Shown here piece by piece: positions 1 through 64,000 of a stretch of 64,000 bases of DNA (positions within the stretch are counted from its first letter, which is position 1; the number at the start of each line of letters is the position of its first letter). The position numbers were made by a program, and so were the translations under genes. Source of the stretch: Octopus vulgaris (Eukaryota); the NCBI GenBank assembly GCA_951406725.2, contig OX597818.1, positions 100,502,001 to 100,566,000 of the forward strand, read 5' to 3'. A model generated the notes under the pieces. The model saw only the letters and a list, made by a program, of their open reading frames with translations, ran no database searches and had not been told where the DNA came from.

Positions 1-1014
1 ATAGTTATAGTAACGAAAATGAAATGCTATAAGTTTGATAGAGGAAATACTTTGAAATATATTAATATTATACCGAATGTTTGTATATAACCTTCAGATA
101 TAAATTTTTACAGCGTATTTCATTCGCTAATATTTCACTGAAAAGGTTTTAAACGTTGAAATAAAGATAAATATTACTGATAATTAATAGTTTATGAAGT
201 GCTAGTTATGATATTATTACACATCTTCAAGCTAAGCTGCAAACAATTTATGCACTTATCTCTAACACATAAAACTAATTGAATTAATCTTAAGAGAGAA
301 AAATATCAAATGAAATAAATAAACATATATAAATAGAATATCGAAGGAAATTAAAATATCATTTATATTCTACAAGAAATTAGTGCATAAGTTCTCAGCT
401 ATCATCGCAAACATTTCAATAATTCCATGATTGGACAAGTAATTTTGATATAAATGTCTTTTAGTTTAAGAATTATACGCAAAAAACATCAGCGTTATGA
501 GAATTATTACTAAAAACTCACCTTTCGTATTAAGAAATATATAAAAGAATTTATCAAATAACACCAAAAACTGTGGGAATTCTGATATATAGTTATAGTT
601 GTCTCTTGACATATTCGTAAATAAGGCATTTAATATTAATGTACATTAGCTTTTTATGACTTGATAAAATGAGAAAAAACTTAGTTGAAATGCAGGTGGT
701 ATCGTGCAAAAAGATATGTTCACCTACTGACAGTTACCTTTAATTTGTAAAAAAAGGTTTGTACATTATGTACAGCTATAACACTCCAGTCAAAACAAGT
801 AGCTCAGGATGCCGTATGTCTGTATTAATTACAAATATATATGTATGTATGTATATATATATATCACTCAGAATTTATATGGATGCTTTATTAGTTTGTT
901 CTCTGTACCTATCTATAAATCTAGGAGTATATACATACATATCCATACCCACACACGTACATATGTATTCTTAAATACGTATATATTTACACACACACAC
1001 ACATACACACACAG

Positions 1015-1057
<43 letters not shown>

Positions 1058-1417
1058 GACAGAGAGAGAGAGAGATGCATACGTACACGCATAAATGCAC
1101 ACGCAAAAACTCAACGCAGATATATAAATAGATGTTGAAATTATATTACAGATTCAAAACAATTTTTTTTGCAAAAACACCTGAGTATCCCTGCTGAGTG
1201 TATCCATACTGATTGTAAGCTCGAAGTTATTGCGTGTTTCAAGTCATTTTAGTTTCGCCTATCACTTTTTCAATAAGTGATGGTATATTTATCTTTCCTT
1301 ACTTTTATATACGATGGTAAGTGTCAAGAAAAAAAAAGGATTATGTGATGTGATTGTACACCGGAGTGCGTCTACTGACGCACTTTGGAATCTTAATTGC
1401 ACACAATTTAAAAACTA

Positions 1418-1690
1418 TTACTCTTTTACTCTCTTATTATTTTTCTTTAAGTCATTTGACTGTGGCCATGCAGGAGTACCACCTTTAGTCGAGCAAATCG
1501 TCCACAGGACTTATTCTTTCTACGTCTAGTGACGGGGACGTAAACACACCAGCATCTGTTGTCAAGCGATGTTTGGTTGGCCCGAGGCTATAGTAGAAGA
1601 CACTTGGCTAAGGGGCCACGCAGTAGGACTGAACCCTGAATCATGTGGTTCGTAAGCAAGCTACTTACCACACACCCACTCCTACGCCTA
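1418..1690 (-). mobile_element. tRNA-derived CORE-type SINE (family A), internally deleted copy
   Basis: Reverse strand begins TAGGCGTAGGAGTGG..GTGTGGTAAGTAGCTTGCTTACGAACCAC..GGTTCAGTCC (A/B-box-like head), then CCTTAGCCAAGTGTCTTCTACT (CORE-like). It ends in the GGTGGTACTCC..CATGGCCACAGTCAAATGAC tail and matches many other copies in the window. Confidence 0.9.
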
Positions 1691-2564
1691 GTGTAGATTT
1701 TGTCATCATAGTACTTGCGCAAAATAAAACAGCAGTTTAATTGGAATAATTCGTGAGAACAGAAAGGAATTACCAGTCCATGAAAATGTGGTTTTGAAAT
1801 CCTCACAGATGCCTACTGCCACACATCGGACTAGTGCAAAAAATCAATGTCTGTTGTTGTTTTGAGTACTTTTCATCAATATGTAGATGTTCCTTCTGAA
1901 AATAACGCTAAGAAGGAGCCTGGTACCAATTTTTTTAATTTTATAACAAAATTAATGATGGCGTAGACGTGCTTGACCAAATGCAAGGGCTTCATTCAAA
2001 CAAAGCAAAGAGTGGACGATGACCAATACCCGATTTTTATAATATTTTGAATGTTGCCCTTATAAACAGCTGGTTAATATACACAAGTGCTTGCAACACA
2101 AGTCATTAGTCAACGGAAATATACTAAAAATGTTGGTGAAGTCCTTGTGGTGAGTCACGTCACGGTCGTCCATGTAACATTGGACATCCTATTGAGGAAA
2201 CATCTCCATTTAGAAATAATTTCAGACGTATATGCATGAAAGCAAAATGCTGAAATAGACCCACAGAAATATATGGAATCTGTAGAAAACCTGTGTGGCA
2301 AATGTACGCAAACACATTACGATGGCTGTTTAAAATTTCACTAAATTTCTTTTTGTTTGATAATGATAAATTTCTCACAAAATATTCACTTATTGTAAAT
2401 AACAGCACCGTGAAGTCATAGAAAAATCAATAGATTCTTACATTTAATAAAGTTTTCTACTTCTCCAATTAATTTTTTTCTTTCAAATTGTAAAACATCT
2501 TTTTCTGAGTTGATGCATTCTGGTCCTTAAACGAAAGTAAAAAAAAAGACCGGCCCATCTAGTG
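1691..2564 (+). mobile_element. piggyBac DNA transposon relic (3' half of transposase pseudogene plus right end)
   Basis: Frameshifted translation gives IGIIRENRKELP, KKSMSVVVLSTFH, FYNKINDGVDVLDQM, GR*PIPDFYNILNVALINSWLIY and a Cys-rich tail RRICMKAKC..ICRKPV. These are hallmark piggyBac motifs. It ends ..CATCTAGTG followed by TTAA (2565-2568). Confidence 0.85.
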
Positions 2565-2760
2565 TTAAGTAAACGGAAATATTTGCAGAATTATCCTACT
2601 TTAAACTAATTGCTTTAAAAGTAGAATTTACAGTATATGTCAAGATAACTAATTCGTGGTGAAGTAACATGCACACTTTAGTAAAGTTAGAAGAAAGTTG
2701 GGTCTAAAAGACACGATATAAAACAAGTACAGGTATAGTGTACATATATGTATGCACGTA

Positions 2761-2842
<82 letters not shown>

Positions 2843-2959
2843 ACACTACCACACCACACAACACCATACCACACACCACCACATCATACCACCACGAACA
2901 CGTCAATGTCACAAACCCTCTTCCACATGCACATACATGCTCTCTTATAGACACGCACG

Positions 2960-3232
2960 CGCACCTTCGTTTTGGGATCACCAATTCTTTATCATCTCCC
3001 CTTCTTCGTAGCTCTCCTGTGTGACCCCTCTATCCGATACACGCCATGATAAATAGCTAGCCACTACACATTCTTTATTTTCTTTCCTTGTTTCTTTCTG
3101 TGTTTCTTTCTGTGGAAGAGCGTTGGCTCGAAACGTTAAAGACTTTTTCATTTCCCGAGCGTTAAACTAATAAATCTGTTTTTTATCTACACCGCATGTC
3201 TTCGTCTTTTGTTTTTTGTGAATTCTCCCGAT
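2960..3232 (+). mobile_element. Penelope-like non-autonomous terminal fragment with a hammerhead motif
   Basis: Pyrimidine-rich segment ending in a (TA)-rich tract. It shares GAAGAGC..GCTCGAAACGTTAAA..TTTCC(C/T)GAGCGT with copies at 7275-7407 and 48729-48930. Confidence 0.6.
3105..3142 (+). ncRNA. Minimal type I hammerhead motif with one core substitution (A6U)
   Basis: Stem I TCTTT/AAAGA; core CTGTGGA plus an extra A; stem II GAGC-gttg-GCTC; GAAA-CG-TT (palindromic ACGT stem III). Confidence 0.55.
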
Positions 3233-3259
3233 ATATATCTATATGTATATATACAAGTA

Positions 3260-3514
3260 TGTGTGTGTGTTTATCTATGTGTTTCTGTCTTTATGTTTCA
3301 GTTTGTCCCCGAAACAATGCTCGACAGTCGGTTTTGGTGTGTCTACGTCCCAGTAATCTAGCTGTTCAAGAAAAGAGACTTATTGAATGAGTTCCAGACT
3401 TTAAAAATATGTCCTGGCGTCGATTTGTTCATCTTAAACGCTTCAAGGCCATGGTCCCATTATAGCCGCAGTCAAATGACTGAAAGAAGAAGTAAAAGAA
3501 TAAAAAGAATAAAG
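3260..3514 (+). mobile_element. SINE family A, 3' half
   Basis: TTTGTCCCC..GGTGTGTCTACGTCCCAGTAA..GTCCTGGCGTCGATTTG..GCCGCAGTCAAATGACTGAAA..GTAAAAGAAT. Confidence 0.8.
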
Positions 3515-3682
<168 letters not shown>

Positions 3683-4467
3683 GGTAAACAGACAGTCAGA
3701 TTGACAGATATAGCTTTAGATATATGACGTAAAGGAATATCGATCTGGAATGCGGGCAGATACTTTATTAGCTTTCTGATCTGATCAAGATCTGGCTAAC
3801 CACATCGAATCATAAAAGACATACAGGATTGTTGCAGAAAAACAATTAAATATTACTTCACTCAGTAGGTAAATCCCAATTTCACCTCATTGGATTGCAT
3901 ACAGTGTACAAAGCATAGAATTAAGACATCGTAAAGAAGAATGGAGCATTTTACCCCACCAAATCTTATTTATTACAACGTTATTCTCATTACATTCCAA
4001 TCCTATACATGTTCCTGCTGAAAACTGTACTAATGTCCTTCGATGTAAAATTTACGTGCAATTAATTTGCCGTAACTATTCATCCATGCTAGGTATTCCT
4101 AAGCAGCTTTGTTCAATGTTTTACCCATTCAGGTGGTTGAAGCGACCTGAGAAATGAAGTACTGGATACTCCTTGAAGTATATTCTAGGTGAGAGATTAT
4201 AAAATGTTAGGGCACATGACAGCAGCATTTGCGTTGAAATACGAAATTATTATAATTCTGGTATAACTAAAAATTATCTTTTGAGATCTTATGGGGTCCT
4301 CTCCATGCCGCTTGGTGTGATTACATTTCCATAAACTAGCAGTCCGGCAAAGAGCCACTGATAGAATATGTACTCCTCGGGTGCATTTATTCTACTGAAA
4401 GCATTCAAGACGGTGCTGCAGCATAAGCGCACTCAAATGACTAAAGAAATGTAAAAGAATAATAGAT

Positions 4468-4931
<464 letters not shown>

Positions 4932-5159
4932 ATATGGCACGATCGCGCAATCAGTCAAATAATAGATGTTATTGTACATCATGAGTCATGTTGATCTTTG
5001 CATCGTTTTTATCTTTCGAATGATGTTATACCGCTGGGTAGGTAAGCGTACCGACTTTCCCGCTCATCGGACGGCCACAAAAGTGTAGAGAACCCATTCG
5101 GTTATGAATTACCCTGGGATTCCACCTAGAAAGTTCCCCTCCGAGAATCAACACCAGAC

Positions 5160-5418
5160 AACGTTAATGTGGAAGACTAGCAACCGCCCATGCAAACAGA
5201 CCTCCCCTCTCCTCACCACCGATGTTATCTAAGGGAAAGACAAAAGCCGATACAGCTTGACACCCGTGACGTCGCAACTCATTTCCACAGCCGAGTGAAC
5301 TGTAGCAACGTAAAACAAAAATATCTTTCTCAAAAACAATACAAAACCGGTCCGGGAATCGAACTCGCTACCTAAAGATTGTAAACCCGACGCTCTAACC
5401 ATTCAGCCATACTCCTTC
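5160..5418 (-). mobile_element. tRNA-derived CORE SINE (family D head), diverged
   Basis: Reverse strand has TGGCTGAATGGTTAGAG..GAGTTCGATTCCCGG (A and B boxes), then GTTGCTACAGTTCACTCGGCTG..AATGAGT as in 44053-44379. The 3' extent is uncertain and may reach about 4950. Confidence 0.7.
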
Positions 5419-5662
5419 GGACGACTATACTCTCACACCAGCACAGCTGAGTGAACTGGAGCAACGTGAAAAGATGTGCGTTTGAGATTTTGAGCAAAAC
5501 ACGTTAGTTGACGCTGCTCTTCGATTAACGCGACACCTTACACGTGGCACACCGTGCGTCTGTTCAGACAGGTTTGATTTCATAAGTTAATGTGCAGAAA
5601 AAGAAAAAAAAATCTTCGTTAAAAACGTGTTATTTTTATAGCTTGTTCGGCAAGAAATTGCA

Positions 5663-6084
5663 AGGCGGTGAGCTGGCATAAAGGTTAGCACGCCGGGCGA
5701 AATGCGTAGCCGTATTTCGGCTGCCGTTACGTTCTGAGTTCAAATTCTGCCGACATCGTCTTCGCCTTTCATCCTTTCGGGGGTCGATAAATTAAGTACC
5801 ATTTACGCACTGGGGTCGATGTAATCGACTTAATTCGTTTGTCTGTCCTTGTTTGTTCTCTCTGTGTTTAGCCCTTTGAGGATAGTAAAGAAATAGGTAT
5901 CTCGTCAGCCGCTACGTTCTGAGTTCAAATGAGGCGGTGGTGTACTTTGTCTTTCAGTCTTTCGGGATCAATAAATTAAGTACCAGTTACGCACTGTGGT
6001 CGAAATAATCGACTTAATCCCTTTCTCTGTCCTTGTTTGTCCCATCTATGTTTAGCTCCTTGTGGGCAATAAAGAAAAAAAAAA
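5663..6084 (+). mobile_element. SINE family B (head plus two tandem body units) with TSD
   Basis: GGCGGTGAGCTGGCA..GAGTTCAAAT (B box)..GCCTTTCATCCTTTCGGGGGTCGATAAATTAAGTACC. The body repeats from about 5896. A-rich tail; TSD AAGAAATTGCA at 5652-5662 and 6085-6095. Confidence 0.9.
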
Positions 6085-6114
6085 AAGAAATTGCAGAACG
6101 GCCTCATTAGATTA

Positions 6115-6420
6115 CAAGAGGTTACAATCATTTCTAGCGTCTCCTCGCAAATGGCAAAATTACCAGAATTCTAAAGGTTGGTATCTGATCCACCAGTCAC
6201 AAAGGAGGAAACAGTGCAGATGCTAAAAGATACAGGCATACCCCTCTGACTTAACATTTCAGCAAAGCCATGTAACGCCTTCTTAGAAGGAAGCTGATCA
6301 CGTTTCTAGAATTACATGGCTTGCTCACATATACGCAGCACGGCTATTGTTCAGGTGGTATCTATCTCACACTGCTACTGCAGCGCTGACATTAGGTACT
6401 GAATAAGCTGTTCAAATAGG
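6115..6420 (+). mobile_element. Old fragment of the CR1-group LINE (RT N-terminus)
   Basis: Translates RYRHTPLT*HFSKAM*RLLRRKLITFLELHGLLTYTQHGY..LTLLLQ, homologous to NYRPISLTSHISKVMERIVRRKLITFLE at 42050-42180. Confidence 0.75.
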
Positions 6421-6822
6421 ATGAGATACAACTCGTCCTCTTGGCAACATGTGTCTTAACGCAAATATATATGAATTGTAAATAAACATCTATTCTTCAC
6501 AAAATTGTAACGTCCAGGGAAAGACTGGATTGTTCTGTCTGCAAATTATTGTTTTCTATCGCTGGGATATACAACCATGTAGTATGAAATAGGATGGTAC
6601 TACTTACTATATATGCATAGAAATAAAATTTTAAACATGATTAAAATTTTAATAATCTCATCCGCATAATTAACATATGATAATACAAAATATATACACC
6701 ATAATATTTTCTAGTTTTAAAAATCTTCAAGGAAAGAGCGAAAATAGTATCACTGTAATTTACTCTATGTGTCCAGAAAATGTATTCTATGTAGCAACGA
6801 TTTGGCCAGCTCCTTGCCTTGA

Positions 6823-6859
<37 letters not shown>

Positions 6860-6954
6860 GTATATATTTATATATATATATTTATAAATGAGGGTGAAAA
6901 ATTTGATATTAATTTAATAATACCATCAATCTAAAACCATATTTAAGAATATAT

Positions 6955-7008
<54 letters not shown>

Positions 7009-7274
7009 ATGTATGTATGTATGCATATATAACACGTTGTATCTCTGTCTGTTCCCAATACTTTCCCAAACCGCTAAACAAAATCACCCCAACATTTAAA
7101 TGGCTATACTATGAGACTTCAAGAGTATGAACATATAATTTTTGGGGATTAAAAAAATGCATTGCCACTGGTTCCATATTACGTCTAAAACTTCGAAGAA
7201 TAACAGTGGAAACTTCGACAGAGTAACAGATATAAATAGTTTCACTTTTAATAGTTTCACAGAGTATATATACA

Positions 7275-7406
7275 CAACAAAGAGCTCCGCTCGAAACATT
7301 AAGCCCTCCTTCTTTCTCTCCTTTCCTGAGCGTCCTATAACACTATACTTGTTCCACGTCTTCACTTTCTTGTGTTTTCTCTTTGTGTTTTCATGTTTGG
7401 TTTAAC

Positions 7407-7407
<1 letters not shown>
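7275..7407 (+). mobile_element. Penelope-like terminal fragment (5'-truncated hammerhead motif)
   Basis: GAGCTCCGCTCGAAACATTAAGCCCTCC..TTTCCTGAGCGTCC..CATGTTTGGTTTAAC(TA)n, colinear with 48810-48930. Confidence 0.7.
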
Positions 7408-7438
<31 letters not shown>

Positions 7439-7629
7439 TAATTCTAGATGTGTATATATATATATGTGTGTGTGTGTATATATATATCTATATATATGCG
7501 TGTGTATATGTATATATGGATATATTTATATATATATATATATATGCATATATATGTACACATATGTTTATATATACATGAGTATATATATATATATTTA
7601 TAAATATATGCATGTATATATATATACAA

Positions 7630-7675
<46 letters not shown>

Positions 7676-8007
7676 GCGTGTGTGTGTGTGCGTGTACCAC
7701 ATCCTGAAGCCGACCAATCCTTGTGAAAGAATTTCGTACGCAGCAACTGAAATAGGACTGTCGTATATATGTGTAAATTTGCGTGTGTCTGTCTTTGTAC
7801 ACCCACCAGCACTAGACAAACGATTTTGCTGCGTCTGCGTCCCTGTAACTTAGCAGGTCAGTAAATGACAGCGATAGGATAGGTACTAGGCTAAGAAAAA
7901 CTTAAATCCGTGTTCCACCGTATACGGAGTCACATGATTGATACAAGTAAAACTTTAAAAATTTATGCCATTTTAATCAGGAGCAACGCCGGGTGTCTCT
8001 GCTAACA

Positions 8008-8132
<125 letters not shown>

Positions 8133-8561
8133 GTAAAAATAGACAAACGCTTCACTATTTATATGTATGATTTCAAGAGTAAGTGGAAGATATTCTAGAT
8201 AGGTAATACGAAAATACGCAAATGAAAAACAATATAGCACAACCCATCACATTTTAAATGCTACTCAACTGGATGACATTCAATTGCTGCTTCAAAGTAA
8301 AATTCCACAGAGACATTGAATAATCAAGTCAATTTTTCTCTTATTCCAGACGTACGTAGAGCAAGACTTTTACATAATGCTAGTATACATCAATTACGAG
8401 GAGCACATATTCTATAAAGCAAAGTAACTGTACAGAGAGCAGCCATTAACTCTATGTTTCTGTAATATAAAATGGTCCCATAGTAGAGTAGATTCTACTA
8501 AATATGTGCTGATATATAAACATATATTTATATGTATACATATATATGTGTATACATACAT

Positions 8562-8616
<55 letters not shown>

Positions 8617-8640
8617 TACATTTGAAAATATGTGCGTACA

Positions 8641-8673
<33 letters not shown>

Positions 8674-8705
8674 TCATATATATGTATATATAATGTGTGT
8701 GCTTG

Positions 8706-8738
<33 letters not shown>

Positions 8739-9077
8739 ATTTAAATTATATATCTAATATACACATATACGTAGACATACCTGCAAATATAAACACACAG
8801 ATCATACATGCACACACACACAACCCCCCCTCACACACAAGCACAAACACAAGTACGCACACAGACATACTGACACACAGATCAGCACATAATCTACAGA
8901 GAAAATGTACCGAATTTTTAATGTTCTCCGTTGTTGAATGCTTTTAGTTGAATATCTGATGAATTAAGAAAACTACGATCTGTGTTTGCATGTGTGTATA
9001 TGGCTGTGTCTGCATGATTGTATACACACACTTACACACATATATTTATATATATATGTGGCTATTTTTATATTTGA

Positions 9078-9147
<70 letters not shown>

Positions 9148-9167
9148 ATATATAATATATATATATA

Positions 9168-9371
9168 TTACGGAAATGTACTTGCATTGCAAGTGATTTG
9201 ATCTGAAATCGTGTGCTGGAACGAAAACAATTGCAGCGTGGAAGGTGTTTGTAAGCCATTTAAGAAACACACAAAAGCCGTTCGATTCACTTCAACATTT
9301 AAGTTTCATTTGTCAAAATATTTTCGTCGCTATAAGACCGCGACCTGTTCACTGACAAAAATCCGTGCTGC

Positions 9372-9372
<1 letters not shown>
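9168..9372 (-). mobile_element. About 200-bp unique insert between (TA)n tracts carrying a hammerhead variant
   Basis: Complex sequence bounded on both sides by pure (TA)n; contains the fold at 9309-9359. Confidence 0.6.
9309..9359 (-). ncRNA. Minimal type I hammerhead with G3-C8 covariant core
   Basis: Reverse strand: TTTGTCA-GTGAACA-G-GTCGC(ggtcttata)GCGAC-GAA-AATATT-T-TGACAAA. 7-bp stem I, 5-bp stem II, palindromic stem III, UUU site. Confidence 0.6.
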
Positions 9373-9423
<51 letters not shown>

Positions 9424-9631
9424 GTATACACACACACACATACATATATATATACATATATACATTCAGATATAAAAGTAGTCGCATATATATATATATA
9501 TATATACAACGACACACAAACATATATACAGATATATTTCCAAAAGACAGAAGACAAAAGACGAAGAGGGATAAGATGTTCTGAGTTCAACGATCCAACA
9601 TGCATACATATACGTATATATATATTTATAC

Positions 9632-9665
<34 letters not shown>

Positions 9666-9666
9666 A

Positions 9667-9742
<76 letters not shown>

Positions 9743-10545
9743 TATGTACATATGTATGTAAATATATACATCAATTTTTTATTATTGTCTATATATATAT
9801 ATATATATATATATTAAAAGAATGAAAATGCAAATAATTTATATAGTTTTAAAATACTTTAATCGAAGTTGTATTGTAGTTGTCAACCGGTTTCGATTTT
9901 GATTATCATAACATTGAATTTATTGTAATTTCGTATTTTCTTAAGAAGATTTTAGTCCAAGTAGAAATATTTAAGGCGAGGTATTTGGTTATAGCTATTA
10001 CATGGTACCTGGGAGGTAACTGCTCATTTTTGTCTATCCTTTCCCAAAGAACGTTTAATTAAATAAAATTCAGTTGTCGAAAAATAGAGAAATCTCCTAA
10101 ATATGAATGCATAACTAACGATGATCTCAGAATCCATTTTTATTCACGATCACCAATCCACTACTCATCTCATTACTTTAACTTATGCGTTTTTGCATGT
10201 TTGCTTATTTACCTCACCCGAAGATTGGGGAATTACCTCACCTGTCGTGAGTAATAACTATCACCATTTACCTCCCCTTAGATTTTTCTCCTTGTTTTAT
10301 TTACAAACATTCATACAAGAACATGGACTAAAATCTTCTAAGGAAAAAAAACCCAACAAATTACAGCAATCTCAATGTAATTGTTAGCGAAGCGAAACTG
10401 CTCGACAAACACAATAATCTTCCATTGATCATATATTAAAAATATGTAAACTCCGACGTGTGCATTTTATTTTATTATATATATTCGTTTTGCATTACGA
10501 CTCACCACGTAGGGATAATCGAAATTCTCTTCTTCCCTTTTCTTA

Positions 10546-10599
<54 letters not shown>

Positions 10600-11753
10600 T
10601 CACACACATTATTTAAGTATTTCCCGTAATTCACAGAAAATTTGAGCTCGATTACCCAAAGAGCAGACAAAACATTGTGATAAAAATATATGCAACCGTC
10701 AACATTGTATGTAGCTTTAAGTAAACAACTTGAACGAATTTTGTTGATGGAAAGTGTGAGGTATATAGGTTTACCCGAGGCATTTTCGGGATATTTTCTT
10801 ATCTAATAATACAAATTAATTTAGAAAAATCAAATGCACGCACGTCGTCTCAATTATACTTTTATAGGACTAATTTACTTATCCTTTTTTGAGCTTCGAT
10901 AAGCGATTCCACGTGGACTAGTACATTTGACCCGTCAGCACTAAGTGGTTTTCTGTATTTCAAACGTCACCTAGAGATCAGCTGTGTGCTGTGAATCTAT
11001 GGTGTCGTGAAGTTATCAAAAATTTTGTTTTTAACAGTGCTTCAACCACAGTTGTCCATAGTACTTCAATCTGGTGATTTTACAGGCTACACGTTAAGTC
11101 ATATGATCATAAGTATTGTTAAACTTCCATTCTTCTGTTAGGTGTGCTTTGTGAAAATGTTCTAAATTTCAGTGATACACGTACAGCATTCCATACGGAG
11201 GCGTCCCAGCTTCCACGTGCATTGAAATATTTGTGATCAGATTTGCCTTCTCCTCGTACATTGCACAAAAACTACAAGGCCCAGACTGGCCTATGAGTAA
11301 ATAGATGTTGATCGTGCGCGTCAATTAAGGGGACGATGAGCAAACACAAACCTGGTTTTATATCAGAGGTTTCCTTCTAGATGGGTTGCCCTCACCATAA
11401 TCTTACCCCCCACATATATAAATACAAAATACGAAAAACAAAAAAAGAAACGAAAAAATATGAGATTTAAGAATAAAAATAAGATATATAAAGTAATATG
11501 TACATATGTATACACATATTGTTGGATGACATTTGAATACTCATGACCTCCTCCGTCATTGACAGTTGTCTTCTGTCCTGTAGCGTGTAGGTAAACACCC
11601 TCTTTACCAAGTAAGCCCGGTGGGTTTGCCAGTTTAGACGACGACGACCCGACCATACAATAGGTTGTAGTTGGTTACATGTTACTAGTAGGACGTGAGA
11701 GTGCCTAGACAAATACGCACATACATATCTACATATGTATGAATGTATGCATG

Positions 11754-11842
<89 letters not shown>

Positions 11843-11844
<2 letters not shown>

Positions 11845-12428
11845 GTAAAATGGTGTACAAAGAATTTACATATTTATACACAAAAGAGCTGACATTTAAC
11901 AGGGTGCCTTACATGCTAGAAACGGCAGTTAAAGCCCAAATACGAATAAGACTAATTTCAAAGGGACTGAAAAAAAATTATTATTATAGTTATCCTTAAA
12001 CTGGAGTTTCTGCATTAATGTGCAAATAAATGCATTTGCCATCCGTGCTTCTTCAGTAAGGTCAGTAAAAATAATGCATATCAATGCGGCACCGGAAATA
12101 CATTCTATTACCACTTGCTGTCGAATGTAACGGCGCTTACGCAGTGGATTCGAAAAGTATGCAGCGCGTGTATTTTCAGAGCTGCCTAAATATGCATTAA
12201 TTTTAGCGTCCTTACTACAGAAGCACAGGTGGAAAATTAATTTATTTGCAAATTAATTCGTTTGCACATTGATGGGTAACTACACGAATATTATAATTTT
12301 CATACACTTTGAAATTAGTCTTATTTGTGGTTTGGGCTGTAACTGCCCTTTCTAGCATGTAAGGTGTCTTGTTAAAGGTAACCTCTTTTGTGTATAAATA
12401 CGTAAATTATTTGTACACTATTTTATAT
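11843..12428. mobile_element. About 585-bp imperfect fold-back element adjoining (TA)n
   Basis: ATGTAAAATGGTGTACAAAGAATTTACATATTTATACACAAAAGAG at the left is the near reverse complement of CTCTTTTGTGTATAAATACGTAAATTATTTGTACACTATTTTATAT at the right. Pairing continues inward (CATGCTAGAAA/TTTCTAGCATG; TAAGACTAATTTCAAAG/CTTTGAAATTAGTCTTA). Confidence 0.85.
11994..12061 (-). ncRNA. Type I hammerhead ribozyme, intact core
   Basis: Reverse strand: CCTTA-CTGAAGA-aGCA..GCAAAT(gcattt)ATTTGC..TGCa-GAA-ACT(cc)AGT-T-TAAGG. Perfect 5-bp stem I, GUU site. Confidence 0.7.
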
Positions 12429-13595
12429 GAAAAATATGTTGTCTATTGACTTTATTAAGCATGCTAGCCACCGGTGACAAAATTTCTCTAAATTTTCTAC
12501 ATTTATTATTTTCACAATATATATATATATATATACATAGTTATATTAGGAACAGTAGGAATATATTATATATAGATGAAAACGTTCTGCATGTTATATG
12601 CAATATAGCATCTCATCAATATATTGCAGTAACACATACACACACAGGCACACACACTCTCTCACACACATGCACACACATATATACATATATATGTATG
12701 TATGTGTGTGTGTACATATATATGTATATATATATATATATATATATCTAGATACAAGACTTGGTGGGACTCGTTTGTACTCGTGTGTTAATGTGTAGGT
12801 GTGTATATATGCTTCTGCATGCTATACGAAATATAAAATATAAGAAGGGATTTTTTGCACGGATATAAATATATCTATATATGTAAAGATGCACCCTTTT
12901 ACACATTTGTGTTAGTATATATAGAAACTATATATGTGTATCGATGTGTGTGCATGTGTTTGCGAATGCATGTATAAGTGTGTTTATTTGTAGAAAACGA
13001 AGGATATAAAGGGGAATGAAAATTGCATCTTCACCCTTGAATGGAAAAAGATTATTATTATTTATTCAAACAATTTATGTAAAAAGTAGAATATTAATAC
13101 GAGTTTGGATCCTATATATACATATTTTGTTTCCATTTGTTGTTTAAACGCTTGTTATCAATGTACATCAAAGGAAGCAAATAAACATGTTATCAATGTT
13201 TACAAATGCCAAATATTTGTCTTTAGACAAGAAATTTAAATACAATGAATTTCGATCGCAATGCATATCAAAAATCATTTGAGCGAAATTTTAAAATTAC
13301 TCTTTTCAGTAAGGAATATATTTTACAACAGATCTCCAAATATTTAGCCTGCATTCAGAATATTACATTTCCCTAATAACAATTAGTAAAGTAAATTATA
13401 TTTATAAGCAAAATAAATAATATCGGAGGAACACTCATTTGCGGGCAAACACAATGGTTTAGAAAATGTATAATTTTTTGATTTGAGTGCTTAAGTTTTG
13501 TTTAACACTAATTATAGTTGCAAACATTTACGCGAATGCACAAACGTACAAACTCACGTAAGGGCGCTGCCAGGCACACAAATGGCCCCGCCCCA

Positions 13596-14192
13596 ATATA
13601 TATATATATATATACATACATATATATATATACATATATATATACATATATATATATACATATATATACATACATATATATATATATATACATACATATA
13701 TATATATACATACATATATATGTATACATACATATATATATATACACACATACATATATATACAGATATATATATACATATATAAACATACATATATACA
13801 CCTACATATATACATATATACATACATATATATATATATACATATATTTACATATATATATATACATATATTTACATATATATATATACATATATTTACA
13901 TATATATATACATATATTTACATAGATATATATACATATATTTACATACATATATATACATATATTTACATACATATATATATACATATATATATATACA
14001 TATTTACATATATATATATATACATATATACATACATATAATTACATATATACATATATATATACATATATTTACATATATATATATACATATATTTACA
14101 TATATATATATATATATATATACATACATACATATATTTACATATATATATACTTATATATACATACATATATTTACATATATATATATACG

Positions 14193-14290
<98 letters not shown>

Positions 14291-14321
14291 CATACATATA
14301 TATTCATACATATATACATAT

Positions 14322-14379
<58 letters not shown>

Positions 14380-14390
14380 ATAAATGTATA
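13596..14390. repeat. Long TA/TACA low-complexity array with a recurring about 20-24 bp TATTTACATATATATATACA unit
   Basis: Direct reading. Confidence 0.9.
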
Positions 14391-14539
14391 TATCGAACTC
14401 CTAAGCACACACACAAGTGCGGGCACACACACACATATATAGGATTTCCTTCTTTTAAATTCAGATGCTTCACTTTGCTTGGAACCTGAACGTAATTTAT
14501 TCAGAGGCAAAGATATTTGGAATGCAGTAAAACTTAGAA

Positions 14540-15100
14540 TGTGCATAAATTAACTTTTCCAACAATTGCTAATAGAATGCAAACTCTAGTGAGAAACATC
14601 GATAGAATAATATTGGAACTGACATGTACGTGCACTACAATAAAGGCAACTAGTTTCTACTACAATTAGGTAAGAGCGAACAATCGGTCAAAAATATAGG
14701 TAACGTTAAATACTCCCCACACACACTGTCAATGTGTACCAAAGGAATTGATTCGAGATTAACTTTGGGATGGATCCTCGAATTTTATAACATTAAAACA
14801 AATTTTGCTTAACTGATGGTATAATTAATTATTTAATAGAATTAGATCAAATTCGTGGTACAGATGGAACATTTTTCAGAATTAATAGTGAAATGAATAA
14901 ATTAAGTGTTGACGTTCTAAAAATTATACTTATGATTTTGTTTTTGACCTAAAATTACTGCAGTTGGTATTTATGAAGCACAAGTTATCTCAGCGAAAAT
15001 CTCACAAATGCAAAGTAAATATTGTGTCGAAATGATAGAGGATAAGCTTAAACATCGTTGCTGACATTTTAATTTGTTCTTCAAAAATGTCGGAAACAGT
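14540..15100 (+). mobile_element. Possible very old hAT (Buster/Charlie-like) transposase remnant
   Basis: Fragments LTFPTIANRMQTLVRNID, FLLQLGKSE (cf. FSLQLDESTD) and GTDG appear in the expected order; heavily degenerate. Confidence 0.35.
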
Positions 15101-15499
15101 ATAATTACATTATCCAACATTTGGGCACTGAATGTACGGCTTTCAACGTCAGATAGGAAATTTTTGAAAGATGTCAGTCATATAAAAACAGACGCAAACA
15201 TAAATACTCAGAGATGTTAACAACTCCACTGGCTATATAATTTTCATGTCAGAAAATTTCAAGAAGCCGAAGCTGTTACAAAAGTATTATTCAGCTAACT
15301 GGAAATACAAGCATGATAAATGGATATGCCATAGAGAAAGAAATATCCATGTTTCCTTTCATTACCACTTATAAAGCATCTTTCAACATAACTAACTCAA
15401 ATCTAGGCAAATATTACTATAAAATGGTCTGGTATTAAAATCGCATGATTTAAGATGTTATAGGCGTAGAAATGGCTGTGTGGTAAATAGCTCTCTTAC

Positions 15500-17554
15500 T
15501 TCACTACAGAAGAGTTTGCGTTTTTCTCACGCTGATTGGAAGTCACGTCGTTTGACGTGAAATACTGAAAAATTGAAGCGTGACAACAGGTAAGGCATTT
15601 GTTTTTTTTTGTGGGTAGCTTAGGGGTGTCTGTTGTTCTGTAATTAATAATTTTTGTTGATCAAGGGTCTCCACTTGGTTCCAGATAATTGCCTGCCTGT
15701 GATCGTGCAAAAATAATCCCTTTGTAGTGAGAATTGTGTGTTTTTTTTAGGGGGCGTATCACCTCCGAAAATTTATGATTTTATGTGCCTGTGTGCACTT
15801 CGTGGATTTTACCAACTGGAGTATAACCAGAATTTTACCATTTGGAGTATTTTACCATTTGGAGTATTTTACAATTTGGAGTATTTTACAATTAGGAGTA
15901 CAACCAGGAATTTTTTGCTACTATTTTTGTGCAGCAAGTGATTTTTAACTTTGCTACAAAGGATTGCCTGAGTTGAATTTTGTGGTCATTTGAACTTTCT
16001 TTCTTCGTTCTTTTTCTCTTGTCAGTCTTTCTGCTCTTTTTGTGTTTGCTTTAAAGACATTTTATATGAACATTTTTGATTTTGTTGTGGACATTTATAT
16101 TTTAGTTTATTTTATTAATGGCAACCAAAAGTAAGAAAGCCTTGGAGTGGCGAATTTTGCCCCCCAAGGAGTGGTTAGAAACTATGATGAGAGAATGGTG
16201 GTGTTGCGGACCTATTGCAAGATCCGCGACACCATCTGTGTATTCCCTCAGACTGAAATTGAAAAAGAGTTGGCGGGATTTGAGCCAACTTATTGGTTCA
16301 TCTGTAGGGGTGCAAAGTACGCAACGGTGTGCGTGCTTTTCGACACCCCTATGGAGGCTCAGAAAATTGCGAGCCACCTTATAGATGGGTGGAAGATTTT
16401 GTTTCTCCCCACTTATGGTGGGCGTAAATTGACAAGAGCCTGAGCGTGTGAGATCTCCTCCGGTATAGAGGCTGAATGGATAGAAGATTCTATCCGTCGA
16501 GGCCTGGGTGGTGGCCTTGTCAGGCTCTTGATTGTAAAAATACTGCCTGCGGCCGATTGGATCGGGTCAAAAGCAATTTTGACCCTATGGGCCCAATCAG
16601 CCGAAGATCTGGCTTTACCAGATTTCTTGACAATGGCCGGTTCCTGGACAATTTCTTGACAATTGCCGGTGATCATTGAGGGACCCCTACCACAAATGTC
16701 ACCTGTGCCTGGAAACAGGTCTCATGAAGAAGAAATGTTGCCGGATCAAGCGAAGGTCCTGGAACAGTTGATTGATGTCTGTAAACACCATGTTCCCTCA
16801 AAGGAGCCTCCTGCTCTTTCATTGGAAGGTGATAGGGAGAAAGTTAAGGAGGAGGTAACCTCCACGAGAAATGGTACTAAGAGAAAGAAGGTGGGCAAAA
16901 ATGGTTGACCACCGATGGAACATGAGGTGGCGGGAGGGTTGAAGGAACCTCCGGACCATTCGGAGGAAATCCACCATCCCGTCGCAAAGGAGAAAAATAA
17001 AGGAGAAGAAGAAAAAAGAAAAAATTGTATTTCTCTATCGCCGGGGAGGGGCGATTGAGGAATATGTGGAAAATAATTTTGATAGTCGGGTTCTGATGGA
17101 TCCGATGTTTATTGACAGTCCAGAGTGGCCTTCGCAGGTAGCTGCACTGGTAATGGAAAGAAAATATCTTTTCTACAGGTTAAGATTCTTCCCAAAGGAG
17201 GAATATAGATTATTTTTTTTGCTCCGATTGTTGGTTGCTGGAATACCTGCATGGTGTAAAAGCGTTAATTGAGGGAGTAATGCAAGAAGTTTACCGCCTC
17301 CTTATGTATAAAATGTTTTCCTTCGTGATGGACTGCTAGTCCAATCTTTTCTATATATTTGTAACAGGTTTAATAACTCTATATATGTTGTTTTTCACGA
17401 ACAAATTTTTAGAGAAGCAGAGGGTCGGCGGGCGCTTTCTCTCTTCTCCCATTCTTATCATCTTGTATTATTATCATTCGCCTTATCAATGTCTTGTCCA
17501 GCCCGCAAAGCTACAGATCTGTGTACTGCCTTTATGGCAAATGATACAAAATAA
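15500..17554 (+). mobile_element. ORF1-only non-LTR element (L1/Tx1 ORF1-like, half-L1-like), decayed
   Basis: About 620-bp 5' UTR, then a frameshifted ORF from ATG 16118 (MATKSKK..YDERMVVLRTY..FLPTYGGRKLT..LPVIIEGP..KCHLCLETGLMKKKC, a CCHC-like knuckle) with a basic/acidic tail. No endonuclease or RT. T-rich 3' UTR ends in AATAAAA. Degenerate 15-bp TSD (12/15 identical) at 15485-15499 and 17555-17569. Confidence 0.7.
15833..15900 (+). repeat. 4 x 17-bp minisatellite TTTTAC(C/A)ATT(T/A)GGAGTA in the element 5' UTR
   Basis: Direct reading. Confidence 0.9.
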
Positions 17555-17693
17555 AAGTAGCTTGCTTACGAACCACATGGTTCCGCGTTTCGTTCGACTG
17601 CTTGACACGCCGGGCAGGTGTCTTCTACTATAGCCTCAGACCGACCAAAATCTTGTGAGTGGAATTGATAGGCGGAAACTGAAAGAAGCCCAT

Positions 17694-17746
<53 letters not shown>

Positions 17747-17748
17747 TG

Positions 17749-17789
<41 letters not shown>

Positions 17790-18917
17790 TGTGGCTGTGT
17801 TTGTTCCCCCAACATCGCTTGACAACCGATGCTGGTGTGGTTCCGTCCACGTAACTTAGCGGTTCGGCAAAATAGTCCAATAGAATAAGTACTATGCTTA
17901 GAAAGAAAAAAGTCCTGGGGTCGATTTGCTCGACTAAAGGTGGTGCTCCAGCATGGCCATGGTCAAATGACTGAAAGAAGTAAGAGAGTAAAAGAGTATA
18001 CCTATACACAAAAAACTGCTTCAAATTTTGGTAGAGAACCAGCATTTTGGAGGGAGAGATGTAATCTATTTCATGAACTCCAGTACTTTATACTTATATT
18101 GTTCACTAAGGATCAAAAGTAATGCCATTCTCGGTGAAATTCGAACTTAAAAAGTAGAAACTGAATTCTACTAAGAAATTTGTTCTATGTTCTAAAGTTT
18201 GTATCAGCTTGCCCCTTAACGCATTAGCTATTCATAAATTAATTACTCCATCGTCCAATAACTGTTCCAATTAAGGGCGAAATCCTCTTTGAATAAATAT
18301 CTATATATTCAGTAAACCATACAAAAATCACTTACAAATGCACCGATACCGCATTCAGTAATGTTTGGATGAGAATTTTCTATAAGTGGTAAAATTGCTT
18401 GAATAGAATGCATTTCCCCAAATCATAGAAGTATTACAGGTGCTACAGATATTACAGGCATCCATATATACATACACTTGGTACATACACTGATAGGCAT
18501 ATACACACACATGCACACAGAAATATACATATATATATATATATGTATGTGTGTATTTGTCTGTCTGAATGTGTTTATATGTGTGTGTATACATTTGTGT
18601 ATTTATATACTTAAATACATAAAATATGTATTTAAGTATATTTAAGTAGGCGCATTAGATATGATAAAAAATATTCAGACAAATACATAACAAAATCACC
18701 AGGACTTACAAATATATATAACATACAGAAAATTGTACTACTGGGCGGTGCACATATCCTACGAAAAACACTTTCAATACAGTAACCATAAGAGAATCAC
18801 AGCAAACCATAGCATATATCCAAGGCATACAGAGTTGCTCGGTAGTGACGAGAAAGCTCGCTATAAAAATAAAACTACTGGATGATGATGATGATGATGA
18901 TAATCATGATAATAATA

Positions 18918-19017
18918 NNNNNNNNNNNNNNNNNNNNNNNNNNNNNNNNNNNNNNNNNNNNNNNNNNNNNNNNNNNNNNNNNNNNNNNNNNNNNNNNNNN
19001 NNNNNNNNNNNNNNNNN
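18918..19017. other. Assembly gap (100 N)
   Basis: Run of N; contiguity across it is not guaranteed. Confidence 1.
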
Positions 19018-19082
19018 TTCCTTGTATTGACTCACAAAACACATTCCTGTACGTATATTCAATAAATTCTAGGCGTATATAC

Positions 19083-19316
19083 AAGGCGGCGAGCTGGCAG
19101 AAACGTTAGCACGCCGGGCGAAATGCGTAGCCGTATTTCGTCTGCCGTTACGCTCTGAGTTCAAATTCCGCCGAGGTCGACTTTGCCTTTCATCCTTTCG
19201 GGGTCGAATTATTTAAGCACCAGTTACGCACTGGAGTCGATGTAATCGACTTAATCCGTTTGTCTGTCCTTGTTTATCCCCTCTGTGTTTAGCCCCTCGT
19301 GGGTAGTAAAGAAATA
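19083..19316 (+). mobile_element. SINE family B, monomer
   Basis: GGCGGCGAGCTGGCAGAAACGTTAGCACGCCGGG..GAGTTCAAATTCCGCCGAGGTCGACTTTGCCTTTCATCC..GTGGGTAGTAAAGAAATA. Confidence 0.92.
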
Positions 19317-19673
19317 TATATTCAATAAACCACATGCATTCAGGAATAATCAGAATTACATACACATATACTTATGTTTATATTCATAAAAGGTATGTAG
19401 GTAAATGAGAAGGGATGTGTGTAGAACGCTTTAGTGTATAATGTAACGCGAAAGTGAAACTAGCTATTATACTGCAAGCCGTATAAAGCAATTTCAATTC
19501 TTTTTATTAAAGACTTTCTCGGTGATTTCAAATGTCTTTCGTTATGTTCACATTATCAGCCGCTCAAGTTTCTCAAGAGATATATGTGAAACTCGGTATG
19601 AACAGTTAAATATTACCTGGAGTGAAATATATCCACTGACATATATATATATAAATATTTAGCACCAAATATG

Positions 19674-19837
19674 GGTGAAAGAGTACAGCAGGGATCACCA
19701 CCATCCCCTGCCGGAGCCTCGTGGAGCTTTTAGGTGTTTTCGCTCAATAAACACACACAACGCCCGGTCTGGGAATCGAAACCGCGATCCTCCAACCGCA
19801 AGTCCGCTGCCCTAACCACTGGGCCATTGCGCCTCCA
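19674..19837 (-). mobile_element. tRNA-derived SINE family C, 3'-truncated, with 27-bp TSD
   Basis: Reverse strand GGAGGCGCAATGGCCCAGTGGTTAGGGC..GGTTTCGATTCCC (A and B boxes). TSD ATATATAAATATTTAGCA(C/T)CAAATATG at 19647-19673 and 19838-19864. Confidence 0.88.
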
Positions 19838-20059
19838 ATATATAAATATTTAGCATCAAATATGCTAAACATTGACGCCAAATCGTCATCACCTCGAAGA
19901 GTGTGTTCTCAAGAAATATATCCGCTGTTCTACTTTGGTTGATGTTAGTGTCAGCCACGCTATTTGTTCACTATAGTTTTTTCCCGCCCTCTTTTGTCTG
20001 GGTAAATATATTCAGTCGAGTAAAGAAACGTGTTTACAGAGAATCCTCAACAGACCATA

Positions 20060-20930
20060 GTCATTGATGATGATGACAAAGTTGAAGGGTAACCCAGGGC
20101 GATATGGAAACTCGGACCATGCTTCTTGAGGATGAAGAGAAAGTGGAAGTTGATGTTCGCATTGTAGAGAGCAATGTGGAAGAGAAGAAAGACGATACTG
20201 AAATGAAAGAGGAATAGGATGACAGTACATTTAATTTCAGACGTCCATACCCCTATCTGTAGATAATTCATAAATTAAAGCTGGAGGACATCACGGTTGC
20301 TATGTCCGAGTCGTCTGATTACAAGGATGGCTCCTGTTCGACCATCTGATATATTAGAAATCTGGTGTTAGGAAAGGGGTCATGCGGATGAAGTTTCCTT
20401 CTGAAGAAGCTGCTGAGGTTGTGTTTAACACGCCCATAAAAATCAATGGGAAGACCTTCGAATATGAACCTACTATTGAGGGTAACGATGGCAAAGCTAA
20501 AGATGGTAAAGGGAACAAGAACGACTATTCCCTCTATGTCAACAACATTCCCCAAGGAGTCACAGTGAAGGAGGTGCAGGCGTTGTTCCCGCAAGCCCGG
20601 AATGTGGTGATCCCCCATAATGAGGAAGACCAGTATCAGGGATATGCGCTTTTGGAGTGCCATTCTTACCAAGAAGCTGAGACTACGCTTGACGAGAGTA
20701 AGGAGCTGAAACTTAAGGAAAACGTCTTGACATGTGACCTGATTTTTCACTCCTCTAAAGAGGGTGATAAAGAATCGAAGAAGCAACAGAACAATCAGCA
20801 AAATATAAAGGGATGCTTTTCAAGCAGTCAGAATAACTGTAACCACCAGAGAACACACTCTTCGTGGTAATGGCGATTTGACGGGTATGTTTAGCATATT
20901 AGGTGTCCATTTTAGTGGTCATTCCTCTTA
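20060..20930 (+). pseudogene. Intronless nucleolin-like RRM-protein pseudogene (acidic N-terminus, two RRMs)
   Basis: ORF 20382-20870 has RNP2 LYVNNIP and RNP1 QGYALLEC. An upstream RRM end GVRKGVMRMKFPSEEAA and an Asp/Glu-rich stretch are broken by stops and frameshifts. GC is higher than in the flanks. Confidence 0.75.
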
Positions 20931-21947
20931 ATTTTGTATGTAACAAAACTTTTATTCTTCGAATTCTTTAAATATGCTAAGCCATTGGTATTAATTGATT
21001 AATATCAATTTATACCCTTATTATTTAATTATATATATATACATATAATTTCTCTTCTGAAAAATGGATCTCGAAGATCCTGAAGTTATACATTGTAGGA
21101 TGTAATAAATATTGAAAGGAGGGGTGCCTGTGAAATCTGAACAGACATCTTCTGTTCACATGGTGGGAATACCTCATGTATGAGAAAATGTTTAAATTAA
21201 AGATATTGAATGCAATGCCGAGTATTTTATGGTAAGAAACATACCAATAACTGTCGTTTATGGTTTATGGTTTTATCGGTGCTGCACTTCAGTACCAAAC
21301 AACGCTGGTGAGATTATGAATGTCATTCTGTAGGAACTGTTTCGTTTGACAAATACACACACACATACAATCGTGCGCATGCTCGCACGCACACAGACAC
21401 AGACACACACATACACACACACACATATATATATATATATGCATGTATATATGAACGAATATGTATTTATTTACACACTGTCACACACGCGTAGACACTG
21501 ACCCCCAACCTCATATATATGCATACATAGATATGTATATCTATGCATCTATGTGTGTATATGATGATTATATCACTGATAAATAAAAGCATTTGATGCA
21601 GTAGAGTAATGTCAGAGATCATTTCGTATATGGACGACGAAGTCCTTTGAATCGAAACAGTCGGCCTCAGCACAAACATTAAATAAATTGAATATCACGT
21701 GATATGTCTGCAGTAAGTGAAAGTCATGATTTTATCATCTCAGACTTATTTTACCTTTCATTATTGTATCAGGTATCTTACCAAGCAACTATCACTGCCT
21801 TATGTATGAAACCATTTTACATATTATTGAATATTAATTATTTGAATATTACATACTCAACGCATGTTGGATTCCAAGTTTTGCAGCTTAGATGAAAATG
21901 ACTTATAACACACTTTTCAATTATTCGAAAACATGCCAGGCAATTAT

Positions 21948-22148
21948 TTCTATGGCGTATGTGTTCCCCAGCTGGACGAGACGCCAGTCCACCGCAGCAT
22001 TACTCATTTTTGCCAGCTGAGCGGACTGGAACAACATGAAATGAAGTGTTTTGCTCAAGAACACAACGCGTCACCCGGTCGAGGAATCGAAACCACAATT
22101 TTACGATCATGGCGCTGACACCCTAACCACTAAGCCACGCGCCTCCAC
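21948..22148 (-). mobile_element. tRNA-derived CORE SINE (family D head)
   Basis: Reverse strand GTGGAGGCGCGTGGCTTAGTGGTTAGGG..GGTTTCGATTCC..GTGTTCTTGAGCAAAACACTT..GGACTGGCGTCTCGTCCAG. Confidence 0.85.
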
Positions 22149-22752
22149 GGTTATATATTATATATACATTGATTTGTTTTGGTTATATATTAGAAATCTT
22201 GGATCTGATTTGAGCTACACTGGTGGTTGGACCGTGATTCTGGAGAGCCAGGCTTTTGAGATTAGTGGAATCACGTTGTGATTCTATATATCAGCTCTAA
22301 TTTGGGCGCGAGTAGTAGCTATGTCAGATCACTGTCTCAAGTATGGATTAAATAACATGTACCAACATTTTCTTGTGGAGTTTGGAGTCATAGTATGCAG
22401 TATGGTGTATGTGAAATATTTCGGAATATCACTACTCTGAGTCCGACCAATGGCTATAAGAGTGCAGTATCGCAACTATGGGACCTTATTGAATAAATGG
22501 TGAATATCACTAGAGATTGTGTGAAAGAAAAGACAACAAACTACCAAGGGCCCGGGATTAACCTGTTCGGTTAGTGAACTATTGCTATAATCTGTAGTCT
22601 TGACATACCCAAATGAGATATTTCAGCTAGTGGTTGACTAATATAATTTAATAGTCATGGCAGTTTGTTTGACTCGGATCGGATCAGAAATATCGAACGC
22701 AAAATTTGAAATACTCGTTTTATTGTGGCGTGCTGTGTATGACATCAATATA

Positions 22753-23704
22753 CAAGGGTTGCACAAAATAATGGAAACACCTTAAAATTTCAAACAAATT
22801 TATTTTAATATGGGATAGGACCGTCTTTGACACTAATTACAGCTTGAATTCTTAGAGGTATGGCCACGCACACAGTTTGAATTGCTTCCAAATGAATGTT
22901 GTCCATTCTTCAGCTAAAACAGTCTCCAGTTATTGAAGTGATTTCCAACATATAGACACAGATCCTCCTCCATGTTTAACAGTTAGGAAAAGGCAGTCTG
23001 GGTCAAATGCTCCTTTTGGCTGTCACCACACTTATACTCGGCCAGTAGTCGGAAATAAGGTAAAGGATGACTCGTCCGGGAAAATAACGTTCTTCCACTG
23101 CTCTAGATACAAATTCTGTAGGTTTTTACGTCTCTCTAAACGCTCTGCAACGTTTGTTTTTAAAAGTATTGGTTTTCTGATTACTGCCATACCATGAAAT
23201 CCAGTTGTGTGCAGCTCCCCGCGAACAGTTTTTGTGTGGAAATTCGGTTCTTAAGGTGGTCATTAAGCTCTACAGTAATTTTGGGGGGTTGTACGTTTTT
23301 GAACCTTTCTAACAATTCGCGTAAGTATCCAAAGGTCTCTATCTGAAAGTTTTGGTTTTCTTCCAGAGTTTTGTTTCGATGAGGAGGTTTTTCCCTCTTT
23401 CTGAAAGGCTGTCATTAATTTCGAAACTTTTCTTCTTGATAATCAAGCATTTTTGCTGTTTTCGTTATGCTAGTGCTGGCTATACGAGCACCAACAATTT
23501 GACCTCTTTGAAAGTTCGATAGATCTTTCATTTTAATAAATTTTAATTACCTTTTTCTGATGATATCATGAAAGTAACAGCAATTTTAGCAAAACATATT
23601 AAGCAGTACTAATAATAAATGAAAAAGCATAACAATAAACAAGCTTTTGACGGTTGTATAGATATTTCAAAATTATAATACTATGAAGCTTGGTGTTTCC
23701 ATTG
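22753..23704 (-). mobile_element. Tc1/mariner transposon, internally deleted, transposase pseudogene
   Basis: From ATG at 23531: MKDLSNFQRGQIVGAR..WKNVIFPDESSFTLF..TVKHGGGSV..[deletion]..RIQAVISVKDGPIPY*. Left end TA-CAAGGGTTGCACAAAATAATGGAAACACC; partial right TIR GGTGTTTCCATT at 23692-23703. Confidence 0.9.
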
Positions 23705-24947
23705 TATAGTGTGACGTATATTGGTGATTTTCCCGGTCATTCGAAAATAAAATAAAATGTAAGCAACATAGAATGAATGATAGTGAGGGAGAGACAGAGA
23801 GACAGAGAGACAGAGAGAAGAAGGATGAAATTTTGGTGCTGTGACTATAGTTTAAGTTTATAACAATGAGATTGAAACGAATGTGTAATGTTGGTATATG
23901 ATGGAGTACAAAAATGGAATTCGTTTCCTATAATCTGTCACTTATTTCGGCATATTCCGTTTTAACATGTTATATAATGCATAATCGAGAAGAAAAACCT
24001 ATTAGACGATCGATGTTTCAAGTCAAATCACTTGGTGAACCAATCGTTTTATCGAAACGCTTTTGAACCCAGCCTGAATGAATACATTTGATTTTCATTG
24101 AGTTATTATAACTGTGTGTAAGAATGTAGTGGACGATATTATTCTAGATGTCTTTATTTTATTTTGTTGTACGATTATTATTAATCCCAATACATGAAAG
24201 ACAACCGACCACCCACACATGAAACCACACGCGCACACACACACATATACGTATGTGTGTGTGTGTGTATTAGAGAGTGCGTGCGTGCGTGTACATGATC
24301 TGCTGCCTTCCTTTATCTCTCAATGTGTACCTGTATGAATTGCATTTATAGTTAGTTTTTGATTGAAATGAAATCCTCCCAGTAATGGTAAAAACGCACC
24401 AAGTTATTCACTGCGGAGAAGAAAATGTGTATGAACAGTGATATAAGCGCACTTCTGAACCACATCTAAATACGGTATTTGAATCTAAAACTGCCTTCGT
24501 CTATACATTCACCACCGAATTGAGCTCTTTATACAAAAGCTCAAAACACGTCTTGATTTTATATTCAATCACTCTTCCATTATTGTGAAACCTTTCAAGT
24601 ATTTTTATGTTTATTTCTCTATTAATTCATGATTTTTTCCAGTTCTTCTAGATATTAAAGTTGCTTTCCATAAACATATTTGAAAAAAAAATTATCAGAA
24701 TATATAACTAAAATGAAAAAAGCTCGATATTAATAATAAATAATATAGATATTGGCCATGATGGTGCTGTTAATAGACTTGATAATAATGATGCTGGAAA
24801 TAATAAGATGCAAGTCACAAAGTAGAGTAGTTGTCGACAACAACAGCACCAACAATGATAACAAGAATAAAATAAAAAGCTTCCGTAGACGTAACAAAAA
24901 GAAGAATATTAATGCTGATAATAATGATGATGATGATGAAGATGGTC

Positions 24948-24989
<42 letters not shown>

Positions 24990-25176
24990 GAAGTAGTGAT
25001 GACGATGATAATAGTAGAAAAAATTATTTCCAACATTATTAACATTAAAGTGTAACTATCACAAAATTGGTCAGTAGTGTTAGCTTTCGAAAAATATATA
25101 TAAAAGAGAGTATATATAGATACATAAATGTGTCTTAGTGTGCGTGAGTGCGTACATATATATACATATACATATA

Positions 25177-25220
<44 letters not shown>

Positions 25221-25417
25221 TATATGTATATATGTATATATATATATATATGTTTACAACCTCCCCACATATATATAGATGTACATACATATATACATAT
25301 TTAGTTATATATATAGATATATGCACAAATATATATACATGTATAAACATATATGTAAGTGTGTGTGTGTGTGTATGTATATAGATATGCATATATATAT
25401 GTGTGTGTATGTGCCTA

Positions 25418-25487
<70 letters not shown>

Positions 25488-25707
25488 ACACGTGAGTATG
25501 TGTGTGTGTGTGTGTGTTTGTGTGTATATATGTATATGAACAATCTTTTAAAAACCGTGAAGTTGCTTCAAAGGAGGCGGGAATGTTTTGAAGTATAGAA
25601 TTGGTTTAAAGCCACATTATAACAGAAGAAACTCCTTTCATTCTGAAAGTAAGATATTTTGAGAGAATAACAGATATTGGAACTGTGGATTTATATACAG
25701 GCACACT

Positions 25708-25741
<34 letters not shown>

Positions 25742-25910
25742 ATATAAATACATATATATGTATATATATGCATAACTTTTCAATATACGTTCACATATAC
25801 AGTATAACGTATATGCCAGAATTAATCAATGTATACACGTACACTATACATATATATGTATGAATGTATGCATATAAATTTCTCTCTAGGTATGTGCACG
25901 GAGATATGTT

Positions 25911-25947
<37 letters not shown>

Positions 25948-25986
25948 GATAATTCATTCATCCATTTATATATATATTTATACACA

Positions 25987-26093
<107 letters not shown>

Positions 26094-26094
26094 G

Positions 26095-26378
26095 TAGGCG
26101 CTGGAGTTGCCGTGTGTTAAGTAGCTTGCTTACCAACCTCGTGGTTGAGGGTTCAGTCCACTACATGATACCTTGGGCAAGTGTCTTGTACTATAGTCTC
26201 GAGTCGACCAAAGCTTTGACGACCGACTGCTGGTGTGTTTACATCCCCGTATCTTAGCTGTTCGGCACGAGAATCTGATAGTATAAGTATTAGGATTCCA
26301 AACAATAAGTCCTCGGTTCGATTTGATCGACTTAAGAAGGTGCTCCAGCATGGCGCAGTCAAATGACTGATACAAATA
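26095..26378 (+). mobile_element. SINE family A lacking the central microsatellite
   Basis: Head, CCTTGGGCAAGTGTCTT core, joined directly to the 3' module and the CAGTCAAATGACTGA tail. Confidence 0.85.
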
Positions 26379-27183
26379 TAGGCAAATATACACAAATATA
26401 CACGAATAAGTGCATACGCGCTTAAGCACTCTCACACGCACACACAAAGGTATATAGGTCACGTTAGAAAGCTTGTGAATGAGATATAAATTGAAGGCGA
26501 AAACGGCTGTTGGTTGAGTGTGACTTGTGGGTGAGGAAAGAAGAGAAACAGAAGGAAAAAACGTAAGTAAAAAGAACGAATAAAGGAAGACACATAGGAA
26601 AAAAATATCGGCGAAGTCCTCGATATAGAGAGCATTAGACGCTGAAGTTAAAAATGAAGAGAGAAGCATAGTAGATTTGAGGAATAAATAGAGTGATATA
26701 TAAAATATATAAATTTTTCATATTTATAGTATGTATAATATAATACACACACACGCACACACACATACACACACAGGCATATAAGCAATTATAACAAATA
26801 TACAGGGCAGAAGTAATGGACATTTATAGAGAAAAAAGAAGTACGTGAAAAGAATGAGTTATAGATGAAAAGAAAGGATTTTAAAAAAGCGACGTAACGA
26901 TGATTGTAGTAAAAACCAACACATTTTTTAAATGAAAGGAGGGAGGGAAAGAGACAGAAAGGAAGAGATGTGTGTGGGCTAGGTTGAGAGCAAGAACGAG
27001 AGTGTTAGCCATAAAGATAAAAAAAAAAGACTAACGAAAAAGCAGCACAAATTATGTACTGACACAAATATGTAAAAACAATTCGGTAAGGTTATGTAAG
27101 AGCACTTAGAAATATGCATGAAAATACACGGATATGTTGGTTAATACGTAAGCATGCTCTTTTTTATATTGGCTTATTATTTC

Positions 27184-27461
27184 AGTGGTTAGTGGCGTTA
27201 TGAGTGTTTATTGAGTGAAAAAACCTAAAACTCCAACAGGCCCCGGCAGGGGCTATTGGCGACATGATGTATTCTTTCAACACAACATCCTCTCACGTTT
27301 TCCTCCTGTTTCCGTTGTACCTATATTTCAAAGGTACACTCTGTATCACGCTGAATCTCCCCTAGAAATATGTTAAGGGTACACTTGTTTGTGGGGTGCT
27401 CAGGCTCTTGCACGTTAACTTCACGAGCAGGGTGTTCCGTTGATCGTAACCGATGGAAGCC

Positions 27462-27463
<2 letters not shown>
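27184..27463 (+). mobile_element. Diverged SINE: family C body with the tail seen in 44053-44379
   Basis: GTGTTTATTGAGTGAAAAAACCTAAAACTCC (C body), then GTTAAGGGTACAC..TTCACGAGCAGGGTGTTCCGTTGATCGTAACCGA. Confidence 0.7.
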
Positions 27464-27503
<40 letters not shown>

Positions 27504-27802
27504 GACAAAAGACAGCCAGTCAAGCACAGGTGAACACTCCTGTCATAACCTGGGACCTTGAAGACTGCTATAGTGCAAGAAATTATACTAGTCCCTTAAT
27601 ATTTTATATTCAATATTTCATCTATTCAATAAGAGAATCTATACTTCATTTCATTTTATTATATATATTATTTATACTATATATTCTATATACTACATTA
27701 ATATCATAAAGACTATAAATAAAAACATAAAAAAACGACAGAGTTGGAATTTCTTTGAATAATGTATATCCCTCTAAACACAATCATATATATATATATA
27801 CA

Positions 27803-28219
27803 TTTTTACCCTTTTACTTGTTTCAGTCATTTGCGGCCATGCTGGAGCACCACCTTTAGTCAAGCAAATCGACCCCAGGAGTTATTCTTTGTAAGCTTAG
27901 TACTTATTCTATCAGGCTCTTTTGCCGAATCGCTAAGTTACGGGGACGTAAACACACCAGCATCGGTTGCCAATCGATGTTGGGAGGACAACACAGACAT
28001 ACAAACGCACACACACACACACACACACAGACACACGCATATATATATATACATATACATATATACGGGGGCTTCTTTCAGTTTCCGTCTACCAAATCCA
28101 ATCACAAGGCTTTTGTAGGCCCGAGACTATAGTAGAAGACACTTGCCCCAAGTGGGGCTTAACTCGGAACCATGTGGGTGGTAAGCAAGCTACTTACCAC
28201 AGAGCCACTTCTGCGCCTA
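27803..28219 (-). mobile_element. SINE family A, near full length
   Basis: Colinear with other family A copies on the reverse strand. Confidence 0.9.
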
Positions 28220-28344
28220 TTTATATATACATACACACATGTATACATACATACATGCATATATATATATATGTACAGGTGTGTATTTAAAGAGCTAAAA
28301 AACACTGTGGTCAGCCATATGCTAGAAGTAGAACACCTACGATC

Positions 28345-28792
28345 AAATTACAAAGAAAAGAATGTTCTCTAGAGAAAAATTCAGCGGTAACCAGAACAAT
28401 ATGCGGGCATGAATCACTTACATAATCTCTCGTCCGCAGGGCTCGTCAGTGCGATCGTTCCACATGTAATATATTTTGTAAAACTAACCATCCGTTTTCC
28501 GTATAAAACTCAGACATTTGAAATTAACTCCAATATAATCGGTGAAACTAAGCACGTGTCTGTTTTTATACGGAAAACAGGTGGTTAGTTTTATAAATTA
28601 TATTACTTGTGGAACGATCGCACTGACGAGCCCTACGGACGAGGGATTATGTAAGTGATTCATTCGTTAATAGGCGAGACCGCCGGTCTGCGTGTAATTC
28701 TTCTTTTTATATAATTTTCTTCTGTCTTGCTCGCATATTGTTCTAGTTACCGCTGAATTTTTCTCTAGAGAACATTCTTTTCTTTGTAGTTT
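28345..28792. mobile_element. About 450-bp fold-back element related to the 33790-34402 hammerhead element
   Basis: Outer arms CAAAGAAAAGAATGTTCTCTAGAGAAAAATTCAGCGGTAAC and its reverse complement. Inner arms 28409-28516 and 28556-28662. About 65 bp extra in the right arm. Confidence 0.88.
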
Positions 28793-28929
28793 CGAATGTA
28801 AATTTCGAATGGGTTATATCTGTGAAAAAACCCCAGAAAAATGGGTAATACGTGCTACTAAATGGATGTGGATGAAAAGTTGCCAACCGGTGGCTACACG
28901 AATTTCAACTCTATAGTATATAGTGTGTT

Positions 28930-29002
28930 CCACTATAGCCTCAAGACGACCAAGTCCTGTGAGTGTATTTGGTAAACGGGATGTGAAAGAAGGACGTCGC
29001 AT

Positions 29003-29042
<40 letters not shown>

Positions 29043-29180
29043 GGGGTAGTGCAATTAGATATATGTGTTTGTTTGTGTCAGTGCTTGCGTCCCCGTAACT
29101 TAGCGGTTCGGCAGAAGAGACTGATACAATAAGCACCAGGTTTAATTTAAGGAATCTGAGACAATTAAGAGAATAAAAGA
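28930..29180 (+). mobile_element. SINE family A, degenerate
   Basis: CTATAGCCTC..GACCAA..TGAAAGAAG..CGTCCCCGTAACTTAGCGGTTCGGCA. Confidence 0.75.
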
Positions 29181-29447
29181 ATACGAGAAGAACGTTCCGT
29201 GCCACAAAAACAAGAAGGTTCTTTGAATGCGTACGATGTATTTTAAGGCTTAATAGTAATTCTGTTTATGTTTACGTACCTGAGATATTTGGGTTGGATT
29301 ATATAGTTATTGGTTTTACACTTCTTTCTATATTCTGTAACTGTCACAATATAGAAACATTTCTCATGGCACCTGCACACAATTTACAGATGATTGCATT
29401 ATCTACGTTGTCGCTGAATGTTTCATGCTAGTTATTGTCAGTATCAC

Positions 29448-29456
29448 TATTATTGT

Positions 29457-29512
<56 letters not shown>

Positions 29513-29597
29513 TTATTATTACTGAATGAGAGAGCAGTATATGTCATCAAAGTGACACAGCGATAAAATTATTATTATTACAATAATAATAATAATA

Positions 29598-29649
<52 letters not shown>

Positions 29650-29742
29650 TATTATTATTATTATTATTATTATTATCATTATTGTTATTGTTGTTGTTGT
29701 TGCTGTTGTTGTTGTTGCTGCTGCTGCTGCTGTTGTTATTGT
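29448..29742. repeat. Trinucleotide cluster (TAC)n (AAT)n (ATT)n (GTT)n (GCT)n
   Basis: Direct reading. Confidence 0.9.
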
Positions 29743-30793
29743 TAGTATATTAGCGTGCTTATAATTAGTATTAATATTATTATAGTCTTATTATCATTAT
29801 ACTGATCATATTTATCGTTATGAATATTAGTTTCATTTTGAATATAAGCTTAATGTTTCATCTGAAATAGATTTTACTACAAATCGTAGCTAGTCGAGAG
29901 GTAACATATAATTTGTTACATTTTATGAAATTCAGTGTTGGCACGGAATTCAAACTGTATAAATGAATGGAGCCTGTCTACTGGAAATGAGAAAGATTGT
30001 GCATTTAAGCATATTTTCGGAGCTGGATCACGTTAGGTTGACTAAATATCATTCATTCCCACTTTTGTAAGTATACAACCGACAGAATTAATAGGAAAAT
30101 ATATTAAATAGATACTCCTATGCATATTTTAGGACAAAAACGAAATCAATATTCTCTGTTACCAAAAGCTCTGTTACTACAAAAGCCACCCGTTAATACG
30201 ATTATTAACAATGTATTCTACGCATTTGCAGTTTATGTAGAATATTGGCTGTTTGCCCAGCTTGCGTAATGTCACCAGCAATGTGGAGAGCATAAAATGC
30301 ATTCAAAAATGTAGAAATAGCAAGGCAGAAACCATATACCTGCAAATGCACTAAATTTGGATATTTCTAAAACTGCACTACTGCTAGGAAGGATGGAATT
30401 ATAGAGAGACAATTTTTGCCTGCAGTACGGTATGCCAGATTAACTATAGTCATGATAGTGGATAGATTTCGCTCCTGATATTTTTAAAAGATCTTCAGAT
30501 TCACCCATAGTGTTAGAATAACAAATGCTAAAATTCATCTGCTAGGGAAATCCCCACTGACGCGAAACATCGCTACATCGATGTCACCTGATGTTTATAC
30601 GTCGTGTACCTGCTGGTTACTGCAATGACACGGATATTAGAAGAAAAGTTTAAAAAAATAAATAACCAACTTAATTACTATTGTTACCGAACATTGAAGA
30701 AATAATCCAAACGTTGTCAGTAGCAAGCGAACGTTGACTAATTGACTGCAATGTACAAAACGGTTATCTTACTGACTATATATATATATGTAT

Positions 30794-30920
<127 letters not shown>

Positions 30921-30959
30921 AAAAAAGGTTTGAAAATGCAATTTAAACGATGTTTATTT

Positions 30960-31000
30960 ACTTAACCGGTTTCACTCTTTGGTAAAAGATTGTCAAAAGT
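30960..31000 (-). ncRNA. Minimal type I hammerhead, U3-A8 covariant core (left arm)
   Basis: Reverse complement of 32835-32875. Confidence 0.62.
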
Positions 31001-31569
31001 TACATTTAAGGAAACATTGAATAATATGGGTTCAAAAAAAGTTTTTTACATAATTGTCACATTGAATATTATGCATTCAAAAAAGTTTTTTACATAATTG
31101 TCACATTGGATATTATGAATTCAAAAATGTTTTTTTATACATAATTGTCACATTACATGTATAAATATAGTGTTTGGTAACAGAGAAGTTCAATAGTGTG
31201 ATGAGAATATTTGGGAAAATTTGGCAGAAAAGGATAAAACAAATATATTATTGGGGATTGGTTGCGTTAATTATTGGTTGTCGCAAATTGTCACATTACA
31301 TGTATATATATACAATCTTTGGTATATATATACAGCGTTTTGACAGCAAAAATTAAAATGGATTTTTTGTACATCTCAGAATATTTTAAGTATGTTTTTA
31401 CTGACCTGTCAGTATTAGCAGAAAGGCTGAACTGAGAGAACAGAAGAAGTAGCCAATTGGTGTATACTTCCCCTTTATGCATGAATGATTTTGGGGTTAT
31501 CAGGAGGTTAGTATGCGGGTGTGAATAGATGTGTCCGTGCCTGCTGGTCAGATAGCGTCTGTTTGTCAC

Positions 31570-31787
31570 ACACATATATATACACAGAAACACACACACG
31601 CACAACAACACACACACACACACACACATAGCATACAAACACACACCACATACAAACAACACACACACACACAGAACACACACACCCACACACAACGCAC
31701 CCACATATATCACAAATACACACAGCACACAAATATAACATGTATCTATATATAACATACACAGATATATAACACACATACACACAC

Positions 31788-31820
<33 letters not shown>

Positions 31821-32629
31821 CACACGCACACATACATACATAATATAAATATCACACAAATACACCTAGCATATATATACACACATACAATACACACATA
31901 CAGCATGTAAGTAATATACATACACAATATATGCATGCAATATACATACGCAATACATACATATAATATATATATATATATAGACAATGCATATACATAT
32001 ATACACATATACATATAAATAGTGTTTACATACACATACATAGATGTACCACATATACACACAACACACATACATACAATGCATACACATACACGTACGC
32101 ATACATATAATATATATATACACACACACACATAACATACATACACACACAATGCATACATATATATACACGCAATGCATATACATGTATTCATGCATAT
32201 ATAGCACACATACAATATACATATATACAGTGCACACATACACACAAATATATACACTTAATTGTACACGTACATATACAATACACATACATACAATATA
32301 CATATACACAATGCGCATGCAAATAATGTACATGTCTATACACACATAAACATGCAAATAAATATACACACACACACATACACACACACACACATATATA
32401 CACATATATATATATATATATATACACATACATACATACATACATACATGCACATACATATATTTTTTCACACACATACACACACATATATATATATAAA
32501 AAATTCACCCCCCCCACACACACAAATTACAAACCTATAGCGTACACACTCAAATATATCTCTACATGCCGCACACACACACAAACAAAGTACTAACATA
32601 TACACACATACCATGCATATACACACACA

Positions 32630-32684
<55 letters not shown>

Positions 32685-32720
32685 CAGATACATATGTAAA
32701 TACATACACACGTACACAAT
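31570..32720. repeat. Irregular A/C-rich (CA/TA/TACA) low-complexity tract
   Basis: Direct reading; strongly G-poor on the + strand. Confidence 0.9.
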
Positions 32721-32834
32721 GTGTGAGCATTTGAATGCATAATATTCAACTTTTTTGAATGCATAATATTCAATGTGACAATTATGTAAAAAACTTTTTT
32801 TGAACCCATATTATTCAATGTTTCCTTAAATGTA

Positions 32835-32875
32835 ACTTTTGACAATCTTTTACCAAAGAGTGAAACCGGTTAAGT
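32835..32875 (+). ncRNA. Minimal type I hammerhead, U3-A8 covariant core (right arm)
   Basis: ACTT-TTGACAA-tCTTTT(acca)AAGAGt-GAA-ACCGGT-T-AAGT. Palindromic stem III ACCGGT, GUU site. Confidence 0.62.
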
Positions 32876-32914
32876 AAATAAACATCGTTTAAATTGCATT
32901 TTCAAACCTTTTTT

Positions 32915-32986
<72 letters not shown>

Positions 32987-33254
32987 GAAATGAGGTAATC
33001 AGAAGATTGGATGGTTCATATTTACAGATATTTATTTATATATTACATTTTTTACATATATATATCATTCAGATCATATCATTCAGATCATTAGCGCTTT
33101 CTCCCATTCTAGTGGGGGTTTCATATCAAAATAATTCCTTTGTGGGGAATTTTAATCATTTTATAGAGTTAGTTTCGTAGTGGTGGGGAGGAACAAGACA
33201 GCACAAGAGGGTGAATTGGATGAGGAGGAAGTGAGAGAGAGAACATGTGTGTAT

Positions 33255-33285
<31 letters not shown>

Positions 33286-33609
33286 CGTTTGTATCTGATG
33301 CTAAAGGGAAAGAGGGGAAGGGAGAGGGAACAAGAAGGATTTCCTTTGGCCTGCTGGACCCCAAGGGAGTTCTAAGAATTTCAGCTTTGTCCATTTTCGT
33401 GTCACTGAGTGTGTGTTGGTGGGTAGGCAGGCCATAAATTACACCTTTTATGATTTTGAGGATGGTCAAATGCCATTTGGGGTCTAAGAACTCTTTCTAC
33501 TTTGTATGATCGTTTTGTGGTGGTGTGTGTGTGTGTCTCTGTGTGTCTGGAGAAGGGGAGAGAGACACAAAGAGAAAAGGGACAATAAAAATAAAAATAA
33601 ATATAAATA

Positions 33610-33611
33610 TA

Positions 33612-33694
<83 letters not shown>
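33610..33694. repeat. (AAT)n microsatellite
   Basis: Direct reading. Confidence 0.95.
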
Positions 33695-33789
33695 GGGAGG
33701 AAGGGGAGAAGAAAAAAAAATGTGTGTTGATATTTATACCACTACATATATATACACAGACTTATACATGAAATATATATATATAATTT

Positions 33790-34402
33790 AAAATTTAATA
33801 AGGGTAGACATTGATATTAATCAATTAAAACCAGTGGCCCAGCATATTAAAAAATCAGAAGATTAAAATATATTTACATACAAAATTTAAAGGACTGATC
33901 CCTTCAAAAAGTGGACGGTCAACATGCTAGATATAGACGTCAAATCACTATTTTCGACAAAGAATATGTTCTCAAATAAATACTCAGCACAAAAATAAGC
34001 ATTAAAAATAAAAATGATTACCTATGTACTGAATCAATTTCGATTATTAATATCCGCAAGGATAAACTGTAATCTCGTCAGCATGGTCTGTCATATAGAA
34101 ATACAATTTGCAGGTCTAGATGCAAAAACGTTTGACCGGAGTCTCGCATGCATGGAGTCCAACCGATTATATTTTTGTGTATCTTTCAAATGCCTTCACT
34201 TTGGCGCGCTGAGATCGGAAAATCCACCCAGCAGCTAATAAGTAGCAGCAGTCAATTTACCGGTTAGAGAATATATTTATTTAATTAAAAATTTAATAAG
34301 GGTAGAAATTGATATTAGTCAATTAAAACCAGTGGCCCAGCATATTAAAAAATCCGAAGATTAAAATATTTTTACATACAAAAATTTAAAGGACTGACCA
34401 CT
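33790..34402 (-). mobile_element. Retrozyme-like / Penelope pLTR-like element: about 497-bp unit plus about 112-bp direct terminal repeat
   Basis: 33790-33899 recurs at 34287-34398 (AAAATTTAATAAGGGTAGA..CCAGTGGCCCAGCATATTAAAAAATC..TTTAAAGGACTGA). TA-rich flanks; internal hammerhead. Confidence 0.78.
34020..34087 (-). ncRNA. Type I hammerhead ribozyme, fully canonical core
   Basis: Reverse strand: ACCATG-CTGACGA-GATTA..TATCC(ttgc)GGATA..TAATC-GAA-ATTG(att)CAGT-A-CAT(a)GGT. G10.1-C11.1 pair, GUA site, cleavage predicted between 34027 and 34026. Confidence 0.8.
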
Positions 34403-34454
34403 CATATATATATATTGTTATATTTCGCAATGGTCATTTCGCCAGTTCTTTTGC

Positions 34455-34520
<66 letters not shown>

Positions 34521-35452
34521 TGTATATATATATACGAATATCTAGCTATGTATCTATAACTTTTTTCTCACTACACACACACACACACTCATATATATAT
34601 ATATATATGAAGAATAATTCATTTAATACCGTGTATAGAGAAAATTCCTTCGCCACTTAATATATTTTCGTAAAATGATGGATGGCTTGCAAATGCATTA
34701 ATGTTTAAAGCAATAACGGAATACAATATACGTAGAGACAAATATCTAAAATCATATTCTACGTGAACGCAAACATAAATGTGTATCAAAAATGTCTCGT
34801 CTGAAAAGCAACTTGTGATTCTAGAACGCCACTTAGTAAAATAACTTGATTGATACAAGGAGCAATTTCAACAAAGCAAAACTGCTTAAATTATATCATT
34901 CATTACATAAACGAGAAGTGGGGTTAATTAATTTCGTAACTTTCAAGCGAACGATATATCATATCGAGGATTTTGATGGCATCTTCTGAAAAAAATTCAG
35001 AGAAAAGTTTGTAATATGAAAAATACAGCAAAACACTGGAAGAAATAAACAAGACAGTGTTAATGGAAATAAAATAACTTTTAATGAATAACTCGTAATG
35101 ATGTACATACACAAATACACCTTTCCTTACTGCTAAGTTTTTTCCGCATACGCAACCAACACAACTTGCTGCAAAGAACGGTCGATTCCTCTGGGTGTAG
35201 ACCGTTCCACGCATAAGTTCGCCTTGTCCTGTCTTTGATATCATTAATTCACCAAAGCGTTTCCCTCTTGCGAGATAATTTGCAATATTCTTCAGCTTTC
35301 TTGGGTGTGCGCATGTGTGATCTGAAACATAAACACGGACAATGCGTGAGTGTGTGAGTACTGGGTGTGGGTAGTTGTAAACTTTACTCATTCTCCCACG
35401 CTATTTCTTTCTCTCTCTCTCTCTCGCTCTAAGTATATATATATATATATAT

Positions 35453-35619
35453 ATATATAGAGGGCATTATACATACATGCCAGCGGGCATTATACATACA
35501 TGCCACACGCTAAGGTGGGATTAGTAATATTTTTGGTAGAAATGACTAATTGTCCCTCTTAGCGTGTGGCATGTATGTATAATGCCCGCTGGCATGTATG
35601 TATAATGCCCTCTATATAT
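35453..35619. repeat. Hairpin with perfect about 60-bp arms, each holding a tandem about 23-bp duplication
   Basis: GAGGGCATTATACATACATGCCAGCGGGCATTATACATACATGCCACACGCTAAG (35460-35514) and its reverse complement at 35558-35612. Confidence 0.9.
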
Positions 35620-35740
35620 AAATTAATATGTTCAATAAGAAATAATTATTTTCGAAATTTATTCTCTTATGAGGTTTTCACGCTATCTACCTGACAATTT
35701 CTTGTTAAGTTTTCCTTATTAAGTAGTTGTCCTTAATTGC

Positions 35741-35764
<24 letters not shown>

Positions 35765-35771
<7 letters not shown>

Positions 35772-35878
35772 TTCACGTGACCGACCAGTCCATCAGATGT
35801 AGTTACACATCGCTGGTCACAATGCGTTCGCATTGTTTTAGCCTTCGAATGACGCCACCCGCTGGCTAAGCGAGCAGG

Positions 35879-35881
<3 letters not shown>
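35765..35881 (-). mobile_element. SINE family C 3' end
   Basis: Reverse strand GAAGGCTAAAACAATGCGAACGCATTGTGACCAGCGATGTGTA..CTGGTCGGTCACG, as at 41730-41814. Confidence 0.8.
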
Positions 35882-35938
<57 letters not shown>

Positions 35939-35942
<4 letters not shown>

Positions 35943-36346
35943 AGTGGCTGTGTGGTAAGTAGCTTGTTTACCAACCACATGGTTCCGGGTTCAGTCCCAC
36001 TGCGTGACACCTTGGGCATATGTCTTCTACTATAGCCTCGAGTCGACCAAAGCCTTGTGAGTGGATTTGGTAGACGGAAACTGAAAGAAGCCCGTCGTAT
36101 ATATGCATATATATGTGTGTGTGTGTGTGTGTGTGTATGTTTGTGTGTCTGTGCTTGTCCCCCCAACGTCACTTGGCAATCGGTGCTGGTGTGTTTACGT
36201 CGCCGTAACCTAGCGGTTCGGGTAAAAGCGACCGATAGAATAAGTTCTAGGCTTACAAAAATAAGTCCTGGGGTTGATTTGCCCGACTAAAGGCGGTGCT
36301 CCAGCATGGCCACAGTCAAATGCCTGAAACAAGTCAAAGAGTAAAA

Positions 36347-36350
<4 letters not shown>
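35939..36350 (+). mobile_element. SINE family A, full length, well preserved
   Basis: Complete head, CORE-like block, (TA)(TG) linker, 3' module and tail. Confidence 0.93.
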
Positions 36351-36408
<58 letters not shown>

Positions 36409-37089
36409 CACTGTAAGCTTTCATTTAATCAAGATATCTTTGGCTTGAAAAGTAGCCTGCGGTATACGTCTCGCATGGATATTTACCACTTCCGATGTTC
36501 CTCTCTCTATGAAACATATTTAGTCCGGATATTATCTACTCCATTCCTGTACTCTTGTATTGTTATTCGCATATCCGACATTTCTGGTTGCCTACCGAGA
36601 CATATAAAAATAACTTTTTTCCAATTTATCGTACTTTACAACCTTACGTCTCAATAAACCATTACTACACATGAAAGTTGTGTTTTCTTGAAGTTAACTT
36701 GACCCTTAGATCTTATATATGTGTGTGTGTCACTCAGTCTCTCTCTCTCTCTCTGTATGTGTGCAATTGTGCGTGTGTGTTTATGTGTATGTACATGCAC
36801 GCACACAAACAAACACACTCACAAGCGCACACACACACACATATATAATCAAGTGAATTATAACCTACAATGGGTAATTGCCAGCTCATTACATCTTTTT
36901 CAGTAGAAGAATGAGAACAATGCTCAGTTTGATGCATACTATCCATAGGCCGAAAGAATATAGGCAATTACAGGCCGCCCAGAAAGCATTAAATAGCTAA
37001 AGTATTAAAATTAATCAAAAGGATATATTAAGTATGCCTACCTGCTGGAAATTATAATCATTCAGCTATTTATGTATATATATATATAT

Positions 37090-37492
37090 ACTCTTTTACT
37101 TGTTTCAGTCACTTGACTGCGGCTATGCTAGAGCACCGCCTTTAATCGAGCAACTCGAACCCGGAACTTATTCTTTTTTCTTTTGGGAAGCCCAGTACTT
37201 ATTCTATCGGTCTCTTATGCCGAACCGCTAGATAACGGGGACATAAACACACCAGCATCAGTTGTCAAGCAATACTAGGGGGACAAACACAGACACACAA
37301 ACACACACACGCATATATATATACATATATACGACGGGCTTCTTTCAGTTTCCATCTACCAAATCCACTCACAAGGCTTTGGTCGGCCCGAGGCTATAGT
37401 AGAAGACACTTGCCCAAGGTGCCACGCATTGGGACTGAACCCGGAACCATGTGGTTGGTAAACAAGCTACTCACCACACAGCCACTACTGCG

Positions 37493-37496
<4 letters not shown>
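37090..37496 (-). mobile_element. SINE family A, full length
   Basis: Reverse-strand match to 35939-36350. Confidence 0.93.
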
Positions 37497-37540
<44 letters not shown>

Positions 37541-37950
37541 TCTTTATATATGTAAGGAGAGAGAGAGATAGAGTTAGAGAGAGAGAATGATGTAGATAAA
37601 ATAGATAAATAGATAGATTGATAAAAGAAAAACAGACATGGGACCTATCCTATATTGGATCTGAAGCTTGCATTGGATCGTAAACATGCCTGTGTGCATG
37701 TGCATACGTTCACATGTATATGTATATTTATATGCGTGTGTATATATGTACATGCCTATATAGGTGTATAATTATGTCAGTACACGGACGGCTCTATACA
37801 GATGTATTTCTATATAGTATATACACTTATGTGCCGAGCTCAACCCTCATTTCGTATCCGGAATATTAAAATTCCTTGCTTCAAGGAAAGTTAGATCGAT
37901 AGATCGATAGAAATATATAGGTATTAATGTGTAAGGTAAGTTCTATATTA

Positions 37951-38022
37951 TCCCATGTGGTCTAGTGGTTAGGATTCCTGGCTTTCACCCAGAAAGCCCG
38001 GGTTCGATTCCCGGCAGGGGAA
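37951..38022 (+). tRNA. tRNA-Glu-TTC: tRNA-Glu(TTC), probably a pseudogene or retrocopy
   Basis: TCCCATGTGGTCTAGTGGTTAGGATTCCTGGCTTTCACCCAGAAAGCCCGGGTTCGATTCCCGGCAGGGGAA, 72 nt with intact A and B boxes and anticodon TTC. Mismatches at A5.G68 and C27.A43. A T5 run follows at 38030-38034. Confidence 0.88.
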
Positions 38023-38035
38023 CTTGCTCTTTTTC

Positions 38036-38100
38036 TAATGGCGGTGCCCCAGCATAGCCACAGCTCGTGAGCTGAAACCAGATAAAACAAAAAAATAATA
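38036..38100 (+). mobile_element. Isolated 3' tail of the CR1-group LINE
   Basis: AATGGCGGTGCCCCAGCATAGCCACAGCTCGTGAGCTGAAAC matches 43438-43479 with about 2 differences, followed by an A-rich end. Confidence 0.88.
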
Positions 38101-38404
38101 ATATTAAAACACATTAAAACATCAAACGAAGGATTACACAATACTTTTTAGTAGAGTACATAGATATTACTTTTAAAGAAGAGTTCCATCTTGGATTCTT
38201 AGTTTCAATTCGGTGAAAGTGAGCGAGCCAAAACTTCGAGATCATAATCGATTTTTTTCCGTGTAAAATTTTACAAACACATTCACAAATACATGACCAC
38301 AATTGCACTCATGTGTACATAGTTGCACACATACACAAACTCACACAACACACACTCACACACGCACGCACGCACACACACACACACATATATATGAATG
38401 TATT

Positions 38405-38594
38405 TGTGTGTGCGTCTGTGCATGTCCCCCACTATCCCTTGGTGTTTACGTTCGCGTAACTTACCAGTTCGGCAAAAGAGACCGACAGAATATGTACTAG
38501 GCTTACAAAGAATAAGTCCTGGAATTGATTTGTTCGATTAAATGTGGTGCTCCAGATGACTGAAACACGTAAAAGAATTTAAAAAATAAAAGAA
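38405..38594 (+). mobile_element. SINE family A, 3' half
   Basis: GGTGTTTACGT..TTCGGCAAAAGAGACCGA..GTACTAGGCTTACAAAGAATAAGTCCTGG. Confidence 0.8.
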
Positions 38595-38612
38595 TGCACA
38601 CACATACACACT

Positions 38613-38662
<50 letters not shown>

Positions 38663-39027
38663 GTGTCTGACACTATATGTCTGTCTCATGCATCTAAAAA
38701 GCATTACGTCGTGCGTAGCTGGGTAAAACTGTTATTAATTTCATACGTAACTTCTACCGAATGCGTGGAGTGCAAATGCCTTCCATTTGTTCACACATTC
38801 TTAAAAACACACACATACACAATCGCACACTCACACACACAGATACACACACACACACATACACAAATACATAAATATAAACATGCATAGTTACATATAT
38901 ACAAACATACATACACGTATATGATACAAAGAAATTGTATGTTCACTTACTGAACTACATACACGTAATTGCACAAAATATCCTGCCGTATATGCATCAA
39001 CAATAACAAAACCAGACACATTGACAG

Positions 39028-39087
<60 letters not shown>

Positions 39088-39496
39088 GTACACACACACT
39101 CACCTATTCAGACAAAACGACATTCACTCGCAATCTATATGACCGAAAAAGAAAACCTTTTGGAGTCATAGATTCTCCTAGTCTATGGCATAAAATAGAT
39201 GTTTTTAGTTGATTTGTTTTTCAATACAATTTTTGCCACGTGCTTCATAGAGTCAGTGATGCAGAAAATTGACTGGATGACTGCAAATATCATGGAGTCC
39301 ATCAAAACGATGGATATATAAAGCAATCATAGGAGGTGATTGTATCAAAATACAATCAGCTTCCTGGACACGAATAATTGAAGTAGTGCTTGACTTCCGT
39401 TTGTTAATCAATCTTCAAACTACCATCAATCATGTTTCTTAAACATAAATGCGCACTCGCATGTACAGCTCACATGAATAGACATAGAGATATCGA

Positions 39497-39567
<71 letters not shown>

Positions 39568-39671
39568 GTGTGTGCTTGTTTGTGTATATATATATATATA
39601 TATATACATATACATGTAGATAGATACTCATATACGGATACATTCACATATATAGTCATACACACACACAT

Positions 39672-39738
<67 letters not shown>

Positions 39739-40287
39739 TTTATATACCAGAATCACACACAGATACACAATCATATAAAGATACATTTATATACATAAAA
39801 ACATAGACAGAAATGTATTCGTATATATATATTTAGATGTCTATGGAAGTGTTTCTACACATCTTCTAAATAATATACCATATAGATTTAAATAGTTATA
39901 TTTTAACTGTTTGTGAAATCACGAATATGTGCGCAGATGACCACGAAAACACATCCATATATCCCCCCCACACACACATATATATTCTTATATATCTCAT
40001 GTGTAACATGATAGATGGTACTTGAACAATAGTATAGATTCATCAGCGTAGACACACTGAGATTCTTTCATATGTCTGGTCTGAAATAAGTTTGCAGAAT
40101 TCACCACGAACGTAAAATCTACAACGTTTATGTAATGTGAAAAGATGGTGAATATTTCTAGAATTATAAGGAGATGCGTACGTGAATACAAAACTTATTC
40201 ACTCAAACTGCACGCAAATATATGCAAGCGTATTACTATCTCACTTTCTCATTCTCATTCTACCTGTTCACGAGTGGGTATATATTA

Positions 40288-40355
40288 ATAAAAAAGAAGT
40301 TTGAAAACACCACTAGATAAGATAAATGTTACATGTTTTCAAACTTCTTTTTTAT
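40288..40355. repeat. 22-bp perfect inverted repeat with 24-nt loop
   Basis: ATAAAAAAGAAGTTTGAAAACA / TGTTTTCAAACTTCTTTTTTAT. Confidence 0.8.
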
Positions 40356-40574
40356 AAATATATATATATTTAATAATTTAATAATTACTGGTATCTTTAT
40401 ATATTAATATATTTTAAATGTAAAGCATAATATGTTATACATGTATGTAAATTCTTGTAATTGTCAGTTTAGTAAATAAATAAATAAGTTGACATATAAT
40501 GTCTAAAATTTGATGAGCCACCTTTTGATACCCTCCATTTTCTTATTGCTCTCCCTATCTCTATATAAATTATT

Positions 40575-41055
40575 TTACATTTTTCAATCATTTGACTGTG
40601 ACCATGATGGAGCACAGCCTTGAACAGTTTTAGTCGAACAAATCGAATCCAGAAGTTATTCGTTGTGAGCCTAGTTCTTATTCTATCGGTCCTTTGGGTT
40701 GAAACGCTAAGTTACGGATACATAGACACACAAAAAAACTGGTTGAAAAGACGTGATGCAGGAGAAGCATAAACACACACGCACACACACACACACATCA
40801 GACAGGCTTCTTTCAGTTTCGTCTACCAAATCCACTTACAAGTCTTTGGTCGGCGCGCGACTATATTGGAAGGAAGCTACTTACCACCATGCCAGACCTA
40901 AATATATACGTAGGCGCTGGCGTAGCAGTGTTTCAGAAGCGTACTTTCCATCCACATGCTCCAGGTTTCAGTCTCACTGCGTAAAGCCTTGGGCAATTGT
41001 CTTCTTCTCTAGCCTCAGGCTTAACAAAGACGGGAAATGAAAGAAGCCCCTCGTA
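40575..41055. mobile_element. Two diverged family A SINEs head to head (40575-40900 minus; 40911-41055 plus)
   Basis: Family A modules in opposite orientations. Confidence 0.7.
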
Positions 41056-41065
41056 ATTATGTATG

Positions 41066-41096
<31 letters not shown>

Positions 41097-41098
<2 letters not shown>

Positions 41099-41228
41099 TT
41101 ATTATATAGAAGGAGCTTCTACAGGACTAGTACTGTTTCATTCAAGAGAAATCTTCAGGAAGCTTCCTGAAGATTTCTCTTGAATGAAACAGTACTAGTC
41201 CTGTAGAAGCTCCTTCTATATAATAAAT
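41097..41228. repeat. Perfect 132-bp palindrome centred on AAGCTT (41160-41165), in an insert extending to about 41297 between (TA)n tracts
   Basis: Arms checked base by base. Confidence 0.95.
41161..41211 (+). ncRNA. Type I hammerhead ribozyme, intact core (mirror copy at 41114-41164 on the minus strand)
   Basis: AGCTTC-CTGAAGA-tTTC(tctt)GAAt-GAA-ACAG(tactagtc)CTGT-A-GAAGCT. GUA site, cleavage predicted after 41205. Confidence 0.75.
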
Positions 41229-41298
41229 TAATTTTACTCTGCTATGTATTGAGTACCTTACTTACTGTGGTTAACCCCGAATCAACCCGGGACCTACA

Positions 41299-41382
<84 letters not shown>

Positions 41383-41441
41383 CATATATATATGTATATA
41401 TATATATTTATATATATATATATAAATATATATATAAATAC

Positions 41442-41482
<41 letters not shown>

Positions 41483-41510
41483 AATATTGATATATGTATA
41501 TATATATACT

Positions 41511-41545
<35 letters not shown>

Positions 41546-41555
41546 CATACATACA

Positions 41556-41814
41556 TCGCGGTTTCGATTCCCAGACCGGGTTTTGTGAGTGTTTGTTGAG
41601 CGGAAACACCTAAAGCTCCACGATCTCCGGCAAGGGGCAGTGGCGATCCCTGCTGTGCTCTTTCGCCACAACTTTCTCTCACTCTCTCGTCTGCTGTCCT
41701 GCTCGTTTAGCCGGAGGGGTGGGATCATTTGAAGGCTAAAACAATGCGAAGCGCATTGTGACCAGTGATGTGTAGCAAGATCTGATACTCTGGTCGGTGA
41801 CGAGGGTCACGATG
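41556..41814 (+). mobile_element. SINE family C, 5'-truncated
   Basis: ATCGCGGTTTCGATTCCCAGACCGGG..GAGCGGAAACACCTAAAGCTCCACG..GAAGGCTAAAACAATGCG.. Confidence 0.85.
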
Positions 41815-41871
41815 ATATATACATACACATATACATGCACACACACAGTTATATATGTGTTTATATATATA

Positions 41872-43490
41872 AACTCAGCTACTGGCCCCGATGGATTCCC
41901 AGCAATCCTTCTAAAAGTATGTAAGAGAGTCCTAGCAAGACCACTGCAGTTCCCGTTTCAGAGCTTCCTTGCAACTGGCAAACTTCCAGAAAACTGAAGG
42001 AAGGTAAAATATGCCCTATTCATAAAGGAGGTAGCAGAGCTGAGGCCAAGAACTACAGACCTATCTCTCTGACCTCACACATCAGCAAGGTCATGGAACG
42101 AATAGTCAGGAGGAAACTAATCACCTTCCTTGAAGAAAATGGTTTCCGACCAGGAAGAAGCTGCTTAACTCAGCTCCTACAACACTATGTCTGGGTGCTG
42201 AAACGACTGCTCAACCACTCAAATGTGGAAGTGATATATCTCGACTTTGCAAAGGCCTTTGATAAAGTCGATCATGGAATGATATGTCACAAACTGCGTG
42301 ATCTTGGCATAGTTGGAAAATTGGGAGAATGGCTTCATGACTTTCTGAAGGATAGAAGTCAGGTGGTAGTAGGCAATGGGGCCACTTCCATTAACACGCA
42401 AATAGTGAGCGGTGTTCCGCAATGCACTGTTCTGGGACCACTACTGTTCATAATGGCCCTCTCAGACATGCCCTCAGCCACGCAGAGAGCCACGATCACA
42501 AGTTATGCAGATGAAACAAAAGTTTCACATGCAATACAGAACCCTGAATACACTAAGCACCTGCAATGTGAGCTGGACAAAATATACAAAAGGCTGAAAA
42601 GAATAGCATGCAGTTCAATGCTGAAAAGTTTGAAGCTTTATACTATCTGCATGAAAAACTAAATGCAATACCCAATAAATACACTGGACCTGGAGGGATT
42701 GCAATCCGAGAGGTACAATCAGTGCAAGACCTTGTTATTTACATGAGTGATGATGCAACCTTTCATGTGCATGTTGCTAAATTGGCAATGAAATGTAGGC
42801 GGCTGACCGGATGTAAACTTAGAACCTTTAGAACAAGAGACCAGGAAACCATGATGGTCCTCTGGAGGACACTTGTCCTAAGCCACTTTGATTATTGCTC
42901 TCAGCTATGGTCACCATCCAGTGTCAAGTTTATCACAGAAATTGAGGCGATCCAACGAAGCTACACGAAGCAGATAGCCTCTGTGCAGCATATAAGCTAT
43001 TGGGAAAGACTCAAGAGATTGAGACTCTATTCCTTAGAGCGTAGGCGAGAAAGATATGCCATAATATACATCTGGAAGATCCTATAAGGACTTGTCCCAA
43101 ACTTTGGCATCGAGAGTTACACAAATGCCAGAACTGGGAGCCACTGCATAGTGCCAAGGACTCCAAATTTGCCATCAAGATGTAGGACAAGATACCGTGA
43201 TAGCCTGGGCTTCCGAGGCCCACAGCTCTTCAATATCCTCCCGAAGAACCTAAGAGACCTGCATGGGGTGGATGCAGATGTCTTTAAAATGAAACTGGGT
43301 CTCTTCTTGTCAGGTGTCCCAGATGAATCAACTTCACGGCAGGAGGTGCAGATGAGTGCAGCTGCATCGAACTCTCTCATGCACCAGATGACAATTGATA
43401 AAAATCATTCGTGAATTAAAATCATGTAGCAACACCAAATGGCGGTGCCCCAGCATGGCCACAGCTTGTGAGCTGAAACTAAATATAAAA
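41872..43490 (+). mobile_element. CR1-group non-LTR retrotransposon, 5'-truncated, ORF2 (reverse transcriptase) pseudogene with 3' UTR
   Basis: SATGPDGFP..NYRPISLTS..GFRPGRSCLTQL..YLDFAKAFDKVDH..SGVPQCTVLGPLLF..YADETK..YWERLKRLRLYSLERRRERY. Frameshifts, a stop and YADD changed to YADE. ORF ends at 43414; tail at 43438-43490. Confidence 0.93.
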
Positions 43491-43492
43491 TA

Positions 43493-43533
<41 letters not shown>

Positions 43534-43649
43534 AAAACTCATCAAACTCATTAAAAAACCAATGTGTAAAAATACGCAAGACAAATGCTTATTTTTACAC
43601 TTTGGTTTTTTGGTGAGTTTTTTGGGTGAGTTTTTCTACAACTGTTACA

Positions 43650-43954
43650 ACTAGTAATAGTTGTAGTTGTAGTGTTATTGGTAGTAGTAGTAGTAGTGGT
43701 GGTAGTAATAGTAGTTGTAGTAGTAGTAGTTATTTTAGTAATAGTAGTTGTAGTAGTGGTGGCTGTAGTATTTGTAGTTTTAGTATTAGTAGTACTAGTA
43801 GGTGTGTTAGTAATAATCATTTTAGTAATAGTAGTTGTAGTAGTAGTAGTTGCTGGAGTTATAGTGCTATTTATAGTAGTGGTAGCAGCAGCAATAGTAG
43901 TAGTAGAAGTGGCAGCAGCAGCAGCAGTCGTAGTAGTAGTATTAGTTAGTTAGT

Positions 43955-43990
<36 letters not shown>

Positions 43991-44002
43991 CAGCAGCAGT
44001 AG
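43650..44002. repeat. Degenerate (TAG)n/(CAG)n trinucleotide tract
   Basis: Direct reading. Confidence 0.9.
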
Positions 44003-44052
44003 TTTTCGTATTTAGTGTCAAGTGGAAAAGCAAAATCTTTTGGAAACTAAAT

Positions 44053-44379
44053 CTTAAAGACTCCGCCGGTTACGACGACGAGGGTCCCAGCTGATAAGAT
44101 CAACGGAACAGCTTGCTCGTGAAATTAACGTGAAAATGGTTGAGCATTCCACAGACACGTGTACCCTTAACGTAGTTCTCGGGGATAATCAGCGTGACAC
44201 AGAGAGTGACAAGGCTGACCCTTTGAAATACAAGTACAACTCATTTTTGCCAGCTGAGTGGACTGGAGCAACGTGAAATAAAGTGTCTTGCTCAAGGACA
44301 CAACGCGTCGCCGGGAATCGAACTCACAACCTTACGATCATGAGCCGAATGCCCTAACCACTAAGCCACGCGCCCTCAC
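44053..44379 (-). mobile_element. tRNA-derived CORE SINE (family D), full length with 12-bp TSD
   Basis: Reverse strand TGGCTTAGTGG (A box), GAGTTCGATTCCC (B box), GTGTCCTTGAGCAAGACACTT core. TSD TGGAAACTAAAT at 44041-44052 and 44380-44391. Confidence 0.93.
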
Positions 44380-44840
44380 TGGAAACTAAATGGAATGGTA
44401 TTCAATACAAGATGATGTGAAGCGAACATGAAACGGCTATTTGTATGTGCTAGTGTAAGTCTATTACTTTGTCTGAGAATGCCCAGAACCGTGAGATGGT
44501 GTCTCTGAGCTTTAGTATGATGTATGTATGTATGTATGTATGTAGGTATGTTGCAATATGCCTGTGCGCAAGATATGGTATAATCTAACGTAGAAGAGCG
44601 ATATTTTTTGCGTGTTTGTAAATCAACAGAAGGTATTTAGGTATTTTTGTTATGGGACTAATGTGCGTGTAAGTGTGAGGGAAATATTACTGAATGAAAC
44701 TGGCTTGCAGGAGAAATGGAAAAAAATGTTTGATTGCTGTGTGTGCAACTTCAGGAGAAAATTACTTGGGAACTTAGCAAAGAGAATAAGTAGCGGAAAG
44801 AGCATACGTTATAAGATAATAATCGGCCAAACAGTACTCA

Positions 44841-45144
44841 TCTTTATATATAAAAGTGAAGTTGTGTGAGTGTCTGTCTCCTACGATTTAGATTCCTAAC
44901 TACTCCAACATTTTGCGGTGCAGTTTAACCAAAAGCGGGTATCTTATTGTCGTGATTCATATCGAGCCATTCTGGGTATTAGCGCGCGTGTACGATGAGT
45001 CTACGATTAAAAAAAAAAAATTACCATAATTTTTTTCCCATTTTTAATGCATTTTTGGCTATTATATAAGGGAAGTAACTCTCTAAAAATGCTTATATAG
45101 TTATTTCCCTTACAAACCCGAGCAACGCCGGGCGATACTGCTAG
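44841..45144 (+). mobile_element. Non-autonomous Helitron, complete
   Basis: Inserted between A and T; starts TCTTTATATATAAAAG; subterminal hairpin CCCGAGCAACGCCGGG (45117-45132); ends CTAG. A related 3' end is at about 7980-8005. Confidence 0.88.
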
Positions 45145-45327
45145 TCAATGATAAAAAGGCGGGTGAAATTAACAGAGGTAATGAGAAGTGTTGTTTGGAA
45201 GATGGCAACGTTAAATGAGAAGAAAGGACTATTGTGAAACTTTTCTATATAGACATACGTGACACTGGCTGAAGGAGGTGCATAGTTCTAAACATCGAAA
45301 TCAATGTCGTCCTTTCCCTACTTTTAA

Positions 45328-45383
45328 TTTTTTTATCTTGTTTCAGCTCACGATCTGTGGCCATGCTGCGTCACCGCCATTTG
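45328..45383 (-). mobile_element. Isolated 3' tail of the CR1-group LINE
   Basis: Reverse strand AAATGGCGGTGACGCAGCATGGCCACAGATCGTGAGCTGAAACAAGATAAAAAAA. Confidence 0.82.
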
Positions 45384-45402
45384 TAAACGATCAATAAACT
45401 TT

Positions 45403-45510
45403 TAGGAGTGGCTGTGTGGTAAGTAGCTTGCTTACCAACCACATGGCTCCGGGTTCAGTCCCACTGCGTGCCACCTTGGGCAAGTGTCTCCTACTATAGC
45501 CTCAGGCTAT
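45403..45510 (+). mobile_element. SINE family A, head only
   Basis: TAGGAGTGGCTGTGTGGTAAGTAGCTTGC..CCTTGGGCAAGTGTCTCCTACTATAGCCTC. Confidence 0.88.
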
Positions 45511-45609
45511 AGAGTATATATATAAATGTTATATAGAAAAATTAAAACCAAATCCATCACCTGGTCAATTAATCAACTTTCATTACACACACACACACAC
45601 ACTTATGAG

Positions 45610-45712
45610 TAACAAAGATATACAGGTGTCACTTCATTACGGCCGTTTCAAGTGACTCCTTTAATCGATTAATGAAAACATTACATCGGTCCAAAGAAAC
45701 CGTTTTCTTCAG
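45610..45712. repeat. Dispersed unclassified repeat (other copies about 49525-49610 same strand and about 49770-49872 inverted)
   Basis: Shared ACGGCCGTTTCA..CTCC.TTAAT.GATTAATGAA.ACATT. The reverse strand contains GAAACGGCCGTA (a hammerhead-like 3' half) but no intact CUGANGA. Confidence 0.6.
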
Positions 45713-45844
45713 ATGACTGCATAGTCTTCAAACAGAAATGACAAAACTACTGACTTAACATATTCGCATCTCCAATAGAGCTAAAATATTTACATTGATC
45801 CTGCTGTTATCTATTTGGCAGAATGAATTTAGAAGATAGTGTAT

Positions 45845-46067
45845 ATGTTTCCCACCTGGATGGGACGCCCGTCCGTCGCAGGCGAGCTGCAAGATGCAGG
45901 AGGAAAGACTGAGAGAAAGTTGTGGCGAAAGAGTTAGCAGAAGGTCGCCATTACCCTCAGCCGGAGCCTTGGTTTGCTCATAAACATACATATCGCCCGG
46001 TCTGAGATTCGAACCCGCGACCCCTCGACCACGAATCTGCTGCTCTACCCAGTAGGCCATGTGCCTC

Positions 46068-46070
<3 letters not shown>
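45845..46070 (-). mobile_element. SINE with family C-like head and alternative tail
   Basis: Reverse strand GTGGAGGCACATGGCCTACTGG..GGGTTCGAATCTC..CTCTTTCGCCACAACTTTCTC..GCGACGGACGGGCGTCCCATCCAGG. Confidence 0.8.
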
Positions 46071-46124
<54 letters not shown>

Positions 46125-46270
46125 ATATATATATATATATGAAAAGTTCCTCTGTTTAATGGTATCAGTAAGGCCTGGTTGGAAGCCCAACCTTCTGAGT
46201 CCTCACTGGTCCTCGCTATTTTAGTCGTAAACAGCCGAAACAGCTGCTCAAATAATACATGGATGCACAG

Positions 46271-46332
<62 letters not shown>

Positions 46333-46612
46333 GTTTACATAAACATTTACATGGTAAATTTTGCTAGTGACTTCGAAGTTTCTCTTTGCTCGTCTTCGTC
46401 AGGCGGTTTCACGCTATGTGAACATGGTGAAACATCAAAGTTAATTACAACATTTTGCTATAAAAGTTTAATAAAGACATACTCCGGTAAACAGTATTGT
46501 CTAATCATCCAGATTAATGTTGCATTGTTTTATATATAACCAGAAATATGAAGAAAAACATTCGCATATACACAATGCAAACACACACATACACATGCAC
46601 ACAAACATATAC

Positions 46613-46721
<109 letters not shown>

Positions 46722-47549
46722 TGTGTGTGTCTGTGTATGAATATATATATATATATATATATGTATGTATATATGTTTGTATATCTATATGTATGTATGT
46801 GTGTGCGTGTTTATGAATTTTGAGAAGCATCAAACTTTTTCGGTAATAAATTTGCTACAGTGGACTAATTTTCATGGATGGTAGAGCTAGTGTTAATCTG
46901 TTGGCATAGCAATTCAATCAAACGTATTGCTTGCTGTTCAAAGCTAATTGATTCAATGGACACGGCATCTACAAACGCAAAATTGCATTATATTATATCT
47001 ATGTAGAACTGGCGAACAGTTGTGACTTGTCCAAGAATGGATTTGATGGAGATGGTAGGTTTACATATATCATACAAAATGATGTTATAATGCAAATAAC
47101 AGCACCGACCTCATAATAACCTCATATTATTTATCTGAAATAATATAATAACGTTCGAATATTAAATATCTTCCGAAAAAGATGAGATTTTATGTAGGAT
47201 TGAATGTAATTGAACTGTACCTAAAATGTCTCGCATACACATATGTGTATATGATAATACATACAAATACGGCCGAATAAGTATATTGGTATGGTGTTGC
47301 TGGCCTGTTAAAATATAGCGAACAAATGGACTTCAAATAATATCTTACAATTATTTGTAAGAATATAGAGATCTGATAATACAGTCCAAAACAAACTGTG
47401 TCTAGAGAGAAGACTAGTTGTTTATGCATGGAGCAAATTACACCAGAGGTTAGATGGATAAGTTCCGATTTAGCTTACACAACAACTCCGCGGAATTCCC
47501 CTCAGATTACTAATGACATTGCAACAGTATTCAGTTTTTATTGATATCA

Positions 47550-47713
47550 TAGTCGCAGGTTTTACAACGTGGCAATAAATTTGCTTCCCAACGATATGGT
47601 GCCGGGTTCAGTCCCGATGTGTGGCAACTTCCACTATTGTCTTCTGCTATAATCTCTAGCCGAAGAAAGCTTTGCGAGTGGATTTGGTAGACACCAACGT
47701 AAAGAAGCCCGTC

Positions 47714-47780
<67 letters not shown>

Positions 47781-47985
47781 GGGGGGGGTGTATGTTTGCG
47801 TGTGATTGTGTCTGTGTGTAACGGCCACCACGCTTGACAATCGGCAAAAGAACCCAGGGAAATATGTACTAGGCTTAAGATAAATAAGTCCTGGAATCGA
47901 TTTGCTCCACTAAAATAACTTTGCGGAGGTACTCCAGCATGGCCGCAGTCAAATAACCAAAACAAATAAATGGTGAAAAATAAAA
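47550..47985 (+). mobile_element. SINE family A, diverged
   Basis: GGTTCAGTCCC..GAGTGGATTTGGTAGAC..GAAGCCCGTCG(TA)n(TG)n..CTCCAGCATGGCCGCAGTCAAAT. Confidence 0.82.
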
Positions 47986-48636
47986 GATCTGAGAGACCAT
48001 ACTTTTAAACACTTTGTAATGCAACGCCAACATAAGTGAACATTTCTCAGTATAAAAGCTGTGGAGGGCAATATTCCAAGCCGTGCTACCATAGCTGTCA
48101 CATAGAAGACACTTCTGATGAGGAAGATTATCAGATTTTCAGTATGTGGAGGCTACCGGAGTAGGTGGAAATAACACGATAGCAGGATAAAAGACTTACT
48201 ACTAAGAATGCACACATAAACATAACCAGATACCCATCTTCCGAAAAAATATATCATTGCCTATGACGAATCAAATGCCACTAAATGTACGAATGACAAG
48301 CCTTGATCTCAAATACTTCATCTATCGAAACTTTTGCCGAATCACTAAGTTAGGGAGACGTAAAAAATAACTAACACACCGGTCGTCAAACAGCTGTGAG
48401 TACAACCACGCTCAAAACTACATACTTACGTAATAGGTACATATATACATATTAACATACCTACATATCTGTTAGGTCTAATTATCACCCGAAGAAACAC
48501 ATCTACACCGATGGATACTCGTAAACCATTTATCAAGAGTCTCTCACGTGAGGAAACAATTATAGTGATTTTTAAAATTTTCGTATCTGCCATCTTCCGT
48601 CTCTCATTAACCAAATATATATGTATATATATGTAT

Positions 48637-48728
<92 letters not shown>

Positions 48729-48731
<3 letters not shown>

Positions 48732-48925
48732 ACCTCGTGTGTACCGTTGGCGATTTTTTCCTCTGTCTTCCCTTCTCTGGATCTTTCCTTCTCCTATGTT
48801 TCCGACGAAGAGCCCCGCTCGAAACGTTAAACCCTCATTCTTTCCTTCTTTCCTGAGCGTCCAATAATACTATATTTGTTCCTCGTCCTCACGTTGTTGT
48901 TTTTTGTGTTTTCTTGTTTGGATTA

Positions 48926-48930
<5 letters not shown>
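48729..48930 (+). mobile_element. Penelope-like terminal fragment between (TA)n tracts
   Basis: About 200-bp insert, homologous to 7275-7407. Confidence 0.72.
48798..48832 (+). ncRNA. Minimal type I hammerhead motif with one core substitution (U4C)
   Basis: GTTT-CCGACGA-A-GAGC(ccc)GCTC-GAA-ACGT-T-AAAC. Confidence 0.55.
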
Positions 48931-48984
<54 letters not shown>

Positions 48985-49876
48985 TTGTTCTGAGATGGGG
49001 GGACATATGTACATTACTTACAATGGACGGATAGGTGCCATCATCTTGTTTTTTGCTAGCACTACATTTTGGCTGATGTACATAACAGCCTTCATGAGGT
49101 GTTGGATTCGAAATTCCACCACAACTACCGACGAAGGCAGGAGAGTAAATCAGCTGAAGCTTTGTGGTAATAAGAAAGTAGTTAAGGACACTTATCCATC
49201 CATTGTAAATAATACACGCTCAAGTATATGGAATATAATTAAGACTCCGTTCAGTTAGGTACTTAAATTGAGGCACCTTGCCAGGTCGGTATCATCCGTA
49301 CACCCAAACAATATCAATTTAATATTGAATGTGAAGACTCCGTGCAAGGGTTTTGTACCCGAAATTCCTGCTGTGTGGGCAGACAACGTAACCCAGCTAA
49401 ATGAAGGCTTCCGCTCGTGGTAATTCAGACGTATATTTTTGTTAAAGATAATTTCTATAGAATTTGCGATGTGCAGATTCCAAGTTAGGTAAATAAAATA
49501 TAAATGAGAAACTAAGATTTATTGGTGTTAATTCGTACTGGTGGCACGGCCGTTTCAGGCAACTCCCTTAATTGATTAATGAAGACATTTCATCATTTGA
49601 AAGAAAACATAAAATTATAGTACTCTTATTTTCTAAACCTATTCTGCCACATATATGACAAAAAACAAACAAAAAGAAAACAAAATCAATATTTTTAATT
49701 GCATTATTGATATGAAAATAAAAAAAAAATATTTGTATCATATATGTTTGAAGTCTATGCGGTCAACTAACGAGAACGGTTTCTATCAAACGAGGTAATG
49801 TTTTCATTAATCAATTGAAGGATTTGTTTGAAATGACCGGAATGATTTGACACCTGTACATCTTTGCTATTCATTT

Positions 49877-49910
<34 letters not shown>

Positions 49911-50069
49911 CTTTGATACTTTGATAGGTTTCGGCCATTATTGGCCCAGGCCATGTCTAACTTAATAGCACCACCTGGTGAATTAAGATAGATAGATAGA
50001 TAGATAGATAGAACGTAAAAGGAGAAACAGAGAATTTGCTAAATTTGCTAAACAGAGAATATATATATA

Positions 50070-50126
<57 letters not shown>

Positions 50127-50559
50127 ATCTGAGTTTCCAATCAGTTAAATTTTCCTAAGTTCAGTCATGAATCGTTAGTCCATCAGATTGTGGTCTGCTT
50201 ATTCACATTGCCATGTCTGTTCCCAAGGCAGTTTAGAAAGTGCCCATTCTATATAAATAAATTGACTCATTGTGATTTCAATGATATTGTGAACATTACA
50301 TTTCAGCATCAGACGAAATTTTTACATGAACTATTACCGTTTGATACTAGACAGGCACCTAATCCCTTTGCTAATATATATATAAGTTTAAATAACTATT
50401 GTTATGCTCAAATGTATCACCTTTCAAGTGCGTAATTATTTAATTGTCTGTAGAATAATTGTTAGAATTGTTTTGTACATCAAAACATTTGAAGTAGATT
50501 TACTTTTACTAGGATTCTAACGTGCATAACTAGCAAATTCTCTGTTTCTCCTTTTACGT

Positions 50560-50638
<79 letters not shown>
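50560..50638. repeat. (TATC)n microsatellite
   Basis: Direct reading. Confidence 0.95.
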
Positions 50639-50641
<3 letters not shown>

Positions 50642-50819
50642 AATGAATATGTCTGTCTATCGATTTATTTGTTTGTCTGTTTGTTCATCACCCTCTCTAC
50701 CTCTCTCCATTTCCCCTCTCCAATTTTTCATTTACTAATTCTTCTTATATATATATGTATATATAGATATACATACACACACACATACACATATATTTAT
50801 ATGCGTGTGTGTCTGTGTG

Positions 50820-50855
<36 letters not shown>

Positions 50856-50974
50856 CATATATTTATCGATAGTCATTATACTTACACTAAATACACGCGT
50901 ATGTACATATATAGATGCATACATATATAGTGTGTGTGAATGTGTATACACACACAAACACACGCACACACACA

Positions 50975-51028
<54 letters not shown>

Positions 51029-51916
51029 CATATATATGAGTCTGTATATATAAGGTGTGCGTAAACGTATCTCCATATGTACGTATGTTAAATCGATTTA
51101 ATACAAGCTAAACCGATTTCAACTTCTATAAATTGCTGCAAATCAAAAGTCACCAAAATCATACCCACCGTTTGACTCACTCATTGATATTTGTCTTTGA
51201 TCTTTGCTATTTGGTAATATCATTGGAATTATTTGTGTGAAGTAAAGCAATTTATGTTGTACGAAAGTTAATTCATACATATTTAAGATTTATGTGATGG
51301 AAGGTAACAGGCTTGCTTTATAGTTACCAATGGAATCTATTGATGACCATCTTCTTCATACGTAATTCCTTTGATGATTGCACATTGCAGTTCTTGATAT
51401 GCAACTTCACTAGCAAACGGGACATATAAAATATTTCACTGGACCTGTCAGTTATTTCTGTACACGAAGTTTTTTCTCCTCGTAATATTGAGTGCATTTC
51501 ATTTCCATAACGTCCGTCTATCTCTAAGAAGGGAACCGCATGAATGACAAATAATAGTGTTTTCCATTTGTGAAGTGGTGGGGCTTTTCCTCTTTAAAGC
51601 GAATTTACATGGTCTTTGAATTGTCTCTCTGCCCCCACAAATCAACTGTAGTTAAGAATGATGTAGGTGATCTTAGGAAGAAGATAAGAGAAACAATATC
51701 CTATACTCTAATAGGCAAGTCTTTTCAGTGCATGTCTGTATAATCCTATTTTTTAAATGCGTTGTACGTGTATTCATGTGTGTGGTTTGTGTGTACATAC
51801 ATGTGTGATCTGTAACTCTCAGTCCTAGCGACGCACGGTAAAAATGGCTGCAAGTTAGATAAGAACATTTGTATACAGGCAGAGTGTCGCTAAGCCCCTG
51901 CAAAACCTGCTGTCGG

Positions 51917-52302
51917 AGCCCCTTGTGGGCAGTAAAGAAATGGGTATTTCGTCTGCCGTTAGGTTCTGAGTTCAAATTCCGCCGAGGCCGACTTTGCCTT
52001 TCATCCTTTAGGGGTCGATTAAATAAGTACCAGTTACGCACATATAATCAACTTAATCCGTTTGTCTGTCCTTGTTTGTCCTCTCTGTGTTTAGCCCCTT
52101 GTGGGTAGTAAAGAAATAGGTATTTCGTCTGCCGCTACGTTCTGAGTTCAAATTCCGCCGAGGTCGACTTTGCTTTTCATCATTTCAGGGTCGATTAAAT
52201 AAAGTACCCGTTACGTACTGGGGTCGATGTAATCGATTTAATCCCCTTGTCTGTCCTTGTTTGACTCTCTACGTTTAATCCCCGGTGGGCAATAAAGAAA
52301 TA
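51917..52302 (+). mobile_element. SINE family B, headless tandem array (tail plus two body units)
   Basis: GTGGG(C/T)A(G/A)TAAAGAAAT occurs three times; two occurrences are followed by GGTATTTCGTCTGCCG. Confidence 0.88.
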
Positions 52303-54322
52303 TATACATACATATGTACATACATATACAAACTAACTCACACATTTATATATTAGAAGCCTTGCTAACCGGACAGCTCAACAGCTCTTCTGTAGGAATA
52401 TTCACAAATCAGACTTTATCGAAATTTATTGACGATGATTTAGCCTTCCACGATGCTGACGTTCTATTTCATCTGAGCTTCGCACTGCATAACGCCCCCA
52501 AAATTATTTGATCGATGGCGTACAGGTTTGTTTCGATTTCCCTATTATTATGCTTTCGGGATGCAATGATGATATTTCCAAGATATTTGGGTTTTCGTGT
52601 TTACTGTGATAACCCAGCCATTGATTTATCTATTATATACGGCACGTCGGATTACATACTATTGATTTTGCTTTGTAATTCTCCTTTGAGTGCAGGTCTG
52701 GAATATTTATTTCATTAATTTAGTAGTCTGCATAAGTTGCTGATCTAAAGATGTCGTTTAGTGCGGTCATACAAAAGTATTAAAATGCTCAAATACTTTC
52801 AATGAATTATATCGTTACCAGATATATCAAAGGATGGATGTCTTCCTTGTTGTTCCTTCTACATACAGCTTAATATTATTTTCTCACCTTCCGCATTACC
52901 TGTGTCTCAATCTAATTTGCAGGATTGCTTATTTTTGTATGTTTGTTGTACTTTTTCGATCTCAGATGTTTATAGATGATTTATCTTTCTATTAATACCT
53001 CTGGCGTTTTTGTTTTCATAATTCTTCCATAATTACGGTTTGCAAATAATGTTTATGTGTGTGTGTTAGATATCTGTGTGTGTTTTTGCATGTGTGTGAG
53101 ACAATATCCGTGTATGAATGTATGTATGTGTGTATGTTGGTTGGATGTCTATATGTGTGCGCACCTGCGTGTATTGTTATATTATTACATTAGTCAGTAG
53201 AAGCAAAAGTTGTGTCTCACTGACAGTGAACATTCATCACCAGTTTCCAAAAGAATTACACAAATTAGTTTTTTAGAGTTACCAATGACTAGGTCTCGAA
53301 AACAAAATAACAGTTGATACAAGCTTCGTTTACTCTATGTAGCATTGAGTCTTCTGTACGCAAATGTATTGTTTAAATATATATGTGGCATATATAACTA
53401 TTTTTTGTTCTATATGATGAATTCTCATATGTTTGCAGTCTGGTTTAAGCCTATGATTGTCAGTGTAACCTATTAGTGATAAGTAAATATTCCGTAGGTA
53501 CAGATCTGTTATTATGAAACATGTTTTCACTGTCGAAAAAAATAAATTCTGGTTTACGTAGAAGTTTGAAAATAGGGAGAATTCATTACATCATCGTCTG
53601 AATACAAGTGACAACTGTATGAAATCCATAAATAAAAATATAATTAAATTATATCTAAATATGATTGTGCATACAGGGATAGGTATATCTCAAGAATGTT
53701 TTATGTTTTAAGAAAATTATGAGGATGTCTATGGCACTTCCGAAGACATGTTCGTCATTCTGTTACTCTCTTATTTTGAAAAGATTATTAAGGTAGTAAT
53801 TAGTATTTGAGATTGAATGTTGTTAGAATCTGACTCAGAATATATTAAATCTGGAGTAACGCAATACAGGAGTTGAGAAATACATAAATTGAAACAAGAA
53901 GATGTGAATGCATATCATGTTCATTAGAAAAAATAGTTACTGATAATCGATAAGATTTAAATTCAGTTCATCATATGTATACAGCTGTGGAAGTTGAAAC
54001 CATTTTCTCAGCGATATTTAGCACTACAATTCGCAAACTATCATCAACATCTCCTCAACAAGAAAAGAGACGGAAATATAATACCACGTTAAGGTAATGT
54101 ATAAAGCGTCTTTCTAGTATCAGAAGGCAAGTAAATAGTGTGAACTAGAAAAAGATACAAACACATGAGTGATTATATCAGCAATATATACTACAATAAA
54201 GGAAAGGAAAAACATCTGTGACATCCTGGGTAATATTGTGATTAACGTACTGCATCGCTATGGATCTGGTGAATAAAATATTTGCATAAAATCATTTGCA
54301 AATTATTTGATATATATATATA

Positions 54323-54544
54323 TTACTCTTTGACTCTTTTACTTGTTTTAGTCATTTGACTGTGGCCATGCTGGAGCACTGCCTTTAGTTGAGAAAATCG
54401 ACCCCAGAACTTATTCTTTGTAAGCCTAGTACTTTTCCCTCGGTCTCTATTGCCGAACAGCTTAGTTGCGGGGACGTAAACACACCAGCATCGGTTGCCA
54501 AGCGAGGTTGGGGGGGACAAACACACACAAACACACACACACAC

Positions 54545-54586
<42 letters not shown>

Positions 54587-54667
54587 ACGACGGGCTTCTT
54601 TCAGTATCCGTCTAGCAAATCCACTCACAAGGCTTTGGTCAGCCCGAGGCTATACTAGAAGTGCTTG
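54323..54667 (-). mobile_element. SINE family A, 5'-truncated
   Basis: Reverse-strand family A modules. Confidence 0.88.
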
Positions 54668-55170
54668 AGAATCGTTTGCACTGGACATCGAGAACATTTC
54701 ATTTCTGAGCATGTTGCCTTTGAGACATTCCCTCTTCATGATGATCTACGATTTGACCTCACTCAAATTCCTTGTTTAAGGCATTTTATTGTCTATTAAC
54801 TGTATCTACAACGTATTTTAGCATAAAACTCTGAAATAATCAACGAAACATAAGTTAACTTTGGACGTTGGTCTAACTCATAATTGGTTGCTTATAAAAG
54901 CAGTAACTGATGCTAAAGGATGGTCAACCAGATATTAAAACTAATGCATATTGTGAGATATACCGTAATCTGCCATGTGCATGAGTTTCATTAACATTGA
55001 GATAGGAGAACTCCAAAACATTGGGGTGGCCTAATACATTTGGCCAAGTCTATATATATACATACATAAACATACATAGGCATATATACATATACATATA
55101 TGTGTGTGTAAATGAATATATATTCCTACACTGCCAATCACACATCCATGCATACAAATATTTATATTAA

Positions 55171-55248
<78 letters not shown>

Positions 55249-55839
55249 GCCCTGTATATCTAATTATACTTCCAGACACACACAACACACACACACATAC
55301 ACCCACGCACATATGTGTGTGTGCGTCTGTGTATCTACGTTTTACGTATATTCATATGAAGAGCAAACTTATCTTTATGATTGTGTATGTTCCAGTGGGT
55401 GTATATTTGCATGTGTATCCATAACCTGTAAGCAATTCAACACTGAGTTGTATATATATATATATATATATATTTACGAATTGTAATGACGCTATCCTAT
55501 GAATCCATGTCTTTGCAATTGCAAATAACGCTTGCACGTACACATAAAATACATTACGTACCTGCAGCAGAAACTGCTATATGTAGGCGATATCACAAGC
55601 AGCCCTCACGTGGAAAGCTTTCAAATGCTGTCTTAAAACATCACGTATGACAACTGATAAACGTAGTAAATATCGGAGAAACTTGATAGATACTCACTCA
55701 ATAGGATTTCTCGTTTGGCACTGTGATATAACTGGTCGAGTTATGAATCTAGTATATTTGGCGAATTAATAATTACATATGGACAGATTCTACATGTCAA
55801 CTAAAATACATACATGCCTGCGCGTGGACACACATGCAC

Positions 55840-55882
<43 letters not shown>

Positions 55883-55914
55883 AGTACTTTGAAACACATG
55901 TCCATCGAAGTACA

Positions 55915-56070
55915 TCTATTATATAAAATCCGTTCTGTCTCTGTGTGTGTATGCGTCTTCTAGGATCACGGGTATCCTCCATCCCATTGCGCTCAAATTT
56001 CATATGTAGATACCGACGGTATCAGGGCGTGTGTAAGTCTTGAAAAAATTACAAAAATCGATTTGGTTGC
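55915..56070 (+). mobile_element. Probable Helitron 5' fragment
   Basis: A|TCTATTATATAAAA followed by TCTGTC/TG repeats, same style as 44841; no 3' CTAG end found. Confidence 0.45.
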
Positions 56071-56119
56071 ATATGTGTATGAATAAAATCGTTTTTCTTT
56101 GGAATAGAAAAAAGTCTAT

Positions 56120-57230
56120 CTTCATTTCTTAATTTGCTTGTCTCTGAAATTTACGATCCTAGATAGTAGAGTCTTAACTTTTTCAGCGTTGTCCGATAAC
56201 TGATCGTCGCAGGGACACGATTTTAGTTCTGTAGCTTCACTAGATGTCTTCGAGTTCTATTACAGTTGTAATCAGAGGTGTAAACAGTTAAGTATAAATC
56301 GCCACCAGAGAACCATCACCATTACATGTTTTCTCATTCTGAAAATTCTAGGATTCATCCATCCAGCCGCCTACGTTTCGTTGCCAACTCAGTAACATGC
56401 ACCTGGAAAGATACATCATTACTCATGTCAATGTCTAGGTCACGAACTGATTTTGATTTAGCGATTGCAATTCCTCCTGGGGTAGTGTATTCTGTCTACA
56501 TGTCACCGAAATTCATGTGCTAGTATTGCAGGGCATGAAATTTTGCACCCTTAAACTGCATGTTATTATCCTCATCCTACTGGTATATTTAGTCCAATAC
56601 GTGTTAAGGGTGCACAATACCTCTAGTGTTCTGTATCTTCTGACACATTTTTCTATCGTCCGCATGTCTGGGAAGGTTAGCTATCTGAGTAGCTGAAAGT
56701 ATGTCTAAAAGGGCCAGTATGTATAGCAGTATCCCCAAGAGACTGGTCTGTTTGACAACGCTCATTATTTGCGTTTCTGTGGAAAAATGCCCGTTAGCTA
56801 CTACTACTATCTGACTGTTCTATTTAAGAAAGTTGTGTAATCACATTCCTAATTGTCCGACTACGTCGAAGTTACACACCTTGCGATATATCGTATCGTG
56901 GCTAAATTAATGCATTTAGAAGGCTTTTAAAAAGTAGAGATAAATGACGTCTTCGTTTGAGTTGTTGGGCTGCTGCTTTAACACACTGTCGTAGTGTTGT
57001 AAATGCTGTGTCAGACGGCTTCTACCTAGTCGAAACCATGATGGGTGTCTTTTTTCCGCTTCAAAGAACGCAATTAGTTTCCTTCGGACAATTTGTTCCA
57101 TTATTAGGCTGACATGTGTTTGATCTGCTTCCCCCTTTATGAATAGGGCATATTATTCCCGATTCAATTTACCTGGGAGCTTACTACTTGTAAAGATGCT
57201 CTGAAGACGAAGATGCTCTGGTCTTGCACA
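56120..57230 (-). mobile_element. Older copy of the CR1-group LINE (RT region)
   Basis: ORF 56916-57101 MEQIVRRKLIAFFE..GRSRLTQHLQHYD..VIYLYFLKAF. Nucleotide colinearity with 41930-43050 (e.g. GGAATTGCAATC, GTGCATGTTAC, GTAGGCGGCTG). Confidence 0.85.
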
Positions 57231-57479
57231 CTTGTATATAAAGTGTTGCTATAGATGTTTATGTATACTATATACAAGTATTTGTCTGTATGTATGCGTG
57301 TGTCTATGTGTACATATCAGTACTTAGAAATACACACACACACATATCGCACTGTTTTGTATTGTTTTACATTGTACTTTATAGTTTAGTAATAGTATTT
57401 CGATAGAACTGCAGTAAATATATATATACGTGTTGGTAAGGTAAAGCATTTGATACTACACTAAATCCATTTATTGATT

Positions 57480-59340
57480 TTCTTTTGACATATGACTGAG
57501 GAGCACTGTTCGAGAAATACATCATTAAATGCTCCAAGTTTCCAGTGACCAAAATCAATTCTAAACTGGTTTGATTTTTGTCAGTGTTTCCCTTAATTCA
57601 TCTCCTATGAGGCCACCTGCATTGGTGTTCAATGTTTAGTCCATGATAAATTTCTACAGGCCGGTCTGCAATCGCTGAGATGTCTGCCAAAATTTCTCTG
57701 AAAGTGGCCTACACTTTCTCTTGATTTTACTCTTTAAATTTTGCTGCTTTAACTGTATTTTTGGGTCTTAACTGACTTTAATTTCATTAGTACTCAACTA
57801 GTCAACAGAGGGTCGTTGTTGGTCAGACCGATATGTAATGAAATTAGTGTTATCAAACTGTTTTTCCCGCAAAATTATGCTGCTATCCTGGTACTTTTGA
57901 AAAAGAAAAGAAAAAAAAGACAGCAACGCTATAAATTCTGTGAATTATTTAATATGAATTTACTTAGTTATTTTTTACTTACAATACTTGTACGGCCTGT
58001 TGCTCAGCGATAGAACAATTACCAACAAATTCTGCCAAGCGTTGATCAACAATTTTGGTGCTGAATAGAATATATCAGTAAATTTCCTCATCTTTTTGTG
58101 AAATCGACATGGACTTCTCTGCTAAACATCCTGGTGAACATATCGCCAACCTGATATTGAAGCTTTTTTTTTTTTGCAGCAAGAGTTTTAGCTCCAGTGA
58201 AAATGCCTAATTCGTATGTTACGAGGAAGGCCCAACTCTCTTGACTTTCAAATAAATACTGACCATACGTTTGTAGCTTGCTACTGGTACTTGGGTTCAA
58301 TCCTACGTGTGAAGTTTCTCTTACTCCTATCAGTCTTTCAACATATGACCTAATGCACTGTAGTCGTTGACATTCTTTATTTTTGTTCCATACTAGGAAA
58401 CATTTGGAAGTTGGCTGCCAATTAGACAGATTGTCAGTATTCTGTTTTCTTTGCATTAAGAAAGTCACCAACTTTCTTTGCTGCTATGTGAAGAACTTAT
58501 GTCTTGCTTCTCACAAACACCTGATACGTCGTTTGAACAATATCACCAATATACTTAAGTCCAAGCGATACAGTCTCAGCTGATGTGCTGGACTTTTCTG
58601 CATGATAGTAACGATTTTGCTTGGGATATGTTAATGACATCACTTAAGAGTGTTTTCTATTTGAGCCACAGGGAAACGTAGCTATGCTGTATCAAAGAGA
58701 GATTCTTGCTGCTCTTAAACTGCCTTAATTGTCTGTTTGCACAAAGCTTTGTGGATATTTGTAGTCGGCTCTGCCTCGGGCAAACGTATCTATGAAAAAG
58801 GGGCTCTTCTGTTAATATAAAATGGCTTTGAGACGTTCATTAATTCGAGTGAGGTTCGCTACAGCTTTTTGATTGAAGATTGGAATTTCCTCAATAACTC
58901 TCCTTAAGGTGCCATTCTATAGTAACCAGAATCCTTTTTACGTTCTTTTCTAGAATTATATCAATAGGAGATAAATTCTCACACTTTTGAATATGAAATC
59001 TGCATTTCTAAGTAATCGGAATAGTTGAAGACTCCGTAAAGCTTTTGGTTTTCTTACTTTATAATTCTTGCTACAAATGTTTAACCGATGTTCTGGTAAA
59101 ATAGATTTCTAAAGATGATATCTTGGTCAAGTGCCATCTTGATTCAAAAAGTGTTAGGGTATTTTCGAAGCTCTTCTGTATCTGCCGGCTATTTTGTTTT
59201 TACAAAAGTATCATAATCAGATTTAGTATAGCACAATTTTATTTCAGCAATGACAAATCTAAAATGCAGACGATAGGCATCTGGACAATAATTACTTTTA
59301 TATCACGCATTGCAGATCACTGAAAATGTTCTTATCCTAG
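57480..59340 (-). mobile_element. Highly decayed RTE-like LINE (endonuclease end through RT)
   Basis: Ordered remnants on the reverse strand: HFRFVIAEIKL (cf. SDHRLV.AKIKL), GLKYIGDIV (cf. LLKYGG), DNLSNWQPTS (cf. NYRPIS), CIRSYVE, SLETWSI (cf. YG.ETW). Confidence 0.5.
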
Positions 59341-60702
59341 TTAGTTGTTTTGGAGTTGCTAAACAGAATGCTTGTTTTTACTGTGGAAGTTTACCATTTC
59401 TTCAATTCTGGTGTTGATATTTGTGATTATGTCATTAAAATACTTTTGACAATATGTTTAACTAAAACGTACTTAGTATCATAGCGAAAATGGCAGCCTA
59501 TTGAACAATTGCAAGTTACAATCGAAGCAGCTATTTTGTATTTAATTACAGATACATCATGGATCTCTTTCTTCACATACCAGCTGTTGAAGTGCTTAAG
59601 GTAACAGCTTGCTGTAGAAATTGTAAATAAATTGTGACAAATATCACAAATTTACCATAAAGCTGCAAGACTGGAAACCGGAAATTAAGCAATACAATAC
59701 AAATACAGCGGGATTATGAATTAATATAATGCGATTACATATAGGATATCATTAATAAAGGTTTATTTATTCTTTAGTAAAAATAGACATCCGCAGGTAA
59801 TCTGAAGATGATTTGGCAGCAAGGATTGAGGAGTTTATTATTTCAGCAAATAGTCATTAGCAATCGCACACATCAATTTCCAGCTGCCGAAATTTAGAAG
59901 CTTATGGCTGCCTATAAAATTATAAAAGTATTATGGCAAGTATAGCTGAATTCACGTTGTGTAATAAGTTTGACGTTCGAGAATTAATAACTCAGGTATC
60001 AATGCAGAAGGATTATCTTATAAATATAAACGAAGAATTTTTTGTATCTTTGGATCGGTACGGAAATTAAAAATTTATACATTTTTCTTTATAATTTCTA
60101 TAAGAAGCTGTAAACATATGAATACTAGCTACTTGAAATGAGATAGTTATATTATCATGCGTTAACTTGGATTAAGTTTACATACAACACAATTCGTATG
60201 TTCATACCCAACATATGAAGGCAAGCTTCTTCACTGCTATTAATGGAATATTCCAAATACATATGCATCACCCCTTCTCACGAGTCAAATGGTTTTCCAC
60301 ACATTTCTTCACACACACACACACACACGCACACACACACTCACACACGCACATAAACACACACGCACATGTAATCCCACACACACATATACACACACAC
60401 GGTGGGCGTTTTCATAGTTTTATATGTCCCAGGTTCATTCAATAAAGCATCAGTTATACTGCGACTGCAATAGAAGATGCTTGCCCCAGGTATCAATGCC
60501 CAGGATCGAACCCAAAACTATGTAGATAAAAATGCGAAATTAGGGAACATATACAACGATGATTATCGAGAAAAATGCTTGCATTACTGACCTGTAAATT
60601 ATATTGTGAATTTTAGATTCATTCTGCTGGTTGTGAACAATAATTATGCTATAATTATAGACATAAAGTGCGCAGAAGATCTGAATGAGGGACAAAATGT
60701 GC

Positions 60703-61087
60703 GGAGCACCGCCTCAAGTCGAAAAAATCGACCCCATGACTTATTCTATCGGTCTGTTTTGCTGAACCGCTAAGTTACGGGGATGTAAACACACCAGCAT
60801 CGGTTGTCAAGCGATGTTGGGGGGACAAACACAGACACACAATCAGATGCACACATATATATGTTTATGTATATGTGTGTATACATATATATGTATATGT
60901 AGATATACATATACATATATATATATACATATATACGACGGGCTTCTATCAGTTTCCTTCTACCGAATCCACTTACAAGTCTTTGATATCGCGAAGACAC
61001 TTGCCCAAGGTGCCACGCAGTGGGACTTTACCCGGAACCATATGGTTGTTAAACAAGCTACTTATCACACAGCCACCCCTGTGCGTA
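60703..61087 (-). mobile_element. SINE family A
   Basis: Reverse-strand family A modules; a further degenerate head lies at about 60400-60530. Confidence 0.88.
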
Positions 61088-62199
61088 TCTGTATTATACT
61101 TAAGCCGATAAATCTTTGAGAGCTTCCTGTGGAGTTACTGCAATCTCCTTGGGAGTGCATTTGCATTGAGACACGTAAGAGTCAAGGAACAGAAGTTTAT
61201 AAGAAGCGCGAGAAAATGATCCCACCGTAGTGGTGGCATTGCTAAAGACACATTCCTGAGATTCGTCAGTAGCAAATATTAACTGTGACCGGAAGCTATG
61301 ACAAACTCATTCACTGGTTATATAGTAACACTGACTGAAATATCACTGATGTCGCACTTGAGTGGCGGGTTGACTAAGAATTGTTTATGAGCGACAGAAG
61401 CGGTGCTGATTCTGTACACCAATCTATATGCCATACCGTAAATAGCTGCTTCTCTAGAAGTTTAAGGAAGCAGAAATATATAGTAAGCAATACCAGTAAC
61501 GCTTGTGCATGATTTTCGCCTGGTGTTAATATACGTGTGTATCAGATGCTTATTTGAGTAAAATTTTGCAGTTTATCAGTCTTTCAACGTTGTATCTGCA
61601 TTAAGAATTATACACAAATTACTACTTCGAACAATTACTTCTGTCACTCATTATATATTTTAATTCAGTCTGCCGGCTAATTTTACTCACTGTTTTTTTT
61701 TCCTCCAGATCAATACCAGTTAATTTTGTCTTGGCAAGGGCTTGCCAGGGGATACAAGCTACTGAAGAAGCCCAGGCAGGTAAATGCATATATACATTTG
61801 AGCCGTTGTAGAAAATTTGCAAATGTAATCATAGCATTGGGAAAAGTAGTTAATAGAAAAGTATGCCTAAGTATGAGTCATGCAAGAAGAGATATTTAAA
61901 ACATGCCAAAGAAAACTCAAATAATTCTATTGTCTTCTCGATGTGAAGCTAAAAAGACATGTGAAACGTTCCTAAGTAGCTCGCCCTTTACAAAGTATAG
62001 AAATATTTCCTACTCATTATTCGAAAAGCAAGAAGCAAAACTAAAAGAACAATGCAGCGTTATATCACTAGAAGAGAGTTTTTTTTCTCAGGCTGATGTA
62101 CAACAATATCATATACATAGACATTGATAAATCATTAAACGTCTATGAAAAGTAAGAAACGATTGTAGCAGAAGATGCGGTAACACGGTAACATTAACA

Positions 62200-62419
62200 T
62201 TAGTAGCAGCGGTAACAACAACAACAACAACAACAACAGTAACAATAACAACAAACACAACAACAACAAGAGAACAAGAACTATAATAGCAATCTTTATG
62301 TACAATGTAGATATCTGAACGAGAAATATTTCCGTCTTTCGTCGAGGTTAATGATCAAAGAAATATTCTATTGTTCATACATTATGCCTCAAGTATTGGA
62401 AACGATAAAGTTTATAACA

Positions 62420-62474
<55 letters not shown>

Positions 62475-62530
62475 GTTATTATTATTATTGGTGCTATTGT
62501 TATTATTATTATTACTATTATTATTATTAC

Positions 62531-62591
<61 letters not shown>

Positions 62592-62790
62592 ATTATTATC
62601 ATTATTATTATTTTTATTATTATTATGATTATTATTACTATTATTATTGGTGCTACTGTTGTTGTTGTTTTTGTTGTTATTGTTGTCGTTGATGATGCTA
62701 CTGATGTCAATGTTGTTATCTAAAATGATAATAACAACTGTAGCAGCAGCAACAATAGCAACAACAACAACAATAGCAGCAACAACATCG
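62200..62790. repeat. (AAC)n and long (TTA)n trinucleotide tracts
   Basis: Direct reading. Confidence 0.92.
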
Positions 62791-62829
62791 ATTCCTTTAC
62801 CAATCATTACCAATCATTAAGGATTTAGT

Positions 62830-64000
62830 AAGATCGGGGGCAGTACAGAGCAATGCAGTACGATACATCCTGGGTTATATGAAGCATAAAAAAGAGACAA
62901 GAAACATGTATAAAGAAAGCAATTGAAACCATAAATATTTCCACCAAACCTGGGGGATTCAGTGCATTACTGGAGGAAACGCAACAATACTAAAGTGACG
63001 CAGATCAGTGGTGAAAATATGCACGCTATCTTGGTTAATCCACAGGCGGGGTGAGCAGGGCAAGCCATTCGATCGGACCAACATAGCAACATTCAACCAC
63101 TCTTCAAGAAATTTTCTGCAACGCAATACTTCACTTCCCTCCTACATTCCCCTTTTGAAACGAAATTTGTAAAAGCCTGTGAGGTTTTGGCAAAAGAGGA
63201 AAGTGTCCCTCTTCAGTATTTTCAGGCTTGTCCACCAGACAACTTCTTTCGCTAAGATCACCAGGCAGATAACGGTAACCTGTCTTTTGTCTTTCTCGCT
63301 GAAAGAAAGTAGCGAAGCAATCGCAATGCGCATTGATAGAAAGATCCCTTCACTATACGATAGCAAAATTTTGACATTGCAGAAATGTGTGCGGAAGTGT
63401 TTTGTTGTTTTGTGTACATCCTGAGCAGGCGCTCAGCTGACGGTATTTCCATGGTAGCTGATCTAATCTTGACGCCACGGATCCTCTTAAGAAAGCAGCC
63501 AGGCAAGAGATTTCTGGTAATTTTCCAAGAGTTTCTGCCTGAAGGTCTTCTCAAGTAAATCATCTAATTGTTTCTTTTAGATGACCAGATTCCACGTACC
63601 TTATTCTTTGGGTATTTCCGCGTCTGATATTGGCTTTCAGCAATTTAAAGTCAACCTTGCCAAGAGTCACGGTAGACCGTCCAGGCAAGCAATTATATGT
63701 ATTCCACGTTCCGGTGCTATTGATCTGTAATAATCGACAGATATGCAGTCAAAAAACTGTAAACATATGTTTGTAGTGGAGCAATATCTGTCCATTATAT
63801 TTTCACAAAAGACCGACTGATGGCTTTGTTACCACGTTGCGATTTTATCACTCGCGCAATTAAAAAGGGTCTTATCCCGTTGCATTTCAGAGCAAACGAT
63901 TTAGCACTGATAATGAAAACTTCGAGGTTTGCATTGAAGAGCAGGTAAAAGAATAATCTCAGTGAGGTGACTTAGGTTGAGATGTCCTTCACAACTTCCT
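62830..64000 (-). mobile_element. L1/Tx1-clade LINE, decayed ORF2 C-terminus and 3' UTR
   Basis: Reverse strand NYQKSLAW..SACSGCTQNNKTLPHTFLQC (CCHC motif)..VILAKEVVWWT..FYKFRFKR..FLEEWLNVA, followed by a T-rich UTR. Appears to run off the window edge. Confidence 0.65.

Follow-up and report, generated by a model that had tools for sequence, protein, structure and literature searches.

The question raised by this locus, which lies in a 64,000-nt stretch of Octopus vulgaris DNA (hereafter the window), is whether a tRNA-Glu joined to the 3' tail of a LINE is a SINE at birth, as proposed in the first-pass annotation, a chimeric retrocopy parallel to U6-LINE fusions, as also proposed there, or a resident tRNA gene beside which a truncated LINE has landed. 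The parts recognized in that annotation (a 72-nt tRNA-Glu(TTC), a trailer with T5, a LINE tail of about 45 nt and an A-rich end) were confirmed in the sequence. The element and two related ones in the window comprise the following features.

37945..37950, + strand: left target-site duplication (TSD), ATATTA, of which a single copy is kept at the empty site in organism C
37951..38022, + strand: retrocopied tRNA-Glu(TTC), full 72 nt, without 5' leader, with four substitutions (ARAGORN)
38023..38036, + strand: pre-tRNA 3' trailer, CTTGCTC plus T5 at 38023-38034 (T5 at 38030-34), then CT at 38035-36
38037..38081, + strand: fixed LINE 3' tail of 45 nt with two adjacent hairpins, beginning 2 nt before hairpin 1
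38082..38100, + strand: A-rich terminal repeat of an (ATAAA)-type tail subfamily, ending at about 38100
38101..38106, + strand: right TSD, ATATTA
41870..43490, + strand: copy of the donor LINE, 5'-truncated and decayed, with a reverse transcriptase (RT) domain and the same tail at 43438-43488
45328..45381, - strand: solo tail of the same family with the same start point, without LINE body or tRNA

The tRNA-Glu(TTC) at 37951-38022 was the sole tRNA noted by ARAGORN in the window. This head was identical at 68 of 72 nt to a tRNA-Glu gene of a cluster described below, its four substitutions (37993-95 and 38017) disrupting one anticodon-stem pair and one acceptor-stem pair, while the tail, whose identity with the window LINE at its 3' end (43438-43488) was 90%, carried two more. 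With six substitutions in all, each private to this copy and absent from others, the element is about 5% decayed and is aged. The CT at the junction (38035-36), which was also present in 9 of 22 U6 fusions, may have been templated by a split terminator or added without a template.

Contigs of four public runs were compared with positions 37835-38270, those of runs X2 and X13 being uninformative in that they do not bridge the site. In run X17 (organism C), one 1552-nt contig covered 37886-37951 and 38108-38224 and skipped the intervening 156 bases with no letters between, both tRNA and tail being absent. These 156 bases equal the span between the first base of the tRNA and the last of the second ATATTA, so that organism C has an empty site and the 6-bp TSD holds. 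A random 6-mer of the window occurs in the relevant 30-nt stretch 2.6% of the time, so that the ATATTA repeat alone is weak evidence of a TSD, as the first-pass annotation had judged it; the empty site, which it had suggested looking for in relatives, upholds the duplication on the strength of this one contig. Thus, the tRNA and the tail were inserted as one unit, in the same orientation and with a TSD, which are the marks of a chimeric retrocopy, and the proposed parallel with U6-LINE chimeras is borne out for the window copy by that contig. Among fusions of the same kind elsewhere in the genome, described below, TSDs of at least 8 nt were present in 21 of 70 as opposed to 17% of controls, an excess that is weak and includes many TSDs in microsatellites.

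A tRNA without the tail at the orthologous site had been named as the result that would point to a resident gene; the site in organism C has neither. Insertion of a truncated LINE or solo tail into the terminator of a resident tRNA gene, by targeting at the DNA level, would agree with the frequency of solo tails and their preference for AT-rich DNA but is scarcely credible given an empty site (one contig) that lacks the tRNA as well, 54 cluster tRNA-Glu genes that were read and all found without a tail, and the existence of spliced and 5'-truncated heads. In run X3 (organism B), a contig joined the tail to this same 3' flank (38058-38270). The insertion is thus likely common to organism B, and the window copy is not new.

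The window copy was found to belong to a class when the genome (2.8 Gb, 227 contigs) was searched. Among the best 30 loci of a DNA search, 28 consisted of tRNA-Glu, trailer and tail with varied trailers, junctions and flanks, and the other two were tail-less genes. A pattern that looked for any B box lying 12-40 nt upstream of the tail matched exactly at 88 places and, when reversed as a control, at none; the patterns permit no mismatch, and these fusion counts are lower bounds. With seven matches set aside as SINE heads or chance, 81 tRNA-type fusions were kept, with 78 distinct junction strings, or about 76 independent events once one tandem pair and one five-copy segmental duplication were collapsed. 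The latter, five copies on C27 and C29 with one junction, had been considered as a case of amplification, but both flanks are shared and the copies are segmental duplicates. Heads were of ten types (Glu, Asp, Gly, Leu, Ser, Thr, Arg, His, Asn and Lys) as identified by ARAGORN and by eye. A similar search for U6 joined to the tail gave 22 fusions, with none in the control, and Rfam recognized full U6 in two of them (L127 and L190). No Rfam match was obtained for the heads of L188, L189, L191, L094, L106 and L060. At L188 and L189 (C1:62143678 and C1:64863049), the tails are preceded by U-ended sequences, one of them a short hairpin, which are possible unannotated Pol III RNAs. The head of L085 resembles tRNA-Lys(TTT) with about 20 extra nt after the anticodon and is possibly a copy of an intron-containing Lys gene.

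Published criteria separate summed chimeras from a SINE family by the independence of events and the presence of many plain LINE copies with the same 3' end (PMC4494074). Both were noted here: junctions differ, as do tail subfamilies, of which at least five were distinguished by terminal repeat, e.g., (AATC)n and (ATAAA)n, and the same 3' end is shared by 3467 tails that continue into the LINE. Thus, the window copy is one of about 100 one-off fusions at a fixed breakpoint, a point absent from the first-pass annotation. Trailer-bearing tRNAs were also joined to short 3' ends of other elements (L164, L166, L167, L168, L171, L172 and L218), some of which, including those of L164 and L167, we take to be RTE-like; capture is thus not restricted to one LINE.

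The heads of this class come from RNA. A cluster on C10 (81.83-81.97 Mb; L120, L121 and L177-L187) holds at least 54 tRNA-Glu genes in the stretches read, 51 TTC and 3 CTC, none with a tail. Sixteen of 33 Glu fusions have 7-12 trailer bases in common with a gene that lacks the tail, and a single trailer can be followed by several different junctions and tail subfamilies. An intron was present in 23 of 25 Leu-CAA matches, and both of the intronless ones have a trailer and the LINE tail, so that the template must have been a spliced precursor. The copy at L031 has kept the intron of gene L204 together with the end of its leader and a trailer nearly identical to that gene's. Heads were 5'-truncated in 36 of the 70 fusions scored. 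The spliced Leu-CAA heads with trailers and the truncated heads thus give the class the RNA-derived heads expected of chimeric retrocopies, and from the loss of the leader and the end of the trailer at the T-run the head of the window copy would appear to be RNA-derived too.

The LINE side of the fusions was found to be fixed. An A stands directly before ATGG in 77 of the 81, upstream LINE bases never exceed three in any of them, and the breakpoint, in the U6 fusions as in these, lies 2-3 nt upstream of the base of hairpin 1 in the two-hairpin tail. Exact tails numbered 7745 genome-wide, of which 3467 run 5 nt into the LINE (11 of 12 of these that were checked extend at least 218 nt); since the remaining 4278 include at most 696 SINE copies, about 100 fusions and some mutated LINE copies, solo tails are estimated at roughly 3,000-3,500. 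When hairpin 2 served as the anchor and the first 100 of 7338 matches were scored by eye, 44 tails continued into the LINE, 38 started at the fixed point and 18 inside hairpin 1; no clear start fell between -5 and -12. In a sister LINE, with 76% identity and another upstream sequence, about 17 of the first 100 tails listed were solo tails, which began about 2 nt ahead of its hairpin. Covariation supports the two-hairpin fold: among 13 tail variants, 4 of 13 pairs have changes on both sides, a count that uses related sequences and is not a probability. A hairpin that would instead span the breakpoint had been guessed by eye, but the folds predicted for six LINE 3' ends did not contain it, and a scan of the aged 3' end of the window LINE brought no Rfam family, ribozyme or other, near cut-off.

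The tail was said in the first-pass annotation to be the one used by family A. The two are homologous but not the same, hairpin 2 of family A differing with compensatory changes; the tail of family A occurs alone behind a Leu-CAA precursor at L212. Doubled tails were noted at L195 and L196, where a fragment ending after the hairpin 1 loop precedes a full tail, with the same end at two independent loci of different subfamilies; these look like jumps onto a second tail RNA.

A longer LINE copy, at L227, has an open reading frame of 956 aa (420-3287, - strand) with APE endonuclease and RT domains (PF14529/PF03372 and PF00078), and a CCCH-like motif, seen by eye and without a Pfam match, upstream of the endonuclease domain. 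The two domains in one frame, together with a short 3' UTR that contains a stem-loop and a terminal microsatellite, agree with the CR1-group (CR1/L2/Jockey) label of the first-pass annotation and make the donor a candidate for that group, and its C-terminus is presumably CR1-like. The LINE copies read have only about 3 kb in common. At L224 (C1:8120900-8128900), two near-identical 5'-truncated LINE copies of 2.1 kb lie in the same orientation about 3.9 kb apart.

By the SINEBase definition, a SINE has at least 100 interspersed copies of common origin, a head whose identity to a tRNA reaches 60% or more across 60 nt, copies derived from SINE RNA, with diagnostic changes common to the source copy, rather than from a cellular gene, and a Pol III transcript that runs through the tail (PMC3531059). 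The window copy has such a head, with its 68 of 72 matches to a tRNA-Glu gene. Its junction, when counted across the genome as the first-pass annotation had advised, occurred once, and diagnostic changes of the kind defined were not found, in that the heads of the class match cellular genes with their trailers and the changes in the window copy are its own. No tRNA-Glu gene with exactly this trailer and different flanks, as had been anticipated, was found either: an exact search for the trailer matched the window locus itself and one SINE-joined copy, and the nearest trailer, one base different, was that of gene L120 in the C10 cluster, among the 54 cluster genes read from those caught by the W-anchored gene pattern.

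A run of T5 or T4 before the tail should halt Pol III, and tRNA 3' processing would remove the trailer. Since T5 should stop Pol III before the part of the tail needed by the LINE enzyme, it argues against a newborn SINE, and for these two reasons fusions with at least four T's before the tail (57 of 81, window copy included) are dead ends. Multiplication was not seen among the 24 of 81 fusions that lack T4. The reading of the window locus as the master copy of a newborn SINE, with which intact A and B boxes, a full head and a minimal tail with both hairpins agree, is thus very improbable in view of the single-copy junction, the six substitutions absent from other copies, the T5 ahead of the tail and the same tail and 3' flank in organism B. 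The window locus is instead an aged, dead-end chimeric retrocopy of a known kind, and the phrase "SINE at birth" does not hold for it.

The successful SINE with this tail is another, young element, likewise absent from the first-pass annotation. It gave 696 matches genome-wide with one junction, identical in all 100 listed, and different flanks in 20 of 20 copies read (L244-L263), with a mean pairwise identity of 98.8%, and thus has the copy number that SINEBase asks for (PMC3531059). About 210 nt long, it consists of a tRNA-like head of about 160 nt and part of an older SINE body, followed by a LINE tail of one subfamily ending in (AAAAC)n; 3 of the 20 copies were slightly 5'-truncated. The tail was taken at the same fixed point, with a 2-nt AA overlap, and was joined inside the parent SINE. 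The window itself contains, at 19672-19835 (- strand), a tail-less, 3'-truncated copy of the older SINE that ends almost at the same body position. A direct repeat of some 25 nt stands on either side of it, a long TSD that suggests another mobilizing enzyme. Also in the window, a 170-aa open frame at 20358-20870 (+ strand), with a weak RRM_1 match just under cut-off (E 0.0007), is a possible exon or retrocopy.

How the fixed point arises is a separate question. We consider it probable, with some reserve, that each fusion is a one-off chimeric retrocopy in which a pre-tRNA with its trailer (pre-tRNA-Glu in the window copy) was joined to the fixed LINE tail of about 45 nt by an end-to-end jump from a short, tail-only RNA. 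By this scheme the two-hairpin tail would be the binding site of the LINE enzyme, and LINE RNA would be cut, or trimmed 5' to 3', up to the protected two-hairpin structure to leave a template of about 50-60 nt. The RT would copy this tail-only RNA to its 5' end (run-off) and add 0-2 untemplated bases, after which the cDNA end would either join target DNA, giving a solo tail, or pair with the 3' end of an available RNA such as a pre-tRNA, U6 or SINE RNA. Most products would be dead ends in which the T-run halts Pol III before the tail, and a head without a T-run could multiply as a SINE.

The scheme leans on the RT of R2, which jumps to another RNA only on reaching the 5' end of its template, not from a pause, and adds untemplated bases (PMC8594491). 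The octopus fusions resemble these reactions in 5'-end run-off, untemplated bases and capture of another RNA's 3' end, and the analogy makes it likely that the fixed point marks the genuine 5' end of an RNA. R2 belongs to another clade than this LINE, however, so that the end-only rule is borrowed, and the R2 data are from in vitro reactions whereas the present record is genomic and of an APE-type LINE. Joins of tRNA heads to the 5' start of whole SINEs, where the RNA has a genuine end, were noted, with the starts scored by eye, at L165, L170, L169, L173, L062, L207, L215 and L219. Likewise, of 15 dispersed full-length tRNA-Glu(TTC) copies examined by eye, 5 led into a whole-SINE start, 6 into other short 3' ends and 4 resembled plain genes, and 3 of 20 Leu-CAA loci were joined to the start of family A. 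Some of these tRNA-to-SINE-start joins could be SINE insertions behind genes. Counter to end-only jumping are a join inside an element at L214 and RTE-like tails of two lengths at L164 and L167; with the internal join of the 696-copy SINE, these indicate that the enzyme also switches templates at internal positions or on RNAs that are broken. The 18 of 100 tails that start inside hairpin 1 also weigh against the preferred scheme.

A short RNA could be dispensed with if the enzyme, on full-length LINE RNA, often aborted just after the bound hairpins because it did not pass from initiation into elongation, the released cDNA end then annealing to target DNA or to U-ended RNAs. This would account for the fixed point, the solo tails and the sister LINE without a processing step, and joins inside elements do exist. 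We regard it as rather unlikely, since a paused R2 RT does not jump (PMC8594491), the sharp upper edge, with its skew solely toward shorter products, fits run-off and trimming, and run-off jumping is evident in this genome from the tRNA heads joined to true SINE 5' starts.

Ligation of RNA before retrotransposition appears still less likely. LINE RNA would here be cut at the fixed point to leave a 5'-OH, an RtcB-type ligase would add U6 or pre-tRNA, and the fused RNA would be retrotransposed; a fixed RNA 5' end is likewise required. Such ligation was demonstrated for human U6/L1 chimeras and needs a 2',3'-cyclic phosphate (PMC6789731), and there are 22 U6 fusions here. Pre-tRNA trailers are not known to carry that group. 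The extra G/C letters and variable A's at 16 of 81 junctions, some of which may be trailer bases, fit untemplated addition by RT. The human and octopus chimeras are alike in that a U-ended Pol III RNA is fused to the 3' part of a LINE and then inserted with a TSD. In the human case, junctions vary along L1 with variable truncation, whereas here the LINE side is fixed, extra junction letters occur and there are tRNA heads.

Fusions of this general kind are known from other animals, and the likenesses and differences given here refer to those parts of the reports that were available. Thus, the U6-L2 and U6-Mon-1 chimeric retrocopies of platypus and the U6-L1, -L2 and -RTE chimeras of Anolis (PMC4476161) also have a Pol III RNA head, often 5'-truncated, that is followed by a short stretch of a stringent LINE or of that LINE's SINE, with short TSDs, those of platypus U6 fusions to short L2 pieces being 1-9 bp; template switching was proposed there as a route by which SINEs gain LINE ends. 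The heads in that report are snRNAs, as opposed to mostly pre-tRNAs of ten amino-acid types with trailers in the octopus, and the portion available states no fixed point, as opposed to one point common here to thousands of solo tails and a live SINE. In mammalian pre-tRNA and tailless retropseudogenes (Schmitz 2004, as cited in PMC4476161), a pre-tRNA similarly serves as template for a LINE, but without the LINE tail that primes insertion here. Mollusc SINE families share tails of 35-61 bp (PMC11481361) and swap modules (PMC4758252), and the octopus tail is like these short LINE-derived 3' modules in length and in being shared between SINE families. Those reports, in the parts available, deal with finished families, while here a single genome contains the intermediates of one-off events, the module in free form and one family that succeeded. 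U6-LINE chimeras being already known, the present class adds the fixed breakpoint, thousands of solo tails, broad capture of Pol III RNAs and one successful SINE. No account of fixed-point pre-tRNA-tail fusions, solo tails and broad tRNA capture was found in the literature searched, which was mostly open-access, and an earlier description may exist.

For annotation, these results are a warning that dispersed "tRNA genes" and repeats of about 50 bp in such genomes are retro-products that are missed or miscounted by filters. With a fixed breakpoint, the processing of LINE RNA to a minimal template can be tested directly by biochemistry, and the enzyme's recognition module would be defined to the base. 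The acquisition of LINE 3' ends by SINEs has so far been argued mostly from finished families, whereas here the intermediates can be counted with respect to which RNAs were captured, at what stage of maturation (leader, intron, spliced, trimmed trailer), where the LINE part starts and which products multiply. With the 696-copy SINE carrying the tail at the same point, the probable way in which SINEs acquire their tails is on record in this genome. More tentatively, and at somewhat less than an even chance, the tail to which the RT binds is regularly set free in this LINE lineage as a separate RNA of about 50-60 nt that acts as a universal adaptor for mobilization, yields the commonest truncated product of the family and captures Pol III transcripts end to end, which would explain why the tails of SINEs coincide exactly with the minimal module for recognition. 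If this were so, the genome would hold the whole path of SINE birth, from a free module in thousands of copies through about 100 one-off trials to one winner with 696 copies.
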